Shown: positions 1 through 64,000 of the stretch, one piece after another
Layout: the number at the start of each line of letters is the position of its first letter
Numbering within the stretch: position 1 is the stretch's first letter
Source of the DNA: Pseudomonadota bacterium
GTDB taxonomy: Bacteria; Myxococcota_A; UBA796; GCA-2862545
Assembly: GCA_023954855.1 (NCBI GenBank)
Contig: JAGSGY010000015.1
Location: 8,553-72,552 of the forward strand
Reading direction: 5' to 3'
DNA: 64,000 bases
Program-made: the position numbers and the translations under genes
Notes under the pieces: generated by a model
The model's database searches: none
What the model saw: only the letters and a program-made list of their open reading frames with translations
Told to the model about the DNA's origin: nothing

Positions 1-1235
1 CTCGGCACGGTGAGCAGGCTCATCCATCGGAAGCCCTTCATCCAGTCGCCACCGCTCCACAGCGTGAAGAACAGCGAGATGAAGGCCATGGCCCAGCACA
101 GCACCCGAACGCGCCAGCCCTCACCGCCAAGTGCCCGAAGTGGCAGAAGCAAGCCGAGCATGAGCAGCATGTAGACGCGGTTCTCGTGCCACATGGCGGG
201 TGCGACCCACTCGGTCCACGGCCAGAAGCCCTTGACCCAGTGCGGGCCGGGGAGCTGGAGCGCCATGAAGATCACGAGCACACCCGCGAGGGTCAGGTGT
301 ACCCCGCGCTTTCGACCGAGCAGGCCGTACAGGTACACGGGAATGAGGTAGCCGTGCCAGAGCAGGTGGGACCAGTCGCGGATGTACTTCCAGCCGCGCG
401 CGTTCCACGCGAAGGGCATGAACTCTTTGGAGCCGAGCTTCGCGTAGTAGGTATTCGGGAACGGCCACGCGAAGTAGCTGAAGCGCAGCACCTGGTAGAC
501 GGTGAACGGCACGAAGAAGGTGACCAGCCACTTGACCGTGTGCACCACGCTTCGGTGGGCCTTGAGTGACAGGACCATCGCCCAGAAACCACCGAATGCG
601 GCGTAGAGGATGCCCTCGGGGCGGGTGATGCTGAGCGCCAGGAACCAGGCTGCACTGGTGGGCCACTTGTCGCTTCGCGTCTCGACAATCGTGCGCCACA
701 TGCCCATGGCGAGCAGGAAGTTGAACAGGCTGTTCTCGAGGCCCGAGGCGTTCCAGATCGCGAACTGGGCGCTACCGGCGAGGTAGGCGGGCGCGATGAG
801 GGCCCAGTGTGAGGGCTTGTCGGGCTTGGCTTCGAGGGCTTCGTTGGCGAGCCAGTAGGCGACGGGCACGGTGAGGGCGCCGAACACGCAGCCCATGATC
901 TTCGAGGAGGTGAATCCACTCACCCCGAAGAACTCCCAGATGACCATCAGGTAGACCCAGAGGGGGTCCGAGAAGCCCTCGACCAGCTCGCCGCCCGGGT
1001 AGGTGACGAAGCCCTCGCCCTCGGCGAAGTGCTTGGCGTAGCTGAAGCTGATGGCCGCGTCTTCGATGTACCAGTAGACGAAGATCAGGTTGTGGACGAC
1101 GGTGGTGACCATCAGCAGGAACAGCAACACGGCGTGCAGTTGCTGGGTGCTGTTGTAGGTCTTCCATCGAGGGAACACGCGGCCGATCCCCGCGCTCAGT
1201 CGGGTCAGGCGACCCTCTTCGCGGGTGGGCTGCAC
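1..1235 (-). CDS. Polytopic integral membrane protein (possible glycosyl/mannosyl-transferase-like), 3' end outside window
   Basis: Open frame on minus strand from window edge to GTG at 1233-1235, preceded by GGAGGAAAA SD; translation VQPTREEGRLTRL... contains many hydrophobic helices (LLFLLMVTTVVHNLIFVYWYI, FLALSITRPEGILYAAFGGFWAMV...). Missing from ORF track because it runs off the window. Confidence 0.6.
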   Translation of the reverse strand, partial: MQPTREEGRLTRLSAGIGRVFPRWKTYNSTQQLHAVLLFLLMVTTVVHNLIFVYWYIEDAAISFSYAKHFAEGEGFVTYPGGELVEGFSDPLWVYLMVIWEFFGVSGFTSSKIMGCVFGALTVPVAYWLANEALEAKPDKPSHWALIAPAYLAGSAQFAIWNASGLENSLFNFLLAMGMWRTIVETRSDKWPTSAAWFLALSITRPEGILYAAFGGFWAMVLSLKAHRSVVHTVKWLVTFFVPFTVYQVLRFSYFAWPFPNTYYAKLGSKEFMPFAWNARGWKYIRDWSHLLWHGYLIPVYLYGLLGRKRGVHLTLAGVLVIFMALQLPGPHWVKGFWPWTEWVAPAMWHENRVYMLLMLGLLLPLRALGGEGWRVRVLCWAMAFISLFFTLWSGGDWMKGFRWMSLLTVP

Positions 1236-1307
1236 GCGGTTTTCCTCCAAGTTCAGCCCGCTTAACCCGAGAGTCCGGCGGCGGTCACCCGCACGCGCGG
1301 AAGGGGC

Positions 1308-2267
1308 CTATTCGTAGCCGATCAGCGCGGCACTCATGTAGTAGTAGGGCTCGCCTCCGTCCCCGGCCCACGTCCAGTTCTCGAGGTCGTAGCTGAAGTC
1401 GATGGTCTCGCCGCCACTCGTGCCCGCTTGCTGAATCCACGGGAAGACCTGTGCCCCGGGACACCAGCCGGCGCGATTGTACTGCCAGGTGCCCTGCTGG
1501 GTGCTGTCGGTGACGGTGCTGTCGCAGTCCGCGCGCCACACTTCGCGCGTGAGCACGTTTTCGTCGATGGTGTAGCTGTGGTCCAGTGCGCAGAACTCGG
1601 CGCAGTTGTCAGCGCCGCCGAAGCCGTGTCCTGTGATGTACGAGCGTAGGTTGTAGGAGATGACGGGCGGCAGCTCGACGCTGTTGTCGGCGAACTGGGC
1701 GGTCACGTCCGCCGGAACGCCGGACACGTATCGGATGTGGTCCCAGAGAGGCACGACGACGGTGGGCTCGGGAGAGGGTGGGGGACCGCCGTCAAAGTCG
1801 AGGTTGGCGGTGAACAGCCAGCCCGTTCCCTGCTCGTGTCCCTCGGTGACCCAGGTGTCGATGAACACGCGGAAGGTCTGCTCGCCGTGCAACAGGGGCC
1901 GGTAGTCGGTCAGGTCGGACTCCCATGAAAACCCGGTGCGGTACGGTGTGATGAAGCGGTCGAGCTCGATGTAGCGCTCTTCTTCTTCACCGGCGTCGAG
2001 CACAATGCCGAAGGTCGCGTAGCGGTCCCAGTGGTCGCAGCCGCCCACGAGATCAGGGCACTCGAGCCGGAAGCGACCCGTCAGGTTCGTGAAGGTGACG
2101 TCGTCTTCGGGCAGATCGATGGCGATGTCGACCGAGCGTGCGCCGCTGTGGATCCACTCTTGGGTGAACGGCGTGTAGGTGCCGTCAGCACCCTCGGCGC
2201 GGACGGCTTCCTCCTCAGTCGGGTTGCAGGCTGAGAAGGCGACGAGAAGCGGAAGAAGTGTGCGCAT
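1308..2267 (-). CDS. Lipoprotein of unknown function (Cys/Trp-rich secreted domain)
   Basis: 319-aa ORF; N-terminus MRTLLPLLVAFSAC = signal peptide with lipobox; good coding periodicity; no confident family assignment. Confidence 0.7.
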   Translation of the reverse strand: MRTLLPLLVAFSACNPTEEEAVRAEGADGTYTPFTQEWIHSGARSVDIAIDLPEDDVTFTNLTGRFRLECPDLVGGCDHWDRYATFGIVLDAGEEEERYIELDRFITPYRTGFSWESDLTDYRPLLHGEQTFRVFIDTWVTEGHEQGTGWLFTANLDFDGGPPPSPEPTVVVPLWDHIRYVSGVPADVTAQFADNSVELPPVISYNLRSYITGHGFGGADNCAEFCALDHSYTIDENVLTREVWRADCDSTVTDSTQQGTWQYNRAGWCPGAQVFPWIQQAGTSGGETIDFSYDLENWTWAGDGGEPYYYMSAALIGYE

Positions 2268-2299
2268 GGTCGCCGTCTACACGACCCGGCTGGCGAGCG

Positions 2300-3072
2300 T
2301 CAACGGTTTTGGGTGCCATCCCGGTCACGAAGTGCGCAGGCCAGATCGACCAGAGCGTCGAAGCGCTGAATCAGTAGCGTTCGCTCCGAGGTTGGGCGCT
2401 CGATCACCACCTGACCGGCGACGACCTCGGCCCCTTCGCCATGGACGAATTCCATCAGCAATGTCCGAAGGGGCTCGGCGCGAAGCGACGTCAGGTTGTC
2501 GCCGTGGAGGTGCAGCACGTCGAGGATCGGGTCCCCGATGGTGGCGGTATTTGGGCCTGCTGCGTGGCGGATCTCAACGCTGTCCACACCGTAGTGAAAG
2601 CTGCCGCGCACCCGCCCCCTGGGGGTGAGACCGAGCCGCACCCCAATGCCGCGAACGGTGCCCTCGAGCTGCTTGTGGTCGCCGGCCAACCCGTGCGCTT
2701 CGGCCAGATCGAACCATGGCTTGTTCACGTAGCGAGTCAGCGCTTCCTGCAGCCCGACCAGAGCGGACTCAGCCTCCGCCGCGGCACTTGCAGGTCCGTC
2801 CCACGCCAGGGTTCGGCCGTCAAACCAGACGTCGCCGGGTACCTCGACCATCCGCTCGGCGGCTTCGCGGGTCTCTGGGTGGTTGGTGATCACGTGTCGG
2901 TCCGCGAGTTGACGCCTGAGCTGCCCCGCGCCAAATCTGAGAAGGTGCGGAATCGCGGGCACGACCTCTCGCTGGCAGTGCGCCCTCTCACTGGCTTTGC
3001 GGGTGAGTGCATACGCCGCGCCGCCGCCGCCGAAGGCCGCGAGGGCGAGCAAGATGAAGGCGCTCTCAAGCA
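2300..3072 (-). CDS. Hypothetical membrane-anchored protein
   Basis: ORF with internal ATG at 3070-3072 giving MLESAFILLALAAFGGGGAAY (N-terminal TM helix); overlaps the upstream ComF-like gene by 7 nt (operon-like). Confidence 0.5.
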
Positions 3073-3677
3073 TCCGCGTCTTGGGGAGTGACACACGCAA
3101 CCGCGAAGACGATGCGCTCAGCGCCAGCTCCAAGCAGTTCGCGCGCACAGGCCGAGGCCGTGGCGCCGGTGGTGGTCACGTCGTCGACGAGCAAGATGGT
3201 GCCCGAGACCGGCAGTGGGCTTCGAATGCGGCCGGCGAGCGCTTGCTTCCGGCGATGGGCGTTGAGGCCAGCCTGGCGGGGTCCGCGGTGGGCCACGAGG
3301 GCGCGGTGGTGGACGGGCACGGTGAGCTTCGCCGCGAGCGGCTCGGCCAGCACGCTCGGAAGCGCGAAGCCGCGAACGATGCGCCTCGTCCATGGAGAGG
3401 GCACCGGCACGACCGCGTCAACGCTGCCGACCACGGCGCTCAGTGGAGCGGCGACCGCCTCGGCGATGGCGATAGCGAGGGCCCGATCACCTCTGCCCTT
3501 GCTCGAGAGCACGGCCTTTCCGATGGGATCGCCGTACTGCGCCGCTGCCCAGGCCTCGGCGACCATCTCGGGAGCTTCGAAGGACTCGGCTTCGGAGGGG
3601 TGGCAGTCCAAACAGAGGCGCAGCTTGCCCTCTGAGCCGCAGCCCGCGCACGGAATCGGCCAGAGGTGCGCCAGCAA
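3066..3677 (-). CDS. ComF/GntX-family phosphoribosyltransferase (double zinc-ribbon + PRTase domain)
   Basis: N-terminal CxxC...CxxC (CAGCGSEG...CLDCH) and PRPP-binding signature ILLVDDVTTTGATASACAREL typical of ComF family type I PRTases. Confidence 0.8.
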   Translation of the reverse strand: MLAHLWPIPCAGCGSEGKLRLCLDCHPSEAESFEAPEMVAEAWAAAQYGDPIGKAVLSSKGRGDRALAIAIAEAVAAPLSAVVGSVDAVVPVPSPWTRRIVRGFALPSVLAEPLAAKLTVPVHHRALVAHRGPRQAGLNAHRRKQALAGRIRSPLPVSGTILLVDDVTTTGATASACARELLGAGAERIVFAVACVTPQDADA

Positions 3678-3680
3678 GGT

Positions 3681-4823
3681 CTACAGTCCGAGGGTGTCGT
3701 GCGGAATGATCTCGACCTTGACCGTGCTGTCGACGTCGCCACGCAGGGCCTTCGCCCGATCGGTGGCCCAGGCGTCGGCCGTGGTGGCGTCGGCGAAGGG
3801 CTCGGACGGGAACGCGGTGTGAACTTGGCCAGTGCCCTTGCACTTCTGCGCAGCCGTGAGGTCCCACTCGGTCGACAGGCGCTCGCCGAGCTGGGGCTCG
3901 AGCTGATCGGGCCAGACCATTCCAAGCACGGTGGCGGTGTGGATGAGTACCTTGCGCTTGCCGTTCTTGCAGGTCACGTCCTCAACGGCGACGGCTCCGT
4001 AGGTGTACTTGCCACCCTCGATCCGCTCTTGCCAACGCCAGACGACGGCGGCGTTCGCGGCACTCTCGTCACCGAGCGCGGTCAGGGTGTCACGCGCCTT
4101 CTCGACGGCCAGCGGCGGCAGCTTGGGCCCCAGGTCATTGAGGGCGGCCACCGCGGCAGCGGCACCGTCTGCATCGGTTCCCGAGGACGAGCCGACCTGG
4201 GCGGCGTCCGCGAAGGCACCGATCACGTCAACGAGGTCCGCCTCAGCCTCGAGGCTGGATGCGAGGGACTTCAGGCTTGGGATGGCAATGGGGCCGGCAG
4301 CGCGCGCGTAGGTGGCGACGAGGTTGGTCCATTGGGTGCGGACCAGACGCTCCTTGACCGCGGGGTCTTCCATCGCGTCGGCGAGAAGCGCGAGGCTTGG
4401 CTCGGTGCGGCAGGTCGCAAGGGCCCGGTACCAGCCGCCGTCGAAAAAGGTGCCCGGGTCATCGTGACGGGTGGCCACGAAGAACTCGGTCACACCTGGG
4501 GCGTCGCAGTGGCCGGCCAAATACCCCAGGGTGCGGGCCGACTCCGAGGGATCGAGGCGGGCGACGAAGCCGCGGGCATCCGCTTCCCCACCGAGCGCGA
4601 GGGCCGCAACCACTGCCGCGTGGGCGCCTTCGTTCTCGATCATCTTTCCGAGTGCGTCGCTCATGCGCTTCTTTGCTGCACCCTCGTCGCAGGCGGCGAG
4701 TGCGGCGAAGTGCTTTCCGACGGAAGCCGGGGACGCCTCGGACAGGGTAGCGCCAAGGGCTTTGGCATCGCAGTCATCGGCCAGAGCCGGGGACGAGAGA
4801 ATCAGAGAGAGCAGGAGCGTCAC
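3681..4823 (-). CDS. Secreted Ala-rich hypothetical protein
   Basis: Real start probably GTG at 4821-4823 (GGAGG 4 nt upstream) giving VTLLLSLILSSPALADDC signal peptide. The track ORF 3681..5960 is extended upstream across the antisense of mdh. Confidence 0.55.
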   Translation of the reverse strand: MTLLLSLILSSPALADDCDAKALGATLSEASPASVGKHFAALAACDEGAAKKRMSDALGKMIENEGAHAAVVAALALGGEADARGFVARLDPSESARTLGYLAGHCDAPGVTEFFVATRHDDPGTFFDGGWYRALATCRTEPSLALLADAMEDPAVKERLVRTQWTNLVATYARAAGPIAIPSLKSLASSLEAEADLVDVIGAFADAAQVGSSSGTDADGAAAAVAALNDLGPKLPPLAVEKARDTLTALGDESAANAAVVWRWQERIEGGKYTYGAVAVEDVTCKNGKRKVLIHTATVLGMVWPDQLEPQLGERLSTEWDLTAAQKCKGTGQVHTAFPSEPFADATTADAWATDRAKALRGDVDSTVKVEIIPHDTLGL

Positions 4824-4958
4824 GGGGCCTCCAAGAGGGCTTGTTCGGCAGTCGAACCCGCCGAGCCCCCTCCCTATTCGAAACCAGTGCGTTGACCACC
4901 GGACGCAACCCCGTGTGTGGGTTAGGGCCGACAGCCACACGAGACGAGAGGCATCCTC

Positions 4959-5942
4959 ATGAGTGCGAAACCTGCCATTCGCGTGGCTGTGACCGGCGCG
5001 GCCGGCAACATCGGCTACTCCCTTCTCTGGCGCATTGCGAGCGGCAACTGCTTCGGCGCTGACCAGCCAGTCATCCTGCAGCTGCTCGAGATCCCGCCCG
5101 GCATGGACCGCCTCAACGGCGTCTGCATGGAGCTCACCGACTCCGCGTTCCCGCTGGTGCACGGCATTGTCGCCACCTCCGACGCCAACGTCGCCTTCGA
5201 TGGCGTCAACCAAGCCTTCCTCGTCGGCTCGCGCCCGCGCGGCCCGGGCATGGACCGCAGCGATCTCGTTGCGGCCAACGGCCCGATCTTCGTCGGCCAG
5301 GGCAAGGCCCTCAACGACAACGCCGCTGATGACGTGCGCGTGATCGTGGTCGGAAACCCCTGCAACACCAACGCGCTCATCGCGAACGCGAACGCTCCGG
5401 ACATTCCGGACGATCGCTTCACCGCCATGACCCGCCTGGACCACAACCGGGCCATGGGACAGCTCGCCGCCAAGGCCGGCCGCCCCGTCGCCGACGTCGA
5501 AGGCGTCATTGTCTGGGGCAACCACTCCCCGACCATGTACCCCGACGTGTCCAAGGCCACCGTGCAGGGCAAGTCCGTCGTCGACACCTTCGACGCTGAC
5601 TGGCTCGGCAGCGAGTTCCACAAGACCGTCTCCACCCGCGGAAAGGCGATCATCAACGCGCGCGGCGCCTCTTCGGCCGCTTCGGCTGCCAACGCCGCCC
5701 TCGATCACATGCGTGACTGGTGGACCGGCACGAACGGCAAGCCCGTCTCGATGGCCCTGCCCAGCAAGGGCTGGTACGGAATCCCCGAGGGCCTCATGTT
5801 CTCGGTTCCGACCATCTGTGAGGCCGATGGCTCGCTGACCGTCGTCGAGGATTGGGAGCTCTCCGATCACGCCAAGGCGAAGATCGCAGCCAGCGCCGAC
5901 GAGCTCCTCAAGGAGCGGGCCGCGGTCGCCGAGCTTCTCTAG
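4959..5942 (+). CDS. mdh: Malate dehydrogenase (NAD-dependent, LDH-like MDH family)
   Basis: [29 protein letters not shown] Rossmann motif, conserved MDH core ([15 protein letters not shown]), 327 aa. Confidence 0.95.
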
Positions 5943-5970
5943 AGACGCACCGCGACGCACCGCGTCGAGA

Positions 5971-6004
5971 CCCGAGCCACGTCCTGTGGTTCGGGTTTCT
6001 TTCG
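5971..6004 (+). terminator. Putative intrinsic terminator downstream of mdh
   Basis: Stem CCCGAGCC / GGTTCGGG with 9-nt loop followed by TTTCTTTCG; lies ~30 nt after mdh stop. A second perfect 7-bp hairpin CCATACG-cacc-CGTATGG lies at 6055-6072. Confidence 0.45.
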
Positions 6005-6238
6005 TTGGGGCAATCGCGTCCCAGTGGTGCGGGTTAAATGTCGCGCTACTTTACCATACGCACCCGTATGGTTCTGGTGGACGCCTTCGTCGTCTGGCAC
6101 GAACCTTGCTCTGTCAACGCTGAAAACTACCGGAATCACGCTGTCAGCGGCATTGTGATCCAATCACCGGTTTCGATCTGCTGTCAGATCGGTGTAAGCT
6201 GACCGCGTGCGTGTACCCACGCCGCTGCGGGAGTCCCT

Positions 6239-7849
6239 ATGAATCGCATTCTTGGCCTGGCCATTACGAGTATTGCTCTGCTTGGAGCCTGCTCCGACCA
6301 TGAGTTTTCGGAGCTGCAGGAGCCAAACCTCGGAGTCTCGCCAGAGATTCTCGTTGAGCCCACCTCCATTGCCTTCGGCGTTGTCGCTGACGGACAGCAG
6401 GAGATTCGCCAATTCACCATCTCCAACATCGGTGAGGCGACGCTCCAGGTCGACGGCATCACCCTTGTGGGCGATGGCGGATTCACCATCCTCTCGCAGG
6501 GCCTCGACTTCGAGCTCGAGCCCCTCTCCGAAGACGAGACCAACGTTCGGGTCATCGATGTGGCGTTCTCGCCCCTCTCCGACGCGGATGCGACGGGCCA
6601 GGCCCTGGTCAACTCGAATGACCCGGACAACGCGCAGGTCCCCGTCGACCTTCTCGGCCTCTCTTCCGGACCCTTCCTCGTGGTTTCGCCCGATCCCTAC
6701 GACTTCGGCACCAAGTACGTCGGTAACGGCTGCCTCTACGACCAGCAGCTCACCCTCACCAACGAGGGCCTCGAGGACCTGGTCATCACCGACTTCGGGT
6801 ACGCCGACACCACTGGCCTGCTCGACCTCACCCAGCAGCCGGCGCTTCCGCTTACGCTGGCGCCCGGCCAGTCCAGCAACGTCAACGTGAACTTCGACGC
6901 GTGGACGTCGGCCACAGCGACGGGCACGCTCTCGGTCACCTCGAATGACCCGCGCGGCGTGGTTGACGCGGTCCAGTACGCGGACACGCAGCACGCGCTG
7001 ACGCAGACCGACAGCTTCACGATGCCCACCGAGCTTCCCGTCGACATCGTCTTCGCGGTCGATCAGTCCTGTTCGATGGGTACGATCCTCACGAACAACA
7101 CGAACAACTTCTCGACCTTCATCAACACCATCAACTCCGTCACCCAGGACTGGCGCATCGGCGTGCTCTCCAACGATGGCGGTTGTTTCACCGGTGGCTG
7201 GATTCACTCGGGAACGTCGAACTTCCCGGCTGCGTTCAACAACGCGGTGTGGCAGGACTCCGATGGTGGTGGTTCGTGGTCCGAGCGTCTATTCACGCTC
7301 ACCGAGTCGTCCTTCAACCAGATGGGCTCGGGCTGTAACGCCGGCTTCATGCGCTCTGGCGCGCTGCTCCACGTGGTCTTCGTGTCTGACGAGTACGAGC
7401 AGACGGCGGGAAGCACGGGCGGTGCTTCGGCGCGTGCCTCGACCTTCCACGGCAACCTGATCAACGCGAAGGGCTCGGCCAGCCTGGTCAAGGCCTCGGG
7501 CATCATCTGCCCCGGAACCAGCTCGAGCAGCTGCCCGTCCGGCTCGCCTGATGGCTCGAACCACGGCTACGTCGACGCGGTCAACCTGACTGGCGGCGTG
7601 CAGCTCGACATCACCTCGACCGACTGGGGCGCCTCCGTCGAGGAGCTCGCCACCGCGAGTCTCGTCGCACTCGGACGCTTTGAGCTCACGCAGTCCGCTG
7701 ACCCGAGTGTGGTTGGCGTGCAGGTCGACGGCTCGACCTGGACCGACTGGCACTACGACATGGCGACCAACAGCATCGTCTTCGACAGCTTGCCGCCCGC
7801 CGGCGCCGCGATCACCGTCACCTACGGTGTGGCCATCAGCTGCAACTAG
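6239..7849 (+). CDS. Secreted lipoprotein with ASH/HYDIN-like beta-sandwich repeats and a vWA (MIDAS) domain
   Basis: MNRILGLAITSIALLGACSD lipoprotein signal; DIVFAVDQSCSMG matches vWA MIDAS DxSxS; N-terminal repeats resemble choice-of-anchor/ASH domains. Confidence 0.85.
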   Translation: MNRILGLAITSIALLGACSDHEFSELQEPNLGVSPEILVEPTSIAFGVVADGQQEIRQFTISNIGEATLQVDGITLVGDGGFTILSQGLDFELEPLSEDETNVRVIDVAFSPLSDADATGQALVNSNDPDNAQVPVDLLGLSSGPFLVVSPDPYDFGTKYVGNGCLYDQQLTLTNEGLEDLVITDFGYADTTGLLDLTQQPALPLTLAPGQSSNVNVNFDAWTSATATGTLSVTSNDPRGVVDAVQYADTQHALTQTDSFTMPTELPVDIVFAVDQSCSMGTILTNNTNNFSTFINTINSVTQDWRIGVLSNDGGCFTGGWIHSGTSNFPAAFNNAVWQDSDGGGSWSERLFTLTESSFNQMGSGCNAGFMRSGALLHVVFVSDEYEQTAGSTGGASARASTFHGNLINAKGSASLVKASGIICPGTSSSSCPSGSPDGSNHGYVDAVNLTGGVQLDITSTDWGASVEELATASLVALGRFELTQSADPSVVGVQVDGSTWTDWHYDMATNSIVFDSLPPAGAAITVTYGVAISCN

Positions 7850-7907
7850 GCCGCTCGCTCTGAACCAAGGCCCTGGCGTTCGCGCTGGGGCCTTGCTGTT
7901 TGTGGGT

Positions 7908-8912
7908 TTAGCGGAGGGCGGCGAAGGCGTCGATCGTCCGCGAGATCCCGCCGTCGTCCACGTCCATGTGCGTGACCAAGCGAATCGAGTCCTTGGCCAC
8001 GGCGATGCACCAGATGCCCCGGTCGTGCAGGGCGGCTTGGGCTTCGGCGGCGTTGTCGATCGCGACGTAGACGATGTTGGTCTCGGGCGCGCGGACCTCG
8101 AATCCATGGCCGGTGAGGCCGGTGGCGAGCATGCGGGCCCGTCGGTGATCGTCGGCGAGACGCTGCACGTTGTGCTCGAGGGCGTACAGCCCTCCTGCCG
8201 CGATGATGCCTGCCTGGCGCATGCCTCCACCGAGCATCTTGCGAATGCGCCGGGCTCTTGCCATGTCGGCGGCGCTTCCGACCAGCAGTGAGCCGACCGG
8301 CGCCCCGAGTCCCTTGGAGAGGCAGAAGCTTGCGGTGTCGAAGCCCTTCAGGCGCTGGTCGAGCGCGATGCCTGAGGCGACCACCGCGTTGAACACGCGA
8401 GCGCCATCGAGGTGGGTCCGCAGGCCGAGTTCTTTCGCGACAGCGATCAGCTCGTTCAGTTGGGTCTTCGGGTACACGCCACCGCCACCGCGATTGGTCG
8501 TGTCTTCCACGCAGAGCAGCGTGGCGGGTGCGAAGTGATCGTTCGGCCCGCGAACCGTCGAGCGCACATCGTCGGCGGTCAGGAGTCCGTCTTCCGTCGC
8601 GATCAAGTGCGTCTGGACACCGGAGATCACCGCGGCCGCGCCGGCCTCGTAGTTGAAGGGGTGAGCCTTGGCCTCCATCAAGATGGCGTCGCCGGGCTGG
8701 GTGGCGAGCCGAATCGCGATCTGGTTCGCCATCGTGCCCGAAGCGACAAACAGGGCCGCTTCTTTGCCCGCGAGCTTTGCGGCGTAGTCCTGGAGCGCGT
8801 TGACCGTCGGGTCGTCGCTAAAGACGTCGTCGCCGACCTCGGCGTGGGCCATGGCCTTGCGCATGGCTGGGCTGGGACGGGTGACGGTGTCGGAGCGAAG
8901 GTCGACGTGCAT
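7908..8912 (-). CDS. ltaE: Low-specificity L-threonine aldolase
   Basis: [22 protein letters not shown]... canonical threonine aldolase N-terminus, PLP-lysine region, 334 aa. Confidence 0.9.
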
Positions 8913-9018
8913 GAGTTCTCCAGGCCCGCAGGCTATCCCGCTCGACTTTTCGGCGGGTGGTGGATCCGCGCGGCTCGTGTATCGAGAGGGTTGGCGCGGC
9001 CTTTTTGGCGTGTCGCGC

Positions 9019-9046
9019 TTGCATCTTTTTGAGTAATACTTAAAAT
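9019..9046 (+). promoter_or_regulatory. Sigma70-like promoter (TTGCAT-16 nt-TAAAAT) in an AT-rich island
   Basis: TTGCAT at 9019-9024, 16-nt spacer, TAAAAT at 9041-9046. Followed by a purine-rich RBS (GAAGAAGGGAG) and a GTG start at 9070. Surrounding sequence is ~70% GC, so this 40-nt AT-rich stretch stands out. Confidence 0.4.
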
Positions 9047-9069
9047 AGTGAAAGAAGAAGGGAGCTCAA

Positions 9070-9219
9070 GTGCAACCGACCAATCGCGATGCGCGCCACG
9101 AAGCGCCGCGTCTGCAGAAGCGAGACGAGGAGCAGGACACGGAGCAGCCCGTGCGCCGGCACCGTCCGCTGGTCGATGATGAAGCTGAGACTTCCGACTT
9201 TCGCATCCCGCGTTTCTGA
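9070..9219 (+). CDS. Small charged hypothetical protein (49 aa), not in ORF track
   Basis: GTG...TGA frame VQPTNRDARHEAPRLQKRDEEQDTEQPVRRHRPLVDDEAETSDFRIPRF. Perfectly positioned behind the promoter/RBS above. The track instead reports an Arg-rich ORF in another frame (9089..9283). Confidence 0.35.
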   Translation: MQPTNRDARHEAPRLQKRDEEQDTEQPVRRHRPLVDDEAETSDFRIPRF

Positions 9220-9266
9220 GGGGGGGCGCGTCTCGGCTGGGGGGCTGAGGCGCGCTCACGCGAGAG

Positions 9267-10898
9267 TCAACGCGGAGCGATGAGGCCCTGCACGTAGTCG
9301 CTCGGCGCCTTTAGACCGCAGAGTTCGATCACCGTAGCGGCGACGCTCGCGATGCCCGCATTCGGCGGTGGCTGCACGGTGAGACGGTCCGCGGCATCGA
9401 CGACGATGAACGGCACGGCCGAGAGTGTGTGTGAGGTCTTGGCCTGAGCACGGCCGCTTTCGTCGTGCATGACCGCACCCTTCTTGTCGCGCATCCACAT
9501 CTCATCGCAGTTGCCGTGGTCAGCCGTAATCAGCAGGGTGCCCCCCGCTTTACGCACCGCATCTTCGAGAATTCGGACTTCTCGGTCGACGATCTCCATC
9601 GCGATGCGTGCGGCCTCGAGGTCACCGGTGTGGCCGACCATGTCGCCGTTGGCGTAGTTGAGCCGCAGATGGTCGAAGCGTCCACGCGAGATCGCGTCGA
9701 CTGCCTTCAGGGTGATGTCGGCCGCGCTCATCCACGGGCGGCGCTCGAACGGGACCACCATGGAGGGGACCTCGACATACTCCTCGAGCTTGGGGTCGAT
9801 GAGGCCGGACTGGTTGCCGTTGAAGAAGTAGGTCACGTGACCGAACTTCTGGGTCTCGGAGCAGGCAAAGCTCTGCTTGCCGTTGGCGACCAGGTACTCC
9901 CCAAGGGTGCGGTCGATGGCCGGCGGGGGCACGAGGAACTGCGAGGGCAGCATCAAGTCGCCGTCGTACTGCATCATGCCGGCGTAGAAGACCTTCGGAA
10001 TCGGGCCACGCTCGAAGCTGTCGAGGTCGGCGTCCTCGAAGGCACGGGTGATCTCGATCGCGCGGTCGCCGCGGAAGTTGAAGAACAGCACGCTGTCGCC
10101 ATCCTCGATGCGGCCTACCGGCTGTCCGTTCTCGGCGATGACGAAGGCGGGGAGCCACTGATCATCGACCTCGGCATCCTCTGCGTAGAGCGTGCGCACC
10201 GCCTCGGAGGCCGAGGCAAACTGCCGGCCGTCGCCGCGCACGTGCGTGGCCCATCCGCGGGCGACCATGTCCCACTCGGCTTCGTAGCGGTCCATCGTCA
10301 GGAACATGCGCCCGCCACCTGAGGCGATGCGGTAGTCGCGGCCGTCAGCACGGTGCGAGGCCAGAGCTTGCTCGAGCGGCTCGATGTAGGTGAGGGCCGA
10401 CTTTCGTGCGACATCCCGGCCGTCGGTGAGCACGTGCACCCGAAGGCGCGACACGCCGTCCGATGCGGCCCGCCGAATCATGGTGTGCAGGTGGTCGACG
10501 TGGCTGTGCACATTGCCGTCGGAGAGCAGGCCGATCAGGTGCAGCGTGCGGCCTTCGCAGAGGCCGCGCCAGACATCGGTCTTCCAGGCCATGCCCGACG
10601 CGAGAGCGTCTTCGACGAGCTTGGCACCTTGATCGAAGACCCGGCCCGCGCCGAGGGCGTTGTGACCGACCTCGCTGTTGCCCATGTCCTTGTCGGTTGG
10701 CAAGCCCACCGCCTTACCGTGGGCCCGGAGCGACGTGTGAGGGCAGGTGGCCAGCAAGCGGTCGAGATTGGGGGTGCGCGACGAGGCCCAGGCGTCGTCT
10801 TCGCCGCCGGCTCCAATGCCGACGCCATCGAGGATCGCAAGTACGACGGGGCCGGTTCGGCCGGCGAACTGTGGGTGGGCTTCGAGCTCGAGTGCCAA
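9267..10898 (-). CDS. gpmI: 2,3-bisphosphoglycerate-independent phosphoglycerate mutase
   Basis: PVVLAILDGVG..., metal-binding and phosphoserine motifs, ~545 aa. Track start GTG 10919 lacks an SD. TTG at 10896-10898 is preceded by GGAGG (4-nt spacer), so it is preferred. Confidence 0.93.
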   Translation of the reverse strand: MALELEAHPQFAGRTGPVVLAILDGVGIGAGGEDDAWASSRTPNLDRLLATCPHTSLRAHGKAVGLPTDKDMGNSEVGHNALGAGRVFDQGAKLVEDALASGMAWKTDVWRGLCEGRTLHLIGLLSDGNVHSHVDHLHTMIRRAASDGVSRLRVHVLTDGRDVARKSALTYIEPLEQALASHRADGRDYRIASGGGRMFLTMDRYEAEWDMVARGWATHVRGDGRQFASASEAVRTLYAEDAEVDDQWLPAFVIAENGQPVGRIEDGDSVLFFNFRGDRAIEITRAFEDADLDSFERGPIPKVFYAGMMQYDGDLMLPSQFLVPPPAIDRTLGEYLVANGKQSFACSETQKFGHVTYFFNGNQSGLIDPKLEEYVEVPSMVVPFERRPWMSAADITLKAVDAISRGRFDHLRLNYANGDMVGHTGDLEAARIAMEIVDREVRILEDAVRKAGGTLLITADHGNCDEMWMRDKKGAVMHDESGRAQAKTSHTLSAVPFIVVDAADRLTVQPPPNAGIASVAATVIELCGLKAPSDYVQGLIAPR

Positions 10899-10949
10899 CG
10901 CGCCTCCAGGCCCTCGCACTAACGCGCGACGCGGGCTAATTGCGCCTCT

Positions 10950-11537
10950 ATGTCACTTCTCCTCCTGCTACTCGCCTGCGGTACCCAGCCCGAGCTCGCG
11001 CCGATCGAGCCAGGGGCTGCAGCTCCCGGCGAGCTCGTCGAGGTCGAGGGCACAGCGTTCGGTGAAGATCCGCGCGCCTTCCTTGAGCAGGGCGACGACC
11101 AGATTGCGCTCGCGCTTGCCGAGCACTCCGACACGCGCATCGTCGCGCAGATCCCCCGTGCGACGGAGCTCGGGGACTACCAGCTCGTGGTGTCTTCCGA
11201 CGTCGGACGCTCCGGCCAGCCGCTCGTTGTGGTGGCTGCGGACCTCGAGCGTGGCTGTCACGGGATCTACCAGGCCGACAACCGCGTGGCACGCGGCGTG
11301 GCCACACTCTCTCGCACCTTCCGCGATGGACGCGAGACCGTCGAAGAGATTCCGGTGGCCCAGATCGAGTCAGTGCTGACGACCAGTCGCGCCCTCGACG
11401 AGACGAAGAAGTGCTCCGCGGTGTACCTGGTGACCGAAGACGGCATGCGCCTGTTCATGGATCAGGTGGATGCCGACTTGTCGGTGCGCGCGCAACGGCT
11501 CGCGTCGGCCCTCGGTGTGAAGCTGATCGAGGGCTAG
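10950..11537 (+). CDS. Lipoprotein, hypothetical
   Basis: MSLLLLLLACGTQPE signal peptide with lipobox; 195 aa; hairpin GGCGAAA-loop-TTTCGCC at 11576-11595 downstream. Confidence 0.7.
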   Translation: MSLLLLLLACGTQPELAPIEPGAAAPGELVEVEGTAFGEDPRAFLEQGDDQIALALAEHSDTRIVAQIPRATELGDYQLVVSSDVGRSGQPLVVVAADLERGCHGIYQADNRVARGVATLSRTFRDGRETVEEIPVAQIESVLTTSRALDETKKCSAVYLVTEDGMRLFMDQVDADLSVRAQRLASALGVKLIEG

Positions 11538-11734
11538 CTTCCGGCGATATTGCCGAACAGGCGTGATGAAATTGAGGCGAAAAAAAAGTTTCGCCGCATA
11601 GTCCAGGGCTGATGCGGGCAACTTGCGGAGGTGCACTACGGTGCACTTGTGGTCCTGTGCGGGATGGGTTGTATGCGCTGCTTCCCTCGGTGAACGCGTT
11701 TGCTGCGTCGCTCACCCAAAATCAGGATGTAAAC

Positions 11735-12763
11735 ATGCTTTCTCGGATTCTTGGAGTGGTGGCTCTCGCTGCCAGCACCTCGGCTGTGGCCGCGCCTGTC
11801 ACCGCCTACGACTACTTCCCTCTCGAAGAGGGCAACACCTGGGTCTACGCGACCGACAACCAGGGCTACCTGGTCGACACCGAGGTCGCCGTCATCAGCG
11901 CCTCGAACGAGGCCTACCTGGGTGGCGGCTGGTACGTGAACGAGGTCACCGGGCTGTTCGGCGCCCCTCACGACGTCTACGACCACGCCAACCGGAGCAC
12001 CATGTGGCTGTACAACAGCGGCTGGCAGCACGTCTTCGACTTCGACGCCCCCGTCGGCGCGTCGTGGTCCATGGATGCTGGCGCCTGCGATACCTACGAC
12101 GTCACCGTGCGTCCCGCGGGCACGGCGACCACGCCGGCCGGTGAGTTCGCAGACCTCGTCGACTTCGGCTTCACCCAGATTCCCGATGCCAACGTGCGCT
12201 GCGCGGGCCCCGGCCTGTCTCAGGTTCGCTTTGCGCCCGGCATCGGCCCGGTCGACTTCAGCGCCAACAACCGCAAGGCACACCTGCTCTACGCCCGCGT
12301 CAACGGTGCGGTCGCCGCCTCGGGTCCCCGCGTCACGCGCACCCTCGACGGCATCGAGACGAGCATTGTGCTCACCGAAGATGCGCTCACCCAGCCCCAC
12401 GGCGTGTACTGCTTCACCACCCCGTGCCCGCAGCCCGTCGCTGAGCTCGGCTTCGCCTTCGTGCTCACCAACGTGTCGAGCACGGCGCAGACTCTGAACT
12501 TCACAAGCGGCCAGCGCTTCGAGATCGACCTGTTCGATGGCGAGGGTGCGAACGTGCTGTCGTGGAGTGACAACCAGTTCTTCACCCAGGCCACTTCCAC
12601 CGTGACGCTCGCTGCGGGCCAGACCGAGGTGTTCTACGGCACCCTCGACATCGGCATCGACGGCGCGCAGATCACCGGCGACTTCCAGGCCGTTGGCTAC
12701 ATGGTCAACACCGAGGGTGCCGGCAAGCAGGCCATCGACTTCACGGTCGCTCCGGCCCAGTAG
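11735..12763 (+). CDS. Secreted protein with C-terminal BsuPI-like (intracellular proteinase inhibitor) domain
   Basis: Start at MLSRILGVVALAASTSAVAAP (signal peptide; SD AGGATG upstream). C-terminal ~100 aa FVLTNVSSTAQTLNFTSGQRFEIDLFDGEGANVLSWSDNQFFTQATSTVTLAAGQTEVFYG fits the BsuPI beta-sandwich pattern. Confidence 0.7.
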   Translation: MLSRILGVVALAASTSAVAAPVTAYDYFPLEEGNTWVYATDNQGYLVDTEVAVISASNEAYLGGGWYVNEVTGLFGAPHDVYDHANRSTMWLYNSGWQHVFDFDAPVGASWSMDAGACDTYDVTVRPAGTATTPAGEFADLVDFGFTQIPDANVRCAGPGLSQVRFAPGIGPVDFSANNRKAHLLYARVNGAVAASGPRVTRTLDGIETSIVLTEDALTQPHGVYCFTTPCPQPVAELGFAFVLTNVSSTAQTLNFTSGQRFEIDLFDGEGANVLSWSDNQFFTQATSTVTLAAGQTEVFYGTLDIGIDGAQITGDFQAVGYMVNTEGAGKQAIDFTVAPAQ

Positions 12764-12856
12764 TTCCCTTCGTGACCCGCGTTCGCGTGGGTCGAGGCGG
12801 CTGGAAGACGGGCGGAATCCGCGATGGAGGTCGTGGATTCGTGCCAGAGTGGGCGC

Positions 12857-14482
12857 ATGCGATCGCTCCCCCTTCTGCTGTTTGTCGCCTGCCAGCCGTC
12901 GTCACCGGATGCGTTGCCCGAGCCTCACCCTCCGGCGACCTATCCGGTGACCGAGGCGCCCTACACCACGCTTCAAGGGGTGTGGGCGCCCATCTCTCCC
13001 GACGCGGCCACCGAGGCCGCGATCGACGCCGACGAGCTGACGACTCGCGATCACGCCCAGTTTGGCGACTGGACCCTTGGGGTCGAGTGGACCGACGGCA
13101 ACCCGTGGACGGAGCGCGTCGAGCTGGCTCCTGCCTTCTCTCTCGGGACCGAGCGACGGTCGCTTGCCTGGGTCTGGCAGCTCGCCGATCCGCAGCTGAT
13201 CGACGAGGAGTCTCCAATCCGACTCGAGGCCTTCGAGCCGCTGTACCGGCCGCATGGGCACCTGTCGGTGCAGATCCTCGAGGCGCATGTGCGCACGGCT
13301 GACAAGCTGGCCCAGGCCACGCGCCCCTTCGACTTCGCCTTGTTCGCCGGTGACCTGACTGACTCGTCGCAGTCCAACGAGATGGACTGGTTTCTCACCG
13401 CCATCGCTGGTGGCGACATCAATCCCGATTCGGGCGCGGACGACGACCCGGTTCCAGGACCTGGCAACGACTACAACGACCCGTTCACCTCGGTCGGACT
13501 GGCCGCGCCTTGGTACGCGGTGCTCGGCAACCACGATGCCCTTCACATAGGTGGCTTCGGCGAGATCGACGAGGCACTGGTCCAAGGTGCGCAAGGGGCC
13601 GAGGCCTTCGAGCACGAATACCTGCCGACCGGCTGGCTGGACGGTTCCACAACCGACGCGGCGCTCGTGACCGACGGCTCCACACCGAGAGACCCCCAGC
13701 GCCGGCCGCTTCGCGACGTCGAGATGCTCCAGCGCTTGCACGAAGCCGACGGCCTGCCCGAAGGTCATGGACTGACGGCCGCCGCGGTGGAGGAGGGCAG
13801 GGGGTACTACTCGGTGCTGCCCATGGCTCCGAAGCCTATTCGCCTGATTGGGCTACACACCGTCGACTCGAGTGTGGTGGTGCCGCAAGGAGTGATGGAC
13901 GAGGCGCAGCTCGAGTGGCTTCAAGAGGAGCTCGCCGCCGCTGAGGCCGCCAACGAGATGGTGATCGTGATGTCCCATCACCGAGCAGTGGACTTTGCGG
14001 GTGCGAGTCCGGTGTCGGGCGATGCGCTTGCTGCAACGCTTGCGGCGTCAGACGCGGTCGCGGTTCACGTGGTCGGGCACGGGCACAGCAACACCGTCGA
14101 CATCTACTCGGATGAGCAGATTCCCCACGGCTACTACGAGCTGATGATGGCCTCGACCGTCGACTTCCCCATGCAGAGTCGGCTGCTCGAGTTTGTCGAC
14201 GAGGGCAACGGCTACCTCTCGATCTACGCGACCAACGTCGACCACAACAGCCTCGAGGACAGCCTGGCCCACCACGGCCGCTTCATCGCCGCGGCGCGGC
14301 TCGCATTCCCAGGCCTGGGCTCGGTCGGCGACATCGCGGACTACTGGCGTGGCGAGCTCGAGGACCAGAACCTGTTGCTGCGCGTGCCGATCCCAGACCG
14401 CGTGCGCGATGAACTCGACAAGCACGAATGGTCTGCCGCGATCGAGAGCGAGACTTCGCTGCTGGCCCTCACCGCTCCCTAG
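12857..14482 (+). CDS. Lipoprotein metallophosphoesterase (calcineurin-like phosphoesterase)
   Basis: MRSLPLLLFVACQ lipoprotein signal. Metallophos motifs ALFAGDLTD, LGNHD, VMSHH, VVGHGH. Confidence 0.8.
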   Translation: MRSLPLLLFVACQPSSPDALPEPHPPATYPVTEAPYTTLQGVWAPISPDAATEAAIDADELTTRDHAQFGDWTLGVEWTDGNPWTERVELAPAFSLGTERRSLAWVWQLADPQLIDEESPIRLEAFEPLYRPHGHLSVQILEAHVRTADKLAQATRPFDFALFAGDLTDSSQSNEMDWFLTAIAGGDINPDSGADDDPVPGPGNDYNDPFTSVGLAAPWYAVLGNHDALHIGGFGEIDEALVQGAQGAEAFEHEYLPTGWLDGSTTDAALVTDGSTPRDPQRRPLRDVEMLQRLHEADGLPEGHGLTAAAVEEGRGYYSVLPMAPKPIRLIGLHTVDSSVVVPQGVMDEAQLEWLQEELAAAEAANEMVIVMSHHRAVDFAGASPVSGDALAATLAASDAVAVHVVGHGHSNTVDIYSDEQIPHGYYELMMASTVDFPMQSRLLEFVDEGNGYLSIYATNVDHNSLEDSLAHHGRFIAAARLAFPGLGSVGDIADYWRGELEDQNLLLRVPIPDRVRDELDKHEWSAAIESETSLLALTAP

Positions 14483-14495
14483 CGAAGGAAGGCTT

Positions 14496-14538
14496 GTTGA
14501 ATCAAGTTCAATAGGATATCACTATTGAACGAGGTTCA
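14496..14538 (+). promoter_or_regulatory. Tandem palindromic operator sites (TTGAA-N5-TTCAA x2) upstream of tetR
   Basis: TTGAATCAAGTTCAA (14496-14510) and TTGAACGAGGTTCAA (14524-14538) flank a central GATATC. AT-rich relative to genome. Immediately precede the TetR start codon at 14541. Confidence 0.55.
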
Positions 14539-14540
14539 AT

Positions 14541-15116
14541 ATGGCCCAGCGACTCTCCACTGACACCCGGCGCGCAGAGCTGCTCGATGTCGGCTTGCGT
14601 GTGTTTGGTGACCAACCCTACGAGGCCGTCAAGCTCGACGCCATCGCCGCATCGGCCGGCATCTCGAAGGGGCTGCTCTACCACTACTTCAAAGGCAAGC
14701 GAGCCTTCTATCTGGCGACGCTCCGCGAGGTGAGCGAGCGCATGCTCGTCGCCACCGAGGTCGACCCCGCACTTCCGATCGACCAGGCCATCGCCAAGAC
14801 CTTGCGGGCGTTTCTGACCTATATCCGCGACAACAGCCGGCTCTATCTTGCGCTGCTTCGCGGTGGTGCGGGAGTGGACCCCGACGCGGTGCTGTTGGTC
14901 GAGGAGGTTCGGAACACCGAGCTGCGCCGCATTGCCTCCGCCTTGGGGCACCCGAAACCCAGTCCCCAGCTCGAGCTCGCGCTGTACGGCTTCATTGGTC
15001 TCGCTGAGGCCGTGGGCGCGAGGTTCATCACAGAGGGGCACGACGAAGATGCGGTCCTCTCCCTGCTCATCGACAGTCTGGGCGCCATCGTCGCCCGCGA
15101 GGTGGCCCATGCCTGA
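14541..15116 (+). CDS. TetR/AcrR-family transcriptional regulator
   Basis: N-terminal HTH RRAELLDVGLRVFGDQPYEAVKLDAIAASAGISKGLLYHYFKGKRAFY is a classic TetR_N signature. Confidence 0.9.
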   Translation: MAQRLSTDTRRAELLDVGLRVFGDQPYEAVKLDAIAASAGISKGLLYHYFKGKRAFYLATLREVSERMLVATEVDPALPIDQAIAKTLRAFLTYIRDNSRLYLALLRGGAGVDPDAVLLVEEVRNTELRRIASALGHPKPSPQLELALYGFIGLAEAVGARFITEGHDEDAVLSLLIDSLGAIVAREVAHA

Positions 15117-15939
15117 GTGGAAGAAGCACACTGGATTTGTCGCGGTCCCCACCCTCCTGTTGGCCATCGCGGTGGGGGTCGGTCACGTTGGGATCTGGCT
15201 CGCGGTGGCGGGCGGCTTGCCGCTCTGGGTCGGGCTCGTCGTGAACACCGTCCTCGCCTACGCCGCGTTCACGCCGATTCACGAGGCCGTCCACGGAAAT
15301 GTTGGCGGCGGCCGTGCCTGGCTCGATCGCTTGGTCGGGTGGACCCTCTCGCCGATGTTGCTGGGTGCGTTTCCGACCTTCAAGTTGATTCACCTTCGTC
15401 ACCACGGGCACACGAACCATCCCGAGAAGGACCCAGACTTCTGGGTGGCGGGCTCGAATCCCCTCAGCATCGTGTTGCGCTGCTGGACGTTGCTTCCGCA
15501 CTACTACCTGCAGATCTTGGGGCCACTCCGCTCGGAGCGGGCCACCCAGAAGGTGTTGGGCCAGACCCTCGCGATGGTGGTGCTCATGGCGTTGGCGGGG
15601 GCCGCGCTGACGGCCGTTGGGCTCGGCACCGAGGTGGTGGCGCTCTGGCTGGTGCCCGCGTGGCTCGCAAGTGGGGTGCTGGCCTTGGTCTTCGACTGGC
15701 TGCCGCATGTGCCTCATGCCGCTCGTGGGCGCTATGTCGACACCCGAGCCATCGTGCTTCCCGGCCTCGAGTGGCTCACGTTCTGGCAGAGCCTCCACCT
15801 GGTGCACCATCTGTACCCGCGCGTCGTGTTCTACAGGTATGGAGTGGTGTTTCGCGCCATTCGTGAGGAGGCCGAGGCCAAGGGCGCGCCGATTGTCGAT
15901 GTTCCCGAGTGGCTCGCTGGGCGGGAGCAGCCGGTCTAG
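15109..15939 (+). CDS. Membrane fatty-acid-desaturase-family protein with CrtW (beta-carotene ketolase)-like His boxes
   Basis: ATG overlaps tetR stop (ATGCCTGA). His boxes HEAVHG, HLRHHGHTNHPEKDPDF, HLVHHLYP. ~276 aa with 4 TM segments. Resembles CrtW-type ketolases/desaturases. Confidence 0.8.
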   Translation: MPEWKKHTGFVAVPTLLLAIAVGVGHVGIWLAVAGGLPLWVGLVVNTVLAYAAFTPIHEAVHGNVGGGRAWLDRLVGWTLSPMLLGAFPTFKLIHLRHHGHTNHPEKDPDFWVAGSNPLSIVLRCWTLLPHYYLQILGPLRSERATQKVLGQTLAMVVLMALAGAALTAVGLGTEVVALWLVPAWLASGVLALVFDWLPHVPHAARGRYVDTRAIVLPGLEWLTFWQSLHLVHHLYPRVVFYRYGVVFRAIREEAEAKGAPIVDVPEWLAGREQPV

Positions 15940-16013
15940 TCCCGCTCCCAGACCGGGTTCGGGTTCTCGAGTTTCGCTGAGCACCGGGTAGGGTGGTTTC
16001 AACGGGAGCAGAG

Positions 16014-16955
16014 ATGAGCCGTGTTGCGGTCGCGCAGGCAGCGCCAGTTTGGTTGGATCGGGCCTCGGCGACGGCCCAGGCGGTCAAGAGCATCGAGCAG
16101 GCGGCTGCGGGCGGAGCCGAGTTGGTGATGTTTCCCGAGGCCTACCTTCCCGGCTATCCGACGTGGATCTGGCGTCTTCGGCCCGGCGGAGACATGGCTT
16201 TGACGACGGACATCCACCGGCGCCTCATCGATAATGCTGTCGACCTGAGCAAAGGCCACCTCGACCCACTCCGCGACGCGGCAAGGAAGCACGGTGTCGT
16301 CGTTTCCGTGGGGATGACCGAGCGCGACTCGGAGTATTCGCGGGGCACGTTGTTCAACGCGAACACTTTGATCGGGCCCGACGGCGAGGTGCTCAACCAC
16401 TACCGGAAGATGATGCCAACCAATCCCGAGCGCATGGTCTGGGGCATGGGCAATGCATCGGGCCTCAAGGTCGTCGAGACTCCCGTTGGCCGGGTGGGGG
16501 TGCTCATCTGCTGGGGCAACTTCATGCCACTCGCCAGGTACACCCTGTACTCCCAGGGCCTCGAGATCCTGCTTTCTCCGACCTGGGACGCGGGCGAGGG
16601 ATGGCTGGGATCGATGCGGCACATTGCGCGTGAGGGACGGTGCTGGGTGGTGAGCGCGGCTACCGCGGCGCAGAACAAGGACATTCCGGCCGACTTCCCA
16701 GGCCGGGGCCAGCTGTTCTCAGACGATGGTGAGGAGTGGATCAACCCTGGCGATGCTGTGGTGGTGAAACCAGGCGGCGAGGTGGTGGCCGGTCCACATC
16801 ACCGGCAGCGAGGCTTGCTCTTCGCGGAAGTCGACGCGAGTGAGGTGGCAGTGGCTCGCCGTAGTCTCGACGTCGCCGGTCACTATTCGCGCTCCGACAT
16901 CTTTCAATTGACCGTGCGCGATGGCGCAAACCCTCCAATCTCATCGAAGGACTGA
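16014..16955 (+). CDS. Nitrilase / carbon-nitrogen hydrolase family protein
   Basis: Catalytic triad context ELVMFPE, HYRKMMP, VLICWGNFMP (Cys in CW[EG]N motif); ~313 aa. Confidence 0.85.
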   Translation: MSRVAVAQAAPVWLDRASATAQAVKSIEQAAAGGAELVMFPEAYLPGYPTWIWRLRPGGDMALTTDIHRRLIDNAVDLSKGHLDPLRDAARKHGVVVSVGMTERDSEYSRGTLFNANTLIGPDGEVLNHYRKMMPTNPERMVWGMGNASGLKVVETPVGRVGVLICWGNFMPLARYTLYSQGLEILLSPTWDAGEGWLGSMRHIAREGRCWVVSAATAAQNKDIPADFPGRGQLFSDDGEEWINPGDAVVVKPGGEVVAGPHHRQRGLLFAEVDASEVAVARRSLDVAGHYSRSDIFQLTVRDGANPPISSKD

Positions 16956-16960
16956 CGGCT

Positions 16961-17647
16961 TTAGGCCGCTGGGTCTTGTCGGTAGTACTCGGCGAGCACC
17001 GCGTACAGCTCGGGCTCTTGCCGTTTCAGAGCAACGGGCTGCTCGAAGAAGGTCTCGGTAGCGACGGCAAAGAACTCTGCGGGATTCGTTCCCCCATACG
17101 CATCGAGCACGCTGCGCCGGCGCGCGGCGACGTCCCGCTGAAGTTCGGCAAAGGCATCGCCGAGGGCGCGTGCCCACGGGCCGTACTGGTCGGAGCGATG
17201 GAGTAGGGGAGCGCCGTTCGCGTGACCCGAGTCCTGGTCGAGCTGATGGGCGAACTCGTGAAGCACCACGTTCTTGCCGTCGTGGGGGTCTTCGGCCCCC
17301 GAGAGCACGTGTTTCCACGCGAGCACCACGAAGCCGCGTGAGCTCGACTCCCCCAGCCGGGAACTCGCACCCTCTGCGGCGACCAGGCCGTCGTAGCTGC
17401 GCACCTTCGCCCGGTAGGCGTCGGGGTAGACGCGGATGGCATCGACCCCGGGGTAGGGGCGCTCGGTCTCGAGCCCTAGGAGCAGTAGGCAGGCCTGGCC
17501 GGCAATGGTGACGCGGATGGTGTCGGTGATCTCCAGACCGCCGAGGCCCTCGAAGGACTTGTCGTCGAGAAAGACCTGAATCAGCCCCTCGAGCTTCTCG
17601 TGAGATGCGGTGTCGAGCCGGGCGGCGGCGGGGACGTGGGTGTGCAA
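16961..17647 (-). CDS. mtfA: MtfA-like zinc peptidase (M90 family)
   Basis: HEFAHQLD HExxH motif and overall MtfA/DUF980 architecture. Track start is TTG. Confidence 0.7.
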   Translation of the reverse strand: MHTHVPAAARLDTASHEKLEGLIQVFLDDKSFEGLGGLEITDTIRVTIAGQACLLLLGLETERPYPGVDAIRVYPDAYRAKVRSYDGLVAAEGASSRLGESSSRGFVVLAWKHVLSGAEDPHDGKNVVLHEFAHQLDQDSGHANGAPLLHRSDQYGPWARALGDAFAELQRDVAARRRSVLDAYGGTNPAEFFAVATETFFEQPVALKRQEPELYAVLAEYYRQDPAA

Positions 17648-17781
17648 GGCCGCGCGGAGGGAGGGGGCCAGCGGGGTGGTGCGTAGTCGGCGGCGTCGCG
17701 CCCGAACCCAGGGAAACCAGTCGGCGATAGCGCCCTCCTTGCTTGAACTGTATCCGGGTCAGAGCGCGTGCGACGGGGTCG

Positions 17782-18900
17782 ATGGAGGGGTTACATCGTC
17801 AGCCCCTCGACCCCCGCCTCCGGTGTTCCATGCGCGCGCTCGTCTACCTTCCCGATTCCCTCGATGACGCGCAGATCTGCGGCATCTCCGTGCGCGCGCT
17901 GTTATCGCGAACCTGCCGCGAGGCCGGCCTCGAGCCGAGCTTCAATGCCACCCGCGGCTCGGGTCCCGTGCTCGCCTTTGACGGGCGCTTCGTCTTGTTG
18001 GGGGCCGAGGCGCTGGCTGAGCACCTCGAGCGCGCCAGCGAGGGCGGCACCTTGGTCGACTGGGAGCGTCGGGCGATTGCGGTTCTCTCCCTTGAAGGTG
18101 ATGCCGACGACACGGCCGAGTCGCTGCTCGAGGCGGCACCCGGGCCCTCTCGTGAGCCCGATGCGGCGCACGAACCGTACGCGGCGGATGACCTGTGGGC
18201 GCTCACCCAGCTCACCCAGAGCTTTCACGCCAAGATCGTCGAGCGGCATGCCCGTGCGGGGGTCCGCTTCCTGGCTCCTGAGCGCGTGCTGATCGATGAG
18301 ACCGTCACCATCGCCAGTGGTGTGACTCTCTGGCCAGGCGTGGTCCTGCGCGGTTCCACCACCCTCGAAGCCGGTGCGGAGATTCAGGCCGGTGCGGTGC
18401 TGACCGACACGCTCGTGGGTGCAGGAGCCACGGTCAAGCCCTACACGGTCACCGAGAGCGCGCACATTGGCGCGGGCAGTGCCGTCGGTCCGATGGCGCA
18501 CCTGCGTCCCGGCGCTCACCTGGTCCAGGACAACAAGGTCGGCAACTTCGTCGAAGTGAAGAAGACCCGCATGGAGCGGGGCTCGAAGGCCTCTCACTTG
18601 ACCTATCTGGGCGATGCGTCGGTTGGCGAAGACGCGAACATCGGAGCCGGCACCATCACCTGCAACTACGACGGCTGGGGCAAGTACCCCACCAAGATCG
18701 GCGCCCGCGCGTTCATCGGCTCGAACAGCGCCCTCGTCGCTCCCATCTCCATTGGTGACGGTGCCATCGTCGGTGCAGGCTCGATTCTCTCGGCCGATGT
18801 TGCCGAGGATGCCCTCGCCGTCGAGCGCGGTGAGACCCGGATCCTGAAGGGATACGCGCCGCGCCTTCACCGCCGCAACAAGTCCAAGGCGGGCAAGTAA
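17782..18900 (+). CDS. GlmU-like left-handed beta-helix acetyltransferase with degenerate N-terminal domain
   Basis: C-terminal region [65 protein letters not shown] closely matches the GlmU acetyltransferase domain. Linker ([19 protein letters not shown]) also GlmU-like. N-terminal part lacks the LAGGxGTRM nucleotidyltransferase motif. Start uncertain (17743/17782/17830). Confidence 0.7.
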
Positions 18901-21185
18901 TGGAAGAGGTTCCCGCCCACCTCGACCGGCTCAACCCCCAGCAGTACGACGCCGTCACCTCGATCGACGGTCCGCTGCTGATTCTCGCTGGCGCTGGCTC
19001 GGGCAAGACGCGGGTGCTCACTCGTCGCATCGCGCAGCTCCTGCACAAGGGCGTGGATCCGAAGAGCATCCTCGCCGTGACCTTCACCAACAAGGCCGCG
19101 GCCGAGATGAAGGAGCGCGTGATCGAGCTGGTCGGCGAGGCCGGTAGTCGCGTCTGGGTCTCGACCTTTCACAGCAGCTGCGGCCGAATTCTCCGCAGTG
19201 ACATCGAGGCGCTCGGCTGGACGCGTCGGTTCGCGATCTACGACGATGACGACCAGCTGCGCATCCTGAAGGAGATCGTCAAGCGCGAGGGCTACGACTC
19301 CGAGCGGGTCGTGGCCAAGAAGATCTTGCAGCAGATCGACTACCACAAGAACCGCATGACGACGATCGACGACCTGATCAAGTCCAAGCGGTCACACGGC
19401 AACGACATGGTCGTGAAGATGTGGAAGCAGTACGAAGAGGCGCTCCGCATCGCCGATGCCATCGACTTCAACGACTTGATCGGGCTGACGGTTCGCCTGT
19501 TCAAGGAGCATCCCGAGATTCTCGAGAAGTGGCGGGAGCGCTTTCACTACGTGCTCGTCGACGAGTACCAGGACACGAACCAGGCGCAGTACCAGCTGCT
19601 TCGAAGCCTGGCCGATGGACACCGGAACCTCGCGGTCGTCGGTGATGATGACCAGTCGATCTACGGATTTCGCGGCGCGGACGTGCAGAACATCCTGAAC
19701 TTCCAGGATGACTTTCCCGAGGCCCAGGTGATTCGCCTCGAGCAGAACTACCGCTCGACGGGCAACATCCTCGCGGTCTCGAATGCGGTCATCGCGAAGA
19801 ACGCCGAGCGACTCGAGAAGAAGCTCTGGACCGAGGAAGGCGGAGGGGCCCAGGTCACGCTCAAGTCCTGCAACGACGCGGATGGCGAGGCTGCATTCGT
19901 CCTTCAGGGCATCCAGACCCTGCGCCGGCGTCGCAACCTCAAGTACGGCGACTTTGCCGTCATCTACCGCACCAACGCGATGAGTCGGCCGATCGAGCGC
20001 GTGCTCGCCCGACAGCGCATTCCGTACAAGGTGGTGGGTGGCCGCAAGTTCTACGAGCGGCGCGAGGTCCGGGACATGCTGTCCTACCTGCGTCTGGTGA
20101 CCAACCCCGCCGATGATGCCGCGTTCTTGCGGGTCATCAACGTGCCGAGCCGTGGAGTGGGCCCAAAGACGGTGTCGAAGCTTCGCGAGTCCGCGACGGC
20201 ACGCGGTGAGCCTTTGCTCCGTACCGCCCGAGCGACTTCTCAGGGTGCCACCGACAAGCGCGGAAAGGCGATCCAGGCCTTCGTGAAGCTCATCGACGAG
20301 CTGACGGATGAAGCGCGCATGCTCGAGCCCCCGACCTTGGTGGCACGGCTCGTGGCCGAGTCCGGGTACAAGGCGATGCTCGAAGAAGAGGACACGCGCG
20401 AGTCAAAGGGTCGGCTCGAGAATCTCGACCAGCTCTGCAAGGACGCTGCGACGCCGCTCGATGAAGAGGTCATCACCACTTCACCGGTTGAGCGGCTTCG
20501 CCTCTGGCTCGATCGGGTGGCGCTTACGGGGGCGGCCGATGAGGTGCCGGATGGCGGGCAGGTCACGCTGATGACCGTGCACAGTTCGAAGGGGCTCGAG
20601 TACCCCGCGGTGTTCGTCATTCAGATGCAGATCGGCTCGTTTCCGCACTCGCGCTGCTTGGACACCCCAGCCGAGTTCGCGGAGGAGCGGCGCCTCGCCT
20701 ACGTCGCGTTCACGCGAGCCCAGAAGTACCTGGTCGTGTCGCGAATCTCGAGGGTCGACGGCACCAATGAGCTCGTCCGTGAACGGGCGCTGGAGCTGGG
20801 TGCCTCGCCGTTTCTCTACGACCTGCCCTCCGAGGTGGTGGCAGGGGACGTGCCCTCCTTTGCGGGCCCGGGCGAGATCGAAGAAGAGCCAATCGCCCCG
20901 CAGCTCTCTTCTGAGAACAAGGGTCGGCTCGCAGCCCTCATGCGTCAGGCGAAGGGACGGCGCGCTCAGGCCCGCGCGAGCCTTCCGGAGCACGTCACGC
21001 TCTGTGAGATCGAGGGCATCGAGGATCTCGAAACTGGGGCGCGGCTGTTTCACCCGGATCATGGTCTGTTGACGATCGAGGGTCTGGAAGGAGGAGGGGG
21101 AAAGCTTCTGATCCGGGCGAGCCACGAGACCGGCCGGGTGCGGAAGATCGCACCGAGCCCTCACCTTCGGCTCGTCAGGGACTGA
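18900..21185 (+). CDS. uvrD: UvrD/PcrA/Rep-family ATP-dependent DNA helicase
   Basis: Walker A AGAGSGKTRVLTRRIA, helicase motifs (TFTNKAA, VLVDEYQDTN, VGDDDQSIYGFRGA), 761 aa. ATG overlaps upstream stop (TAATG). Confidence 0.95.
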   Translation: MEEVPAHLDRLNPQQYDAVTSIDGPLLILAGAGSGKTRVLTRRIAQLLHKGVDPKSILAVTFTNKAAAEMKERVIELVGEAGSRVWVSTFHSSCGRILRSDIEALGWTRRFAIYDDDDQLRILKEIVKREGYDSERVVAKKILQQIDYHKNRMTTIDDLIKSKRSHGNDMVVKMWKQYEEALRIADAIDFNDLIGLTVRLFKEHPEILEKWRERFHYVLVDEYQDTNQAQYQLLRSLADGHRNLAVVGDDDQSIYGFRGADVQNILNFQDDFPEAQVIRLEQNYRSTGNILAVSNAVIAKNAERLEKKLWTEEGGGAQVTLKSCNDADGEAAFVLQGIQTLRRRRNLKYGDFAVIYRTNAMSRPIERVLARQRIPYKVVGGRKFYERREVRDMLSYLRLVTNPADDAAFLRVINVPSRGVGPKTVSKLRESATARGEPLLRTARATSQGATDKRGKAIQAFVKLIDELTDEARMLEPPTLVARLVAESGYKAMLEEEDTRESKGRLENLDQLCKDAATPLDEEVITTSPVERLRLWLDRVALTGAADEVPDGGQVTLMTVHSSKGLEYPAVFVIQMQIGSFPHSRCLDTPAEFAEERRLAYVAFTRAQKYLVVSRISRVDGTNELVRERALELGASPFLYDLPSEVVAGDVPSFAGPGEIEEEPIAPQLSSENKGRLAALMRQAKGRRAQARASLPEHVTLCEIEGIEDLETGARLFHPDHGLLTIEGLEGGGGKLLIRASHETGRVRKIAPSPHLRLVRD

Positions 21186-21237
21186 TCTTCGCGGCCCCCC
21201 TTGTGCTACCTTCAGCGCTCGGAGGGATGGCCGAGCC

Positions 21238-22787
21238 ATGATCGTCTCCTGCCCCTCGTGCGAGGAGCGCTACAAGTTCAGCGAGGAGAAACTCGGCAAA
21301 CGAGGGGCCAAGATTACTTGCCCTAAGTGCCGGCATGTCTTCGTCGTTTATAAGGACCGGGAAACCGAGAGTCTCGGGCGAAAGTCGGCGGATGGCACCA
21401 TCACCGCAGACGAGCGTGCGACGGCCCAGCCCGCGCCTCCACGCAATCCGTGGCCTCGTGACTTTCCGACGTGGAGTTTTCGGGAGCTCGGTGCCACGTG
21501 GCGGGTGCGCAAGCTCCAAGGCATGACCTACGAGTTCTACTCGCTCGAGGAGCTCAACGGCTTCCTTGAGGAGCGGCAGGTCAGTCGGTCCGATCAGATC
21601 TCGATCGATGGGCGTGACTGGCATGCCATCGAGGACTTCTCGAACTTGACGGCCTACTTCTACGACACGTGGAAGCGCGTCGAGTCGGGCGAGATTCAGC
21701 TCGACGACGAAGAAGACGAAGAGGACGAGGCCGACGCGCCGACGACGATTATGGGTGCGGCGAGCAGCCTCGCTGACGAGATTCGTCGTGCGGTGCAAGA
21801 CGCGCGCACTCCAGCTCCGTCCCCAAGCCGTGTGTCGGCGACTCCAGCGAGCGCGACACCGCGAACGTCCTCTCCACGTGAGACCTCGCCGGATCAAACG
21901 GGCGATCACGCAGGATTCGTCACGCCCCCGCCGGCGCAGCCGAGCTGGGGCGGTCCGATGGATGAGCCCGAGCCGACCTCCAAGGCGCGAAGCTGGTCGC
22001 CGCCTCCACGTGAGCCGTCTCCTGCCCCGGCGCCCGCCGCGCCGGTGGTTCCACCCAGGCCCGAGCGCGCTCCCACGACAGGTGGGCCCTCGAGCTTTGG
22101 GAACGCCAAGCGTGGCTACGGGTCGAATGTGCCGCTGCCGGACGCCTCGGCGCCGATCAGCGCCCCCCCACCGGGCATCCATGACCCATTCACGGCCATG
22201 GCTCAGGATGGGCCACCTGCCCCGGCTTTCTCGGAGACCGTCGCACCCGAACCGCCGCCCAAGAAAGAGGCGCGGGCCTCCGGTGGTGGTGGCGGTCTTG
22301 TCGGCATGGCAATGGGGCTCTTGGTCTTGCTTGTGCTGGCGATCGCCGGTGGCGTTGCTGGGCTCAAGCTCGGTGTGATTCCCGCCGATGTCGTACCCGT
22401 GGACTTGCCAGCGGTGTTGCTGCCGACCGATGCCGCCGAGGCGGGCCCCGAGGGCCAGGCCGCTCCTGAAGGCGACGAGGGCACGGAGGCGGCGCCCGAG
22501 ACGGAAGAGGCCCCGGCATTCGCCCAGCCGGTTCCGGTCAAGCCCGCTCCCGTCAAGCCGGCGCCTGCTCCGGTGCCATTCGCCGTTCCGAAGCCAAAGC
22601 CCGTTGAGGCACCAAAGCCCGAGGCCAAGCCCGCCCCGGCGCCGTTTGTGGTGCCAGCGAAGCCCGCGCCCGTCGCCGAGCCGGAGCCCGAAGAACGGCC
22701 CGCGTTTGTCGTTCCGCCCAAGCCTGCACCTGCCCCAGAGCCGGAGCCCTCGGGCGTGATTGAATTGCCGCAGCCGGAGGAGGCCCC

Positions 22788-22791
<4 letters not shown>
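21238..22791 (+). CDS. MJ0042-type zinc-ribbon / GYF-like (DUF4339) / Pro-rich / TM protein
   Basis: [14 protein letters not shown]...[12 protein letters not shown] zinc ribbon. [50 protein letters not shown]-like. One TM helix ([16 protein letters not shown]). Pro/Lys/Ala low-complexity tail. Confidence 0.8.
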
Positions 22792-24353
<1,562 letters not shown>

Positions 24354-24412
24354 GCGGCTGCCCGGGTTAGCTTGCACGCCACGCCGTCCCCAGAGGGACC
24401 CGGAGGATTCTC

Positions 24413-24715
24413 ATGGCCGAAAAGAACCTGGAAGACGACTACTTTGCCCGCCTCGATGCCGAGAAGCGCGAGGCCCTCAAGCGCCGCCTCGACGGCGAGG
24501 CCTCTGTCGCCGCGGACGACGCGCTCCGCGAGCTTCACCACTTCAAGTGCGGCAAGTGCGGGCACGACATGACCACCCAGCTCTTCCGCGGCATCGAGAT
24601 CGAGGTGTGTGGCACCTGTCAGGCTGTGCTGCTCGATCCCGGCGAGCTCGAGCAGCTCGCGGGCTCGGATGAAGGCCTGTTCAAGGACTTCTTTGGCTTC
24701 CTCGGCCGCAAGTAA
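24413..24715 (+). CDS. TFIIB-type zinc-ribbon (zf-TFIIB / DUF) small protein
   Basis: FKCGKCGHDMT...IEIEVCGTCQAVLLDPGELEQL fits the zf-TFIIB C4 ribbon pattern. GGAGG SD upstream. 100 aa. Confidence 0.75.
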   Translation: MAEKNLEDDYFARLDAEKREALKRRLDGEASVAADDALRELHHFKCGKCGHDMTTQLFRGIEIEVCGTCQAVLLDPGELEQLAGSDEGLFKDFFGFLGRK

Positions 24716-24720
24716 GTCGG

Positions 24721-25311
24721 CTAGAGGCCCGCTCCCGCCGCGGCCTGCACCAACTCCGGGTAGCGCGCGTCAGCGGTGGTGAGAACGCCTTCGAGGGTGG
24801 CCTTGAAGGCTTCGTAACCGAGGCCGTCGGCAATCTGCATCTCAGACGAGAGCACGACGTCGCCGGTCTCTGGATTGAGCTGGAACTTGCCGAGCAGCAG
24901 GTCGTAGTTGAGGGTCGTGAGCTGGACCATCAGCAACACCACGGTCTCCGGGCTCTGCGCGTCGTCGAGAGACAGGTAGTCGCGGGTCGCGATGTACAGG
25001 ACATCCGCGGGCTCGAAGTGCTGGATGGTCACTGAGAAGGTCGTCTCTCGGCCCTCGAAGTCCATGCGAATGAAGCCGCGATCGGGTCCCCATCCCCAGT
25101 TGAACCCCGCGCGGTCCAGGTAGCGGCCTACGGTGTCGAGGTCGGGCTCCCGGGCGAACTGGCTTGGGTCAAAAGCGGTGGACCGCACTTGCTCGAGTGT
25201 CTTGACGAGCTCGGCGTTCTCTTGGCGAAGCACTTGAGCCTCGAGCTGCAGCAAGCGCTTCGAGGCGCAGCCGCTGAGCACCAGCGCCGCCAGGAGGGGC
25301 CAGAGCTTCAC
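24721..25311 (-). CDS. Lipoprotein with YbjN-like domain
   Basis: MKLWPLLAALVLSGCAS lipobox. Core FIRMDFEGRETTFSVTIQHFEPADVLYIATRDY resembles the YbjN (putative sensory transduction regulator) fold. Confidence 0.65.
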   Translation of the reverse strand: MKLWPLLAALVLSGCASKRLLQLEAQVLRQENAELVKTLEQVRSTAFDPSQFAREPDLDTVGRYLDRAGFNWGWGPDRGFIRMDFEGRETTFSVTIQHFEPADVLYIATRDYLSLDDAQSPETVVLLMVQLTTLNYDLLLGKFQLNPETGDVVLSSEMQIADGLGYEAFKATLEGVLTTADARYPELVQAAAGAGL

Positions 25312-26054
25312 TACTCTGCCGCTTCCAGGCTGACCCGGGGGGCTTCGACGCGGCCGTCGACGATCAGCTGGCCGAAGGCATCACCACCGAAAGTGAGGTC
25401 GAGGCCGGCGCCTTCGGGCTCGATCGTTCCCTCGGCGGGGAAGTCGTACTGGAAGAAGCCAAAGAGGTCCGCGGCAGCCACACCCGAGACATCGCCGAGG
25501 TCGTTGTCGAGGTCGATGATGAAGGCGAGGTCGAGCTCGATGCCCTGAAGGCCCGCAACGCAGGCGGCGGAACCATTGGCGCTCTCGCCGGTGACGTCGA
25601 CCACGACGACCGCTGAACCCGAGCAGGGCGCCTGTATGCCTTGGGTCTCGACATTGGCCGAGAACAGCCCCGCGTAGGTGCCGGCGTAGCGGCTCTGCAC
25701 GCGCACACCCCCGATGGTGTGGGCCAGTCGGTCGCCATTCGGGAGGATGACCTCGGCGGTGATCTCGTGCACGCCTGGCGTGAAGTCGGCGTCGGGCACG
25801 TGTGGGCCGCTCAGCGCGAACTCGCTGTCCTGGTCGGTCGTCCAGACGATCTCGTCGAACTCCCAGATCTCGCCCTCCGGCCCGGTGAGCTCTGCTTGAA
25901 GCTCTTGAGGGGACTCGATCTCGAGGAAGTCGCCCGACCGTGGCGTGACGATGCGGAGCAGGCCGTTCTCCCAGCCCTCGGCATTCGCGGCGGAGAGGGT
26001 AGCGTCGCTGACGCAAGCACTGAGAAGAACCAAAACAGGGAGAAAGCGCGACAT
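25311..26054 (-). CDS. Lipoprotein, hypothetical (co-transcribed with YbjN-like lipoprotein)
   Basis: Start at MSRFLPVLVLLSACVSD (lipobox). Stop overlaps downstream gene start by 1 nt. Confidence 0.7.
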   Translation of the reverse strand: MSRFLPVLVLLSACVSDATLSAANAEGWENGLLRIVTPRSGDFLEIESPQELQAELTGPEGEIWEFDEIVWTTDQDSEFALSGPHVPDADFTPGVHEITAEVILPNGDRLAHTIGGVRVQSRYAGTYAGLFSANVETQGIQAPCSGSAVVVVDVTGESANGSAACVAGLQGIELDLAFIIDLDNDLGDVSGVAAADLFGFFQYDFPAEGTIEPEGAGLDLTFGGDAFGQLIVDGRVEAPRVSLEAAE

Positions 26055-26187
26055 ATCGACTCCAGAGCCCAGGAAATAGCACCTCATCGCGTGGATCGCC
26101 GAAGCCGTTCCACAATTGACGCTTCCTGGAACATAGTTGTGTGGCGCACTCCCGGGCGCGGTTGGTTACCCGGCGTGCGGAGGAAGG

Positions 26188-28026
26188 ATGGCTCAGGGCC
26201 TTGTGGTCGGTACGTCTGGCCACATCGATCACGGGAAGACCTCGTTGGTGCGCGCGCTCACGGGCGTGGACCTCGATGCCCTCCCCGAAGAGCAGGAGCG
26301 AGGCATCACGATCGCGCTCGGCTTCACGCCGCTCGATCTCGATGACGGCCGACGGGTGGCCTTTGTCGACGTTCCCGGGCACGAGCGCTTGGTGCGGACC
26401 ATGGTCGCCGGGGCCGCGGGCGTCGATGCCGTGTTGCTCTGCATCTCAGCGGTCGATGGCACGATGCCTCAGACCCGCGAACACCTCGCGATTCTCGACC
26501 TGCTTGGGGTGACGCAAGGGGCCGTGGTCCTGACGATGGCCGACCTCGTCGACGACGAGCTGCTCGAGATGGCGGCAGAAGACGCCGAGATGCTGGTCGA
26601 GGGCACGTTCCTCGAGGGGGCGCCAGTGGTGCCGTTCTCGTCGGTGACCGGTCGTGGCAAGCCCGAGTTGCTCGAGGTGATTGCCACGTTCGCGCAGACC
26701 GACCGCAGTCCAACCGGTCCGTTCCGACTGCCGGTCGATCGCGCGTTCGTACGGCCTGGCTTTGGCACCGTGGTGACGGGCACGGCATGGTCTGGACGTG
26801 TCTCCGATGGCCAGACGCTGCGCTTGTTGCCCTCCGAGGCGTCGGTTCGCATTCGCGGTGTGCAAGTGCATGGCGAGTCGGTGTCGGAAGCGATTGGCGG
26901 CCAGCGCGTGGCGCTAAACCTGGCAGGGGTCGAGAAGCAGGACGTTCCGCGTGGCACCTTGGTGGTCGGCGGCGACGTGGCCGTGAGCTCGATGCTCGAC
27001 GTGCGCTACACGCACCTTCCCGGGGCTCCCGAACTCGACGATGGGGCGCAGGTCCGCGTGTTGCTCGGCACCTCGGAGCGCATCGGCCGGCTTCACATCG
27101 CTGCCAACAACGACCATCTGGTTCCCGGGCGCACCACAGCGGCGCAGCTCCGCTTGGACAAGCCACTGGCCTGCTTGCCCGGGGATCGGTTTGTGATCCG
27201 CCGCGCGAGTCCGGTGACCACCCTTGGTGGAGGCGTCGTGGTCGACCCTTGGGCGCCGCGTATGCGTCACAAGACGCGGGTGGCGCACGGTGAGGCCATG
27301 AACCGCCTTGCCGATGGCGATGCGGTGGTGTGGCTCGAGCGCGCCGGGGAGGGCGGCCTGTCGCTGGCCGAGTGGTCGCTTCGAGCGGGTGACACCTTGG
27401 CGCCGGTCCTCGGTGAGCGCGTGCTCGCTCCACGGGTTCTCGGACGACTCGAAGGTGCGTTGCTCCAGGCCCTCACCGCCTACCATGCCGAGCTTCCGCT
27501 CTCGCTGGGCGCGCATCGCCGGGAGCTGCGACGCGGGCGGCTGGCCCACGTGGACGAGAAGATCTTCGATGGGCTCGTGGACCGCCTGTCTGACGGGCAC
27601 TTGATCGACGTGCATGGACCGCTGGTTCGTCTCGCCAGTTTCCATGTGGAGCCCACGCCGGAGCAGGTGGTGATCAAGGACAGAGTCGCGGCCTCGTTGG
27701 CGGCCGCAGGCTTTGCCGGTATCGCCCCGAAGGTGCTTCACGAGACCCACTCCGAGCCCGAGGTCGAGGCGCTTGCCAGGCTGCTCGAGGCCGAGGGCGT
27801 CGCGGTGCTTGTTCCGCAAGTGGGCTGGGTCGATGCATCGGTGCTCGAGGGGCTTCGCGTGTCATTGCGAGAGCACTTCGAGGGCGCCGAGTTCCTCACG
27901 CCCGCAGACTTCAAGGCGATGACCTCGTTGTCGCGAAAGACCGCGATTCCGCTGTTGGAGTGGCTCGACAGGTCGAAGTGGACCTCGCGGCGTGGCGAGG
28001 GACGCGTCGTCGGCGCTCAGCTCTAG
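26188..28026 (+). CDS. selB: Selenocysteine-specific translation elongation factor SelB
   Basis: GTSGHIDHGKTSLVRALTG (G1), RGITIALGF, DVPGHERLV (G3), ~613 aa with C-terminal winged-helix region. [11 protein letters not shown] before ATG 26188. Track start 26137 is an upstream extension. Confidence 0.9.
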   Translation: MAQGLVVGTSGHIDHGKTSLVRALTGVDLDALPEEQERGITIALGFTPLDLDDGRRVAFVDVPGHERLVRTMVAGAAGVDAVLLCISAVDGTMPQTREHLAILDLLGVTQGAVVLTMADLVDDELLEMAAEDAEMLVEGTFLEGAPVVPFSSVTGRGKPELLEVIATFAQTDRSPTGPFRLPVDRAFVRPGFGTVVTGTAWSGRVSDGQTLRLLPSEASVRIRGVQVHGESVSEAIGGQRVALNLAGVEKQDVPRGTLVVGGDVAVSSMLDVRYTHLPGAPELDDGAQVRVLLGTSERIGRLHIAANNDHLVPGRTTAAQLRLDKPLACLPGDRFVIRRASPVTTLGGGVVVDPWAPRMRHKTRVAHGEAMNRLADGDAVVWLERAGEGGLSLAEWSLRAGDTLAPVLGERVLAPRVLGRLEGALLQALTAYHAELPLSLGAHRRELRRGRLAHVDEKIFDGLVDRLSDGHLIDVHGPLVRLASFHVEPTPEQVVIKDRVAASLAAAGFAGIAPKVLHETHSEPEVEALARLLEAEGVAVLVPQVGWVDASVLEGLRVSLREHFEGAEFLTPADFKAMTSLSRKTAIPLLEWLDRSKWTSRRGEGRVVGAQL

Positions 28027-28400
28027 CCGACCCACTCGCGCACGTCGGTGCGAATCAACAGGCCGATGATCACCAGCGAGAGGGGGCTGCAGCACGGGTT
28101 GAGGACCAGGTGCACACCGGCGATGGCAAGGCTGATCAGCCAGGCCCAAGGACGTCGCGTCGCGAGTCCCCAAACACAGAGCAGGCCGCTTGCCGCGAGC
28201 ACAGCGCCTCCGAGAAAGGGCACGAGGCCTGCCGCTGGAACCATGTACGCAGGGGGTGCGGACGGAATGTTCTGCAGCACCGTCTGGATCCAGGCGTAGT
28301 AGGCACCCGCCGAGGCGCCCATCACCACGTCGAAGACCGCCTGACCGAGCAGCATGTACTGGATTGCGAGAACCGCGGTCGGCCGAGTCGCTTCGTCCAC
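28023..28400 (-). CDS. Small integral membrane protein, hypothetical
   Basis: 125 aa with 3-4 predicted TM helices. Stop codon overlaps selB stop (CTAG). Confidence 0.45.
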
Positions 28401-28498
28401 CTCTTCTCCCGTGGGCTCTGCGCATGGCTATCCCTCGCGTTCGCGGCATGCCAAGCAGGTCGCTGCGGGATAGGTCTCGCCGTCACGAGAGGAGACCG

Positions 28499-30253
28499 AT
28501 GCTCACCGAACGCACCCACACCGCCGGCGAACTGCGGCGCGAACACGCAGGAACCACCGTTGTCCTTCAGGGCTGGGCTGCGCGCGTGCGAGATCGCGGC
28601 GGCGTCACCTTCATCGTGCTGCGCGATCGGTACGGCAAGGTCCAGGTGACCGTCGATGAGCGCTGCTCCGAGGCCATTCGCGAGGTCGCGAAGTCGGTCC
28701 GCCAAGAGTACGTCGTTCAGGTCTCCGGCGAGGTGGTCGAGCGTTACCGCGAGAACAACGACATGGCGACTGGCGCCATCGAGATCGTTCCGACCGCACT
28801 CGAGGTGCTCTCCGGCACTCGTCCGCTTCCGTTCGCGCTCGACGAGCACATGGACGCCCACGAAGAGACCCGTCTTCGTTACCGCTTCCTCGATCTTCGT
28901 CGTCCCCAGCTGCAGCGGAACATGATCTTGCGTCACAAGGCGGCCCTCGCCGTGCGCCGTGCGCTCGATTCGCAGGACTTCCTCGAGATCGAGACGCCGA
29001 TGCTCACCAAGGCCACGCCCGAAGGCGCGCGCGACTACGTCGTGCCCAGCCGCGTGCATCCCGGCCACTGGTACGCGCTTCCGCAGTCGCCGCAGATCTT
29101 CAAGCAGATCTTGATGGTGGCCGGCATGGACCGCTACTTCCAGATCGTGCGCTGCTTCCGCGACGAGGACCTGCGTGCCGACCGTCAGCCCGAGTTCACG
29201 CAGATCGACATCGAGATGTCGTTCGCGACGCAGGACATGGTGCTCACCGCCGCCGAGAAGGTGGTGCGGGCGATGTGGGCAGAGGCCGGTCACGAGATCG
29301 CCGAGATCCCGCGGCTGACCTTCGCCGAAGCCATGGACCGCTTCGGTGTCGACAACCCCGACATGCGCTTCGGCATGGAGCTGTGCACGATCACTTCCGA
29401 GCTCGGCGACAGCAGCTTCCCGCCGATCGCCAACGCCATCGCCGACGGCGGCATCGTCAAGGGCTTCGTGCTCAAGGGCGGCGCCGAGGGCAACTCACGC
29501 AAGGTGCTCGATGGCTGGACGGCGTTTGTGCGCGGCTACGGTCTCGGCGGCCTGCTCTGGGGCAAGGTCACCGCCGATGGTGCGACCGGACCGCTCGGCA
29601 AGGTCGTTCCCGACGCGCCCGGCATGCTCGCAGCGATGGGTGCCGAGCCCGGCGACCTCGTGCTGGTCGGAGCTGGCGAAGAGGACCTCGTCAACACCGG
29701 CATCGGCCGACTTCGCGTCAAGGTGGCCAAGGACAAGGAGCTCATCGAGCCCGGCCTCTTCACCTTCTGCTGGGTGGTCGACTTCCCGCTGTTCGAGAAG
29801 GACGGAGACGGCGGCTGGACCCCGATGCACCACCCCTTCACCTCGCCCAAGCCGCAGCACCTCGGCCATCTCGAGGACGGCAACCTCGGCGCCATCCTCT
29901 CGGATGCCTACGACCTCGTCTGCAACGGCAGCGAGCTCGGTGGCGGCTCGATTCGTATCCACCGCGAGGATGTGCAGCAGCAGATCTTCCGCGCGCTGGG
30001 CATTGACGAGCAAGAGCAGCGCGAGAAGTTCGGCTTCCTGCTCGACGCACTCGCACACGGTGCTCCGCCGCACGGTGGACTGGCCTTCGGACTCGACCGC
30101 TGCGTCATGCTTCTCGCCGAGGCCGACTCGCTGCGCGACGTCATCGCCTTCCCGAAGACGACGAGCGCTCAGGACGTGATGTGTGGCGCGCCCTCCAAGG
30201 TCGACAACGCCGAGCTCGATGAGCTTCACGTGAAGAACCTGGACCGCGGATGA
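28499..30253 (+). CDS. aspS: Aspartate--tRNA ligase
   Basis: [50 protein letters not shown] (OB-fold anticodon-binding), class II motifs ([40 protein letters not shown]). GAGGAG SD upstream of ATG 28499. Confidence 0.95.
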
Positions 30254-30825
30254 CGGTCTACTCGAAGCGCCTGGACGAAGCGGTTGCACTCGCGGTGCGC
30301 GAGTTTCGGCCGGTCGTGCGCAAGGGCACCACGGTGCCCTACATCACCCACCTGTTTGGCGTGATGGCGCTCGTCGGCGAGTTCGGGGGCGACGAAGACC
30401 AGCTGATTGCGGCCGTGCTCCACGACTTCCTCGAGGACATCGAGTCCTCGTCCGAAGAAGCGATGCGCGCCCAGTTTGGCGACCGGGTGACGCGCATGGT
30501 CGTGCAGTGCACCGACACGACTCAGATCCCGAAGCCACCGTGGCGGCATCGCAAACAGAAGCACCTGGCGAAGGTGCTCGGCCTGCCCGACGACACCCGT
30601 CTCGTGATGTGCGCGGACAAGCTCCACAACTGCACCACCCTCGTGCGCGATGTGCGGCATGAGGGCGTAGCGACGCTCGAACGCTTCACGGGCAAGCGGG
30701 AAGGCACGCTCTGGTACTACCGCGAGATGGCGGTGGCCCTGGGCATGGGCTGGCGCCACCCGATCCTCGATGTGTTCGAGCGGACGGTCTCGGATCTCGA
30801 AGAGGCGGCCGGGGTATTGCGATGA
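30250..30825 (+). CDS. HD-domain protein, Mesh1/SpoT-like small alarmone ((p)ppGpp) hydrolase family
   Basis: [13 protein letters not shown]...[12 protein letters not shown] (H...HD metal site) and [12 protein letters not shown] (cf. Mesh1 KLADKLYNLRDL). ATG overlaps aspS stop (ATGA). Confidence 0.75.
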
Positions 30826-31010
30826 GCACGGTTCGACTGGTCGATGCCGGACCCGACAAGGTCGCGGTGATCAAGGTTGTCTGCAAGGCGACGAAGAGCA
30901 CGCTTCAGCAGGCTTTCGATGCCGTGCAGTCAGTGCCTACGGAGCTCACGCTCGACGAAGAGAGTGTCGAGGCACTGCGCGAGCTCGGGGCCGTGCTCGA
31001 GGCGCTGTAG
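30822..31010 (+). CDS. Stand-alone ribosomal protein L7/L12 C-terminal-domain-like miniprotein (62 aa)
   Basis: [62 protein letters not shown] aligns with the L7/L12 CTD ([37 protein letters not shown]...EALKKALEEAGA), including the KVAVIK signature. ATGA overlap with the HD gene. Confidence 0.55.
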   Translation: MSTVRLVDAGPDKVAVIKVVCKATKSTLQQAFDAVQSVPTELTLDEESVEALRELGAVLEAL

Positions 31011-31328
31011 CTAGCTGCACTCCGCGGGGCCGCCGACCACAATGGTGACCTGTGGCGCGTCGTCGAGCGACAGCGTGATGGTGGTGGCGAGCGTGAAGGG
31101 AATTCCGCTGAAGACGGTCTTCCAGACGTCGTGTACCGTGTCGGCCGAGGCCGGTCCGGACAGGTCGAACTCGAAGTCGGAGACAGGTGGGTCGCCGATC
31201 ATCGTGCCACCACCGACGGGGTCGACGTCCATGCCGAGCTGGTCGCTGAGTGCCTCGCCCAGCATGTCTTCGACGTAGCCGCGGTCCATCGGCGACAAGC
31301 CGGGCGTGATGGTGCAGCTGAGCTTCAT
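31011..31328 (-). CDS. Hypothetical small protein co-transcribed with SPFH gene
   Basis: 105-aa ORF whose start overlaps the SPFH gene stop (4 nt). Its stop abuts the L12-like gene stop (TAG|CTA). Confidence 0.45.
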   Translation of the reverse strand: MKLSCTITPGLSPMDRGYVEDMLGEALSDQLGMDVDPVGGGTMIGDPPVSDFEFDLSGPASADTVHDVWKTVFSGIPFTLATTITLSLDDAPQVTIVVGGPAECS

Positions 31329-32677
31329 GACGCGGGCGGGGGCGGGGGTCCGCCGCTACCCGGGGGTGGGGGAGGACCGGCAGACAGCGCGGCCGCGACC
31401 TCGGGAACGTCCTTTGCGGGCTTCCACCCGTCAAAGCCTTCGGCCCACAGGTGGTGTGTGCCGTCAGGGGAGGCCTTGAGAATGGCGATGACCTCGTCGA
31501 GGCTCTTCTCGCCGGGTCCGGCGTCGCCGTGGTAGTGAAAACTCAAGGTTGCGGCGGCTGGAGGCACTTTTCCGGCGATGGCTGGCACCTCGGTCCACGG
31601 CTTCCAGCCCGCCCAGCCGGCCTGCCAGATCAAGTGCTTGCCGGTGCGGTTCTTGGCGACTTCCGAGGCGATGGCGTCGGCGGTGAGCTGCTGCTGACTG
31701 CCGCCGAAGGAGTAGTGGAAGGTCTCGGCACCAGGCACCGGCGGGGGAACGGCCGCTCCGCCGCCGGCCATGCCCGTGTGGGGGTTGAAGTGGGCGCCGC
31801 CCTGGCCCATGCCGGCCATCTGGTTGCCCATCATGTTGCCCATGCCAAAGCCCACACCCATGCCGATGCCCGCGCCGCCAATGCCGGTGTTTGCGGCCGC
31901 GGTGCCAATGGCGTCGGCGGCCTGCAGCTTGGCGTAGGCGTCGAGATTGCCGAGCACGCCCATCTTGGTGCGCGCGTCGAGGGCCTTCTCGACCTCTTCG
32001 GGCAGGCTGATGTTCTCGATGGTGAAGTCGGAAATCGTGATGCCGTAGGCTTCTTGCACGGCGGGATTCATGCGGTCCCGCATCGCGTCGCCGAGGTCCA
32101 TGTAGTTGGCGGCGAGGTCGAGGACGGGGATGCGGGCTTGGCCGATGGTGTCGACCAAGGCCGAGACGAGCTTGCGCTTGAGCTGACCGGTGATTTCGTC
32201 GCGGGTGAACAGCCCGTCGGTGCCGACGATCTGGCGGATAAACTCGGCGGGATCGGTGACGCGGAACGAGTAGATGCCGAAGGCGCGCACGCGGACGGGG
32301 CCGAACTCCGCGTCACGCATCATGAACGGGTTCGCCGTGCCCCAGCGGTTCTCGGTGAACTGGCGGGTGTTCACGAAGAGGATGTCGCCCTTGTAGGGGT
32401 AGGACAGGCCGTACTTGATCGTCTGAAAGAACGAGGTGATCGGCGTGTTGCGCGTGTCGAGGGTGTAGGTGCCGGGACCGAACACGTCGGAGAGCTGGCC
32501 CTCCGAGACGAAGACCGCAGCCTGACCCTCGCGAACGATGAGCTTGGACTGGTCGGTGATCGCCTTGTCGAAGACGGGAAAGCGGTAGACGACGGTGTCG
32601 GAAGAGTCGTCGGTCCAGTCGATGACGTCGAGGAACTGAGCCTTCGCGTGCGAGGTCAGCGTGTCCCAGATTCCCAT
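31325..32677 (-). CDS. SPFH/band-7 family protein (COG4260-like) with two C-terminal GYF-like DUF4339 domains
   Basis: Start MGIWDTLTSHAKAQFLDVIDWTDDSSDTVVYRFP... is the conserved COG4260 N-terminus. Gly/Met-rich linker. Two repeats of HYxxG...LIWQAGWAGWKPWTEVP / HLWAEGFDGWKPAKDVP (DUF4339). Pro-rich tail. Confidence 0.85.
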   Translation of the reverse strand: MGIWDTLTSHAKAQFLDVIDWTDDSSDTVVYRFPVFDKAITDQSKLIVREGQAAVFVSEGQLSDVFGPGTYTLDTRNTPITSFFQTIKYGLSYPYKGDILFVNTRQFTENRWGTANPFMMRDAEFGPVRVRAFGIYSFRVTDPAEFIRQIVGTDGLFTRDEITGQLKRKLVSALVDTIGQARIPVLDLAANYMDLGDAMRDRMNPAVQEAYGITISDFTIENISLPEEVEKALDARTKMGVLGNLDAYAKLQAADAIGTAAANTGIGGAGIGMGVGFGMGNMMGNQMAGMGQGGAHFNPHTGMAGGGAAVPPPVPGAETFHYSFGGSQQQLTADAIASEVAKNRTGKHLIWQAGWAGWKPWTEVPAIAGKVPPAAATLSFHYHGDAGPGEKSLDEVIAILKASPDGTHHLWAEGFDGWKPAKDVPEVAAALSAGPPPPPGSGGPPPPPAS

Positions 32678-32783
32678 GTGTTCGCCTCCGTCTCCGGTGA
32701 GCATCGCAGACGCTCGCAGCCGGATCCAGCAAGGACGTATCCACGGTTCGCCGGACGGGAAGGATCGATCCGAGGCTTGGGCC

Positions 32784-33653
32784 CTAGAGGCCGCGCGAGC
32801 CCTCGGGCCGCAGCGGGATCTGACCGGACAGCGCGGCGTCGATGGTCGCCACGATACGGGCGCGATCTTCGGGCAGGCGTCCGCCGAGGGGAAGGTAGTT
32901 CGAGGCGTGGTTGGTCCGGAACAACGCGTCGGTGGGGCGGGCCAGGTCCACGAAGGTGCGCAGCTCGCCCAGGAGATCGGCCTTGCTCGGCAGCTCGAAC
33001 TTGCCGCGGGCCTCGAGCTTGGCTTGGGGCGTACCGGGCACCACCGTCAGGGTGAGGGCCGCCAGGAACTCCGGGTCCATGGCGGTCGCGAGAGCGGCGG
33101 ACTGGGCTGCGTGCTCGGCCGAGCGCTCGGTTCCGCCGGCTCCGAGCAAGAAGATCGCCGAGACCTCCATGCCTGCGGCCTTTGCGCGCTGGGAGGCTTC
33201 GACGTGGGCATCGAAGTCGTCGCCCTTCGCGATGCGCTTGAGGGTCGTGTTGTCGCCTGACTCCGGTCCAATGTAGAGCCGCGTGAGGCCGGCATCGGCG
33301 AGCTGCTTGAGCTCGTCGTCGGTCTTCGCGGCGACATTGCGGGCCATGGCGTAACAGCTGACGCGCTTGAGTCGCGGGAGCTTGCGCGCGGCGTCGAGGA
33401 TCGGCAGCCAGTGGTCCAGATCCATGGTCAGGGCATCGCCGTCGGCGACGAAGACCTTGGTGATGCGGTGTCCGGCGGCCTTGGTGACCGTGCGCATGTC
33501 CTGAAGACTCTCGGACAGCTCGCGTACCCGAAAGCGCTTGCCGGTGTACATCGCGCAGTAGGTACATGCATTCCACGAGCAGCCGATGGTGGCTTGCAGA
33601 ATGTAGGCATCGGCCTCGCTCGGGGGCCGGTAGATGTCGCCTTCGTAGCGCAT
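32784..33653 (-). CDS. Radical SAM protein
   Basis: Start at MRYEGDIYRPPSEADAYILQATIGCSWNACTYCAMY (CxxxCxxC cluster motif), ~290 aa. Track ORF extends further upstream. Confidence 0.85.
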   Translation of the reverse strand: MRYEGDIYRPPSEADAYILQATIGCSWNACTYCAMYTGKRFRVRELSESLQDMRTVTKAAGHRITKVFVADGDALTMDLDHWLPILDAARKLPRLKRVSCYAMARNVAAKTDDELKQLADAGLTRLYIGPESGDNTTLKRIAKGDDFDAHVEASQRAKAAGMEVSAIFLLGAGGTERSAEHAAQSAALATAMDPEFLAALTLTVVPGTPQAKLEARGKFELPSKADLLGELRTFVDLARPTDALFRTNHASNYLPLGGRLPEDRARIVATIDAALSGQIPLRPEGSRGL

Positions 33654-33804
33654 GGGCGTCTCACGTCTGGGCGGGCTGTCGAAGACCTGCCGATGCGCGG
33701 GTCTATCGCGAAAGCACGACCCCAGCAGAACCGGTCTGTCTGGGAGCTCGAAAGCGCAGCTCCGTGCACGACCCGCCGGGGCTGGTACGGTCGTCGTGGA
33801 GGCG

Positions 33805-34656
33805 CCCTTGCGAAGTGGTCTCGCCCTATTGGTCTTGCTCGGTCCGGGTTGCGACCCCACCAACATCGAGGATGGAGGGGTTGATGGCTGCGGCGAGCCG
33901 TCTGCCGGCCTGTTCGACTGTAATCACTCGGACTGCGGCGAGGACTGTGTCGTGGGAAGGGCGTACGCCCTGGACTTTACGTTCATTCGCTTCGTAGAGC
34001 CGGAGGGCGTGGGGTCGCTACTGGGTGAGTACCTCGAGGACGTGGACGGGTATCTCTCACCCACCGCGGTGAGCGCGACCGAGCTCGATCTCCTGGGAGC
34101 CAGCGGCGATGGGGCAAGACAGTCCGTCTGCGACCCGACGGTCGCGCTTCCCACGGCGGCGTTCGATGACAGCCGCGCATTTGCGATCGACGCCACGGGC
34201 ACCACCACCAGCGTGCCCGCGCTCGGAGTCTCGATCCCCGTCACCGATCTGGTCGTGTCCGGCACCTTCAGCGCCGATGGCTCATCCATGCAGGACATTG
34301 TGTTCGCAGGCCTGCTCGACACCCGGCCACTGGTACCCCTGGTTGATGCGAATGGGCAAGATGACACGATCTGCGACCTGTCGAGGAGCATCGGCGTGGA
34401 CTGCAAGGACTGCGGAAATGGGCAGACGTACTGCCTCGATGTCTTCGCGGACGGCATCACCGCTTCGTGGGCGAGCGACACGACCCTCGCGCCGCTCGAG
34501 GATGTCTGCGCGCAGCCCGACGCTGAGACCCTCTGTGTCGATGCGTGTGTGAATGGCACGGTGACACCCATCTGCAGCGTGTCCAGCTTCGGCTTGGCCA
34601 CGGCCTCAGGGTTGTGGTTGGTGGTGCCGCTGGTACGCCGGCGGAAGGGGGAGTGA
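33805..34656 (+). CDS. Secreted Cys-rich protein with MYXO-CTERM-like tail
   Basis: TTG at 33805 preceded by GGAGG (5 nt). Signal peptide MRSGLALLVLLGPGC. C-terminus CSVSSFGLATASGLWLVVPLVRRRKGE (Cys / hydrophobic / RRR). Confidence 0.6.
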   Translation, partial: PLRSGLALLVLLGPGCDPTNIEDGGVDGCGEPSAGLFDCNHSDCGEDCVVGRAYALDFTFIRFVEPEGVGSLLGEYLEDVDGYLSPTAVSATELDLLGASGDGARQSVCDPTVALPTAAFDDSRAFAIDATGTTTSVPALGVSIPVTDLVVSGTFSADGSSMQDIVFAGLLDTRPLVPLVDANGQDDTICDLSRSIGVDCKDCGNGQTYCLDVFADGITASWASDTTLAPLEDVCAQPDAETLCVDACVNGTVTPICSVSSFGLATASGLWLVVPLVRRRKGE

Positions 34657-35738
34657 TGCGACCTGGGAAACTCAAGATCGACGGCTTTCCTGGCGCGGCT
34701 TTGCTGCTCAGTCTGCTCGTCGCTTGTGGTCCGGGTGCGGTCGAAGGCATCGAAGGTACCGTTGCGGGAGAGTGCACGGACGACGCCGACAACGACGCCG
34801 ACGGGCTGTTCGACTGCAACGACCCCGACTGCTCGGGGGCGGCCGCCTGCGCGGAAGGCGACACGGATGCCGACACCGACGCCGATACCGATACCGATGC
34901 GGACGCCGACACCGACGCCGATACGGACACCGACACCGGCTCAATATTCACGTGGTACGTGAACACCACCGAGCCCCCAACCGGTACTCACACCTGTCAC
35001 ACCCCAGGAAGCAGCTGGCTCACGCAGAGCGTGGACAGCGCGCGGGTGGACGACTTTCCGTTCTCGGGAATCGTGGCCGACTTCGAGACCGAAGACCCCG
35101 TGTCCGGGGCCACGGTCGAGTTGAGGCTGAACGACGAAGTGGGCGGCAGCGCCGATCGAAGTGCAGTGAGCGGCAGCAACGGCGAGCTGTCGCTGAGTGT
35201 GCCGTCGTGCCTGCCATTGACCTACCGAGTGGCCACCGATGCGCTCCAAGATGAGACGCGGGTCAGCTACACCGTGCATCAGGTGTTTCACCTTCCCAAC
35301 GCGACGATTGGCGGGTCGCTGAACAGTCTGTCGACGATCACCTACCGGCTCGTACCATCGCTACTCGGTGTGTCGGTCGACGCGGACAAGGCAACGGTCT
35401 GGGGCACGGTTCGCGATTGTGCTGGCCAGCCTTACGCGGGGGCGCAGTTGCTGGTTCGCGGCAGTGGCGGAGCCGTCCTCGAGCCCGTCTCGACCCACTA
35501 CTTTCGTGATCGCTTCCCGAATCGCGATCAGCTCGAGACGTCAGCGGACGGGCACTGGCTGGCGGCGAACGTGCCTTCCGGACCGGTCACCATCGAGGCC
35601 TATGTCTACAACGGCTCCGGCTACGACCTGCTCGGGGCCACCGAGGTGACGGTGGTGGCCGATGCCGTCATGTTCTCAGACATCACCACGGGCTACGGCT
35701 CTGGCGTGGTCTACCCGCCGTCTTGCCTGGTGCGCTGA
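34656..35738 (+). CDS. Lipoprotein with (DTDA)n acidic linker and carboxypeptidase-regulatory-like beta-sandwich domain
   Basis: MRPGKLKIDGFPGAALLLSLLVACG lipobox. CTDDADNDADGLFDCNDPDCSGAAAC Cys motif. [52 protein letters not shown]. Confidence 0.7.
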   Translation: MRPGKLKIDGFPGAALLLSLLVACGPGAVEGIEGTVAGECTDDADNDADGLFDCNDPDCSGAAACAEGDTDADTDADTDTDADADTDADTDTDTGSIFTWYVNTTEPPTGTHTCHTPGSSWLTQSVDSARVDDFPFSGIVADFETEDPVSGATVELRLNDEVGGSADRSAVSGSNGELSLSVPSCLPLTYRVATDALQDETRVSYTVHQVFHLPNATIGGSLNSLSTITYRLVPSLLGVSVDADKATVWGTVRDCAGQPYAGAQLLVRGSGGAVLEPVSTHYFRDRFPNRDQLETSADGHWLAANVPSGPVTIEAYVYNGSGYDLLGATEVTVVADAVMFSDITTGYGSGVVYPPSCLVR

Positions 35739-35757
35739 CCCTGCTCGAGGAGGGCCC

Positions 35758-36822
35758 TTGATTCTTCGCGGCTGGCCGGTGAGCCCGTATACGGCCAAGA
35801 CCCGTGCCTACCTTCGGTTCTGCGAGCTCGAGTTCACCGAGCGGCAGCCCACCGCATTCGGCTTGTACTTTCGCGTGCAGAAGAAGGTCGGGAAGATGGT
35901 GATGCCCACCCTCGAGCTGGACGACGGGCGCTGGCTACAGGACACCTCGGACATCGCGGACTTCTTCGAGAATCGCGACCCGAAAGTGACGCCGGAGGCA
36001 CCGCTCAACCGCTTCCTGTCGGCCTTGTTCGAGCTGTTCGGCGACGAGTGGCTGATCATCTGCGCGATGCAGGCGCGGTGGCGCACACCCGGCAACCCCG
36101 AGTTCGCCATCGCTGAGTTCGGTCGAACGGGCTTTCCCGGACTTCCGGGCCGGGTTCAGCGACGGCTCGCGCGCCCTCTGGCCGAGCGCATGCAGGCCCA
36201 TCTTCCGCGCATGGGCCTGACGCCAGCGATGGGCACGGCGTTCGACCAGATGCTGGACCAGTGGCTGGCTGACCTCGACGTTCATCTCGAGAAGCGCGAC
36301 TACTTGCTCGGCGGGCGTCCCTGTCTCGGTGACTTCGCGTGCATGGGGCCGATCTACGCTCATGTCTGGCGCGATCCTGCGTCTCGTCACCGCGTCGAGG
36401 CGCATCCGCGGGTGCTCGCTTGGATGAATCGAGTGCACGAGGGCGAGCCGGCGTCGGGGGACTGGGCCGCCGAGGTCCCGGCGACGCTCATCCCGCTGCT
36501 TGCCCCCGTCTTCACGCAGATGCTGCCGTGGATTCGGACTGTTGTGGACGCGGTCAATGCCTGGTGTGCGGAACACCCGGGATCGAAGCGTGTGCCGCGC
36601 GCGCTTGGCAACGCCGCCTTCTCGGTGGGGGACACGAACGGTGAGCGGGTGATGGTGACCTTCGCGCACTGGATGGCGCAGCGACCGCTCGCCGTCGCCA
36701 ACGAACCCTCGGTGCAGGCCTGGCTCTCTGAGCACGGCTGGCACGAGGCGGTGAACAGCATTGAGCTTCGGCACCCGATGGTGCGCCGCGACTACCGCGA
36801 GTGGCTCGAGACGACCTGCTAG
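35758..36822 (+). CDS. Glutathione S-transferase family protein
   Basis: TTG start (GGAGG upstream). LILRGWPVSPYTAKTRAYLRF thioredoxin-like GST N-domain, C-terminal helical GST domain. ~354 aa. Confidence 0.8.
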   Translation: MILRGWPVSPYTAKTRAYLRFCELEFTERQPTAFGLYFRVQKKVGKMVMPTLELDDGRWLQDTSDIADFFENRDPKVTPEAPLNRFLSALFELFGDEWLIICAMQARWRTPGNPEFAIAEFGRTGFPGLPGRVQRRLARPLAERMQAHLPRMGLTPAMGTAFDQMLDQWLADLDVHLEKRDYLLGGRPCLGDFACMGPIYAHVWRDPASRHRVEAHPRVLAWMNRVHEGEPASGDWAAEVPATLIPLLAPVFTQMLPWIRTVVDAVNAWCAEHPGSKRVPRALGNAAFSVGDTNGERVMVTFAHWMAQRPLAVANEPSVQAWLSEHGWHEAVNSIELRHPMVRRDYREWLETTC

Positions 36823-37607
36823 CGCGCGTCGCGGGTGGCGAGTTCTTCGTCGGCCTTCACGATCAGGTCCTGGTTTCCGGTGGCGACCAGACCGATGCGG
36901 GCGTCCTCGGTGAGCAGGCCGTCTGCCGCGGTCACGACGTAGAGCCAGTTCGTGAGCAGGCGCAGGGTCTCGTCGCCGTCCTCGACGAAGACATCGAGGC
37001 CGAAGGTCTGGTTGACGCAGTTGTTGCCGTTGTCGGAGCAGCCGGCCTCCGAGATCCAGTGTCGAGCCACGAAGGCGCGTCGGTCGCCGAGGCCTACCCA
37101 GCGGTAGTCCTTACGCAGCGAATAGGGGATCTCGACGCCGAACGGCCCACCCTTGAGCACCTCGTTCTCGGTGCGGACAAGCCCGGTGCCGGCGGCAAAG
37201 GTCTCGGCGTCGCCCTCGATGATGCTGCGGTCGTACACCTCGAAGGTCGACGGGTCGTTCCAGATTTGGTCGGCCTCGACGACGGCGGCGGCGTGCAGGT
37301 CGATCGAGAACGCGCTCGGCCCCGAGTTCGCGATTCCGACGTGATCGGCCAGGTCCTGACCCTCGGGGATGGTCACCTGCACCAGGTCGTCTTCGGTCAG
37401 GTTCGTCAGCCGCATGCCGAGCCAAGCCTCGTCGGTGCGGCCGTTCTCGGCAATCCAGTCCACGAGTCCTACCATCGCGAGGTCGAAGTCCTGGGCGTCG
37501 TCCCAGGTCCGGTAGACGTCGTGGGTGCGCTCGTCGAGGGTCGGTGGCGCGGCGTCGCGTTCTTTCGCGCAGGCGAAGAGCAGGAGCAGGGGAAGCATGC
37601 GGGTCAT
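36819..37607 (-). CDS. Lipoprotein, hypothetical
   Basis: MTRMLPLLLLFACAKERD lipobox. 262 aa. The track merges it into a 646-aa ORF whose upstream part is antisense to selO. Confidence 0.7.
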   Translation of the reverse strand: MTRMLPLLLLFACAKERDAAPPTLDERTHDVYRTWDDAQDFDLAMVGLVDWIAENGRTDEAWLGMRLTNLTEDDLVQVTIPEGQDLADHVGIANSGPSAFSIDLHAAAVVEADQIWNDPSTFEVYDRSIIEGDAETFAAGTGLVRTENEVLKGGPFGVEIPYSLRKDYRWVGLGDRRAFVARHWISEAGCSDNGNNCVNQTFGLDVFVEDGDETLRLLTNWLYVVTAADGLLTEDARIGLVATGNQDLIVKADEELATRDAR

Positions 37608-37655
37608 GGACTCAGGATACCCGAACATTCCGGGGTCAGCGGGATACGCGGCCCT

Positions 37656-39212
37656 ATGCACACCATCTCCGAGCTCGATCTGCGTACTGACTTTGTGGAT
37701 GCGCTGCCCGGCGACGCCTCCCAGGTCCCCGGTTCCCGGCAGGTCTTCGAGGCCTGCTGGTCCTCGGTTCAGCCGACACCGGTGGCCGGTCCTCAGCTTC
37801 TTGTGGTGGTGCCAGAGGTCGCAGAACTGCTTGGTCTCGATCCCGCTCCGACCGACGAGTTGGCGGCGGTGCTCGGCGGAAACCAAGTCGTGGACGGCAT
37901 GAAGCCCTTTGCGGCTTGCTACGGCGGCCACCAGTTCGGCCACTGGGCCGGTCAGCTTGGCGACGGACGGGCCATGACCCTCGGGCAGGTCCACCACGAT
38001 GGCCAGTCCTTCGAGCTGCAGCTCAAGGGGGCCGGCCCGACACCGTACTCGCGCCGTGCAGATGGCCGAGCGGTGCTGCGCAGCTCGCTGCGGGAGCTGA
38101 TCTGCAGTGAGGCCATGCATCACCTCGGCGTGCCGACGACGCGAGCGCTCGCCTTGACATGGACCGGGGACGGGGTGCTGCGCGACATGCTCTACGACGG
38201 GCATCCCGAGCATGAGCCCGGCGCCATTGCGACCCGGGTGGCGCCTTCGTTCCTGCGCTTCGGAAGCTTCGAGATCCATGCCGCCCGGGGCGATCGAGAG
38301 ACCTTGCGCACCTTGGTCGACTACACCATCGACCGTCACTTCCCCGAGCTCGAGAAGGGCGATGTGGTCGGCTTGTTTCGGGAGGTCTCGCGGCGCACCG
38401 CGCTGTTGATGGTCGACTGGATGCGCGTGGGCTTCGTGCACGGCGTGATGAACACCGACAACCTCTCGGTGCTCGGCCTCACGATGGACTACGGCCCTTA
38501 CGGCTGGCTTGAGCCCTACGACCTCGACTGGACGCCAAACACCACCGATGCCCAGGGCAAGCGGTATCGCTACGGGTGGCAGCCGTCGGTCGCGCGATGG
38601 AACCTGTCGCGGTTTGGCGGCGCGCTCTCGGCCTTGGTCGAAGACACCGCCCCGCTCGACAAGGTGCTGGTGGACTACGCCGACATCTACGACGAGGCCT
38701 ACGTCGCGATGATGCTGCAGAAGCTCGGTGTCGAGTCCACCGACGCAGAGGGTGACCACGCGCTAATCGAGGGGCTCTCCGCACTGCTGACGTCCACCGA
38801 GACGGACATGACGCTGTTCTTCCGGCGCCTCGCGGATGTGCCCGCGGGTGCGCCCGCTTCAGAGGCGGCTTCGATTCTCGCCGAGGCGCTCTACGAGGAC
38901 GTAGAGGACTACGCGACCCTGCTCGGTGATTGGTACGCCGTCTATTCGGTTCGGGTGGCGGCTTCGTCGCAGTCGGATGCAAAGCGTCGCGCGTCGATGA
39001 ACGCTGTCAATCCGCTCTACGTCCCGCGCAACTACCTGGCCCAGCTCGCGATCGACGCGACGGAGCCCGGCAAGACCGAAGCCCTCGAGGAGCTACTCGA
39101 CGTGCTCCGCAAGCCGTACACCGCGCAGCCTGGCCGCGAGAAGTACGCCGAGAAGCGGCCCGAGTGGGCGCGCAATCGTCCCGGATGCTCGATGCTGTCC
39201 TGCAGTTCCTAG
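37656..39212 (+). CDS. selO: Protein adenylyltransferase SelO (YdiU/UPF0061 family)
   Basis: [20 protein letters not shown] start. [61 protein letters not shown] motifs. 518 aa. Track ORF starts 855 nt upstream in non-coding-like sequence. Confidence 0.9.
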
Positions 39213-39829
39213 TTGTCGAGAGCGCCCTCGAGAATCCATGCCTCGAGCAGTCCGAACTGGTCGGTGGTGAGCGGGGTGCCGTTCTTGGGCATGTCTCCGC
39301 CATTTCCGCCGACGTCCCGCTGAGTGCCGTTGACCTTGTGCCAGAGGTAGCTGTTCGCCGTGGACCCGGGCTCGATCAGGTCGAGGTCGGACTGGGTTGA
39401 GGGGACGTTGACCGTGGTCACGTAGGCGCCGATGAGGTTCAGTCCAGCGTCCGCGGTGTTCGCGTTGTGACAGCCCGCGCACTTGATCGACAAGATCGGC
39501 TGAACGTCGTCGGCGAGCGAGACGGTGCTCGTGTCCGTGTCCGCGTCGGCGTCGGTGTCCGCGTCGGCATCGGTGTCCGCGTCGGCATCGGTGTCCGCGT
39601 CGGCATCGGTGTCTGCGTCGGCATCGGTGTCTGCGTCGGCATCGGTGTCGGTGTCGGCATCGGTGTCTGCGTCGGCATCGGTGTCCGCGTCGGCATCGGT
39701 GTCTGCGTCGGCATCGGTGTCGGTGTCGGTGTCCGCTTCCGGGTCGCTGGTGTCGACGCTGTCGGTGTCGGTGACGGATGCGTCGGTACACGCGAGGGTG
39801 CCGAGCAAGACCAGAAGAGAGATACGCAT
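39209..39829 (-). CDS. Lipoprotein with (TDAD)n linker and PSCyt1-like (Planctomycete cytochrome c) CxxCH domain
   Basis: ATG at 39827-39829 (GGAGG 5 nt upstream). [16 protein letters not shown] lipobox. (TDAD)~14. C-terminal [19 protein letters not shown]...YLWHKV...[27 protein letters not shown] matches the PSCyt1 pattern, including the CxxCH heme site. Confidence 0.7.
39529..39737 (-). repeat. Imperfect 12-nt tandem repeat (GTCGGCATCGGTGTCCGC)n encoding (TDAD)n
   Basis: ~17 copies seen directly on the plus strand. In-frame within the PSCyt1 lipoprotein gene. Generates the spurious ORFs 39439..39714 / 39467..39874 / 39525..39935 in the track. Confidence 0.8.
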
Positions 39830-39957
39830 GTGGGCCTCCACTCTCGATCTACGTGCGGGTTCGAGGCGGCCTAGGGGGTGCACCAAGTTGCTTCGGGTGC
39901 CGGGCGGACGGGTGTCCTGCGGTCGAGTGCGATAGAGGGCGGCGTTCGGAGGAACTC

Positions 39958-40518
39958 GTGGCCGACAAGCGTACCCAGCGCGCACAGAAGAAGCGTGAGA
40001 AAGCCCGCAAGAAGCGTGCGGGAAAGCAGCACGTCGGCCGAGCGGCTGCCTCTGGCGGGCTCAAGTCCGCGGCGGGTTGGCCCACTGGAGATTGCTGGGC
40101 CACCGACACCTACGATCAGCGCGGGACCGACGTGCTCGTCTGCTTCACCCGGCAGAACGAGTCGGGACGGGTCGCCGCCGCCTTCTTCGAGATCGATCTC
40201 ACCGAGGAGGGCGTGCGCAAGGTGCAGACCTTCGGCAACGTGACCGACCAGCAGGTCATGGGCGAGATTGGGCAGCGCAGCGACGAAGACACCACTGTCG
40301 TTCAAGTCGATCCGTCGCTGGCCGTGAAGATCGTTCTGGCCGCCCGCGACCTCATGGACGATGCCCCCAAGGGCTACGGCGATGCAGTCGGGCTGTTCGG
40401 CGAGATCGACCCTGAGGACGCGCTCGAAGACATCCCGACAGGGTACGAGCCCACCGAGGAAGTCGTCGTCCCCACCGGGTTGTTCAGCGGCGTGAAGCGC
40501 TTCTTCGGCCTGATCTGA
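39958..40518 (+). CDS. Hypothetical protein (basic N-terminus, acidic C-terminal domain)
   Basis: GTG at 39958 preceded by [29 protein letters not shown]... then globular acidic region. 186 aa. Confidence 0.5.
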
Positions 40519-41364
40519 TCAGGTCTCGCTCGGCTCGGGACTGTGCCGGTGCTCGTAGCTGGCCCGGGCACTGTGGTCGGCGGCCTTGAAGATCCTGTCG
40601 ACGCCCAAGAGGCGCCCGATCTTCTCATACACCCGCCGTGGTAGCAGAGCGGGCAAGATGACGGCGAGCCTGGCGCTCTTCGGCACAAACACGTCCACCT
40701 TGCCCCGCTCGATGGCTTCGAGAACGCCATCCGCGACGTCCTGCACTTCACAAGGGGGCGGCCAGCGCAGGTGCTGCACACCGGTGATGAGCTCGGTCTT
40801 CACGGGTGCCGGGCAGACATAGGCCAGGTGCACGCCGGTGCCTTCCAACTCGATGCGCACCGACTCGGTCAGGCCGACGACCGCGTGCTTTGAGGCCGAG
40901 TAGACCGCGCCGTAGGGCGTTCCGAGCTTGCCCGCGGTCGACGCGATGTTCACCACGGTGCCGCGTCCTCGGGCTCTCATTCGGGGAAGAACCGCCCGCA
41001 TGCCATTCATCACGCCCTGCAGGTTCACCGCGAGCTGTGCGTCGGTGTGGGCCGCGTCGGTGTCGAGGAACGGGCCGATGCGCATGATGCCGGCGTTGTT
41101 GACGAGGATGTCGATGGGACCGAGCTCGTCTTCGATCGACGCCACAAGTTGCTCGAAGGCATCGGCGTCGCTGACGTCGAGGGTGTAGGCGTGCGCGGTG
41201 CCGCAGGCGGAGAGCTCGGTGGCCGTGCGGCTCGGGTCATCGCGGTCCACCAGAGCGACGACGCAGCCTCGTGACAGCAGGGTTCGGGCGGTGGCGCGGC
41301 CGATTCCCCGGGCGGCGCCCGTGATGAGCGCGATTTGACCGGTCACTACGGATGTTGGAGCCAT
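40519..41364 (-). CDS. Short-chain dehydrogenase/reductase (SDR) family oxidoreductase
   Basis: IALITGAARGIGRATARTLL (TGxxxGxG), NNAG, catalytic YSASKHAV (YxxxK). Start at MAPTSVVTGQ. Confidence 0.9.
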   Translation of the reverse strand: MAPTSVVTGQIALITGAARGIGRATARTLLSRGCVVALVDRDDPSRTATELSACGTAHAYTLDVSDADAFEQLVASIEDELGPIDILVNNAGIMRIGPFLDTDAAHTDAQLAVNLQGVMNGMRAVLPRMRARGRGTVVNIASTAGKLGTPYGAVYSASKHAVVGLTESVRIELEGTGVHLAYVCPAPVKTELITGVQHLRWPPPCEVQDVADGVLEAIERGKVDVFVPKSARLAVILPALLPRRVYEKIGRLLGVDRIFKAADHSARASYEHRHSPEPSET

Positions 41365-41463
41365 CTCGCCTCCCTGTAGAGACGATAGCGCGTGGCGAAG
41401 TGATGCAGGCCCTTGCCGATCGAGGGGGCGGCGAAATACCGGGCGGAGCCGTCGGAGACCGCC

Positions 41464-42168
41464 ATGAGTGAGACCCCAGACATTGAACGCCCCCATCGCT
41501 CACGCGGCGGCTGCTTCTTCCTCGTCCTCCCGGTCGTCTTGATCCCGACGGTGATCGGCGGCTACACGCTGATGTTCGGCCTCGGCGTCGCGGGGCGTGC
41601 ACCCACCGGCGATCGGGTCCAGATGGACTTCGAGGGCTGCATCGAGGCGCGCGAGGTCGTGGTCTCGCGCGTCGAGCATATGGGACTCGGCGACCCTACG
41701 GCGGCGACGACGGACGGTGGCTTCTCGGTCACCGCACAGATGCCCGACGATGCCCGCGTCGCCGGCATGATCCCCGAGAGCCTCACCGAAGTTGGGGACA
41801 TGGAGCTGTACTACGGAGCGGGCCGCACCGATCCACTCGCCAGCCAGGCCGACGTGGTCGATGCCTTTCCGCGGATGACCACCGATGCCAGCGCGACCTC
41901 GGTCATCAAGCTTGTTCCGGAGGTCGGCATCGCCATTCAGAAGCGCCAGATGGAAGAGCCGTCGGGCTTCATCGAGCTGTACATCGACGACAAGCTCGTC
42001 ATGACCGTGCAGAACGCGGCGCCGATCGTCGACAACGAGCTCGACATCGAGCCCGAGCCCGAGCTTGCACGCGAGGCCATCGAAAGGGCGGCGTCTCGCG
42101 CCATCGCGGTCGCTGATCCGCTTCCGTGCGCCATCTCGCTCCGGTCCACGTCGGTGATCGCGCCCTAG
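41464..42168 (+). CDS. Membrane-anchored hypothetical protein
   Basis: MSETPDIERPHRSRGGCFFLVLPVVLIPTVIGGYTLMFGL N-terminal TM, then ~190-aa soluble domain. Confidence 0.5.
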   Translation: MSETPDIERPHRSRGGCFFLVLPVVLIPTVIGGYTLMFGLGVAGRAPTGDRVQMDFEGCIEAREVVVSRVEHMGLGDPTAATTDGGFSVTAQMPDDARVAGMIPESLTEVGDMELYYGAGRTDPLASQADVVDAFPRMTTDASATSVIKLVPEVGIAIQKRQMEEPSGFIELYIDDKLVMTVQNAAPIVDNELDIEPEPELAREAIERAASRAIAVADPLPCAISLRSTSVIAP

Positions 42169-42225
42169 CCGCGAAATTCGCTGCGTGTGGCCGGCCCGTG
42201 GTCTAGCCTGGGCCGGGGAGGATCG

Positions 42226-45168
42226 ATGCGGAGAGTCGTGGGTGTACTGGTCGTGCTGGCTCTCGCGCCTCAGGCGTGGGCTCCGGTGACGATCTCAGTG
42301 TGCTCGGGTCCTTCGGACTACGACTCGGGAACAATGACCCAGTGCGACTTTGGCTCCGTGTCGGATGCCTTGGCCTCTCGGCCGGCCACAGACGCTGTGA
42401 TCGAGGTCTACACCCCCAACGACCTGACCATCTTCGAGTCATTCACGGTCGCGCAGGGCATCACCATCCGCGGTGTCTACAACCCCACCGTCGACGATGT
42501 CCCGACGTTTTACGCGACCTCGGGTGCGGCGGTGTCGGTGGACTGCCTGTCGTGCACGGTGAGCTTGTCGAACTTCGACGTGCTGATCGACACCGGCGGT
42601 GATGGCGTCGAGTTTGCGAACCGCACCGGGCTCGTCGGCCGCCTCACTGACGTCTGGTTCCTCGGAGATGAGGGCTTCGCCGCCGGGCATGCGATTCGTG
42701 CGTGGGGGCCGTCATCGGTGATCGTCAATGGCGGTGGCGCATGGGCCGACTCGATCAACCTCGGGGTGGAAGACGGCGCCTCCTTGGTCTGGGGCACCGG
42801 TTGGCTCGAGGCTCGCGACGGTCCTCTGGGCCACGTGTACGGGTCGCTCACCTTCACCGAGAGCGAGCTGTACTCGCCCGGCGATGCGCCCGGCTTGGTC
42901 GTGCATCCCACCGGTGTGCTCACCTTGCAGACGGACTCGTGGCTCGACGGTACCGCCTACGATCTCACCGCCTGGCGGACCGACCAATCGCTGATTCAGG
43001 TGAACGGCGGCACCCTGGCGGTATCGAACTCGACCCTCACGGACGGTGCGGCTGCGACTCGCGAAGGTAGCCTGATCTACGCGGGCATCGGCAGCCAGGT
43101 TTCGCTGACCGACTCGCTGCTGCAGGATGGCTGGTCGGCCTACGATGGCGGCCTGGTCCACATGGACCAAGGTGAGTCATTCACCGCGACGGGCACGCTG
43201 TTCACTGGGGGCTTCGCCGACGCAAACGGCGGTGCGGTCAAGCTCATCAGCGTGCCGTCCGTCAGCATCACGGACTCCGTGTTCTCGGGCAATGAGGCGA
43301 CCAACGGACACGGCGGCGCTCTCGGGCTCTACGACACGCCCGCGACGCTCGATGGCGTCACCATCTCGGACAACACTGCGGGCACCGAGGGCGGCGGGCT
43401 CTACCTCGCGGCGGGGTCCGACGCGACCATCAAGGGTGTGAGTCGTTTCCTTACGAACGAGGCCGTCGATGGAGGCGGCATTTATGGTTTGGACTCGAGC
43501 ATCGCGCTGAACGGCGCGTTCATGAGCGGGAACACGGCCACGGGTTGGGGCGGGGCGGTGTCGATGGACGTCACCTCGCTGTCGGCGTCGCTCGGCATCA
43601 CCGGGGCCACGCTCACCGAGAACACGGCGACCATTGGTGGGGGTGCGGTCTCTACGGACGGACGCACGGTGGTCCAGATCACAAACTCTCGGCTCACCGA
43701 GAACCAGGCCGGCGCTGGCGGAGCGCTGTCGTCGGCAACCACGCCCACCGGCTACGTACGGAACACCCTGTTCTGCCGCAATTCGGCGTCGAACGGCGGG
43801 GCGATCTACAGCTTCCTCGATAACAACGGCACCCTGGCGCCCGAGTCCTGGAACAACGTCGTCTTCTTCGCCAATACCGCCACCGGTGCGGGTGGCGCGC
43901 TGCACGCGGACGGAGGCAACCTCAGCCTCGCATTCGGGTCTTTCGACTACAACGGCGGAGGCGCCGGCAGCGGCGGCGCGGTCTTCGCAGACTACGAGTC
44001 TGCCGTCAGCCTGACCTACGGCATCATCGCCGACACCGTGTCCGGCGATGGCCTCATCGTCGGCACCAACCAGGGACCGAGCCTGACCTTCGATGGCATC
44101 GGCTACAACAACACAACGACCGTTCGCGGGCCTGGTGTTCTTGGCACGGTTGTGGCGGCCCTTGCTGACCCGTTTCCGCAGATGTCGGAGACTTCGACGT
44201 GCGTAGGCCTTGACTGGACGCCCAGTGCGGGCGCCTCCGGCAGCGGTGCGACGGCGGGCACCACGCCCTTCGTTCCGCCCAATGAGCAAGACGCCGACGC
44301 CGACAGCGACGGCTACACGATCGATCAGGGCGACTGCGACGACACCGATCCGGCGGTCAATCCCGGTGCGAGCGAGCTGTGCGCGAGCGATGTCGACGAC
44401 GACTGCGACGGCCAGTTGAACGAGGCGAGCGCTGCCGACGCGATCACCATCTACGTCGACTACGACGGCGACGGCTTTGGCGCAGGGCTTCCGGCAACCG
44501 CCTGCTTTGCGGGCGATGGCTACGCCGACAACGACGAGGACTGCGACGACGACAACGCCGCGGTGAACCCGGACGGCAACGAAACTTGCGATGACCTGAA
44601 TGTCGACGAAGACTGTGATGGCGGCGCCGACGACCTCGACCCCCACGGTGCTCTCGGGCGGTCGACCTACCACCTCGATGCGGACGGGGACGGCTACGGC
44701 GCAGTCAATGAAGTCAGGCTCTGCGACCCCACCGACGCCCACATCGACGACAACACGGACTGCGACGACTCGCTTGCCTACGTGAATCCAGATGGCCAAG
44801 AGGTCTGTGACGAGTTTGGCCAGATCGACGAGGACTGCGACGGCTTGATCGACGATGAGGACGACTCGGTGACCGGCCAAATCGAGTGGTTTGCCGACGT
44901 CGACGGCGACGGCTTTGGCGACCCAGATGCCCCCCCGATCTTGGCCTGTCACGCCACGGACTACGCGCTGAACGTCGAGGACTGCGACGACAGTGACGCC
45001 GGCGTGCATCCCTTTGCCACCGACGTTCCCGGCGATGACATCGACCAGAACTGCGATGGCGAGGTGGCCTACAGCTACGTGTCTGGCGGCTGTGGATGTG
45101 AGACCGGAGGAGCGCCCGCACTCTGGCTGGCTTTCCCGCTTCTCGGCCTGTTGCGCCGCCGCCGCTGA
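42226..45168 (+). CDS. Large secreted beta-helix / Pmp-repeat adhesin-like protein with ~7 MopE-like metal-binding repeats and MYXO-CTERM
   Basis: MRRVVGVLVVLALAPQAWAP signal. Parallel beta-helix and polymorphic-membrane-protein-like GGA[IV]/FxxN repeats (GGAVKL...FSGNEATNGHGGALGLY...GGGLYLAAG...GGGIYGLD...GGAVSMD). C-terminal repeats DxDGDGxG...CDDxDxxVNPxAxExCDxxDxDCDG. Ends GGCGCETGGAPALWLAFPLLGLLRRRR. Confidence 0.85.
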   Translation: MRRVVGVLVVLALAPQAWAPVTISVCSGPSDYDSGTMTQCDFGSVSDALASRPATDAVIEVYTPNDLTIFESFTVAQGITIRGVYNPTVDDVPTFYATSGAAVSVDCLSCTVSLSNFDVLIDTGGDGVEFANRTGLVGRLTDVWFLGDEGFAAGHAIRAWGPSSVIVNGGGAWADSINLGVEDGASLVWGTGWLEARDGPLGHVYGSLTFTESELYSPGDAPGLVVHPTGVLTLQTDSWLDGTAYDLTAWRTDQSLIQVNGGTLAVSNSTLTDGAAATREGSLIYAGIGSQVSLTDSLLQDGWSAYDGGLVHMDQGESFTATGTLFTGGFADANGGAVKLISVPSVSITDSVFSGNEATNGHGGALGLYDTPATLDGVTISDNTAGTEGGGLYLAAGSDATIKGVSRFLTNEAVDGGGIYGLDSSIALNGAFMSGNTATGWGGAVSMDVTSLSASLGITGATLTENTATIGGGAVSTDGRTVVQITNSRLTENQAGAGGALSSATTPTGYVRNTLFCRNSASNGGAIYSFLDNNGTLAPESWNNVVFFANTATGAGGALHADGGNLSLAFGSFDYNGGGAGSGGAVFADYESAVSLTYGIIADTVSGDGLIVGTNQGPSLTFDGIGYNNTTTVRGPGVLGTVVAALADPFPQMSETSTCVGLDWTPSAGASGSGATAGTTPFVPPNEQDADADSDGYTIDQGDCDDTDPAVNPGASELCASDVDDDCDGQLNEASAADAITIYVDYDGDGFGAGLPATACFAGDGYADNDEDCDDDNAAVNPDGNETCDDLNVDEDCDGGADDLDPHGALGRSTYHLDADGDGYGAVNEVRLCDPTDAHIDDNTDCDDSLAYVNPDGQEVCDEFGQIDEDCDGLIDDEDDSVTGQIEWFADVDGDGFGDPDAPPILACHATDYALNVEDCDDSDAGVHPFATDVPGDDIDQNCDGEVAYSYVSGGCGCETGGAPALWLAFPLLGLLRRRR

Positions 45169-45187
45169 GGCGCGATAGTCTGCGCCT

Positions 45188-46003
45188 ATGCCGCAGCTAC
45201 TCGAACTCGCACAACAGCTCGAAGCCCGGGGTGCCGATGCCCAGGCGCTGCGTGAGCTGACTGTCGAGATCGCTGTCTTGGAGCGGCCGCCAGGCTTGCT
45301 GGGGCGCCTTCGTGAGCGCGTGAGGGACATGGCCAGCCGCAATCGCGAGCTGCTTCGCCTCGAGGTCGGTGAGAGCCGCGAGATGGTGCGCATCATCCGC
45401 CGTCGCGTCGCCAATGAGCAAGTGTCCGAGGACGAGCTCGTTCAGGTCCGCGAGCAGATGCTCGACCTGCTTCGGGTGGTGCCCGCCGCGATGATTGCGG
45501 CGACCAACTACACGCTGCCGCTGCCTGGAACGAGCTTTCTGACGCCGTGGCTGCTGGCTCGGCTCGGTCTTCTCCCGACTCGCTGGCGCGAGGCCCACAT
45601 CCTCGCGACCCTTCGGAAGGAGGCCGTGCGGCTGCGGGCGGCGGGACACACCGACCTGGCCGATCAGCTCGAGGTGATCGAGCACGAAGTCGAGGAGGAG
45701 GCCGACGCGCGTGCCAAGGCCTCGCACGATGCCGCGCTGCTCACTCACTGGGACGCGAACCAGGACGGGGTCTGGCAAGTCGAGGAGCGGCAGGCCTACG
45801 AAGCCGAGGTGCTGCGACTTGCTGCACTGTCGGCAAAGGTGGGCTCGCGGCGGCGATGGTTCTTGCAGACCGAGGGCCGTATCTTTGGGCCTGTGGCCCT
45901 TCCAGGGCTGTCGGACCTCGACACAGAGCTTCAGCTGCTGGTCTGCCACGACGGAAAGAGCGGCTGGGTCGACCTCAGGGACCTACTCGATCAGCTTGGC
46001 TGA
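45188..46003 (+). CDS. Hypothetical protein with LETM1-RBD-like region and EF-hand-like loop
   Basis: VVPAAMIAATNYTLPLPGTSFLTPWLLARLGLLP resembles LETM1 ribosome-binding-domain core. DANQDGVWQVEE fits the EF-hand Dx[DN]x[DN]Gx[ILVW]xxxE loop. Hairpin GGCGC-N8-GCGCC between upstream stop and its ATG. Confidence 0.55.
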   Translation: MPQLLELAQQLEARGADAQALRELTVEIAVLERPPGLLGRLRERVRDMASRNRELLRLEVGESREMVRIIRRRVANEQVSEDELVQVREQMLDLLRVVPAAMIAATNYTLPLPGTSFLTPWLLARLGLLPTRWREAHILATLRKEAVRLRAAGHTDLADQLEVIEHEVEEEADARAKASHDAALLTHWDANQDGVWQVEERQAYEAEVLRLAALSAKVGSRRRWFLQTEGRIFGPVALPGLSDLDTELQLLVCHDGKSGWVDLRDLLDQLG

Positions 46004-46039
46004 GGCACCGGTGGGTTAGAACGGCGGCTCGGAGACTCC

Positions 46040-47494
46040 ATGCGCTTTCTTCCGCTTCTCGCTCTGTTCGGCTGCAATGCGCCGGACCATGTGTTTCCGG
46101 AGGGATTCCACTGGGGCTCCGCCACGGCCGGCTTTCAGGTGGACATGGGCTGCCCGACGTGGTCCGAGGCCGACTGCACCGACGATGCCAGCGACTGGTA
46201 CCAGTGGGTCACCGACGAGTCGATCCTCGACACGCCTTCGCTGTACGTGACCGGCGAGCCCGTCTCGCACGGCCCGGGCATGTGGGAGATGGTCGAGGAC
46301 GACATCGCGCAGATGGGCGACGACAACCTCAATGCCTACCGCTTCTCCTTCGAGTGGTCGCGCATCTTCCCGGACGGTGCGGCCGAAACGGCGACCACCG
46401 TGGATGAGCTGGTGGAACACGCCGATGCCGATGCCGTCGAGCGCTACCACGAGATCTTCGCCGCCATGGCGAGCGAGGACATTCACCCGGTGGTGACGCT
46501 CAACCACTACACGATGCCGCTGTGGGTGCACAACGGTGTGGCCTGTCACAACGACCTCGAGACCTGCGCGGCGAACGGCTGGATTGACGGCGAGCGCATC
46601 ACTCGCCTGATTGGTCTGTACGCGGGCTTCTGCGCCCGCGAGTTCGGAGGCGAGGTCGATCAGTGGGCCACGCTCAACGAACCCTTTGCCACCACCTTGT
46701 CCGGCTATCTGTTGCCCGGCGAAGACCGCAGCGCTCCCCCCGGCCTGTCCATGAACGCGCCAGCGGTGATCGCGAGCTTGCAGCACCAGATCGAGGGCCA
46801 TGCGGCCATGTACGACGCCGTGCACGCCGAGGATGACGTCGACGTCGACGGCGATGGCGAGAACGCCGCAGTCGGCATCGTGCTGAACATGGTCGACATT
46901 CGCCCCGACGACGCCGATGACCCCGAAGATGTCGAAGGGGTCGAGCACGCCGACCACATCTACCACCGCCTCTTCCTCGACGGAGTGACGGCCGGCTCCT
47001 GGGACGATGACCTGGACGGCACCTTCGACCGCGAGCGACCCGAGCTTGCTGACCGCCTCGATTGGCTCGGCATCAACTACTACAACGAGCTCGTCATCAA
47101 GGGCCTCTCCTTCGCGATCCTCGATGAGATTCCGGCCTTTGACCTGGTGCCCGAGTTTTCGTGGGATCCGCACCCCGAGGGCATCGCCAAGGTGGTCGCG
47201 ATTGGAGCGGAGTACGGCCGGCCGATCTACATCACCGAGAACGGCACCCCCCACACCGACGAGAGCCGCGAGGTGCTCAAGGCGCACCTGACCGAGCTCG
47301 CGGGTGCCATCGACGATGGCGCGGATGTGCGCGGCTACCTGTACTGGTCCTGGGTCGACAACTACGAGTGGAACCACGGCTTCGACCTTCGCTTCGGCCT
47401 GTACGCGCTCGATGCGGACACCAAGGAGCGGACGGCTCGTCCGGTAGTCGAGCTCTACCGTGACATCGCGAAGCGCAACGGCATCGACGACTAG
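46040..47494 (+). CDS. Glycoside hydrolase family 1 (beta-glucosidase-like) lipoprotein
   Basis: MRFLPLLALFGCN lipobox. FPEGFHWGSATAGFQ, NAYRFSFEWSRIFP, TLNEP (acid/base), YITENG (nucleophile). Confidence 0.9.
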   Translation: MRFLPLLALFGCNAPDHVFPEGFHWGSATAGFQVDMGCPTWSEADCTDDASDWYQWVTDESILDTPSLYVTGEPVSHGPGMWEMVEDDIAQMGDDNLNAYRFSFEWSRIFPDGAAETATTVDELVEHADADAVERYHEIFAAMASEDIHPVVTLNHYTMPLWVHNGVACHNDLETCAANGWIDGERITRLIGLYAGFCAREFGGEVDQWATLNEPFATTLSGYLLPGEDRSAPPGLSMNAPAVIASLQHQIEGHAAMYDAVHAEDDVDVDGDGENAAVGIVLNMVDIRPDDADDPEDVEGVEHADHIYHRLFLDGVTAGSWDDDLDGTFDRERPELADRLDWLGINYYNELVIKGLSFAILDEIPAFDLVPEFSWDPHPEGIAKVVAIGAEYGRPIYITENGTPHTDESREVLKAHLTELAGAIDDGADVRGYLYWSWVDNYEWNHGFDLRFGLYALDADTKERTARPVVELYRDIAKRNGIDD

Positions 47495-48723
47495 CGCGCT
47501 TCGGCGTCGAGGCCGCCGTGGTCCAGGCCCGTGTACGCGGTGGGTTCGAGCATGCCGAGCCACGGGTCCGTCTCTGGCGTCTGGAAGATGTCGGCGTAGA
47601 GCCAGTTCGTAAGCTGGTCGAAGTCGGTGAGCGGTGACGATGCGAAGCGCTGATGGACGCGTGCGTGGAGCTCAGCCTCGTTGTGCGCCGTGTCCTGGGC
47701 GATGGTCTCGTCGAGCTGGGTCAGCATTGCGTCGAGGTCCGCGTTGGGGTTCTCGGCAGAGACCATCTGCACTGCGGCTGGGTGCAGGTTGGCCTGGTAC
47801 GGGGCCGCGAGGCGGGTCCATTCAGAGGCGGCGATGGGGTCGGCGCCTTCGGCGACCTGGAGCACCGCGTCCGGAGCGGTGCCCTCAAGGCCGAGCTCGA
47901 CCAGCATCGGGCGCTCCATGACCATCTTCGTCACCGTCATTTCCATGGGGATGATGGCGGGGATGAATGCGGCTGGGGCCGGGCTCCCGGTCATGAGCAG
48001 CTGCACGTCGGCGGTGGCGAGCTCTCCGCGGGTCTGTGTGAGGGTTGCAGTCACCGTGTCCACCGTGTCGGCCAGCTGCTTCTGGTGCCAGGACTGAAGC
48101 ATCGCCCGGCGGCGGCCTGCGCGGGCGTCCTTGGTCGACTGGAACACTGACTCCACCGCCGACAGCTCGGCGACGAACTGCTCTGGGGTGTACAGACCGG
48201 GAATCACGTCGAGGGGACGCCCCTCGGCATCGAGCACGATGTGGGCGCTGTTGCCAGTGATGGTACGCCGCAAGACGCGGCCGTCGCCGAAGTCGATGGT
48301 GGCGACGGGGGCTGGCCGCTCGGTGGACCAGTGCAGGACGGCGTGCTCTCGGAGCCAGCCGGACACCTCAGGATGGCTGTACAAGACCGTGCGAAACAGA
48401 CGGCTGTTGGCGCAGCTGAACTCGCTGGTGAGCTCGCCGAGCAGTCGCAGCGAGACGATGGGCTTGTCCTGCTCCTGGGCGGCCTTCTGGGCCTCGGCAA
48501 GGTCGGTGTACCAGTACAAGCCGCTGATCGAGGCGTCGCGCTGCTGAGCGACGGTGTCGGCCAGGGTCGCGTAGCGGGGGTCGTCGGTGGCGGCATCGAG
48601 GACGGCCTGCAAGCCGGTGGGTCCTTGGTCGCGGAGCGCGGCGATCGCTTCGGCGTCGCCGTCCAGAGCAGCGTCGAGGGGGCCAGCGAAGGCGGTGATG
48701 AGCGACAGGGCGAGCAGAGTCAT
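47491..48723 (-). CDS. Secreted hypothetical protein
   Basis: MTLLALSLITAFAGPLDAA signal peptide. 410 aa. Stop overlaps GH1 stop region (convergent). Confidence 0.6.
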   Translation of the reverse strand: MTLLALSLITAFAGPLDAALDGDAEAIAALRDQGPTGLQAVLDAATDDPRYATLADTVAQQRDASISGLYWYTDLAEAQKAAQEQDKPIVSLRLLGELTSEFSCANSRLFRTVLYSHPEVSGWLREHAVLHWSTERPAPVATIDFGDGRVLRRTITGNSAHIVLDAEGRPLDVIPGLYTPEQFVAELSAVESVFQSTKDARAGRRRAMLQSWHQKQLADTVDTVTATLTQTRGELATADVQLLMTGSPAPAAFIPAIIPMEMTVTKMVMERPMLVELGLEGTAPDAVLQVAEGADPIAASEWTRLAAPYQANLHPAAVQMVSAENPNADLDAMLTQLDETIAQDTAHNEAELHARVHQRFASSPLTDFDQLTNWLYADIFQTPETDPWLGMLEPTAYTGLDHGGLDAEAR

Positions 48724-48944
48724 TGGGGGCTCCCGGGTGATGTCATCAACCTAGGATCCGCAGCTGGACGGGGGGTAAGCCGGTCGAAAGCGCTTCGTAA
48801 CGGCGGCGTAAATGCCCCTGCAGGCACGTGAAAGGGCGTCGAGCAGGGCGAGGCTTGGATGTGAGGAGAGTGTCGAGTGGGAACCCGGTGAGTCGGGTCG
48901 CGTCGGACTGTGCATGCCCCGCTTTTGTGGGCTGGGAGGTTCGT

Positions 48945-50822
48945 ATGGTCCGCTGGATGCCGCTGTTGTCCGTGCTCGCGCTCACCGCCTGTGGCGTCGC
49001 GTCTGACCCCGACGAAGGGGAGGCTGGGACGGAAGAGGTCGGAGGTTCCGAGACCGTGCTTGCCGACCCGACGCCCGATGCGCAGGTCCCCTCGTCGGGT
49101 GAGGGTGCGCAAGAGGTCGTCGCGCCCAAACAGACCGCCGAGACCAAGAAGACCGAAGAGGGCGAGCAGACTCTCGAGGAGATTCTCGGCGGCCTGGACG
49201 TCGAGACCACCGGTGGTCTTTCAGGTCCGATGGGGGGGCTCATCGGCGCCAAGGGAACGCAGATCGGCACAGGCGGGCTGGGCTCCCGCGGCTACGGAGT
49301 CGGCGGTGGAGGCAGCGCTGAGGGACTCGGCGGGCTGGGCACGAAGGGCGTCGGAGGCAGCGGGGGCTTGGTGATCATGCGCGGGGCCTCCGGCTACGGC
49401 AGCGGCGCCGGCTCGTATGCACCCGCTCCCAAGCCTGTCGTCGCCTCCTCGGAGCACTACACCGACTACGGCGTCAACGGCTTCGTAGACACCGCGACCG
49501 ACCACCTCTCGACCTTCGCCGTGGATGTGGACACCGCCTCGTACACGATGGTCCGTCGCAAGCTCCGCGAGGGCTACTTGCCGTCGCCCGCGTCGGCCCG
49601 GGTCGAGGAGTTCGTGAACTACTTTCCCTACGACTACGACCGGCCCGCTGCCGGGACTCCGTTTGCCGTCGACTTCGAGGCGAGCCCGTCGCCATTCAAC
49701 CCGATCAACCACATCGTTCGCGTCGGTGTGCAGGGCAAGAAGGTCGCGTTTGACGAGCGCAAGTCGGTGCACCTGACCTTCCTCGTCGACGTGTCCGGGT
49801 CCATGCAGTCGTCCGACAAGATCGGGCTGCTCAAGAAGACCCTCACGATGCTCACCGAAGAGCTCGAGGACGGCGACACGGTGGCCATCGCGACCTACGC
49901 GGGCCGCACCGAGGTCGTGCTGCAGCCGACGCCGATGTCCCGCTCGGGCGCGATTGTGCGGGCCTTGGAGCGCCTCTCCGCCGGCGGCTCGACGGCCATG
50001 GGCGCGGGCATCGACTTGGCCTATGACCTGGCCGACAAGAGCCTGGTCGAGGGTGCTGTGAACCGCGTCATCGTCTGCTCTGATGGGGATGCCAACGTGG
50101 GCCAGACCAGCCACGAGGCGCTGTCCGACACCATTCGAGGCTACGCCGAGAAGGGGGTCACGCTCACCACCGTTGGCTTTGGGCGCGGCAACTACCAAGA
50201 CACGATGATGGAGCGTCTCGCGAACGACGGCGACGGCAACTACTACTACATCGACTCCGAGCGCGAGGCGCGGCGTGTGTTCGTCGACAAGCTCACCGGC
50301 ACGCTCGAGGTCATTGCGAAGGACGTGAAGATCCAGGTCGACTGGGATCCCGAGGACGTCATCGCCTACCGGTTGATTGGCTACGAAAACCGCGACGTGG
50401 CCGACCGCGACTTCCGCAACGACAAGGTCGACGCCGGTGAGATTGGAGCCGGGCACCAGGTCACCGCGCTCTACGAGGTGTCCCTACGCGACCACGTCGA
50501 GGGCTCGATCGCGACGGTCCGGGTCCGCAACAAGGCCCCTGGCCCGGACGCTCCGGCGGTCGAGCGTTCCTTTGAACTCTCGGCCGAGACGATTGCCGGC
50601 AGCTTTGCCGCCACCTCGCGGCAGTTCCGCATCGCCACGGCCTCAGCGGGCTTTGCAGAGCTGCTCAGGCAGAGCCCTCACATGCAGGAAGTCACCTACC
50701 GGCAGGTCGAGGCCATTGCCCGGGGAGCCGCACGTGCCGAGTTCACCGAGGATGGCGAGCTGGTCGAGTTGATCGACCGTGCTGCGGATCTGGTCGGCGA
50801 GGACAGCGTGGCAGCGCGCTGA
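48945..50822 (+). CDS. YfbK-like vWA-domain lipoprotein
   Basis: GGGAGG SD then ATG 48945. MVRWMPLLSVLALTACG lipobox. MIDAS VHLTFLVDVSGSMQSSDKIGLLK. Architecture as in VWA + DUF3520 (YfbK) proteins. Gly-rich linker. Confidence 0.8.
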   Translation: MVRWMPLLSVLALTACGVASDPDEGEAGTEEVGGSETVLADPTPDAQVPSSGEGAQEVVAPKQTAETKKTEEGEQTLEEILGGLDVETTGGLSGPMGGLIGAKGTQIGTGGLGSRGYGVGGGGSAEGLGGLGTKGVGGSGGLVIMRGASGYGSGAGSYAPAPKPVVASSEHYTDYGVNGFVDTATDHLSTFAVDVDTASYTMVRRKLREGYLPSPASARVEEFVNYFPYDYDRPAAGTPFAVDFEASPSPFNPINHIVRVGVQGKKVAFDERKSVHLTFLVDVSGSMQSSDKIGLLKKTLTMLTEELEDGDTVAIATYAGRTEVVLQPTPMSRSGAIVRALERLSAGGSTAMGAGIDLAYDLADKSLVEGAVNRVIVCSDGDANVGQTSHEALSDTIRGYAEKGVTLTTVGFGRGNYQDTMMERLANDGDGNYYYIDSEREARRVFVDKLTGTLEVIAKDVKIQVDWDPEDVIAYRLIGYENRDVADRDFRNDKVDAGEIGAGHQVTALYEVSLRDHVEGSIATVRVRNKAPGPDAPAVERSFELSAETIAGSFAATSRQFRIATASAGFAELLRQSPHMQEVTYRQVEAIARGAARAEFTEDGELVELIDRAADLVGEDSVAAR

Positions 50823-50825
50823 TCG

Positions 50826-52697
50826 CTACTTGGCGGCGGTCTGCGCCTCGTCGGTGCTCGTAGCGGGCGCTTCGGGGAGCGGGCTGTCGGGCTCGAGGAA
50901 GGCGAAGTCGCCGGCGAGCAGACGATTCGCGAAGGCCGTCTTCTCGGCGTCGTCGTTCTTCCACAGGTCCTTGAACCACTGGTCGATGCGGCGGCTGGCC
51001 GAGAGGCAGAACTGGTCGGCGAGCGCCACAGCCTTCGTGGCATCCTTGTGACCGCTGCGTTCCCAGGAGCGGGCGCGGGCCACGGCGGAGGCCATGGCGA
51101 AGATCTCGATGCCGATCTCGACGGCGCGAAACAGGAAGGCCTGCTTTCGCTCGAGGCCGGCCTGGTAGCGGACCATGCCGTGGAACACGTTGCGGGCCAA
51201 GCGGCGGGTGGCGCGGTCGGCGTAGCGCAGATGCGTCGCGAGCTCGCCGTGCTCGACGTACTTCGGGTAGTAGCCCCAAGCGACCCACAGGGTCGGGTAC
51301 CACTTCGCGTAAAAGGCGATGACACTGGGTAGAGCGGCGAGCTTCTCACCGAAGCCAGCCTTCTTGTCGACCAGGGGGCCGGCCGCCTTGAGGTGGGGGT
51401 CGAGGGCTTCGCGAGCCATGAACAGGTGCATGATCTCGGAGCTGCCTTCGAAGATGCGGTTGATGCGCACGTCGCGCATCGCCTTCTCGAGGGCGATCGG
51501 TCGCTCACCGCGGGCGGCGAGACTGTCGGCGGTCTCGAAGCCGCGTCCGCCGCGGATCTGAAGGGTCTCGTCGACGCTGTCCCAGTTGCGGGTCGAGCCC
51601 CACTCCTTGGCGGCGGCCGCCTCGAGGCGGATGTCGTAGCCCTGCCGGTCGGCGAGCAACGAGCACAGGCGGGTCATCGACTCCATGGTCCAGGTCAGGG
51701 CCGCGAGGTCGGTGAGCTTGTGGGCGATGGCCTCGTGCTTGCCGACGGGGTGTCCCCACTGCACGCGCTCGCCTGCGAAGTCGCGTGCGATCTGCAGCAG
51801 CCGGCGATTTCCGCCTGCGCAGCCTGCCGGCAGGGACAGGCGTCCGGTGTTGAGGGTAACCAGAGCGACCTTCAGGCCGCGGCCCTCGTCCCCGATGCGG
51901 TTCTTGACGGGGACCTTCACCTCGTCGAAGCAGATCACGCCGTTCTCGAGCGCCTTGAGTCCCATGAAGTGGCAGCGCCGCTCGACCGAGACGCCCTTCG
52001 AGGCGGTGTCGACGACGATGGCCGAGATCTTGCCCGAGTCCGCGTGTCGCGCCATCACCACCATCAGCTTGGCGATGGTGCCGTTGGTGATCCACAGCTT
52101 GCGGCCCGAGAGGATGTAGTGCTCGCCGTCGTCGGTGCGCGTCAGGGTGGTGGCCAGACGCGCGGGGTCGGACCCGACGTCTTCCTCGGTGAGTGCAAAG
52201 GCGGTGAGCTCTCCGGCCGCACAGCGGGGAAGGAACTCGGCCTTCTGCTCGGCGGTGCCGAACAGCTTCACGGGCGTCGGCACGCCGATCGACTGGTGCG
52301 CTGAGAGAAGCGCGATCAGGTTTCCGTCGACCTCGCCCATGCGCTCTAGGCAGAGGCCGTACTCGTACTGCGACAGCCCGAGCCCGCCGTACTCGACGGG
52401 GATCTTCATGCCCATGGCGCCCATCTCAGCGAGCGCGTCGAGCCAGGCCTGCGGGATCACGCCGTCGCGATCGACCTGAAGCTCGTCGTAGGTGTTCTCG
52501 AGAAAGGCATCGAGCTTGTCGTAGAAGGCCCGAAAGGCCGGGCGCTCGCGCTGCTGCGGAAAGGGGTCGATCCAGTCGAAGCGGAAGTTGCCGAGGAACA
52601 TTTCGCCCATGAACGAGCGGCCTGCCCAGGTGGTCTCGCGCGAGGCTTCGGTGAGCGCTCGACTCTGGTCTTCGGTGGCGTGTACGCGCTCGCTCAT
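50826..52697 (-). CDS. Acyl-CoA dehydrogenase (long FadE-like form)
   Basis: Start MSERVHATEDQ. ACAD N-, middle (beta-barrel) and C-terminal domains (FALTEEDVGSDPARL, ERVQWGHPVGKHEAIAHKL, catalytic-region IFEGSSEIM). ~623 aa. Confidence 0.9.
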   Translation of the reverse strand: MSERVHATEDQSRALTEASRETTWAGRSFMGEMFLGNFRFDWIDPFPQQRERPAFRAFYDKLDAFLENTYDELQVDRDGVIPQAWLDALAEMGAMGMKIPVEYGGLGLSQYEYGLCLERMGEVDGNLIALLSAHQSIGVPTPVKLFGTAEQKAEFLPRCAAGELTAFALTEEDVGSDPARLATTLTRTDDGEHYILSGRKLWITNGTIAKLMVVMARHADSGKISAIVVDTASKGVSVERRCHFMGLKALENGVICFDEVKVPVKNRIGDEGRGLKVALVTLNTGRLSLPAGCAGGNRRLLQIARDFAGERVQWGHPVGKHEAIAHKLTDLAALTWTMESMTRLCSLLADRQGYDIRLEAAAAKEWGSTRNWDSVDETLQIRGGRGFETADSLAARGERPIALEKAMRDVRINRIFEGSSEIMHLFMAREALDPHLKAAGPLVDKKAGFGEKLAALPSVIAFYAKWYPTLWVAWGYYPKYVEHGELATHLRYADRATRRLARNVFHGMVRYQAGLERKQAFLFRAVEIGIEIFAMASAVARARSWERSGHKDATKAVALADQFCLSASRRIDQWFKDLWKNDDAEKTAFANRLLAGDFAFLEPDSPLPEAPATSTDEAQTAAK

Positions 52698-52829
52698 GGC
52701 TCGTCTCCGTCGCTGAATAGTCATTCAATTTAGCCCGTCATCGAGCGATTGTCACGGTGCAATGGCGGCGATTGGGCTGGGTTGGCCGCGGATAGGGGAT
52801 CGTCACGTCCCCGGCTTTTCGGCGGGTCT

Positions 52830-55595
52830 ATGCTGGGCAGGATGCGAGAGACGTATGGACCATTTCGGACGGAGCGGCGTGTCGGCGTAGGGGCCTCCGC
52901 AGAGGTCTGGCTGGCGCGACATGCCACCGGTACCCCGGTGGCGATCAAGGTCTTGAAGGGTGGGCAACAAGCGTGGCTCGCCCGCGAACTTCGGGCGATT
53001 GCGGGACTCTCTCATCGGCACATCATCCAGCTGTTCGACTGGGGCGGCGAGGACGACCCGTGGCTCGCCATGGAGTTCGCTAGCGGCGGGACGCTTGCGG
53101 ACGGCGGGGTGCTGCCCTGGCATCTGGCGCGGTCTGCGTTGCTCGATCTACTCGACGCGCTGGCCCACACCCATGCTCGCGGCATTGTGCACCGCGACCT
53201 CAAGCTTGCGAACGTGCTCCGCTGCATGGGGACTGACCATCGGCCTGGCTACAAGCTGAGCGACTTCGGGCAGGCCGTCGATCGGCAATCCCTGCGCATG
53301 TCCGATGCCGCCGGAAGCCTGCGGTCGATGGCTCCAGAGCAGTTCGGACAGCGCGTCGTTGACCTGGGGCCGTGGACCGACCTCTACGCGCTGGGAGTGC
53401 TCGCGCATCAACTCTCCACCGGCGTCGCTCCGTTCGAGGCACGTACGCTCGACGGGTGGCGGCACGCGCACACCCAGCTTCCCCCGCGACTCCAGGTGCC
53501 AGACGGGGTGCCGGCTGGATGGGCGGACTGGTTGCGCAACCTGCTCGCCAAGTCGCCAGGGGACCGCTTTCAGCGTGCCGCCGATGCGGCCCACGCGCTG
53601 CGTGCTCTCGGTGAGCCGGCCGTCGACGGAGCCTTATCGGGCATCGCGATTGACGATGACAACGCCACCTTCGTGTTCGATGCCGTTGGGGAGCAGCCCG
53701 AACCGATGACCTCTGTTCCCGAGGTGAGCATGAGGCCTGCTCTTGAACTTCCCGCGAATTGGCGCCGTCCTCCAGTGCAGCCTCCCCCGCGCTTTCCCGA
53801 TGCGGGGCTCTCGCTCATCGGCGCGCGCTTCGCCCAGGTCGCCGGCCACGATGAGGCTCGTGACCAGCTGTGGGCGGAGCTGGGGCAGGTGGTTGAGTCG
53901 CAGACCACCCGCATTGTCGGGCTCACGGGACCCGGCTCGATGCAGCTTGGGCAATGGCTCGCGCTCCGTGCCGAGGAAGCCGGTATCGCGCTCGCGGCCA
54001 TTGCCGATGAGGGACCTGCGGCCCTGTTGCGCTCCCAGCTCCAGGGGCAGCCCGCAGCGGAGTTCTTGCAGCGCTTTGGGCCGAGTCCTCCGGGTCTGGC
54101 CGAGCGGGTCGAGGCCGTTCTTGATGGCGAAGGCACACAGGACCTCGCGCCGGTGTTTCACGAGGTCGCGCATCACTGCACTTCGCGGCGGGCCCTGGTG
54201 CTTGTCGTGGAGCAGTCTGACGCCCATGCCCGGCACCTGGTGCGCCACGTCGCCCTCGCGCGCTGGGTTCGTCGGGTCCCGCTGCTCATTGTGGTGGTGG
54301 GGGGTGAGGGGGCGGATGCCACCGTTCGCCTCGGTCGGGTCGAGGTGAGCGCGGCGAGGGGCCTGGTGGACCAGCTGCTGCCCCTCGAGCCCGAGACACG
54401 GGAGTGGGTGGTACGTCGCTCCGTCGAGTCCGAGATCATGCCCCTCGAGATCTTGCGCTCTCTGGTAGACCACGGGCTGCTCGCCCCAGGGCAGGGAGGC
54501 TACCGCCGCACCGGCTTGTTGCCGTCCCAGGGCCGCGCGGCGAATCTCTCACCTGAGGCGCTTGCCGCGGAGGTGGACCGTCGACTGGATGAGGGGCTTC
54601 TGGGCCAGGAACAGGGGCGGCGCGCCGATGTGGAGCGCCTGCTCGAGGAGCTCGAGGCCTTCGATCCGGATGGCGCCTGGCAGGACGAAGCGAGGACCCT
54701 CGCGATGCGGGCTTGGCTGGCGACGACACGGGGCGAGCCGGCGCTTGCTCTGACACTGGCCGAACAGGCCGTGACGGGAGCCTCTTCCGACCGATTGCGC
54801 GCCAAGGTGCTGCTGACGCTCGCGGCGGCGCGCTACCGTCTCCAAGACCACGAGGGTACTCGCGAGGCGCTCACTCAGTCGCGACAGGCGGCACGCCGCG
54901 CCGAGGATGAAGGCCTGCAGCTCGTTGCCCGGCTCAACGAGGCGACGGTGTGGAACGAGTCCCGGCCCGAAGTCTGGGATGCCATCTTGCTGCCTCTCGA
55001 GGACCTTGGCCGGTACCGTCAGGCGGTAGGGGGCTGGTACCACCGCGGCAAGAATGCGTGGGCCGCCGGTCGGGTCGACGAGGCGAGGACCTGCATCGGG
55101 CGCGTGCTTCGACTGACCGAACAGAGTGGTCTTCCCGGACGCTTCAAGGCTTTCTCGTCGCATCTCCAAGCTGAGATGGCCCACGAGGCAGGGGACACCG
55201 CGGGTGCCCGTGCGGCCTACGAGCGGTCGGCAGAGACGATGCTGACTCTCGGCATTCCCGATGTCGTCTTCGTCTGGCTCAACTTGGCGATGATCGCGCG
55301 CGAGCAGGATCGTCGCCGCGATGCGCGTGATCTACTTCTCCGCGCCCTGTGGACGTGTACTTGGCGGGCCATGCGACGCATGCGCGGACCGGTTCACGCG
55401 TGGCTCGCGGCGATTGAAGGGGAGCTCGGTGATGGTGTCGCTTCGATGGAGCATCTCGACCAGGCGATTGCCGATCTGAACGGCCAGGTCCCCGATCGCG
55501 AGACGGCCGATGCGTTCTTGGCCTGCGCGGCCTCGCTCGAAGCGAGCCATCCAGAGGCCGCCCAGCGGGCTCGAGCCGCTGCGAGTCGGGCGTAG
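52830..55595 (+). CDS. Ser/Thr protein kinase fused to large STAND-like ATPase/TPR regulatory region
   Basis: Kinase subdomains (VAIKVLK, HRDLKLANVL, DFG, APE). ~650-aa C-terminal helical/TPR-like region. 920 aa. Confidence 0.85.
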   Translation: MLGRMRETYGPFRTERRVGVGASAEVWLARHATGTPVAIKVLKGGQQAWLARELRAIAGLSHRHIIQLFDWGGEDDPWLAMEFASGGTLADGGVLPWHLARSALLDLLDALAHTHARGIVHRDLKLANVLRCMGTDHRPGYKLSDFGQAVDRQSLRMSDAAGSLRSMAPEQFGQRVVDLGPWTDLYALGVLAHQLSTGVAPFEARTLDGWRHAHTQLPPRLQVPDGVPAGWADWLRNLLAKSPGDRFQRAADAAHALRALGEPAVDGALSGIAIDDDNATFVFDAVGEQPEPMTSVPEVSMRPALELPANWRRPPVQPPPRFPDAGLSLIGARFAQVAGHDEARDQLWAELGQVVESQTTRIVGLTGPGSMQLGQWLALRAEEAGIALAAIADEGPAALLRSQLQGQPAAEFLQRFGPSPPGLAERVEAVLDGEGTQDLAPVFHEVAHHCTSRRALVLVVEQSDAHARHLVRHVALARWVRRVPLLIVVVGGEGADATVRLGRVEVSAARGLVDQLLPLEPETREWVVRRSVESEIMPLEILRSLVDHGLLAPGQGGYRRTGLLPSQGRAANLSPEALAAEVDRRLDEGLLGQEQGRRADVERLLEELEAFDPDGAWQDEARTLAMRAWLATTRGEPALALTLAEQAVTGASSDRLRAKVLLTLAAARYRLQDHEGTREALTQSRQAARRAEDEGLQLVARLNEATVWNESRPEVWDAILLPLEDLGRYRQAVGGWYHRGKNAWAAGRVDEARTCIGRVLRLTEQSGLPGRFKAFSSHLQAEMAHEAGDTAGARAAYERSAETMLTLGIPDVVFVWLNLAMIAREQDRRRDARDLLLRALWTCTWRAMRRMRGPVHAWLAAIEGELGDGVASMEHLDQAIADLNGQVPDRETADAFLACAASLEASHPEAAQRARAAASRA

Positions 55596-55617
55596 CGTCG
55601 TGGCCCAAACGAAGAGA

Positions 55618-55633
55618 GGCGACCACCGTCGCC
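55618..55633. terminator. Hairpin GGCGAC-cacc-GTCGCC between convergent kinase and SCP2 genes
   Basis: Perfect 6-bp stem seen directly, followed by CCCCTTTCTC. Possible bidirectional terminator. Confidence 0.35.
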
Positions 55634-55664
55634 GGTGATCGCCCCTTTCTCAAGCAGCCGTGGG

Positions 55665-55985
55665 CTAGTTGAGGATCTTCTGCAGCGACATGGCCAGGCC
55701 AGCGTCGGTGACAGCGAGCTTGCCGGTGATGAACAGGGTCATCGCGTTGGCGGAGCCGTCGAGCAGGCCGTTGAAGTCGGCATCGGAGATGCTGACGACG
55801 CAGCCGGGATCGGCGTGTGCGCCCTCAGAGACCGAACCGCCATCGTCGCCGGTGAGGTCGAGGGTCCAGATGCCGGCACCGTCGATGTCGAACTGGTAGA
55901 CCGCGCCGATTTCCTTCGCGAGGCCCGGGTTCTCGACGAGCTTCTTGGGCAGGTGGTTGGCGAAGAATTCCTGAGTAGTAGCCAT
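55665..55985 (-). CDS. SCP2 sterol-binding-domain protein
   Basis: MATTQEFFANHLPKKL...VYQFDIDGAGIWTLDL...FITGKLAVTDAGLAMSLQKIL is the SCP-2 pattern. GGAGG SD. 106 aa. Confidence 0.85.
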   Translation of the reverse strand: MATTQEFFANHLPKKLVENPGLAKEIGAVYQFDIDGAGIWTLDLTGDDGGSVSEGAHADPGCVVSISDADFNGLLDGSANAMTLFITGKLAVTDAGLAMSLQKILN

Positions 55986-56066
55986 GGTTCGAACCTCCGA
56001 AAGGGTCGTGTGATCTACCGGACCGCGGGCGGGCGGTCAACCGATCAATGTGGGTGAGCTGTGAGC

Positions 56067-57722
56067 TTAGAGGCGACGCCTGCGTAGCATCGTGAGAAAC
56101 GCGACGAAAGCGGCGAAGCCGGGCACGAGCACAATGCTGAGCAATCCAAGGAAAGCTTCCTGGACGATCGACAATTGGAGCAATTGATCGGTCTCAGCGG
56201 CGCGTTCGGTCAGCTCGTCGTCGGCCTCAAGCAGCCAGGCAATGCTGTTGAAGACGAGATCGGCGTTGTTGCCGGTCGAGATGCCGGCATTGGTTCCGGG
56301 AAAGCTGTCGCCAATCACGACCAGACGTCCACCAGGCTCGGCGGCCCAGCCAGGGGCGACCAACGACGGCAGGGTCAGTGGAGGTGCTTCGCCGTTGGGG
56401 AGTCCCTCGGCAACGAGCTCAGCGGGAGCCGCCTGCGCGTCGATGCTCACTCCGAGGACCGCGGGGTCGACGACCTCGATGGCGACTGCGAGCGCCACAT
56501 CACCGAGCTTCTCATCGTCGCCGGGTCCGAGCTTCTCGGGGTCGTCGAAGTCGGTCTCGGTCCACGCGAACTCGCTCGACGACAGCAGGGTGCGCAGGTG
56601 CAGGCCGTCGGCGTCAGGCATGGGATCGACGCTGCGGGCGTACGAGAGCACCACAGATCCCGAGAGGGGTGCGGTGATCGGGTGGCTCTCGAAGTTGTCC
56701 TCGAAGAGCACGAGCGACGAGACGTCGTGACCGAACTGGCGGTGGGCGGGGGAGTCCTCGAGCACGAGGTCGTCCTGCAGTAGCAAGCCATACCGCTCGA
56801 GGTCCGCCATGAGCTCGGGCGTGGTCGCCGGCTCGAGCATCATCAGCACGCGGCCGCCCTTACCGATGTACGCCGCTAGTGCCTCGCGGGCGTTCGGCAG
56901 CCAGTCGACGGTCGGACGGGCGATGATCAGCGCTTCGCAGCCCTCGGCGATGCCCTCGGTGGGCAGGCGAGACTTCATGACCGTGTAGTTGCGGCCCTCG
57001 AGGCGGATCACCGCGATGCCGAAGCCGTCCATGGTCTGGTCGTCGTCGGGGTCGGCCTCGCCGTGTCCGACGGTCCAGCAGAGGATGTGGTCCTCTTCGG
57101 AGTCGAGCTTCACGAGTGCGGTGGTCAGCGCCGTCTCGGTGAAGCGGGCCTCGAGCCGCTGCTCATCCTCGCCGGCGAGGATCACGACCGTGCCGGTCTC
57201 GGTCACGATGCCGTGGCGCTCGGTCTCGATCGGGTTGCTCATCGGGTCGATGAACTCGACGTCGAGGTGCTCCGAGAGCTCGACATAGCCCTCGACCAGC
57301 TCGCGGAAGTTGCGTTCGCCGGGGCTCTCACGGGCGAAGAAGGCCTTGATCGACACGGGCCGGTTGAGCCCCTTGGCGACAGCAATTGACTCTTGCGAGA
57401 GCGTGAAGCGCTTAGCGCCCGTCCAGTCCCAGCGGGTGTCGTGATCTTGGGCGAGCTTGACGCCATAGATGCCGACGGCCGTTGCGACGAACACCATCAG
57501 CACCGACATCATGCCGTTGCGGGCGGTGCGCGAGTTCGCTCCCTCGGTGAGGGTGTCGCGGTCGAGGGCGGCGTAGCCGGCGAAGCACAGGGCTGCGGCG
57601 ATTCCGACCAGACGCGTGTTGCTGTCGATCTCGCCGTAGACGTACCAGAGCGAGCCGAAGATCACGCCCAGCAGGCCACCGAGGGCCGCGAAGACCCACG
57701 CGTTTTTCTGCATCAACTCCAT
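56067..57722 (-). CDS. GldG-like ABC-transporter auxiliary component
   Basis: Start MELMQKNAWVFAALGG (N-terminal TM) overlapping the permease stop. C-terminal TM + RRRRL. Track extends it 360 nt upstream into non-coding-like sequence. Confidence 0.75.
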   Translation of the reverse strand: MELMQKNAWVFAALGGLLGVIFGSLWYVYGEIDSNTRLVGIAAALCFAGYAALDRDTLTEGANSRTARNGMMSVLMVFVATAVGIYGVKLAQDHDTRWDWTGAKRFTLSQESIAVAKGLNRPVSIKAFFARESPGERNFRELVEGYVELSEHLDVEFIDPMSNPIETERHGIVTETGTVVILAGEDEQRLEARFTETALTTALVKLDSEEDHILCWTVGHGEADPDDDQTMDGFGIAVIRLEGRNYTVMKSRLPTEGIAEGCEALIIARPTVDWLPNAREALAAYIGKGGRVLMMLEPATTPELMADLERYGLLLQDDLVLEDSPAHRQFGHDVSSLVLFEDNFESHPITAPLSGSVVLSYARSVDPMPDADGLHLRTLLSSSEFAWTETDFDDPEKLGPGDDEKLGDVALAVAIEVVDPAVLGVSIDAQAAPAELVAEGLPNGEAPPLTLPSLVAPGWAAEPGGRLVVIGDSFPGTNAGISTGNNADLVFNSIAWLLEADDELTERAAETDQLLQLSIVQEAFLGLLSIVLVPGFAAFVAFLTMLRRRRL

Positions 57723-58465
57723 CGGAACGACTCCACGCGCTGGTGGGTAGCGAACAAGAACACCCCGATAAAGGCGATGAAGTACGCGATGTCCGAGAGC
57801 CGCAGGATGCCGCGGAACAGGTCCTGGGCATGGGTCACAATCGCGATCTGCGAGGCGAGAGAGTCGGCTCCGCCGCCGACCCAGGAGAACACCCACAGGG
57901 TGAGTCCAGCGGCGACTGTCAGTACGAAGGCCACGACCTGGCTCTCGGTGAAGGCGCTGAACAGCATGCCCATGGCCAGCAACCCGCCCGCGAGCAGCAG
58001 AGTGCCGAGGTAGGCCGCGGCAAAGGCGCCGAGGTCCGGGTTGCCCCACCGCATCAGCAGCAGCGGGTAGTGGGCGGTGCACGCGAGCATCACCGCCACA
58101 AAGCCGAGGGCGCCGAAGAACTTGCCGAGCACAATCTCAGCGGTCGACACCGGCGCGGTCAGCAGCAGCTCGAGGGTGCGATCCTTCCGCTCGGAGGCGA
58201 ACAAGCGCATCGACAGGGCCGGGCAGAACATCAGCCAGACGATGGCGGTGTTTCCGAAGAACGGCGCCACCAGGTAGTCGGTCATGTCGACCTGCGCGGC
58301 CATGTACGGCGACACAATCGCGTCTTGCGACTGCATGGCGTACATCGACGCCATCGCGGTCCAGAAGAAGCCGGTCAGAAACAGGTAGCCGGTGAGGACC
58401 AGCCAGCCGGTGACGGTGGTGAACAGCGAACGCAGCTCGCGTCCGGCGATAGCGAATGTGCTCAC
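57713..58465 (-). CDS. ABC-2 type transporter permease (GldF-like)
   Basis: Six TM helices, ABC-2 permease pattern. 250 aa. GTG start overlapping ATPase gene stop. Confidence 0.8.
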   Translation of the reverse strand: MSTFAIAGRELRSLFTTVTGWLVLTGYLFLTGFFWTAMASMYAMQSQDAIVSPYMAAQVDMTDYLVAPFFGNTAIVWLMFCPALSMRLFASERKDRTLELLLTAPVSTAEIVLGKFFGALGFVAVMLACTAHYPLLLMRWGNPDLGAFAAAYLGTLLLAGGLLAMGMLFSAFTESQVVAFVLTVAAGLTLWVFSWVGGGADSLASQIAIVTHAQDLFRGILRLSDIAYFIAFIGVFLFATHQRVESFRWS

Positions 58466-59364
58466 TCGGCACCTCCGGTGAGCTGCAGGAACACGTCTTC
58501 GAGCTGCCGTTGTCCCGACAGCTCGAGAAGGCCGGCGTCGACGGCAACCTTGGCCACCTCGCGGCGTAGGTCGGTGGAGCCTTCGATCAGGTAGAGACCG
58601 TCGCCCCGGGCCTTGACGGCCGTGACGCCGGCGATGGCTTCGAAGCGGGCCGCGAGCTCGGGGGAGGGCTCATCCACGGTGACCTTCACGACCCGGGCAT
58701 CGCCGCCGAGCGCGTCGACGGTGTTCTGGGCGACGATGCGTCCCTGGTGGATGATGACGACGCGGTCGCATAGCGCCTCGATCTCGGGGAGCACGTGCGT
58801 CGAGAGGATGACGGTCGTATCGCCAGCCGCGAGCTCTTCGATCAGCGTGCGAATCTCGGCGCGCTGGGCCGGATCGAGTCCCGAGTTGGGCTCGTCGAGC
58901 ACGAGGACGTCAGGGCTATGAACCAAGGCTTGGGCGATACCCACGCGCTGGCGATAGCCCTTGGAGAGGTTGCCGATGATGCGGTGAGCCACCGGCGTGA
59001 GGCCCACCTTTTCGATGGCGACCTCGGCGGCATCACGCGGCTTGTCGGCGCCCTTGATCTTGCCGCAGAACCGTAGGTATTGCCGCACCGTCATCTCGGT
59101 GTACAGCGGCGGAGCCTCGGGCAGGTAGCCGATCTTCCGCTTGGCGCCGCGCGGATCGTCCATCACGTCGATGCCGTCGACCATGGCTCGACCGCCGGTC
59201 GCGCCGAGCGAACCGCATAGGATGCGCATGGTCGTTGATTTGCCGGCGCCGTTGGGTCCGAGGAACCCCACGATCTCGCCGCGCTCGACCGAGAAGCTCA
59301 GGTCATCTACCGCTAGGGTAGTGCCGTAGCGCTTGGTCAGGTGCTCCACCTCGATCATCGCCAT
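58462..59364 (-). CDS. ABC transporter ATP-binding protein (GldA-like)
   Basis: Walker A GPNGAGKST, signature LSKGYRQRV, Walker B VLVLDEP, H-loop. Confidence 0.92.
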   Translation of the reverse strand: MAMIEVEHLTKRYGTTLAVDDLSFSVERGEIVGFLGPNGAGKSTTMRILCGSLGATGGRAMVDGIDVMDDPRGAKRKIGYLPEAPPLYTEMTVRQYLRFCGKIKGADKPRDAAEVAIEKVGLTPVAHRIIGNLSKGYRQRVGIAQALVHSPDVLVLDEPNSGLDPAQRAEIRTLIEELAAGDTTVILSTHVLPEIEALCDRVVIIHQGRIVAQNTVDALGGDARVVKVTVDEPSPELAARFEAIAGVTAVKARGDGLYLIEGSTDLRREVAKVAVDAGLLELSGQRQLEDVFLQLTGGAE

Positions 59365-59438
59365 CGGGCGCTATCCTCCATCGCTGCGCAGCGTATTGTG
59401 CCAGCCGCACAGCGCAAGCCATCCGCGCGGGAGGCGGG

Positions 59439-60938
59439 CTATTCGGTCGGGGTGGCGGCCTTGGTGACCGTACAGGCCTTGGGGGTGCCGTCGTCGACGG
59501 ACAGCGCGCCTTGGCCCTGCTCCACGACGTAGCGCACCGCCATGCCGTCCTCGGCGACAGTGAAGGTACAGTCGAGCACCTGACCGCTATCGAACATGAG
59601 CTGAGCGACGTTTGGGCCGGGGTAGACGTTCACGTGTCCGCGGGTGCGAAGCAGCGTGTCGTCCACCAGCGCATCGGCGTCGGAGGGGAAGACGAGCTTC
59701 ACGCGCACCTTGCCGTCCGGAGGCTCGACCGACACCACCGGCTGTGGCGGAGCGATGACGCCCTGAGTGGCGCCAGCGCGCTGGTCGGTCACCAGCTTCA
59801 GCATCGCGAGGGCGCCGAGCATCAGCACCATGAAGGTGAGCGCCCCGACGAACACATACGGAGCCCACTCAGCCAGCGGGCTGCGCACCGGGCGCATGTG
59901 GGTGCCGGTGGGGTTGGTCAGCTGTCCGGTCACTTCGCGGAGGAAGTTGCCGTCGTCGTCATCGCGGCCGGCGTCGTCGGGGCTGATCTTCGGGCGGGAC
60001 TCGTAGATCGGCAGCACGGTGGTGCGGGCGAACTCGACCAAACCAATGCGGTGCGAGGGGTCGATCGCGTACAAACACTGCTCGAGGTCGCGGGCGGCGT
60101 CGAGGGCGGTGGGTCGGTAGTCGCGGTCGTATGCGCACATCTTGCGGATGACCGCGCGAAGGTCCTCGAGGGCAGCCTGGCTCATGCCGGGCACGTTGAG
60201 GTAGCCGAGCTGTCGGTTCATCGCCTGATCGTGGGTGATCGGGTTGATCGACAGGCTCATCGTGCGGCCGGTCAACAGCTCGAAGAGGGACATGCCGGCG
60301 GAGTAGACGTCCACACTCGGTGAGTCGCTGATGCCGTCCAGGCGCTCGGGAGCCATGTACGGGCGTGAGCCCATGACGACCGACTCGGTCTGTGCCTCGC
60401 GACCGTCGAACTCACCCTTGGCAATGCCGAAGTCGACGACCTTGACCTCGCCGTGAATCGACAGCATCACGTTCGAGGGCTTCATGTCGCGGTGGATGAC
60501 GCGCAGCGGGCGACCATCGTCTGCCGCCGTCTCGTTGTAGGCGACGTGCAGAGCCAGGCAGGCCTGGCGGGTGAGCTCGAGGGCGACCGAGCCGACGAGC
60601 CCGTCCTTGAAGCGAAGCAAGAGCGCGTCGAGCGACACACCCTGCACGTGCTCCATCACGACGACCGGGCGACCGCCGACATCCATCAGGCGCTCGACGC
60701 GCACGATGTTTGGATGGCTGATGCGCGAGAGCAGCCGCGCTTCGTCACGGGTGCGGTTCAAGATCTTGTCGTTGCGGGCGTAGGCGCCCTTGAGGATCTT
60801 CAGCGCGACCTTACGCCGGAGTGGGTCGCCGGTGACCCGGGCAACGCACACCGTTCCAAACGATCCTTCGCCAAGGATCTCCAGAATTTCGAATGGTCCC
60901 GCTGCGCGGTTCAAGCTGACCCCGTGTGTCGCGCGCAC
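59439..60938 (-). CDS. Ser/Thr protein kinase with TM segment and extracytoplasmic C-terminal domain
   Basis: GEGSFGTV...VALKILK, HRDMKPSNVML, DFGIAKG, APE. TM helix YVFVGALTFMVLMLGALAML. Confidence 0.9.
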   Translation of the reverse strand: MRATHGVSLNRAAGPFEILEILGEGSFGTVCVARVTGDPLRRKVALKILKGAYARNDKILNRTRDEARLLSRISHPNIVRVERLMDVGGRPVVVMEHVQGVSLDALLLRFKDGLVGSVALELTRQACLALHVAYNETAADDGRPLRVIHRDMKPSNVMLSIHGEVKVVDFGIAKGEFDGREAQTESVVMGSRPYMAPERLDGISDSPSVDVYSAGMSLFELLTGRTMSLSINPITHDQAMNRQLGYLNVPGMSQAALEDLRAVIRKMCAYDRDYRPTALDAARDLEQCLYAIDPSHRIGLVEFARTTVLPIYESRPKISPDDAGRDDDDGNFLREVTGQLTNPTGTHMRPVRSPLAEWAPYVFVGALTFMVLMLGALAMLKLVTDQRAGATQGVIAPPQPVVSVEPPDGKVRVKLVFPSDADALVDDTLLRTRGHVNVYPGPNVAQLMFDSGQVLDCTFTVAEDGMAVRYVVEQGQGALSVDDGTPKACTVTKAATPTE

Positions 60939-60957
60939 TATACCAATGCGGGGCCGC

Positions 60958-61545
60958 TTACTTCGAGGCTTCGGCCCGGGTGCGAATGCCCTGAAGCTGG
61001 TCCTGCAGTGCGCCGTTGGTCATCCAGCGCTTGATCCATCCCGGCACGCGTCGGCCCGAGTCCGAGGTTCCCGCGTAGATCAGACGCGATCCGCCGTTGT
61101 GCTCGAAGGCCTGGTAGAAGCCCTCGGCTTTGACGACCTCGTTCTCCTTGGTGGGGTCGAGGGCGTACTCGGCGAGGTGCGCATCGCGATCGATCACGTA
61201 GAGCGTCGAGAAGTTGATGCCGACGCCCATCACTGACAGCTCGAAGTTCACGCCGAGGTTCTCGGCCTCTTCGCGGTAGTACGCGACGTTTTCGATGCTG
61301 GACACTTCGTCGACGCGTGCCTTGACGTCCAACACCGCGTCGAGGGCCTTTGCAGGAGGGGCGGCGATGTCGACGATCGCGATCGTGATCGCACCGGTCT
61401 CGGTGGTCTCCTGGCGCACCACCACTTCGCGTGCGGTGAGCTTGGCGGCTTCGTCTTCCGACACCACCGGTCGCTCGCCTGGGGTGGCGGCGATCAGCCA
61501 GGGCGCGATGAAGAGCAGGGCGAGGGGGCGCAGAAACCGGATCAG
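60958..61545 (-). CDS. Secreted SRPBCC/START-like domain protein (probable non-canonical start codon)
   Basis: Track ORF starts at GTG 61467, but the in-frame upstream 26 codons encode a textbook signal peptide (I)RFLRPLALLFIAPWLIAATPGERP with no ATG/GTG/TTG before the stop at 61570-61572. GGGAGG lies 5 nt before CTG (61543-61545) and 8 nt before ATC (61540-61542). Confidence 0.5.
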   Translation of the reverse strand: MIRFLRPLALLFIAPWLIAATPGERPVVSEDEAAKLTAREVVVRQETTETGAITIAIVDIAAPPAKALDAVLDVKARVDEVSSIENVAYYREEAENLGVNFELSVMGVGINFSTLYVIDRDAHLAEYALDPTKENEVVKAEGFYQAFEHNGGSRLIYAGTSDSGRRVPGWIKRWMTNGALQDQLQGIRTRAEASK

Positions 61546-61588
61546 AGGAACCTCCCGGGGGACTGGAGTCTAGCAGGGCCACAACCCG

Positions 61589-63070
61589 TCAGCGGCGCCG
61601 CCGAATCCACGGAATCAGGCCGAGAAGCCAGAGGCTCGCGAATGGGGCGGAAGACTGGCAACCGCAGCCGCCAGCGAGCGTCGGGTCGAGCACCACGACG
61701 TGGCTGCGATCGGGGGCGCTCCAGTCGGTGCCGTCGCCGACCACGAGCTCGAAGATGTGCGTGCCCGGCGTGGTGACCCGGAAGGTGGGGTTCGGGCCGT
61801 CGGCGTCGAGCAAGGTCACGTCAGGGCCGGCCACCTGGCTCCACTCGAAGGTGGGCGTGCCCGGGGCCGAGGAGCCCGTGCCGTCGAGGATGATCGTGTC
61901 GCCGACATAGGCGAGGAAGGGCAGGCCGGCGTCGGCGTGCAGGGTGTCCGAGCCGGGTTCTCCGGTGTCTCCGGTGTCGCCGGGCTCGGGCGCGTACTCT
62001 TCGCGGATCATCTGCCACAGGTCGGGGTCGTTGTCGTCGTAGTGCAGCGCCCAGAAACCAATGCCCTGAATGCCCACGTCGTCGGCATAGCGCACCCGGG
62101 CCCGCAACGACTCGAGGTCGCCGTAGAAGCCCTGGGTGGTGGAGGTGCGCCAGAACGGCGTCGATGTGTGCGCGTCCCACTCGCGACCGTGGGTCTCGGC
62201 CAGAGGCCAGGCGTCCTTCCACAGGCGGACTGCGCCGTCTCCCGTGCGCTCTCCTGGCAAGGCGCTCGGGTCGACCACCGGCCACTCGCGTCCGTACAGG
62301 GGAAGGCCGAGGATGATCCGCTCGGGGTCGGCACCATTGGTGGTGACGTAGTCGTTGACGGACCAGTCGAGGGACCAGGCGGCCCAGATTCCGCCGCCGT
62401 AGATCGGGTCGAGCGGACCGGGGTTTCCGCCGGACCAGTGGTAGCCGTAGCCCATGATGAACAGGTCGGCGTGGTCGGTCAGCGAGCTGTAGTCCCAGGC
62501 ATCGGACCAGTCGACAGCAGGGGTGGCCAGCACGATGTCGCCGACGTCCGCGGCCTCGAGCTCGCGGATAAAGGTCACCAGGGTGCTGCGCTCCGAGGAG
62601 GGCAGGCTCTCGAAGTCGACGTTCACGCCGTGCGCGCCGGTGCCGTCCACCCAGGCCTTGACCTGAGTGACCAGGGTGGCTCGGTGAGCCGAGTTGCTCA
62701 ACAGGGTGGCGAGCTCGGTCGTGTTGAAGTTCGTGATGCACAGGTGCACCCGGACGTCGTACGGAGCGCCCATGGCGACCGCGGTGGCTGCGTCATCCCA
62801 GCGGTTCGTGTCGCCCAACGTGCCGTCGGGGTTCACGTTTGCAGAAAAGATCGCGAGATGGGTCAGGTCGTCCCAAGGCACCGCATTGAGATCTGCAGCC
62901 CAGTAGGCCTGGTAGCCGTACACCGTGTGGTCGGGACCCGGGGTCGCAGCACCTCGGGGCATGCGCGGGGCTTCGGCGGTGGGCGTGAGATGCCCGAACA
63001 GCTGGCGATGCGCCTCGTGCTCCGGCAATGCGGATGCTGTGGCCAAAAGGGCCAAAACGATCGCAAACAT
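61589..63070 (-). CDS. Glycoside hydrolase family 18 (chitinase-like) secreted protein with C-terminal Ig/PKD-like domain and MYXO-CTERM
   Basis: MFAIVLALLATASA signal. GH18 core with HGVNVDFESL at the DxxDxDxE position. Ends GGCGCQSSAPFASLWLLGLIPWIRRRR. Confidence 0.85.
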   Translation of the reverse strand: MFAIVLALLATASALPEHEAHRQLFGHLTPTAEAPRMPRGAATPGPDHTVYGYQAYWAADLNAVPWDDLTHLAIFSANVNPDGTLGDTNRWDDAATAVAMGAPYDVRVHLCITNFNTTELATLLSNSAHRATLVTQVKAWVDGTGAHGVNVDFESLPSSERSTLVTFIRELEAADVGDIVLATPAVDWSDAWDYSSLTDHADLFIMGYGYHWSGGNPGPLDPIYGGGIWAAWSLDWSVNDYVTTNGADPERIILGLPLYGREWPVVDPSALPGERTGDGAVRLWKDAWPLAETHGREWDAHTSTPFWRTSTTQGFYGDLESLRARVRYADDVGIQGIGFWALHYDDNDPDLWQMIREEYAPEPGDTGDTGEPGSDTLHADAGLPFLAYVGDTIILDGTGSSAPGTPTFEWSQVAGPDVTLLDADGPNPTFRVTTPGTHIFELVVGDGTDWSAPDRSHVVVLDPTLAGGCGCQSSAPFASLWLLGLIPWIRRRR

Positions 63071-63231
63071 AGAAGGCTCCAGATCGAGAGAACAGCGGTC
63101 CTTAGCATGTCCTCGGCCGATGCGTCACAAGGGCATGCAATAGCTTGGTCGCTGCATCGTAAGGTGAACAGCGATTGCCGCGTTGTCCACACGTGGCTAC
63201 CCTTGTCGCGTAACTACTGGAGCATTGGACG

Positions 63232-63948
63232 ATGGGCTTCTTCGACCGTATCGCGAACGTCTGGCGCGGATTCCTTTCCCTCTGGGTCTCTGACCTCGAG
63301 GCCCGCAACCCAGAGGCTGTCTACGAGGCGGCCATCGACGAGCGCGTGCGCAAGCACCGCGACCTCAAGAAGGCGGTGTCTGGCATCGTCTACTTGCGGA
63401 ACAAGATCTCCAACGAGCTCGAGCAGTATGAGCGCGAGCTTCGCGAGGTCATGAACCAACTTCCGATCGCCATCCAAGAGGGCGAAGACGAAGTGGCGCT
63501 GGTCCTCATCCAGAAGAAGGATGAGCTCACCGGCCAGATCGAGACCCTCTCCGCCGAGCTGACCAAGGTCAGTGACCAGGCCGAAGAGGCCAAGTCCGGA
63601 CTCCTCGAGTTCCAGAGCGAGATCGAGAAGCTCAAGCGCGAGAAGGAAGAGATGCTGGCCAAGAAGGCCAACGCCGAGGCGCGCATCTCGATTCAGGAGA
63701 CCCTCGACGGACTCTCCACCGACGCCGACATCAAGGCGCTCGACAACGTGCGTGAGCAGATCAACAAGACCCAGGCCGAGGCCGACATCGGCAGCGAGAT
63801 CCAGGGCGACAGCCTCGACGCGAAGCTCAAGAAGATCCGCGCCAAGGCTGCTGACTCTTCGGCTCGCAACCAGCTCGATGAGATGAAGCGCCAGATGGCG
63901 GCCCGCAGCGCGGCCTCCGAGGGTGCTGGCGTCAAGAAGACCATCTAG
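63232..63948 (+). CDS. pspA: PspA/IM30 (phage shock protein A / Vipp1) family protein
   Basis: MGFFDRIANVWRGFLSLWVSDLEARNPEAVYEAAIDE... matches the conserved PspA N-terminus. Long coiled-coil. 238 aa. Confidence 0.9.
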   Translation: MGFFDRIANVWRGFLSLWVSDLEARNPEAVYEAAIDERVRKHRDLKKAVSGIVYLRNKISNELEQYERELREVMNQLPIAIQEGEDEVALVLIQKKDELTGQIETLSAELTKVSDQAEEAKSGLLEFQSEIEKLKREKEEMLAKKANAEARISIQETLDGLSTDADIKALDNVREQINKTQAEADIGSEIQGDSLDAKLKKIRAKAADSSARNQLDEMKRQMAARSAASEGAGVKKTI

Positions 63949-64000
63949 TCGTGCTTCCCGACCGAAGCAGAGCCGCGGAAGATGCGTTCGTCACCCAGTG

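Follow-up and report, generated by a model that had tools for sequence, protein, structure and literature searches.

The stretch of DNA analyzed (the window, 64,000 nucleotides of a GC-rich MAG whose related loci are labelled Myxococcota) carries three genes arranged head to tail on the + strand. The first, aspS (28499-30253, +), encodes a 584 amino acid aspartyl-tRNA synthetase of bacterial type, with an OB anticodon-binding domain, a class II core and a GAD insertion, and direct reading of the sequence places a Shine-Dalgarno AGGAG (28490-28494, +) 5 nt upstream of its ATG. The second (30250-30825, +; 191 amino acids, HD_4; NCBI MCO4744768.1) is the gene for a small alarmone hydrolase (SAH) of RelH type, i.e. 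a hydrolase-only RelA/SpoT homologue. The third (30822-31010, +; NCBI MCO4744769.1) specifies just 62 amino acids, a stand-alone and divergent version of the C-terminal domain (CTD) of ribosomal protein L7/L12, here termed the miniprotein. From direct reading, aspS and the SAH gene share an ATGA stop/start overlap (30250-30253, +), and the SAH and miniprotein genes share another (30822-30825, +). The three ORFs and both overlaps are as described in the initial annotation of this DNA, and Pfam and NCBIfam bear out its naming of the products as aspartyl-tRNA synthetase, alarmone hydrolase and L12 CTD. Among the overlaps in bacterial operons, those of 4 bases are the most frequent, and the ones found here indicate an operon with translational coupling; 1:1 stoichiometry is not demonstrated by overlaps alone, and the stoichiometric co-expression claimed earlier does not follow from the overlapping codons.

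The 3′ boundary of the operon is a convergent gene for a protein of 105 amino acids with no Pfam match (31011-31328, −), whose stop codon abuts that of the miniprotein gene and which is outside the module; its homologues adjoin a Band_7_1/GYF gene at two related loci, L001 and L085. On the 5′ side is selB (26137-28026, +; Pfam GTP_EFTU, Beta-barrel_SelB and SelB-wing_2/3), the gene for the selenocysteine-specific elongation factor, and between it and aspS in the window is an oppositely oriented ORF for a membrane protein of 125 amino acids (28023-28400, −). The order selB, aspS, SAH gene is also present in L009, L010, L011, L087 and the contig of P0167. No Rfam family or tRNA was detected across the whole window, and neither a sigma-70-like promoter nor a convincing terminator was found in 27900-31500.

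AspS matches tRNA-synt_2 (PF00152, 1.3e-116), GAD (PF02938) and OB (PF01336), and at 782 bits (cutoff 443) it belongs to the NCBIfam aspartate--tRNA ligase equivalog NF001750. The hydrolase is a single-domain protein whose Pfam and NCBIfam matches are to HD-type families only, HD_4 (PF13328; 66.9 bits, gathering threshold 27.2) and, partially and over the hydrolase region alone, TIGR00691 (spoT_relA); synthetase, TGS and ACT domains are absent from it in the same scan. Its HD1-HD6 motifs are complete (R24/K25, H34, H58-D59, E62-D63, D123-K124 and N127) and invariant in 28 homologues, the H...HD metal site and the KLHN motif (in the form DKLHN) that had been pointed out earlier being among what is retained. 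The nearest solved structure is that of Leptospira RelH, 7QOE (E 1.9e-34, residues 5-161), to which the residues of the catalytic motifs align. What had been called Mesh1/SpoT-like is indeed an alarmone hydrolase, though 7QOE and Corynebacterium RelH 7QOC (E 1.4e-24) are closer to it than is Mesh1 (6.7e-11), and its designation, based on sequence, is that of a predicted (p)ppGpp hydrolase of RelH type with a full catalytic site. The roles of the HD motifs are taken to be as for the hydrolases in PMC9293644, in which regulation of small alarmone hydrolases is acknowledged as unclear. More than 1200 homologues of ~190 amino acids were found, and fusion of SAH to an L12 domain is absent both from the 120 best SAH homologues and from 42 L12-repeat proteins. 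(SAH homologues of 276-279 amino acids have instead a Cys-rich extension, DUF1450-like below threshold.)

The three-gene set is not conserved; only the aspS-SAH pair is. It is present at ~16 loci of one clade, where the aspS orthologues upstream of the SAH gene are 59-82% identical, and the junction is mostly a 4-nt overlap, ATGA or GTGA (L001/L002, L006, L009, L023, L085, L086 and L087), with gaps of 2-6 nt and no overlap in L011 and L012. Succession of the SAH gene by the miniprotein gene with the same overlap is limited to the window and L003/L004 (one relative, represented by two short contigs). The clade-wide 4-nt coupling, in itself, offers the testable idea that expression of a tRNA-charging enzyme may set basal (p)ppGpp clearance.

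Recognition of the third product as L12-like comes from several directions. Its match to Ribosomal_L12 (PF00542) scores 29.9 bits (threshold 25.9), over model positions 2-44 of 67 (like the HD_4 match, in keeping with what had been anticipated), and phmmer gives 24 bits (E 4e-4) with the E. coli L7/L12 CTD and E 5.7e-4 with 1CTF. The match to the L12 equivalog TIGR00855 covers positions 61-103 of 125 only and, at 20.1 bits, is to be set against a cutoff of 84.4. An AlphaFold2 model (pLDDT 71, of moderate confidence, built from a 2-sequence alignment) has a β-α-α-β-α order with a helical C-terminus, the last β-strand of the β-α-α-β-α-β fold not being formed in it. When this model was searched against the PDB with Foldseek, the top matches were all bL12 CTDs (among them 1CTF and 1RQS; TM 0.67-0.70, rmsd ~2 Å). 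A ClpS-like adaptor was considered and rejected, ClpS structures attaining only TM ~0.5 with probability <0.4 and 11-19% identity. The gene lies downstream of those for AspS and SAH, outside an rplJ-rplL context, and since the miniprotein is without the N-terminal dimerization/L10-binding domain, it cannot be the stalk protein. The NCBI label 'ribosomal protein L7/L12' is a mis-annotation.

Relatives are scarce. A word-indexed homologue search with the miniprotein (5.8 billion sequences, 90% clustering) yielded only itself and P0002, and exhaustive phmmer of 1.84 billion representatives gave no single-domain relative beyond P0002, the remaining matches being to multi-repeat proteins. As a single-domain bL12 match of ~24 bits cannot be significant in a database of 1.84 billion representatives, the ranking there is no proof of a closer affinity of the miniprotein with the repeats than with true bL12. 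An alignment of P0002 with the miniprotein, used to scan JGI metagenomes, produced 382 pattern matches, of which 0 were confirmed. L7/L12 CTDs used outside ribosomes are a widespread class, in which stand-alone proteins of a single domain, such as the miniprotein, are very few.

With an ORF that is very short, has one homologue only, and whose Pfam match over part of the model is 4 bits above threshold and whose predicted structure has a pLDDT of 71, it is reasonable to consider a decaying L12-like fragment, or an artefact of annotation in GC-rich DNA. Comparison with P0002 speaks to the contrary. The two are 80% identical, and the ORF in the relative is intact, of equal length and with the same ATGA overlap with the SAH gene at dS ~0.5. 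The differences between them number 10/5/18 at the three codon positions, with a dN/dS of 0.26 (dS 0.49), and synonymous changes are in significant excess (p ~0.001); judged by these substitutions, the miniprotein is under purifying selection. No start codon precedes that at 30822 in its frame, the GC content of the three codon positions (0.71/0.38/0.79) is of a coding type, the alternative frames of the gene in L003 contain stop codons, and the specificity of the fold search for bL12 CTDs is also pertinent. A non-functional ORF is accordingly very improbable.

What the miniprotein might contact is best approached from its surface. The key factor-binding residues of α4/α5 in bL12 we take to be K65, V66, I69, K70, R73, L80, E82 and K84 (E. 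coli numbering), the first four of which reportedly contact factors. Of this set, the equivalents of K65, V66, I69 and K70, within a helix α4 (KVAVIK) identical to that of bL12, and of L80 are kept in the miniprotein, and R73, E82 and K84 are changed. In all, the replacements are R73→C, G79→T, K81→Q, E82→Q, K84→F and E88→Q. In miniprotein numbering the residues at issue are C21, T27, Q29, Q30, F32, A34 and Q36, at whose positions 103 non-ribosomal L12-CTD repeat domains have R (83%), G (90%), K (68%), E (77%), K (92%), L (83%) and E (71%), respectively; 7 of these 7 remodelled residues are identical in P0002.

These features bear directly on the proposal, made in the initial annotation, of a decoy or mimic of the stalk domain, in which free CTD would titrate EF-G, EF-Tu, IF2, RF3 and possibly RelA, and would be made at a constant ratio to AspRS and the hydrolase. 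Homology to the bL12 CTD in both sequence and predicted fold, and the identity of the K65, V66, I69 and K70 equivalents of α4, are what such a protein would be expected to have. Replacement of R73, G79, K81, E82, K84 and E88, residues strongly kept even in the 103 non-ribosomal repeats, is not. In addition, a monomeric CTD would have to contend with 4-6 stalk copies per ribosome, presumably requiring very high expression, and it would seem contradictory for a translation inhibitor to be coupled to an enzyme by which the stringent response is relieved. The overlapping codons do not establish stoichiometry, and the closest relatives lack the miniprotein. The idea is weakened by the changed α5 residues and is now quite unlikely.

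The position after the SAH gene is variable even among close relatives. The nearest genomes, with SAH 76%, 68% and 60% identical, do not have the miniprotein (it is absent in L001, L085 and L087), and as SAH is otherwise unchanged in these, the hydrolase does not need the miniprotein. L001 has in the slot a zinc-ribbon gene and a methyltransferase gene, together with a duplicated SAH 3′ end that is an insertion scar, and in L085, L012 and L009 the slot is empty up to the convergent gene. Moreover, L12-CTD occurs as a mobile module in non-ribosomal proteins, with those containing repeats of it often fused to TIR, dynamin-like, LRV or zinc ribbon domains. The literature searched contained nothing about PF00542 away from ribosomes or about L12-CTD paralogues that are not ribosomal.

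Such variability (miniprotein, zinc-ribbon plus methyltransferase, or nothing) and such promiscuity of L12-CTD-like domains are what would be seen if the miniprotein gene were a hitch-hiker, a gene of recent origin, limited to this lineage and serving a purpose other than alarmone metabolism, that landed in a recombination-prone 3′ slot and borrows the transcription and translational coupling of the operon. The ~160 other SAH loci without an L12-like neighbor are in line with this. These are 80 GTDB loci, scanned with an L12-like HMM to E = 50, and 80 JGI loci, scanned to E = 1, in which the only match was in L011. Less easily accommodated is the retention of the ATGA overlap and of ORF length across dS ~0.5. 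Also, the ~1.1 Mb of loci collected by homology to SAH and the remainder of the window yielded no further L12-like ORF, and in another aspS-SAH lineage, a different L12-like gene has the same +1 position, which it holds in relatives of down to 66% identity. A passenger of this type is a possibility to be taken seriously, though on balance a rather unlikely one.

This second case, from L011, merits attention. Directly after aspS and the SAH gene is a gene for a 100 amino acid tail-anchored protein with an L12-like α4-α5 motif (PF00542 at 27-31 bits), and it holds this position in relatives whose versions are 84% and 66% identical. In a neighbor-joining tree of SAH, the two L12-bearing lineages are split by lineages without an L12-like gene, which makes two gains more parsimonious. 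The chance of a second L12-like case occurring is, from a rough Poisson estimate, P = 0.002-0.33, depending on the background frequency and the set of loci counted. The case suggests a link of SAH with L12-like proteins that is plausibly real; it is not proof, and could be chance.

The interpretation favored here is that of a conserved aspS-SAH core to which the miniprotein has been added in the 3′ slot as a likely hydrolase-linked accessory, a reading whose prospects of being correct we regard as evenly balanced. Placement of the hydrolase behind aspS would tie basal (p)ppGpp degradation to expression for tRNA charging, such that when charging capacity goes up, alarmone would be cleared. Co-made with the hydrolase, the miniprotein would most likely be a small protein-interaction accessory. 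It may bind the hydrolase itself or, via its bL12-like α4 surface, bridge the hydrolase to a partner, for which the G domain of a translational GTPase is a candidate. Action as a bulk competitor of the stalk is less likely. An extension of this, which we consider unlikely though worth stating, is that small proteins resembling the L12 CTD serve the aspS-linked hydrolase as dedicated partners, recruited independently at least twice (the soluble miniprotein here, the tail-anchored protein in the L011 lineage), and that their bL12-like α4 surface provides a physical connection of (p)ppGpp hydrolysis with translational GTPases or with the hydrolase. Were that to be so, alarmone turnover would be coupled to the translation machinery in a new way, and a large class of non-ribosomal L12-CTD domains would gain its first function. 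If recurrence beside the hydrolase reflects function, then the stringent response would have a new accessory factor; if the link is not real, what remains is a housekeeping operon of an ordinary kind, in which this lineage carries a passenger gene.

With respect to known systems, a RelA/SpoT-family gene beside genes for aminoacyl-tRNA synthetases, including aspS, is a feature of the rel-dtd-hisS-aspS neighborhood of Firmicutes (the literature search gave no confirmation of the rel-hisS-aspS synteny). There, a long bifunctional Rel is upstream of the synthetase genes and without translational coupling, whereas here a hydrolase-only protein is directly downstream of aspS with a 4-nt overlap. No paper on the combination of aspS, SAH and miniprotein genes was found in the literature searched, consistent with its having been put forward as undescribed, and the same literature does not mention a RelH-type SAH in the context of aspS.

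At the level of the enzyme itself, the closest parallel is RelH of C. glutamicum (7QOC/7QOD) and L. levettii (7QOE), likewise consisting of one HD_4 domain of ~190 amino acids (Bisiak et al. 2022, PMC9293644). RelH enzymes act as dimers and have been shown biochemically to be (p)ppGpp hydrolases (PMC9293644). The SAH of the window, a predicted hydrolase, differs in being the product of a second cistron that is coupled to aspS and kept in one clade.

Hydrolase and small partner gene in a tight overlapping operon is also the arrangement of the toxSAS/SAH pairs, in which SAHs are type IV antitoxins encoded in two-gene operons with overlaps, common in prophages, and phage SAHs are similarly known (Jimmy et al., bioRxiv 10.1101/575399). 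That likeness, and the TIR domains of some L12-CTD repeat proteins, raise the question of whether SAH and its neighbor are a toxin-antitoxin or anti-phage module. However, toxSAS/SAH has an alarmone synthetase, and here there is none adjacent (no RelA_SpoT domain among neighboring genes). Furthermore, PADLOC has 0 matches for SAH, the miniprotein and neighboring genes, and PHROGs has 0 for the miniprotein, a PHROGs match being confined to the hydrolase and to generic phosphohydrolase families. The setting is a housekeeping one, with aspS and with chromosomal synteny (selB, Band_7) that is conserved. A module of that sort is extremely improbable.

For the miniprotein there are three points of reference. 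To the bL12 CTD it is similar in predicted fold, and ~40% identical over the aligned core, but bL12 has both an N-terminal dimerization/L10-binding domain and a hinge, neither of which is present in the miniprotein, in which the α5 signature of bL12 has become KSTLQQAFDAVQ and helix α6 is shortened. Beyond P0002, its best matches among the 1.84 billion representatives are tandem L12-CTD repeat proteins (PF00542 x2-7; P0123-P0165), with 31-52% identity per domain; these have 2-7 copies with a canonical α5 motif, in contrast to the one α5-divergent copy of the miniprotein. Finally, there are tail-anchored small proteins with one or two α4-α5-like motifs of L12 (DUF6793-related; for instance P0166 and, from Variovorax, P0218), of which the member in the L011 lineage has in common with the miniprotein the K-I/V-x-A/V-I-K helix, but unlike it has just the helical motif without β-strands, a C-terminal transmembrane helix and a canonical GLGLKE(S/A)KD. 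More distant members of the group are in unrelated gene contexts, and at the loci of L011 type the tail-anchored gene starts ~70-80 nt after that for SAH, whereas the miniprotein gene overlaps it.

The three genes lie on the plus strand, at the coordinates where the initial annotation had placed them, as an operon with two 4-nt overlaps. The first, aspS (28499-30253), encodes a bacterial AspRS of 584 aa (NCBIfam equivalog, 782 bits against a cutoff of 443) and has an AGGAG Shine-Dalgarno sequence 5 nt ahead of its start; the second (30250-30825), for a small alarmone hydrolase (SAH) of 191 aa, matches HD_4 (66.9 bits, threshold 27.2); and the third, a 62-aa ORF (30822-31010) whose product is here termed the miniprotein, matches the Ribosomal_L12 C-terminal domain (CTD; PF00542) with 29.9 bits against a Pfam threshold of 25.9, over model positions 2-44 of 67. 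Both family assignments proposed earlier, HD and L12, are thus borne out, as are the ATGA overlaps at 30250-30253 and 30822-30825, again on the plus strand; the accompanying claim of stoichiometric co-expression goes too far, overlapping codons being no proof of a 1:1 ratio. GC content by codon position is coding-like in all three ORFs (66% GC for the window), no sigma-70-like promoter was found within the three genes, and neither Rfam families nor tRNAs were detected in the 64-kb window.

The 3′ end of the operon is marked by an abutting convergent 105-aa gene, whose stop codon immediately adjoins that of the miniprotein. This gene (31011-31328, minus strand) has no family match and shares 4 nt (31325-31328) with the upstream Band_7_1 (SPFH) gene (31325-32704, minus strand). 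The Band_7_1 protein contains GYF_2 domains, with a linker rich in Gly and Met and a Pro-rich tail; both genes recur together in two related loci, L001 and L085, and on a short contig, L003, the Band_7 gene occurs without the small gene. On the 5′ side of aspS is selB, for the selenocysteine elongation factor (26137-28026, plus strand), with a 125-aa membrane-protein ORF in between (28023-28400, minus strand; no Pfam match) that has a 4-nt overlap with the selB stop.

From its relatives, and from catalytic motifs that are all present and invariant, the middle ORF is probably an active, RelH-like SAH. Its nearest solved relative is Leptospira levettii RelH (7QOE, E 1.9e-34), with Corynebacterium glutamicum RelH (7QOC) at E 1.4e-24 and Mesh1 much more distant at E 6.7e-11, so that of the earlier description 'Mesh1/SpoT-like hydrolase' the alarmone-hydrolase identity stands and the type needs amending to RelH. 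RelH enzymes are (p)ppGpp hydrolases by experiment and act as dimers (PMC9293644). In a 28-homologue alignment R24/K25, H34, H58-D59, E62-D63, D123-K124 and N127 are complete and invariant, by which the active site is intact. That the genes make up a toxin-antitoxin or defence module is barely credible, given that no alarmone synthetase is present and that PADLOC gave no matches. The SAH family is large (>1200 homologues of ~190 aa). Some of its members (P0072, P0094, P0108 and P0116, 276-279 aa) carry a C-terminal Cys-rich extension of ~70 aa with CxxC and a weak, sub-threshold likeness to DUF1450, and in another locus (L031, 5561-5776) a sequence resembling it stands alone as a 71-aa ORF, whose first base is the last of the SAH stop; the element looks to be another small partner, or fusion, that recurs in this family.

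How much of the arrangement is conserved was judged from loci around SAH homologues (80 from GTDB species and 80 from JGI metagenomes, plus look-ups of the closest homologues). aspS is immediately 5′ of the SAH gene in ~16 loci, most with overlapping junctions, and the pair is therefore a conserved, translationally coupled one in a Myxococcota-like clade (locus titles Myxococcota, Sandaracinus and Polyangiales). The two genes meet in ATGA or GTGA in the window, L001/L002, L006, L009, L023, L085, L086 and L087, and are 2-6 nt apart in L011 and L012; the aspS-linked SAHs mostly cluster in a neighbour-joining tree of SAH, and selB is often the upstream neighbour, syntenic in several relatives. 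In one locus (L010, 3583-4995) a ~1.4 kb segment splits the otherwise tight pair. Coupling of the hydrolase to aspS may serve basal clearing of (p)ppGpp in step with expression of tRNA-charging capacity.

The three-gene module envisaged in the initial annotation did not survive the neighbourhood check: only aspS->SAH is retained, and the gene 3′ of SAH is heterogeneous over all loci examined. In the nearest genome, L001 (GCA_006226595.1), with 76% identity in SAH and 82% in AspRS, this place is taken by a zinc-ribbon gene on the minus strand, a remnant that duplicates the 3′ end of SAH, and a methyltransferase gene; in L085 (SAH 68%) the convergent gene comes directly after SAH, and in L087 (SAH 60%) an unrelated 308-aa gene does. 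Within L001 6577-7466 the remnant (7236-7466), encoding a stretch that ends in AAVLR, is ~660 bp past the intact SAH stop, with the 157-aa zinc-ribbon gene between the two; the duplication looks like an insertion scar in the slot that carries the miniprotein in the window. That the miniprotein gene is an unrelated passenger in a variable slot is accordingly a possibility to be taken seriously, if a somewhat doubtful one.

The third ORF is a real gene and the miniprotein a real L12-CTD homologue. Its residues 6-54 align to the E. coli L7/L12 CTD (24 bits, E 4e-4; phmmer against PDB), and an AlphaFold2 model, built from a two-sequence alignment only (pLDDT 71), has the β-α-α-β-α order. In a Foldseek search of PDB with this model the best 13 matches are all bL12 CTDs, the top six with TM 0.67-0.70, rmsd ~2 Å and identity up to ~40% (a weak ClpS likeness ranked below them), and the best matches in a viral structure library are phage proteins with a bL12 CTD. 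The sole close homologue, P0002 (80% identity), is on two short ENA contigs that keep the SAH C-terminus, the ATGA overlap and the 62-codon ORF. For this pair of genes dS is 0.49 and dN/dS 0.26, with differences by codon position of 10/5/18 and a synonymous excess at p ~0.001, which on sequence comparison puts the lineage-specific, L12-CTD-like third cistron under purifying selection; that the ORF is non-functional is very improbable. The NCBI name (MCO4744769.1, 'ribosomal protein L7/L12') is a misleading, domain-level over-annotation, since the N-terminal domain is absent and the NCBIfam L12 equivalog scores 20 bits against a cutoff of 84.

An exhaustive search among 1.84 billion representatives gave, besides P0002, only non-ribosomal proteins in which L12-CTD is repeated 2-7 times in tandem; in some of them the repeats are joined to a TIR, dynamin-like GTPase, LRV or zinc-ribbon domain. 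The tandem proteins (P0123-P0165, e.g. P0149, 686 aa; P0124, 953 aa; P0142, 1056 aa) retain a canonical motif and form a large, apparently unstudied class; further fusions among them involve an EF-Tu-type GTPase and LRV/HEAT repeats, and P0149 weakly matches a PADLOC SAVED/TIR model. Compared column by column with 103 repeat domains and E. coli bL12, the miniprotein retains the core and helix α4 (L6, G10, K13, V16, I17, K18, T24, L28, A31, D33, V35 and P39, among them the counterparts of E. coli K65, V66, I69, K70 and L80). Seven positions, 68-92% conserved among the repeats, are changed: R73 (C21), G79 (T27), K81 (Q29), E82 (Q30), K84 (F32), L86 (A34) and E88 (Q36). P0002 carries identical residues there, and the α5 face has therefore been remodelled and then fixed, as expected for a domain with a new binding partner and not for a faithful stalk decoy. 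The decoy or mimic first proposed for the miniprotein keeps in its favour the L12-CTD homology and the retained α4, and is improbable in view of α5. Most likely the miniprotein would be a small protein-binding accessory co-produced with the hydrolase, its partner being the hydrolase itself or a protein recognised via the retained α4 surface; the chances for and against a functional link between miniprotein and SAH are about evenly balanced.

An L12-like-domain HMM found no other L12-like ORF near any SAH in the fetched loci, L011 excepted. There the order is selB->aspS->SAH, followed ~70 nt downstream by an ORF of 100-104 aa (5634-5948; relatives at L088 1765-2067 and L089 1757-2062) that clears the PF00542 threshold at 31 bits, with a match confined to the α4-α5 motif, and ends C-terminally in a transmembrane helix. 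The aspS-SAH-L12-like arrangement persists on contigs whose copies of this L12-like protein are 84% and 66% identical. The family is related to DUF6793 and is common in Variovorax and Burkholderiales, and its more distant members are in unrelated contexts. The wider set (P0166-P0266) comprises tail-anchored membrane proteins of 80-180 aa with one or two L12 α4-α5-like motifs, partially overlapping DUF6793 and frequently labelled 'ribosomal protein L7/L12', one subgroup being immediately after aspS-SAH. Because lineages without an L12-like gene part the L011 group from the window in the SAH tree, and because the two proteins are of different L12-like subtypes, it is more parsimonious that such genes were recruited to the +1 position twice, independently, than that one was gained once and lost many times. 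A rough Poisson estimate puts the probability of meeting the second SAH/L12-like case by chance at 0.002-0.33, depending on what background frequency of such genes is assumed and on whether the count takes in all SAH loci or the aspS-linked ones alone; as evidence of a real link the recurrence is suggestive, not decisive, and it is unlikely that aspS-linked SAHs have L12-like proteins as recurrent, dedicated partners.

In the literature searched no description was found of clade-wide aspS->SAH translational coupling, of a function for non-ribosomal L12-CTD domains or, in keeping with the earlier view that this is not a described module, of any association between such domains and an alarmone hydrolase. 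The parts themselves, AspRS, the RelH-type SAH and the L12-CTD fold, are already known.

Follow-up and report, generated by a model that had tools for sequence, protein, structure and literature searches.

A 64-kb stretch of bacterial DNA (64,000 nucleotides, called the window below) contains a very short ORF whose product is similar to the C-terminal domain (CTD) found in the ribosomal stalk protein bL12 (L7/L12) and lies directly behind a gene of the RelA/SpoT type. This raises the question whether the ORF is a gene at all, whether its product is what it appears to be, and what a cell might do with the head domain of bL12 when the rest of that protein is missing. The ORF occupies positions 30822..31010 of the forward strand (ATG start, 62 codons, TAG stop) of the window, which belongs to a contig that is 89.7 kb long in full. 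Its GenBank record, MCO4744769.1, is titled 'MAG: ribosomal protein L7/L12 [Proteobacteria bacterium]'. The similarity to L12 had thus already been caught by automatic annotation. For a stand-alone CTD protein of 62 residues, 'ribosomal protein L7/L12' is a misleading name.

Domain identity and predicted fold

The 62-residue protein matches the Pfam profile PF00542 (Ribosomal_L12, C-terminal domain) with 29.9 bits (E 7e-7), which is above the gathering cut-off of 25.9 bits, and it is the sole L12-like match among the 1,044 six-frame ORFs of the window. Its orthologue P0002, which is described below, scores 30.5 bits against the same profile. When the sequences in the PDB were searched with phmmer, CTD chains of E. 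coli L7/L12 ranked first (2bcw, 3j9y and 1ctf; E ~4e-4).

The fold was predicted with AlphaFold2 from two different alignments. A shallow model, for which the two orthologues served as the alignment, had a pLDDT of 71.7, and a Foldseek search with this model placed E. coli L7/L12 CTD structures on top (TM 0.67-0.70). A deeper model was based on 49 domain sequences cut from the matches of the exhaustive search described in the next paragraph, and reached a pLDDT of 93.6 and a pTM of 0.74. Its predicted elements (strand 2-8, helix 13-24, helix 28-36, strand 40-44, helix 46-54 and strand 58-61) are arranged as β-α-α-β-α-β, the topology of the L12 CTD, and the Foldseek matches were 1rqs (TM 0.85), 4v5m_BL (0.83), 1rqu (0.80) and 1ctf (0.79) at about 40% identity. 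Because its alignment consists of L12-CTD family members, the deeper model leans towards the L12-CTD fold; the shallow two-sequence model is an independent check of the fold and gives the same top matches. The third helix (helix 6) is predicted to be six residues shorter than that of E. coli, a shortening that is also present in several non-ribosomal L12-CTD repeats. By sequence and predicted fold, the protein is a homologue of the L7/L12 CTD. The first-pass annotation, made from the letters of the window alone, had read it this way from its KVAVIK...P...GA pattern, and the comparison with 1CTF that it had proposed as a check gives a matching predicted fold.

To place the domain among its relatives, 1.84 billion representative sequences were searched exhaustively with HMMER, which yielded 77 proteins at E ≤ 1e-3. 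PF00542 was found in 75 of the 77, usually in 2-7 tandem repeats, and the bL12 N-terminal domain in only 2; a few of the proteins are fused to TIR_2 (in two cases), LRV, TPR or DnaJ domains. The rarity of single-domain proteins among the 77 is no measure of their frequency, because summed scores favour proteins with many repeats. The 62-residue protein itself is a single domain with one matched stretch, not a run of at least two PF00542 repeats. The annotation had called it an 'orphan', a description that fails as to kind in view of these PF00542 proteins and of the domain-only phage proteins that have been published (PMC6375957).

Coding evidence

High-GC DNA yields many spurious ORFs, and 64 ORFs of at least 30 aa overlap the 6 kb around the L12-CTD gene. 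It was therefore necessary to consider that the ORF has arisen by chance in GC-rich DNA and resembles L12 by accident. Its GC content at the three codon positions (0.71/0.38/0.79) follows the pattern of its neighbours, for example aspS (0.71/0.43/0.86), with a GC3 slightly below theirs (0.79 vs 0.86-0.89). The orthologue P0002, encoded on two short ENA metagenome contigs (L001 and L002), also has 62 aa and is 80% identical. Between the window gene and the P0002 gene there are 33 nucleotide differences, distributed 10/5/18 over the codon positions. The Nei-Gojobori estimate of dN/dS for this one pair of 62 codons is ~0.24 (dS 0.51, dN 0.12), the synonymous excess is significant (Fisher p = 2.4e-4), and the adjoining 38 codons of the upstream gene give 0.14 in the same comparison. 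This is suggestive of purifying selection; it is a single pairwise comparison, yet every indicator agrees. With a PF00542 score above the gathering threshold, coding-type GC, substitutions concentrated at third positions, a conserved orthologue and a confidently predicted fold, the chance-ORF explanation is effectively refuted. As far as these sequence comparisons reach, the ORF is a real gene that is selectively maintained.

Absence of the N-terminal domain

It is through its N-terminal domain (NTD) that bL12 dimerises and contacts the uL10 helix. The protein studied here begins directly at strand 1 of the CTD and has neither NTD nor hinge. TIGR00855, the profile of full-length bL12, reaches 20.1 bits where its cut-off requires 84.4, and the match is confined to profile positions 61-103. 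The reading frame is open for another 53 codons upstream (30663-30821), a stretch without any ATG, GTG or TTG, and its translation has no match to PF16320 (Ribosomal_L12_N) even at E ≤ 10. A hidden NTD, or a frameshift that has split off a fusion with the upstream gene, was considered and is ruled out by the missing upstream start and the missing similarity to L12_N. A fusion is further countered by the homologues of the upstream protein, which end at the same residues and do not carry the domain.

Two features of a bL12 are thus wanting: the protein lacks the PF16320 domain with its hinge, and its gene does not lie in an rplJ-rplL (uL10-bL12) operon. Given the known biology of bL12, the absence of NTD and hinge means that it is no canonical stalk subunit. 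The claims of the first-pass annotation that the N-terminal region and hinge are lacking and that the protein cannot assemble on the stalk agree with these results, the second of them for the canonical mode of assembly.

Factor-binding residues

To see which parts of the factor-binding surface have been retained, 214 related L12-CTD domains were aligned with the E. coli CTD. The KVAVIK motif of helix 4 (30858..30875, forward strand; codons 13-18), which corresponds to K65-K70 of E. coli bL12, is fully kept, as are the equivalents of L80, P91, G114, A115 and G62. The region from codon 21 to codon 36 (30882..30929, forward strand) is different. It comprises C21 and a remodelled helix 5, STLQQAFDAVQ, and is identical in P0002; in the stretch STLQQAFDAVQS there is no difference between the two orthologues. 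Here the equivalent of R73 is C (R or K in 93% of the 214 domains), G79 is T (G in 84%), K81 is Q (K in 61%), E82 is Q (E or D in 88%), K84 is F (K in 88%), L86 is A (L in 80%) and E88 is Q (E or D in 95%). Each of the residues found instead occurs in 0-4% of the 214 domains at its column; at the columns of R73, K81, E82 and K84 the most frequent residues make up 61-88%. K65, K70, K81 and K84 are highly conserved in bL12, and K65 and K70 are involved in the binding of EF-Tu (PMC10602876). As read from the alignment, about half of the canonical face for factor binding survives: helix 4 is intact, and the charged face of helix 5 has given way to conserved neutral or aromatic residues. Among the factor-binding positions that the annotation had singled out for checking, the equivalents of K65, V66, I69 and K70 are present, whereas R73 has become Cys.

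These residues bear directly on one possible role, that of a free, soluble competitor or modulator which binds EF-Tu, EF-G, IF2, RF3 or SelB via helix 4, independently of the upstream protein, and tunes recruitment by the stalk. The four retained helix-4 equivalents speak for such a role, and the predicted fold is that of the factor-binding domain. There are also other non-ribosomal L12-CTD paralogues whose genes lie in translation contexts. Two are found directly downstream of rpsT, and one of these is located beside lepA and holA, followed by a second PF00542 gene. On the other hand, R73, K81, E82 and K84, all conserved in the family, are lost without exception, and the gene is missing from close relatives that have the same translation apparatus. 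Single contacts between a CTD and a factor are weak, and a ribosome has 4-8 tethered copies to set against a free one, which could therefore compete only at very high abundance. With half of the canonical interface lost and single contacts being weak, a bulk competitor of the stalk seems less likely, and we consider this role unlikely overall.

Genomic neighbourhood

The gene upstream (30250..30825, forward strand) encodes a protein of 191 aa (MCO4744768.1) that consists of a RelA/SpoT-type hydrolase domain only. It matches PF13328 (HD_4) with 66.9 bits and the RelA/SpoT models partially (TIGR00691). Its best match among PDB sequences is 7qoe ('HDc domain-containing protein', E 1.9e-34), and a further one is 7qoc ('Guanosine polyphosphate pyrophosphohydrolases/synthetases', E 1.4e-24). 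Since its HD...ED and ADKLHN motifs align with those of 7qoe and 7qoc, we regard the protein as a homologue of the small alarmone hydrolases (SAHs) and a putative hydrolase: a stand-alone domain of the HD type that carries the HD/ED metal-binding motifs and is not joined to a synthetase domain. The stop codon of the SAH gene and the start codon of the L12-CTD gene share the sequence ATGA (30822..30825, forward strand), a layout, read here from the DNA, that is typical of translational coupling; the same junction is present in L001 and L002. An enzyme of the RelA/SpoT type, which the annotation had named as one possible partner of a free CTD, is thus indeed encoded by the overlapping upstream gene. 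The functional link, in which the domain would act as an adaptor, is a proposal.

The SAH gene is in turn joined to aspS (28502..30253, forward strand; Pfam tRNA-synt_2, GAD and tRNA_anti-codon, with the start at 28502 assigned from homologues) by another ATGA overlap at 30250-30253, which also occurs in L012, L032, L033 and L034. Upstream of aspS lies selB. Downstream, the stop codon of the L12-CTD gene abuts that of a convergent gene of 105 aa (31011..31328, reverse strand) with zero intergenic bases (TAG|CTA). On its downstream side, the insertion site is bounded by the 105-aa gene, which has homologues in L012 and L032 and no Pfam or NCBIfam match. It is overlap-coupled to an SPFH/Band-7 gene (31325..32704, reverse strand; Band_7_1 with 280 bits and C-terminal GYF_2 repeats), which is conserved and served as an anchor for the synteny comparisons. 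A uvrD-like helicase, zinc-ribbon proteins, YbjN and a radical SAM protein make up wider surroundings of a housekeeping type. Scans around the operon were uninformative: sigma-70-like promoter sites were absent, and all terminator-like sites lay inside genes on the opposite strand. The 64-kb window contains no Rfam, rRNA or tRNA features.

Toxic alarmone synthetases can be neutralised by SAHs (PMC7229694). The neighbourhood was also viewed as a potential conflict system, i.e. a toxin-antitoxin or defence locus in which the CTD would be a decoy or a sensor. Two of the 77 related proteins are the TIR_2 fusions mentioned above, and the gene of one L12-CTD paralogue adjoins genes for a BrxC/BrxD-like ATPase and a helicase; both observations speak for such a system. 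However, a Pfam scan of about 18.9-34.7 kb of the window detected no small alarmone synthetase and no defence-like domain among genes of the housekeeping type, the SAH gene is overlap-coupled to aspS across the clade, and neither phages nor plasmids gave a match. We regard a conflict system as very improbable.

Distribution and origin

A search with the SAH protein led to 29 genome loci (38-76% identity) and later to three metagenome contigs (L032-L034). When the domain HMM was run over 31 loci (the 29 plus L001 and L002), an L12-CTD ORF was found only in L001 and L002, and there was no PF00542 match among the called genes of L032-L034. The gene is missing from the three closest relatives that share the aspS-SAH synteny (L012, L032 and L034), and 26 other loci with an SAH homologue are also without it. 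The annotation had named absence or lack of conservation in sister genomes as evidence against its reading, and the outcome is divided: the P0002 orthologue is conserved in L001 and L002, but L012, L032 and L034 lack the gene while retaining flanking synteny.

A comparison of the junctions is instructive as to how the gene came to its place. In L001 and L002 (SAH 89% identical over a C-terminal fragment), the SAH-L12-CTD pair is followed directly by the SPFH gene, and of the 105-aa gene only a short remnant is left. In L012 (SAH 76% identical), aspS-SAH is followed by two unrelated genes, for a zinc-ribbon protein and a methyltransferase-like protein, and a duplicated fragment of the SAH C-terminus, and then by the 105-aa/SPFH pair. 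L032 (68%) has aspS-SAH facing the SPFH gene and a counterpart of the 105-aa gene with 102 aa; here the stops overlap and there is no insertion. In L034 (60%), selB...aspS-SAH is followed by other genes. By parsimony, this pattern of presence and absence at the junction places the gain of the L12-CTD gene in a recent ancestor shared by the window organism and that of L001 and L002. The junction at which the gene was gained is evidently prone to rearrangement.

Wider searches produced few additional sequences. A word-index search of 5.8 billion clustered proteins returned 2 homologues, and the exhaustive HMMER search of the 1.84 billion representatives contained no further stand-alone orthologue. 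The L12-CTD protein had no match in JGI metagenome contigs and none by tblastn against phages and plasmids, and an exact-sequence contig look-up for P0001 had nothing on record. The gene is restricted to two closely related uncultured lineages. A general association of SAHs with L12-CTD domains was also considered and is rejected, as none of the 120 best SAH homologues (0/120) is fused to PF00542 and the L12-CTD ORF was present at L001 and L002 only among the loci scanned. The SAH-L12-CTD pairing, found in just these two closely related lineages, weighs against the explanation that we put forward below.

The narrow distribution and the unstable junction make a different explanation a serious rival, namely that the gene is young and nearly neutral: a piece of rplL or of a multi-repeat paralogue, of the size of one domain, that has landed in a recombination-prone convergent junction and is read through from the SAH gene while having no specific role. 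The two homologues in 5.8 billion clustered proteins and the lack of any in the JGI contigs are in keeping with it, and so are the other insertions at the junction in L012, the deletion of the 105-aa gene in L001 and L002, and the slightly lower GC3. Against it stand the low dN/dS with its significant synonymous excess, the clean trimming of the domain, and the conservation of both start and stop. The unusual residues of helix 5, being identical in both lineages, likewise indicate constraint rather than decay. On balance, neutrality seems rather doubtful to us.

Possible function

The explanation that we favour, and to which we give about an even chance of being right as a whole, combines an origin with a mechanism. 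As the sequence comparisons show, the gene is genuine and maintained by selection, and it encodes a paralogue of the bL12 CTD in free, single-domain form with a shortened third helix. It was inserted recently, in an ancestor that the window organism shares with one sister lineage, at the convergent junction between the SAH gene and the 105-aa/SPFH pair, and it is packed into an aspS-SAH-L12-CTD string. As to mechanism, its product would be an accessory of the SAH. Through the 4-nt overlap of start and stop, which suggests co-translation, the L12-CTD protein would be made together with the SAH, and it would act as a small protein-binding accessory module of this enzyme. The lysine/hydrophobic face of helix 4 that has been kept (KVAVIK) may be used as in bL12, where it contacts the G domains of translational GTPases. 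The charged face of helix 5, which has been exchanged for neutral and aromatic residues (Q, Q, F and Q, together with the Cys at R73), might then serve a changed or a second partner. That helix 5 has been replaced identically in both orthologues while helix 4 is intact suggests a changed or additional partner rather than decay. The partner could be the SAH itself, or the domain could be a bridge from the SAH to translational GTPases that bind (p)ppGpp.

Taken separately, the idea that the protein serves the SAH as an accessory module for binding, possibly as a link to translational GTPases that bind (p)ppGpp, is one that we prefer but hold tentatively. The junction of L012, which is occupied by two unrelated genes, means that the adjacency to the SAH gene may reflect a hot spot for insertions and not a function. 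A more specific variant, in which the protein is a dedicated partner of the SAH whose helix 4 docks to (p)ppGpp-loaded translational GTPases or to the stalk base while helix 5 holds the SAH, is a long shot. If it were true, alarmone hydrolysis would be delivered to the translation machinery, a targeting of SAHs that is not described in the literature we found. Should binding to GTPases or to the SAH be true, the protein would be a minimal natural tool for studying the action of a free L12 head domain in cells, and it would give a first hint as to how the many uncharacterised non-ribosomal L12-CTD proteins work. As the gene occurs in only two closely related uncultured lineages, its wider significance is limited.

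Relation to known L12-CTD proteins

The protein resembles the CTD of bL12 (1CTF and 1RQS; PF00542) in topology and fold (TM 0.79-0.85), in about 40% of its residues, and in an identical KVAVIK motif. It differs from bL12 in having no NTD, no hinge and no rplJ-rplL context, in the residues that replace R73, G79, K81, E82, K84 and E88, and in its shorter helix 6. ClpS, the N-degron adaptor, is a known fold neighbour of the L12 CTD. Pfam ClpS had no match on the 62-aa protein at E ≤ 1; ClpS structures do appear in the Foldseek lists, as distantly similar α/β arrangements with TM ~0.5, 11-21% identity and a probability below 0.5.

Phage proteins with a bL12 domain have been described, including some that the domain takes up from end to end (Mizuno et al. 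2019, PMC6375957). The BFVD database contains viral proteins of the stand-alone type, which match our model with a TM of up to 0.84; among them are A0A8S5VTZ4 (71 aa) and a protein of Ralstonia phage RSJ5 (92 aa). Like the gene product studied here, these proteins carry the CTD outside a ribosomal protein, sometimes as nearly the whole protein. The viral proteins reportedly retain the residues in contact with uL11, EF-G and EF-Tu (PMC6375957), whereas the 62-aa protein is chromosomal, belongs to a housekeeping operon and has a remodelled helix 5. For bacterial non-ribosomal L12-CTD paralogues, our literature search retrieved no study other than this phage paper. An L12 head domain outside bL12 is thus of a kind already known, to which the 62-aa protein belongs as a member that is cellular, consists of one domain and has an unusual helix 5. 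Reuse of L12 head domains outside the ribosome goes further than the literature we found describes.

Closest in sequence, its own lineage apart, are the bacterial multi-repeat paralogues that the databases call 'ribosomal protein L7/L12'. They differ from the 62-aa protein in having 2-7 repeats, in nearly always keeping the usual helix-5 motif, and in their genomic contexts; in addition to those named above, one further pair of L12-CTD paralogues is arranged in tandem. Helix 6 is shortened in the same way in many of their repeats. Outside the lineage, the nearest single domain, with 44% identity, is the second repeat of P0042 (WP_270026127.1), a two-repeat protein from Solirubrobacter phytolaccae, and this repeat shares both the rare Cys at the position of R73 and the residues 'TL' at G79-L80.

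Gene organization around the aspS-SAH locus

In every clade member examined, the small alarmone hydrolase (SAH) gene is coupled to the 3' end of aspS by an ATGA overlap, located at positions 30250-30253 of the window, 4001-4004 of the sister MAG locus L012, and 116-119, 815-818 and 5001-5004 of the metagenome contigs L032, L033 and L034, respectively. This arrangement, a conserved aspS-SAH operon, was not seen at the more distant SAH loci among L003-L031, which had been fetched by the SAH search. Upstream, the aspS reading frame has a long TTG-started extension (28190-28501, +), which is probably not translated. The opposite strand between selB and aspS carries an ORF with coding-type GC3 and a hydrophobic 125-aa product (28023-28400, -), and a homologue occupies the equivalent place in L012 (1790-2266).

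Where the window carries the gene for the stand-alone L7/L12 C-terminal-domain (L12-CTD) protein, L012 (4604-6098, especially 5236-5466) has one zinc-ribbon-like gene, one methyltransferase-like gene and an ORF fragment (...AAVLR) that duplicates the SAH C-terminus. These contents of the site, including the duplicate, suggest recombination with a second SAH locus and an insertion hot spot.

On the minus strand, a gene for a 105-aa protein (31011-31328) is overlap-coupled to a gene for an SPFH/Band_7_1 protein (31325-32704, -), which ends in two GYF_2-like repeats and a Pro-rich tail. The 105-aa protein has no match in Pfam or NCBIfam; it is conserved in L012 and in the close relative L032. In L001 and L002, the metagenome contigs with an L12-CTD orthologue, its gene is deleted to a remnant of ~20 nt that keeps the last codons (GPAEC*; about 325-345 in L001).

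Elsewhere in the window (21238-24350, +), two adjacent genes encode large proteins of 517 and 521 aa. Both start with a Zn_ribbon_4 (MJ0042-type) domain, joined in the second protein by a Pro-rich acidic repeat and TPRs.

Multi-repeat L12-CTD proteins

The exhaustive HMMER search returned bacterial proteins built of 2-7 tandem L12-CTD repeats and lacking the bL12 N-domain (P0003-P0078), a widespread and apparently unstudied set. Some are fused to TIR_2, LRV, TPR or DnaJ domains. One multi-repeat protein, P0005, has an N-terminal sequence (HYLWRAGWADWRSW) that, judged by eye, looks GYF_2-like, as do the repeats of the SPFH protein. Four loci encoding such paralogues were L035 (6001-6822), L036 (931-1374), L037 (160-1115) and L038 (6001-6495). 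Two multi-repeat genes have rpsT immediately 5', one of them also adjoining lepA and holA, and the PF00542 genes (Ribosomal_L12 C-terminal domain) among the rpsT-downstream paralogues often occur in consecutive pairs. One multi-repeat gene adjoins genes for a BrxC/BrxD-like ATPase and a DEAD helicase.
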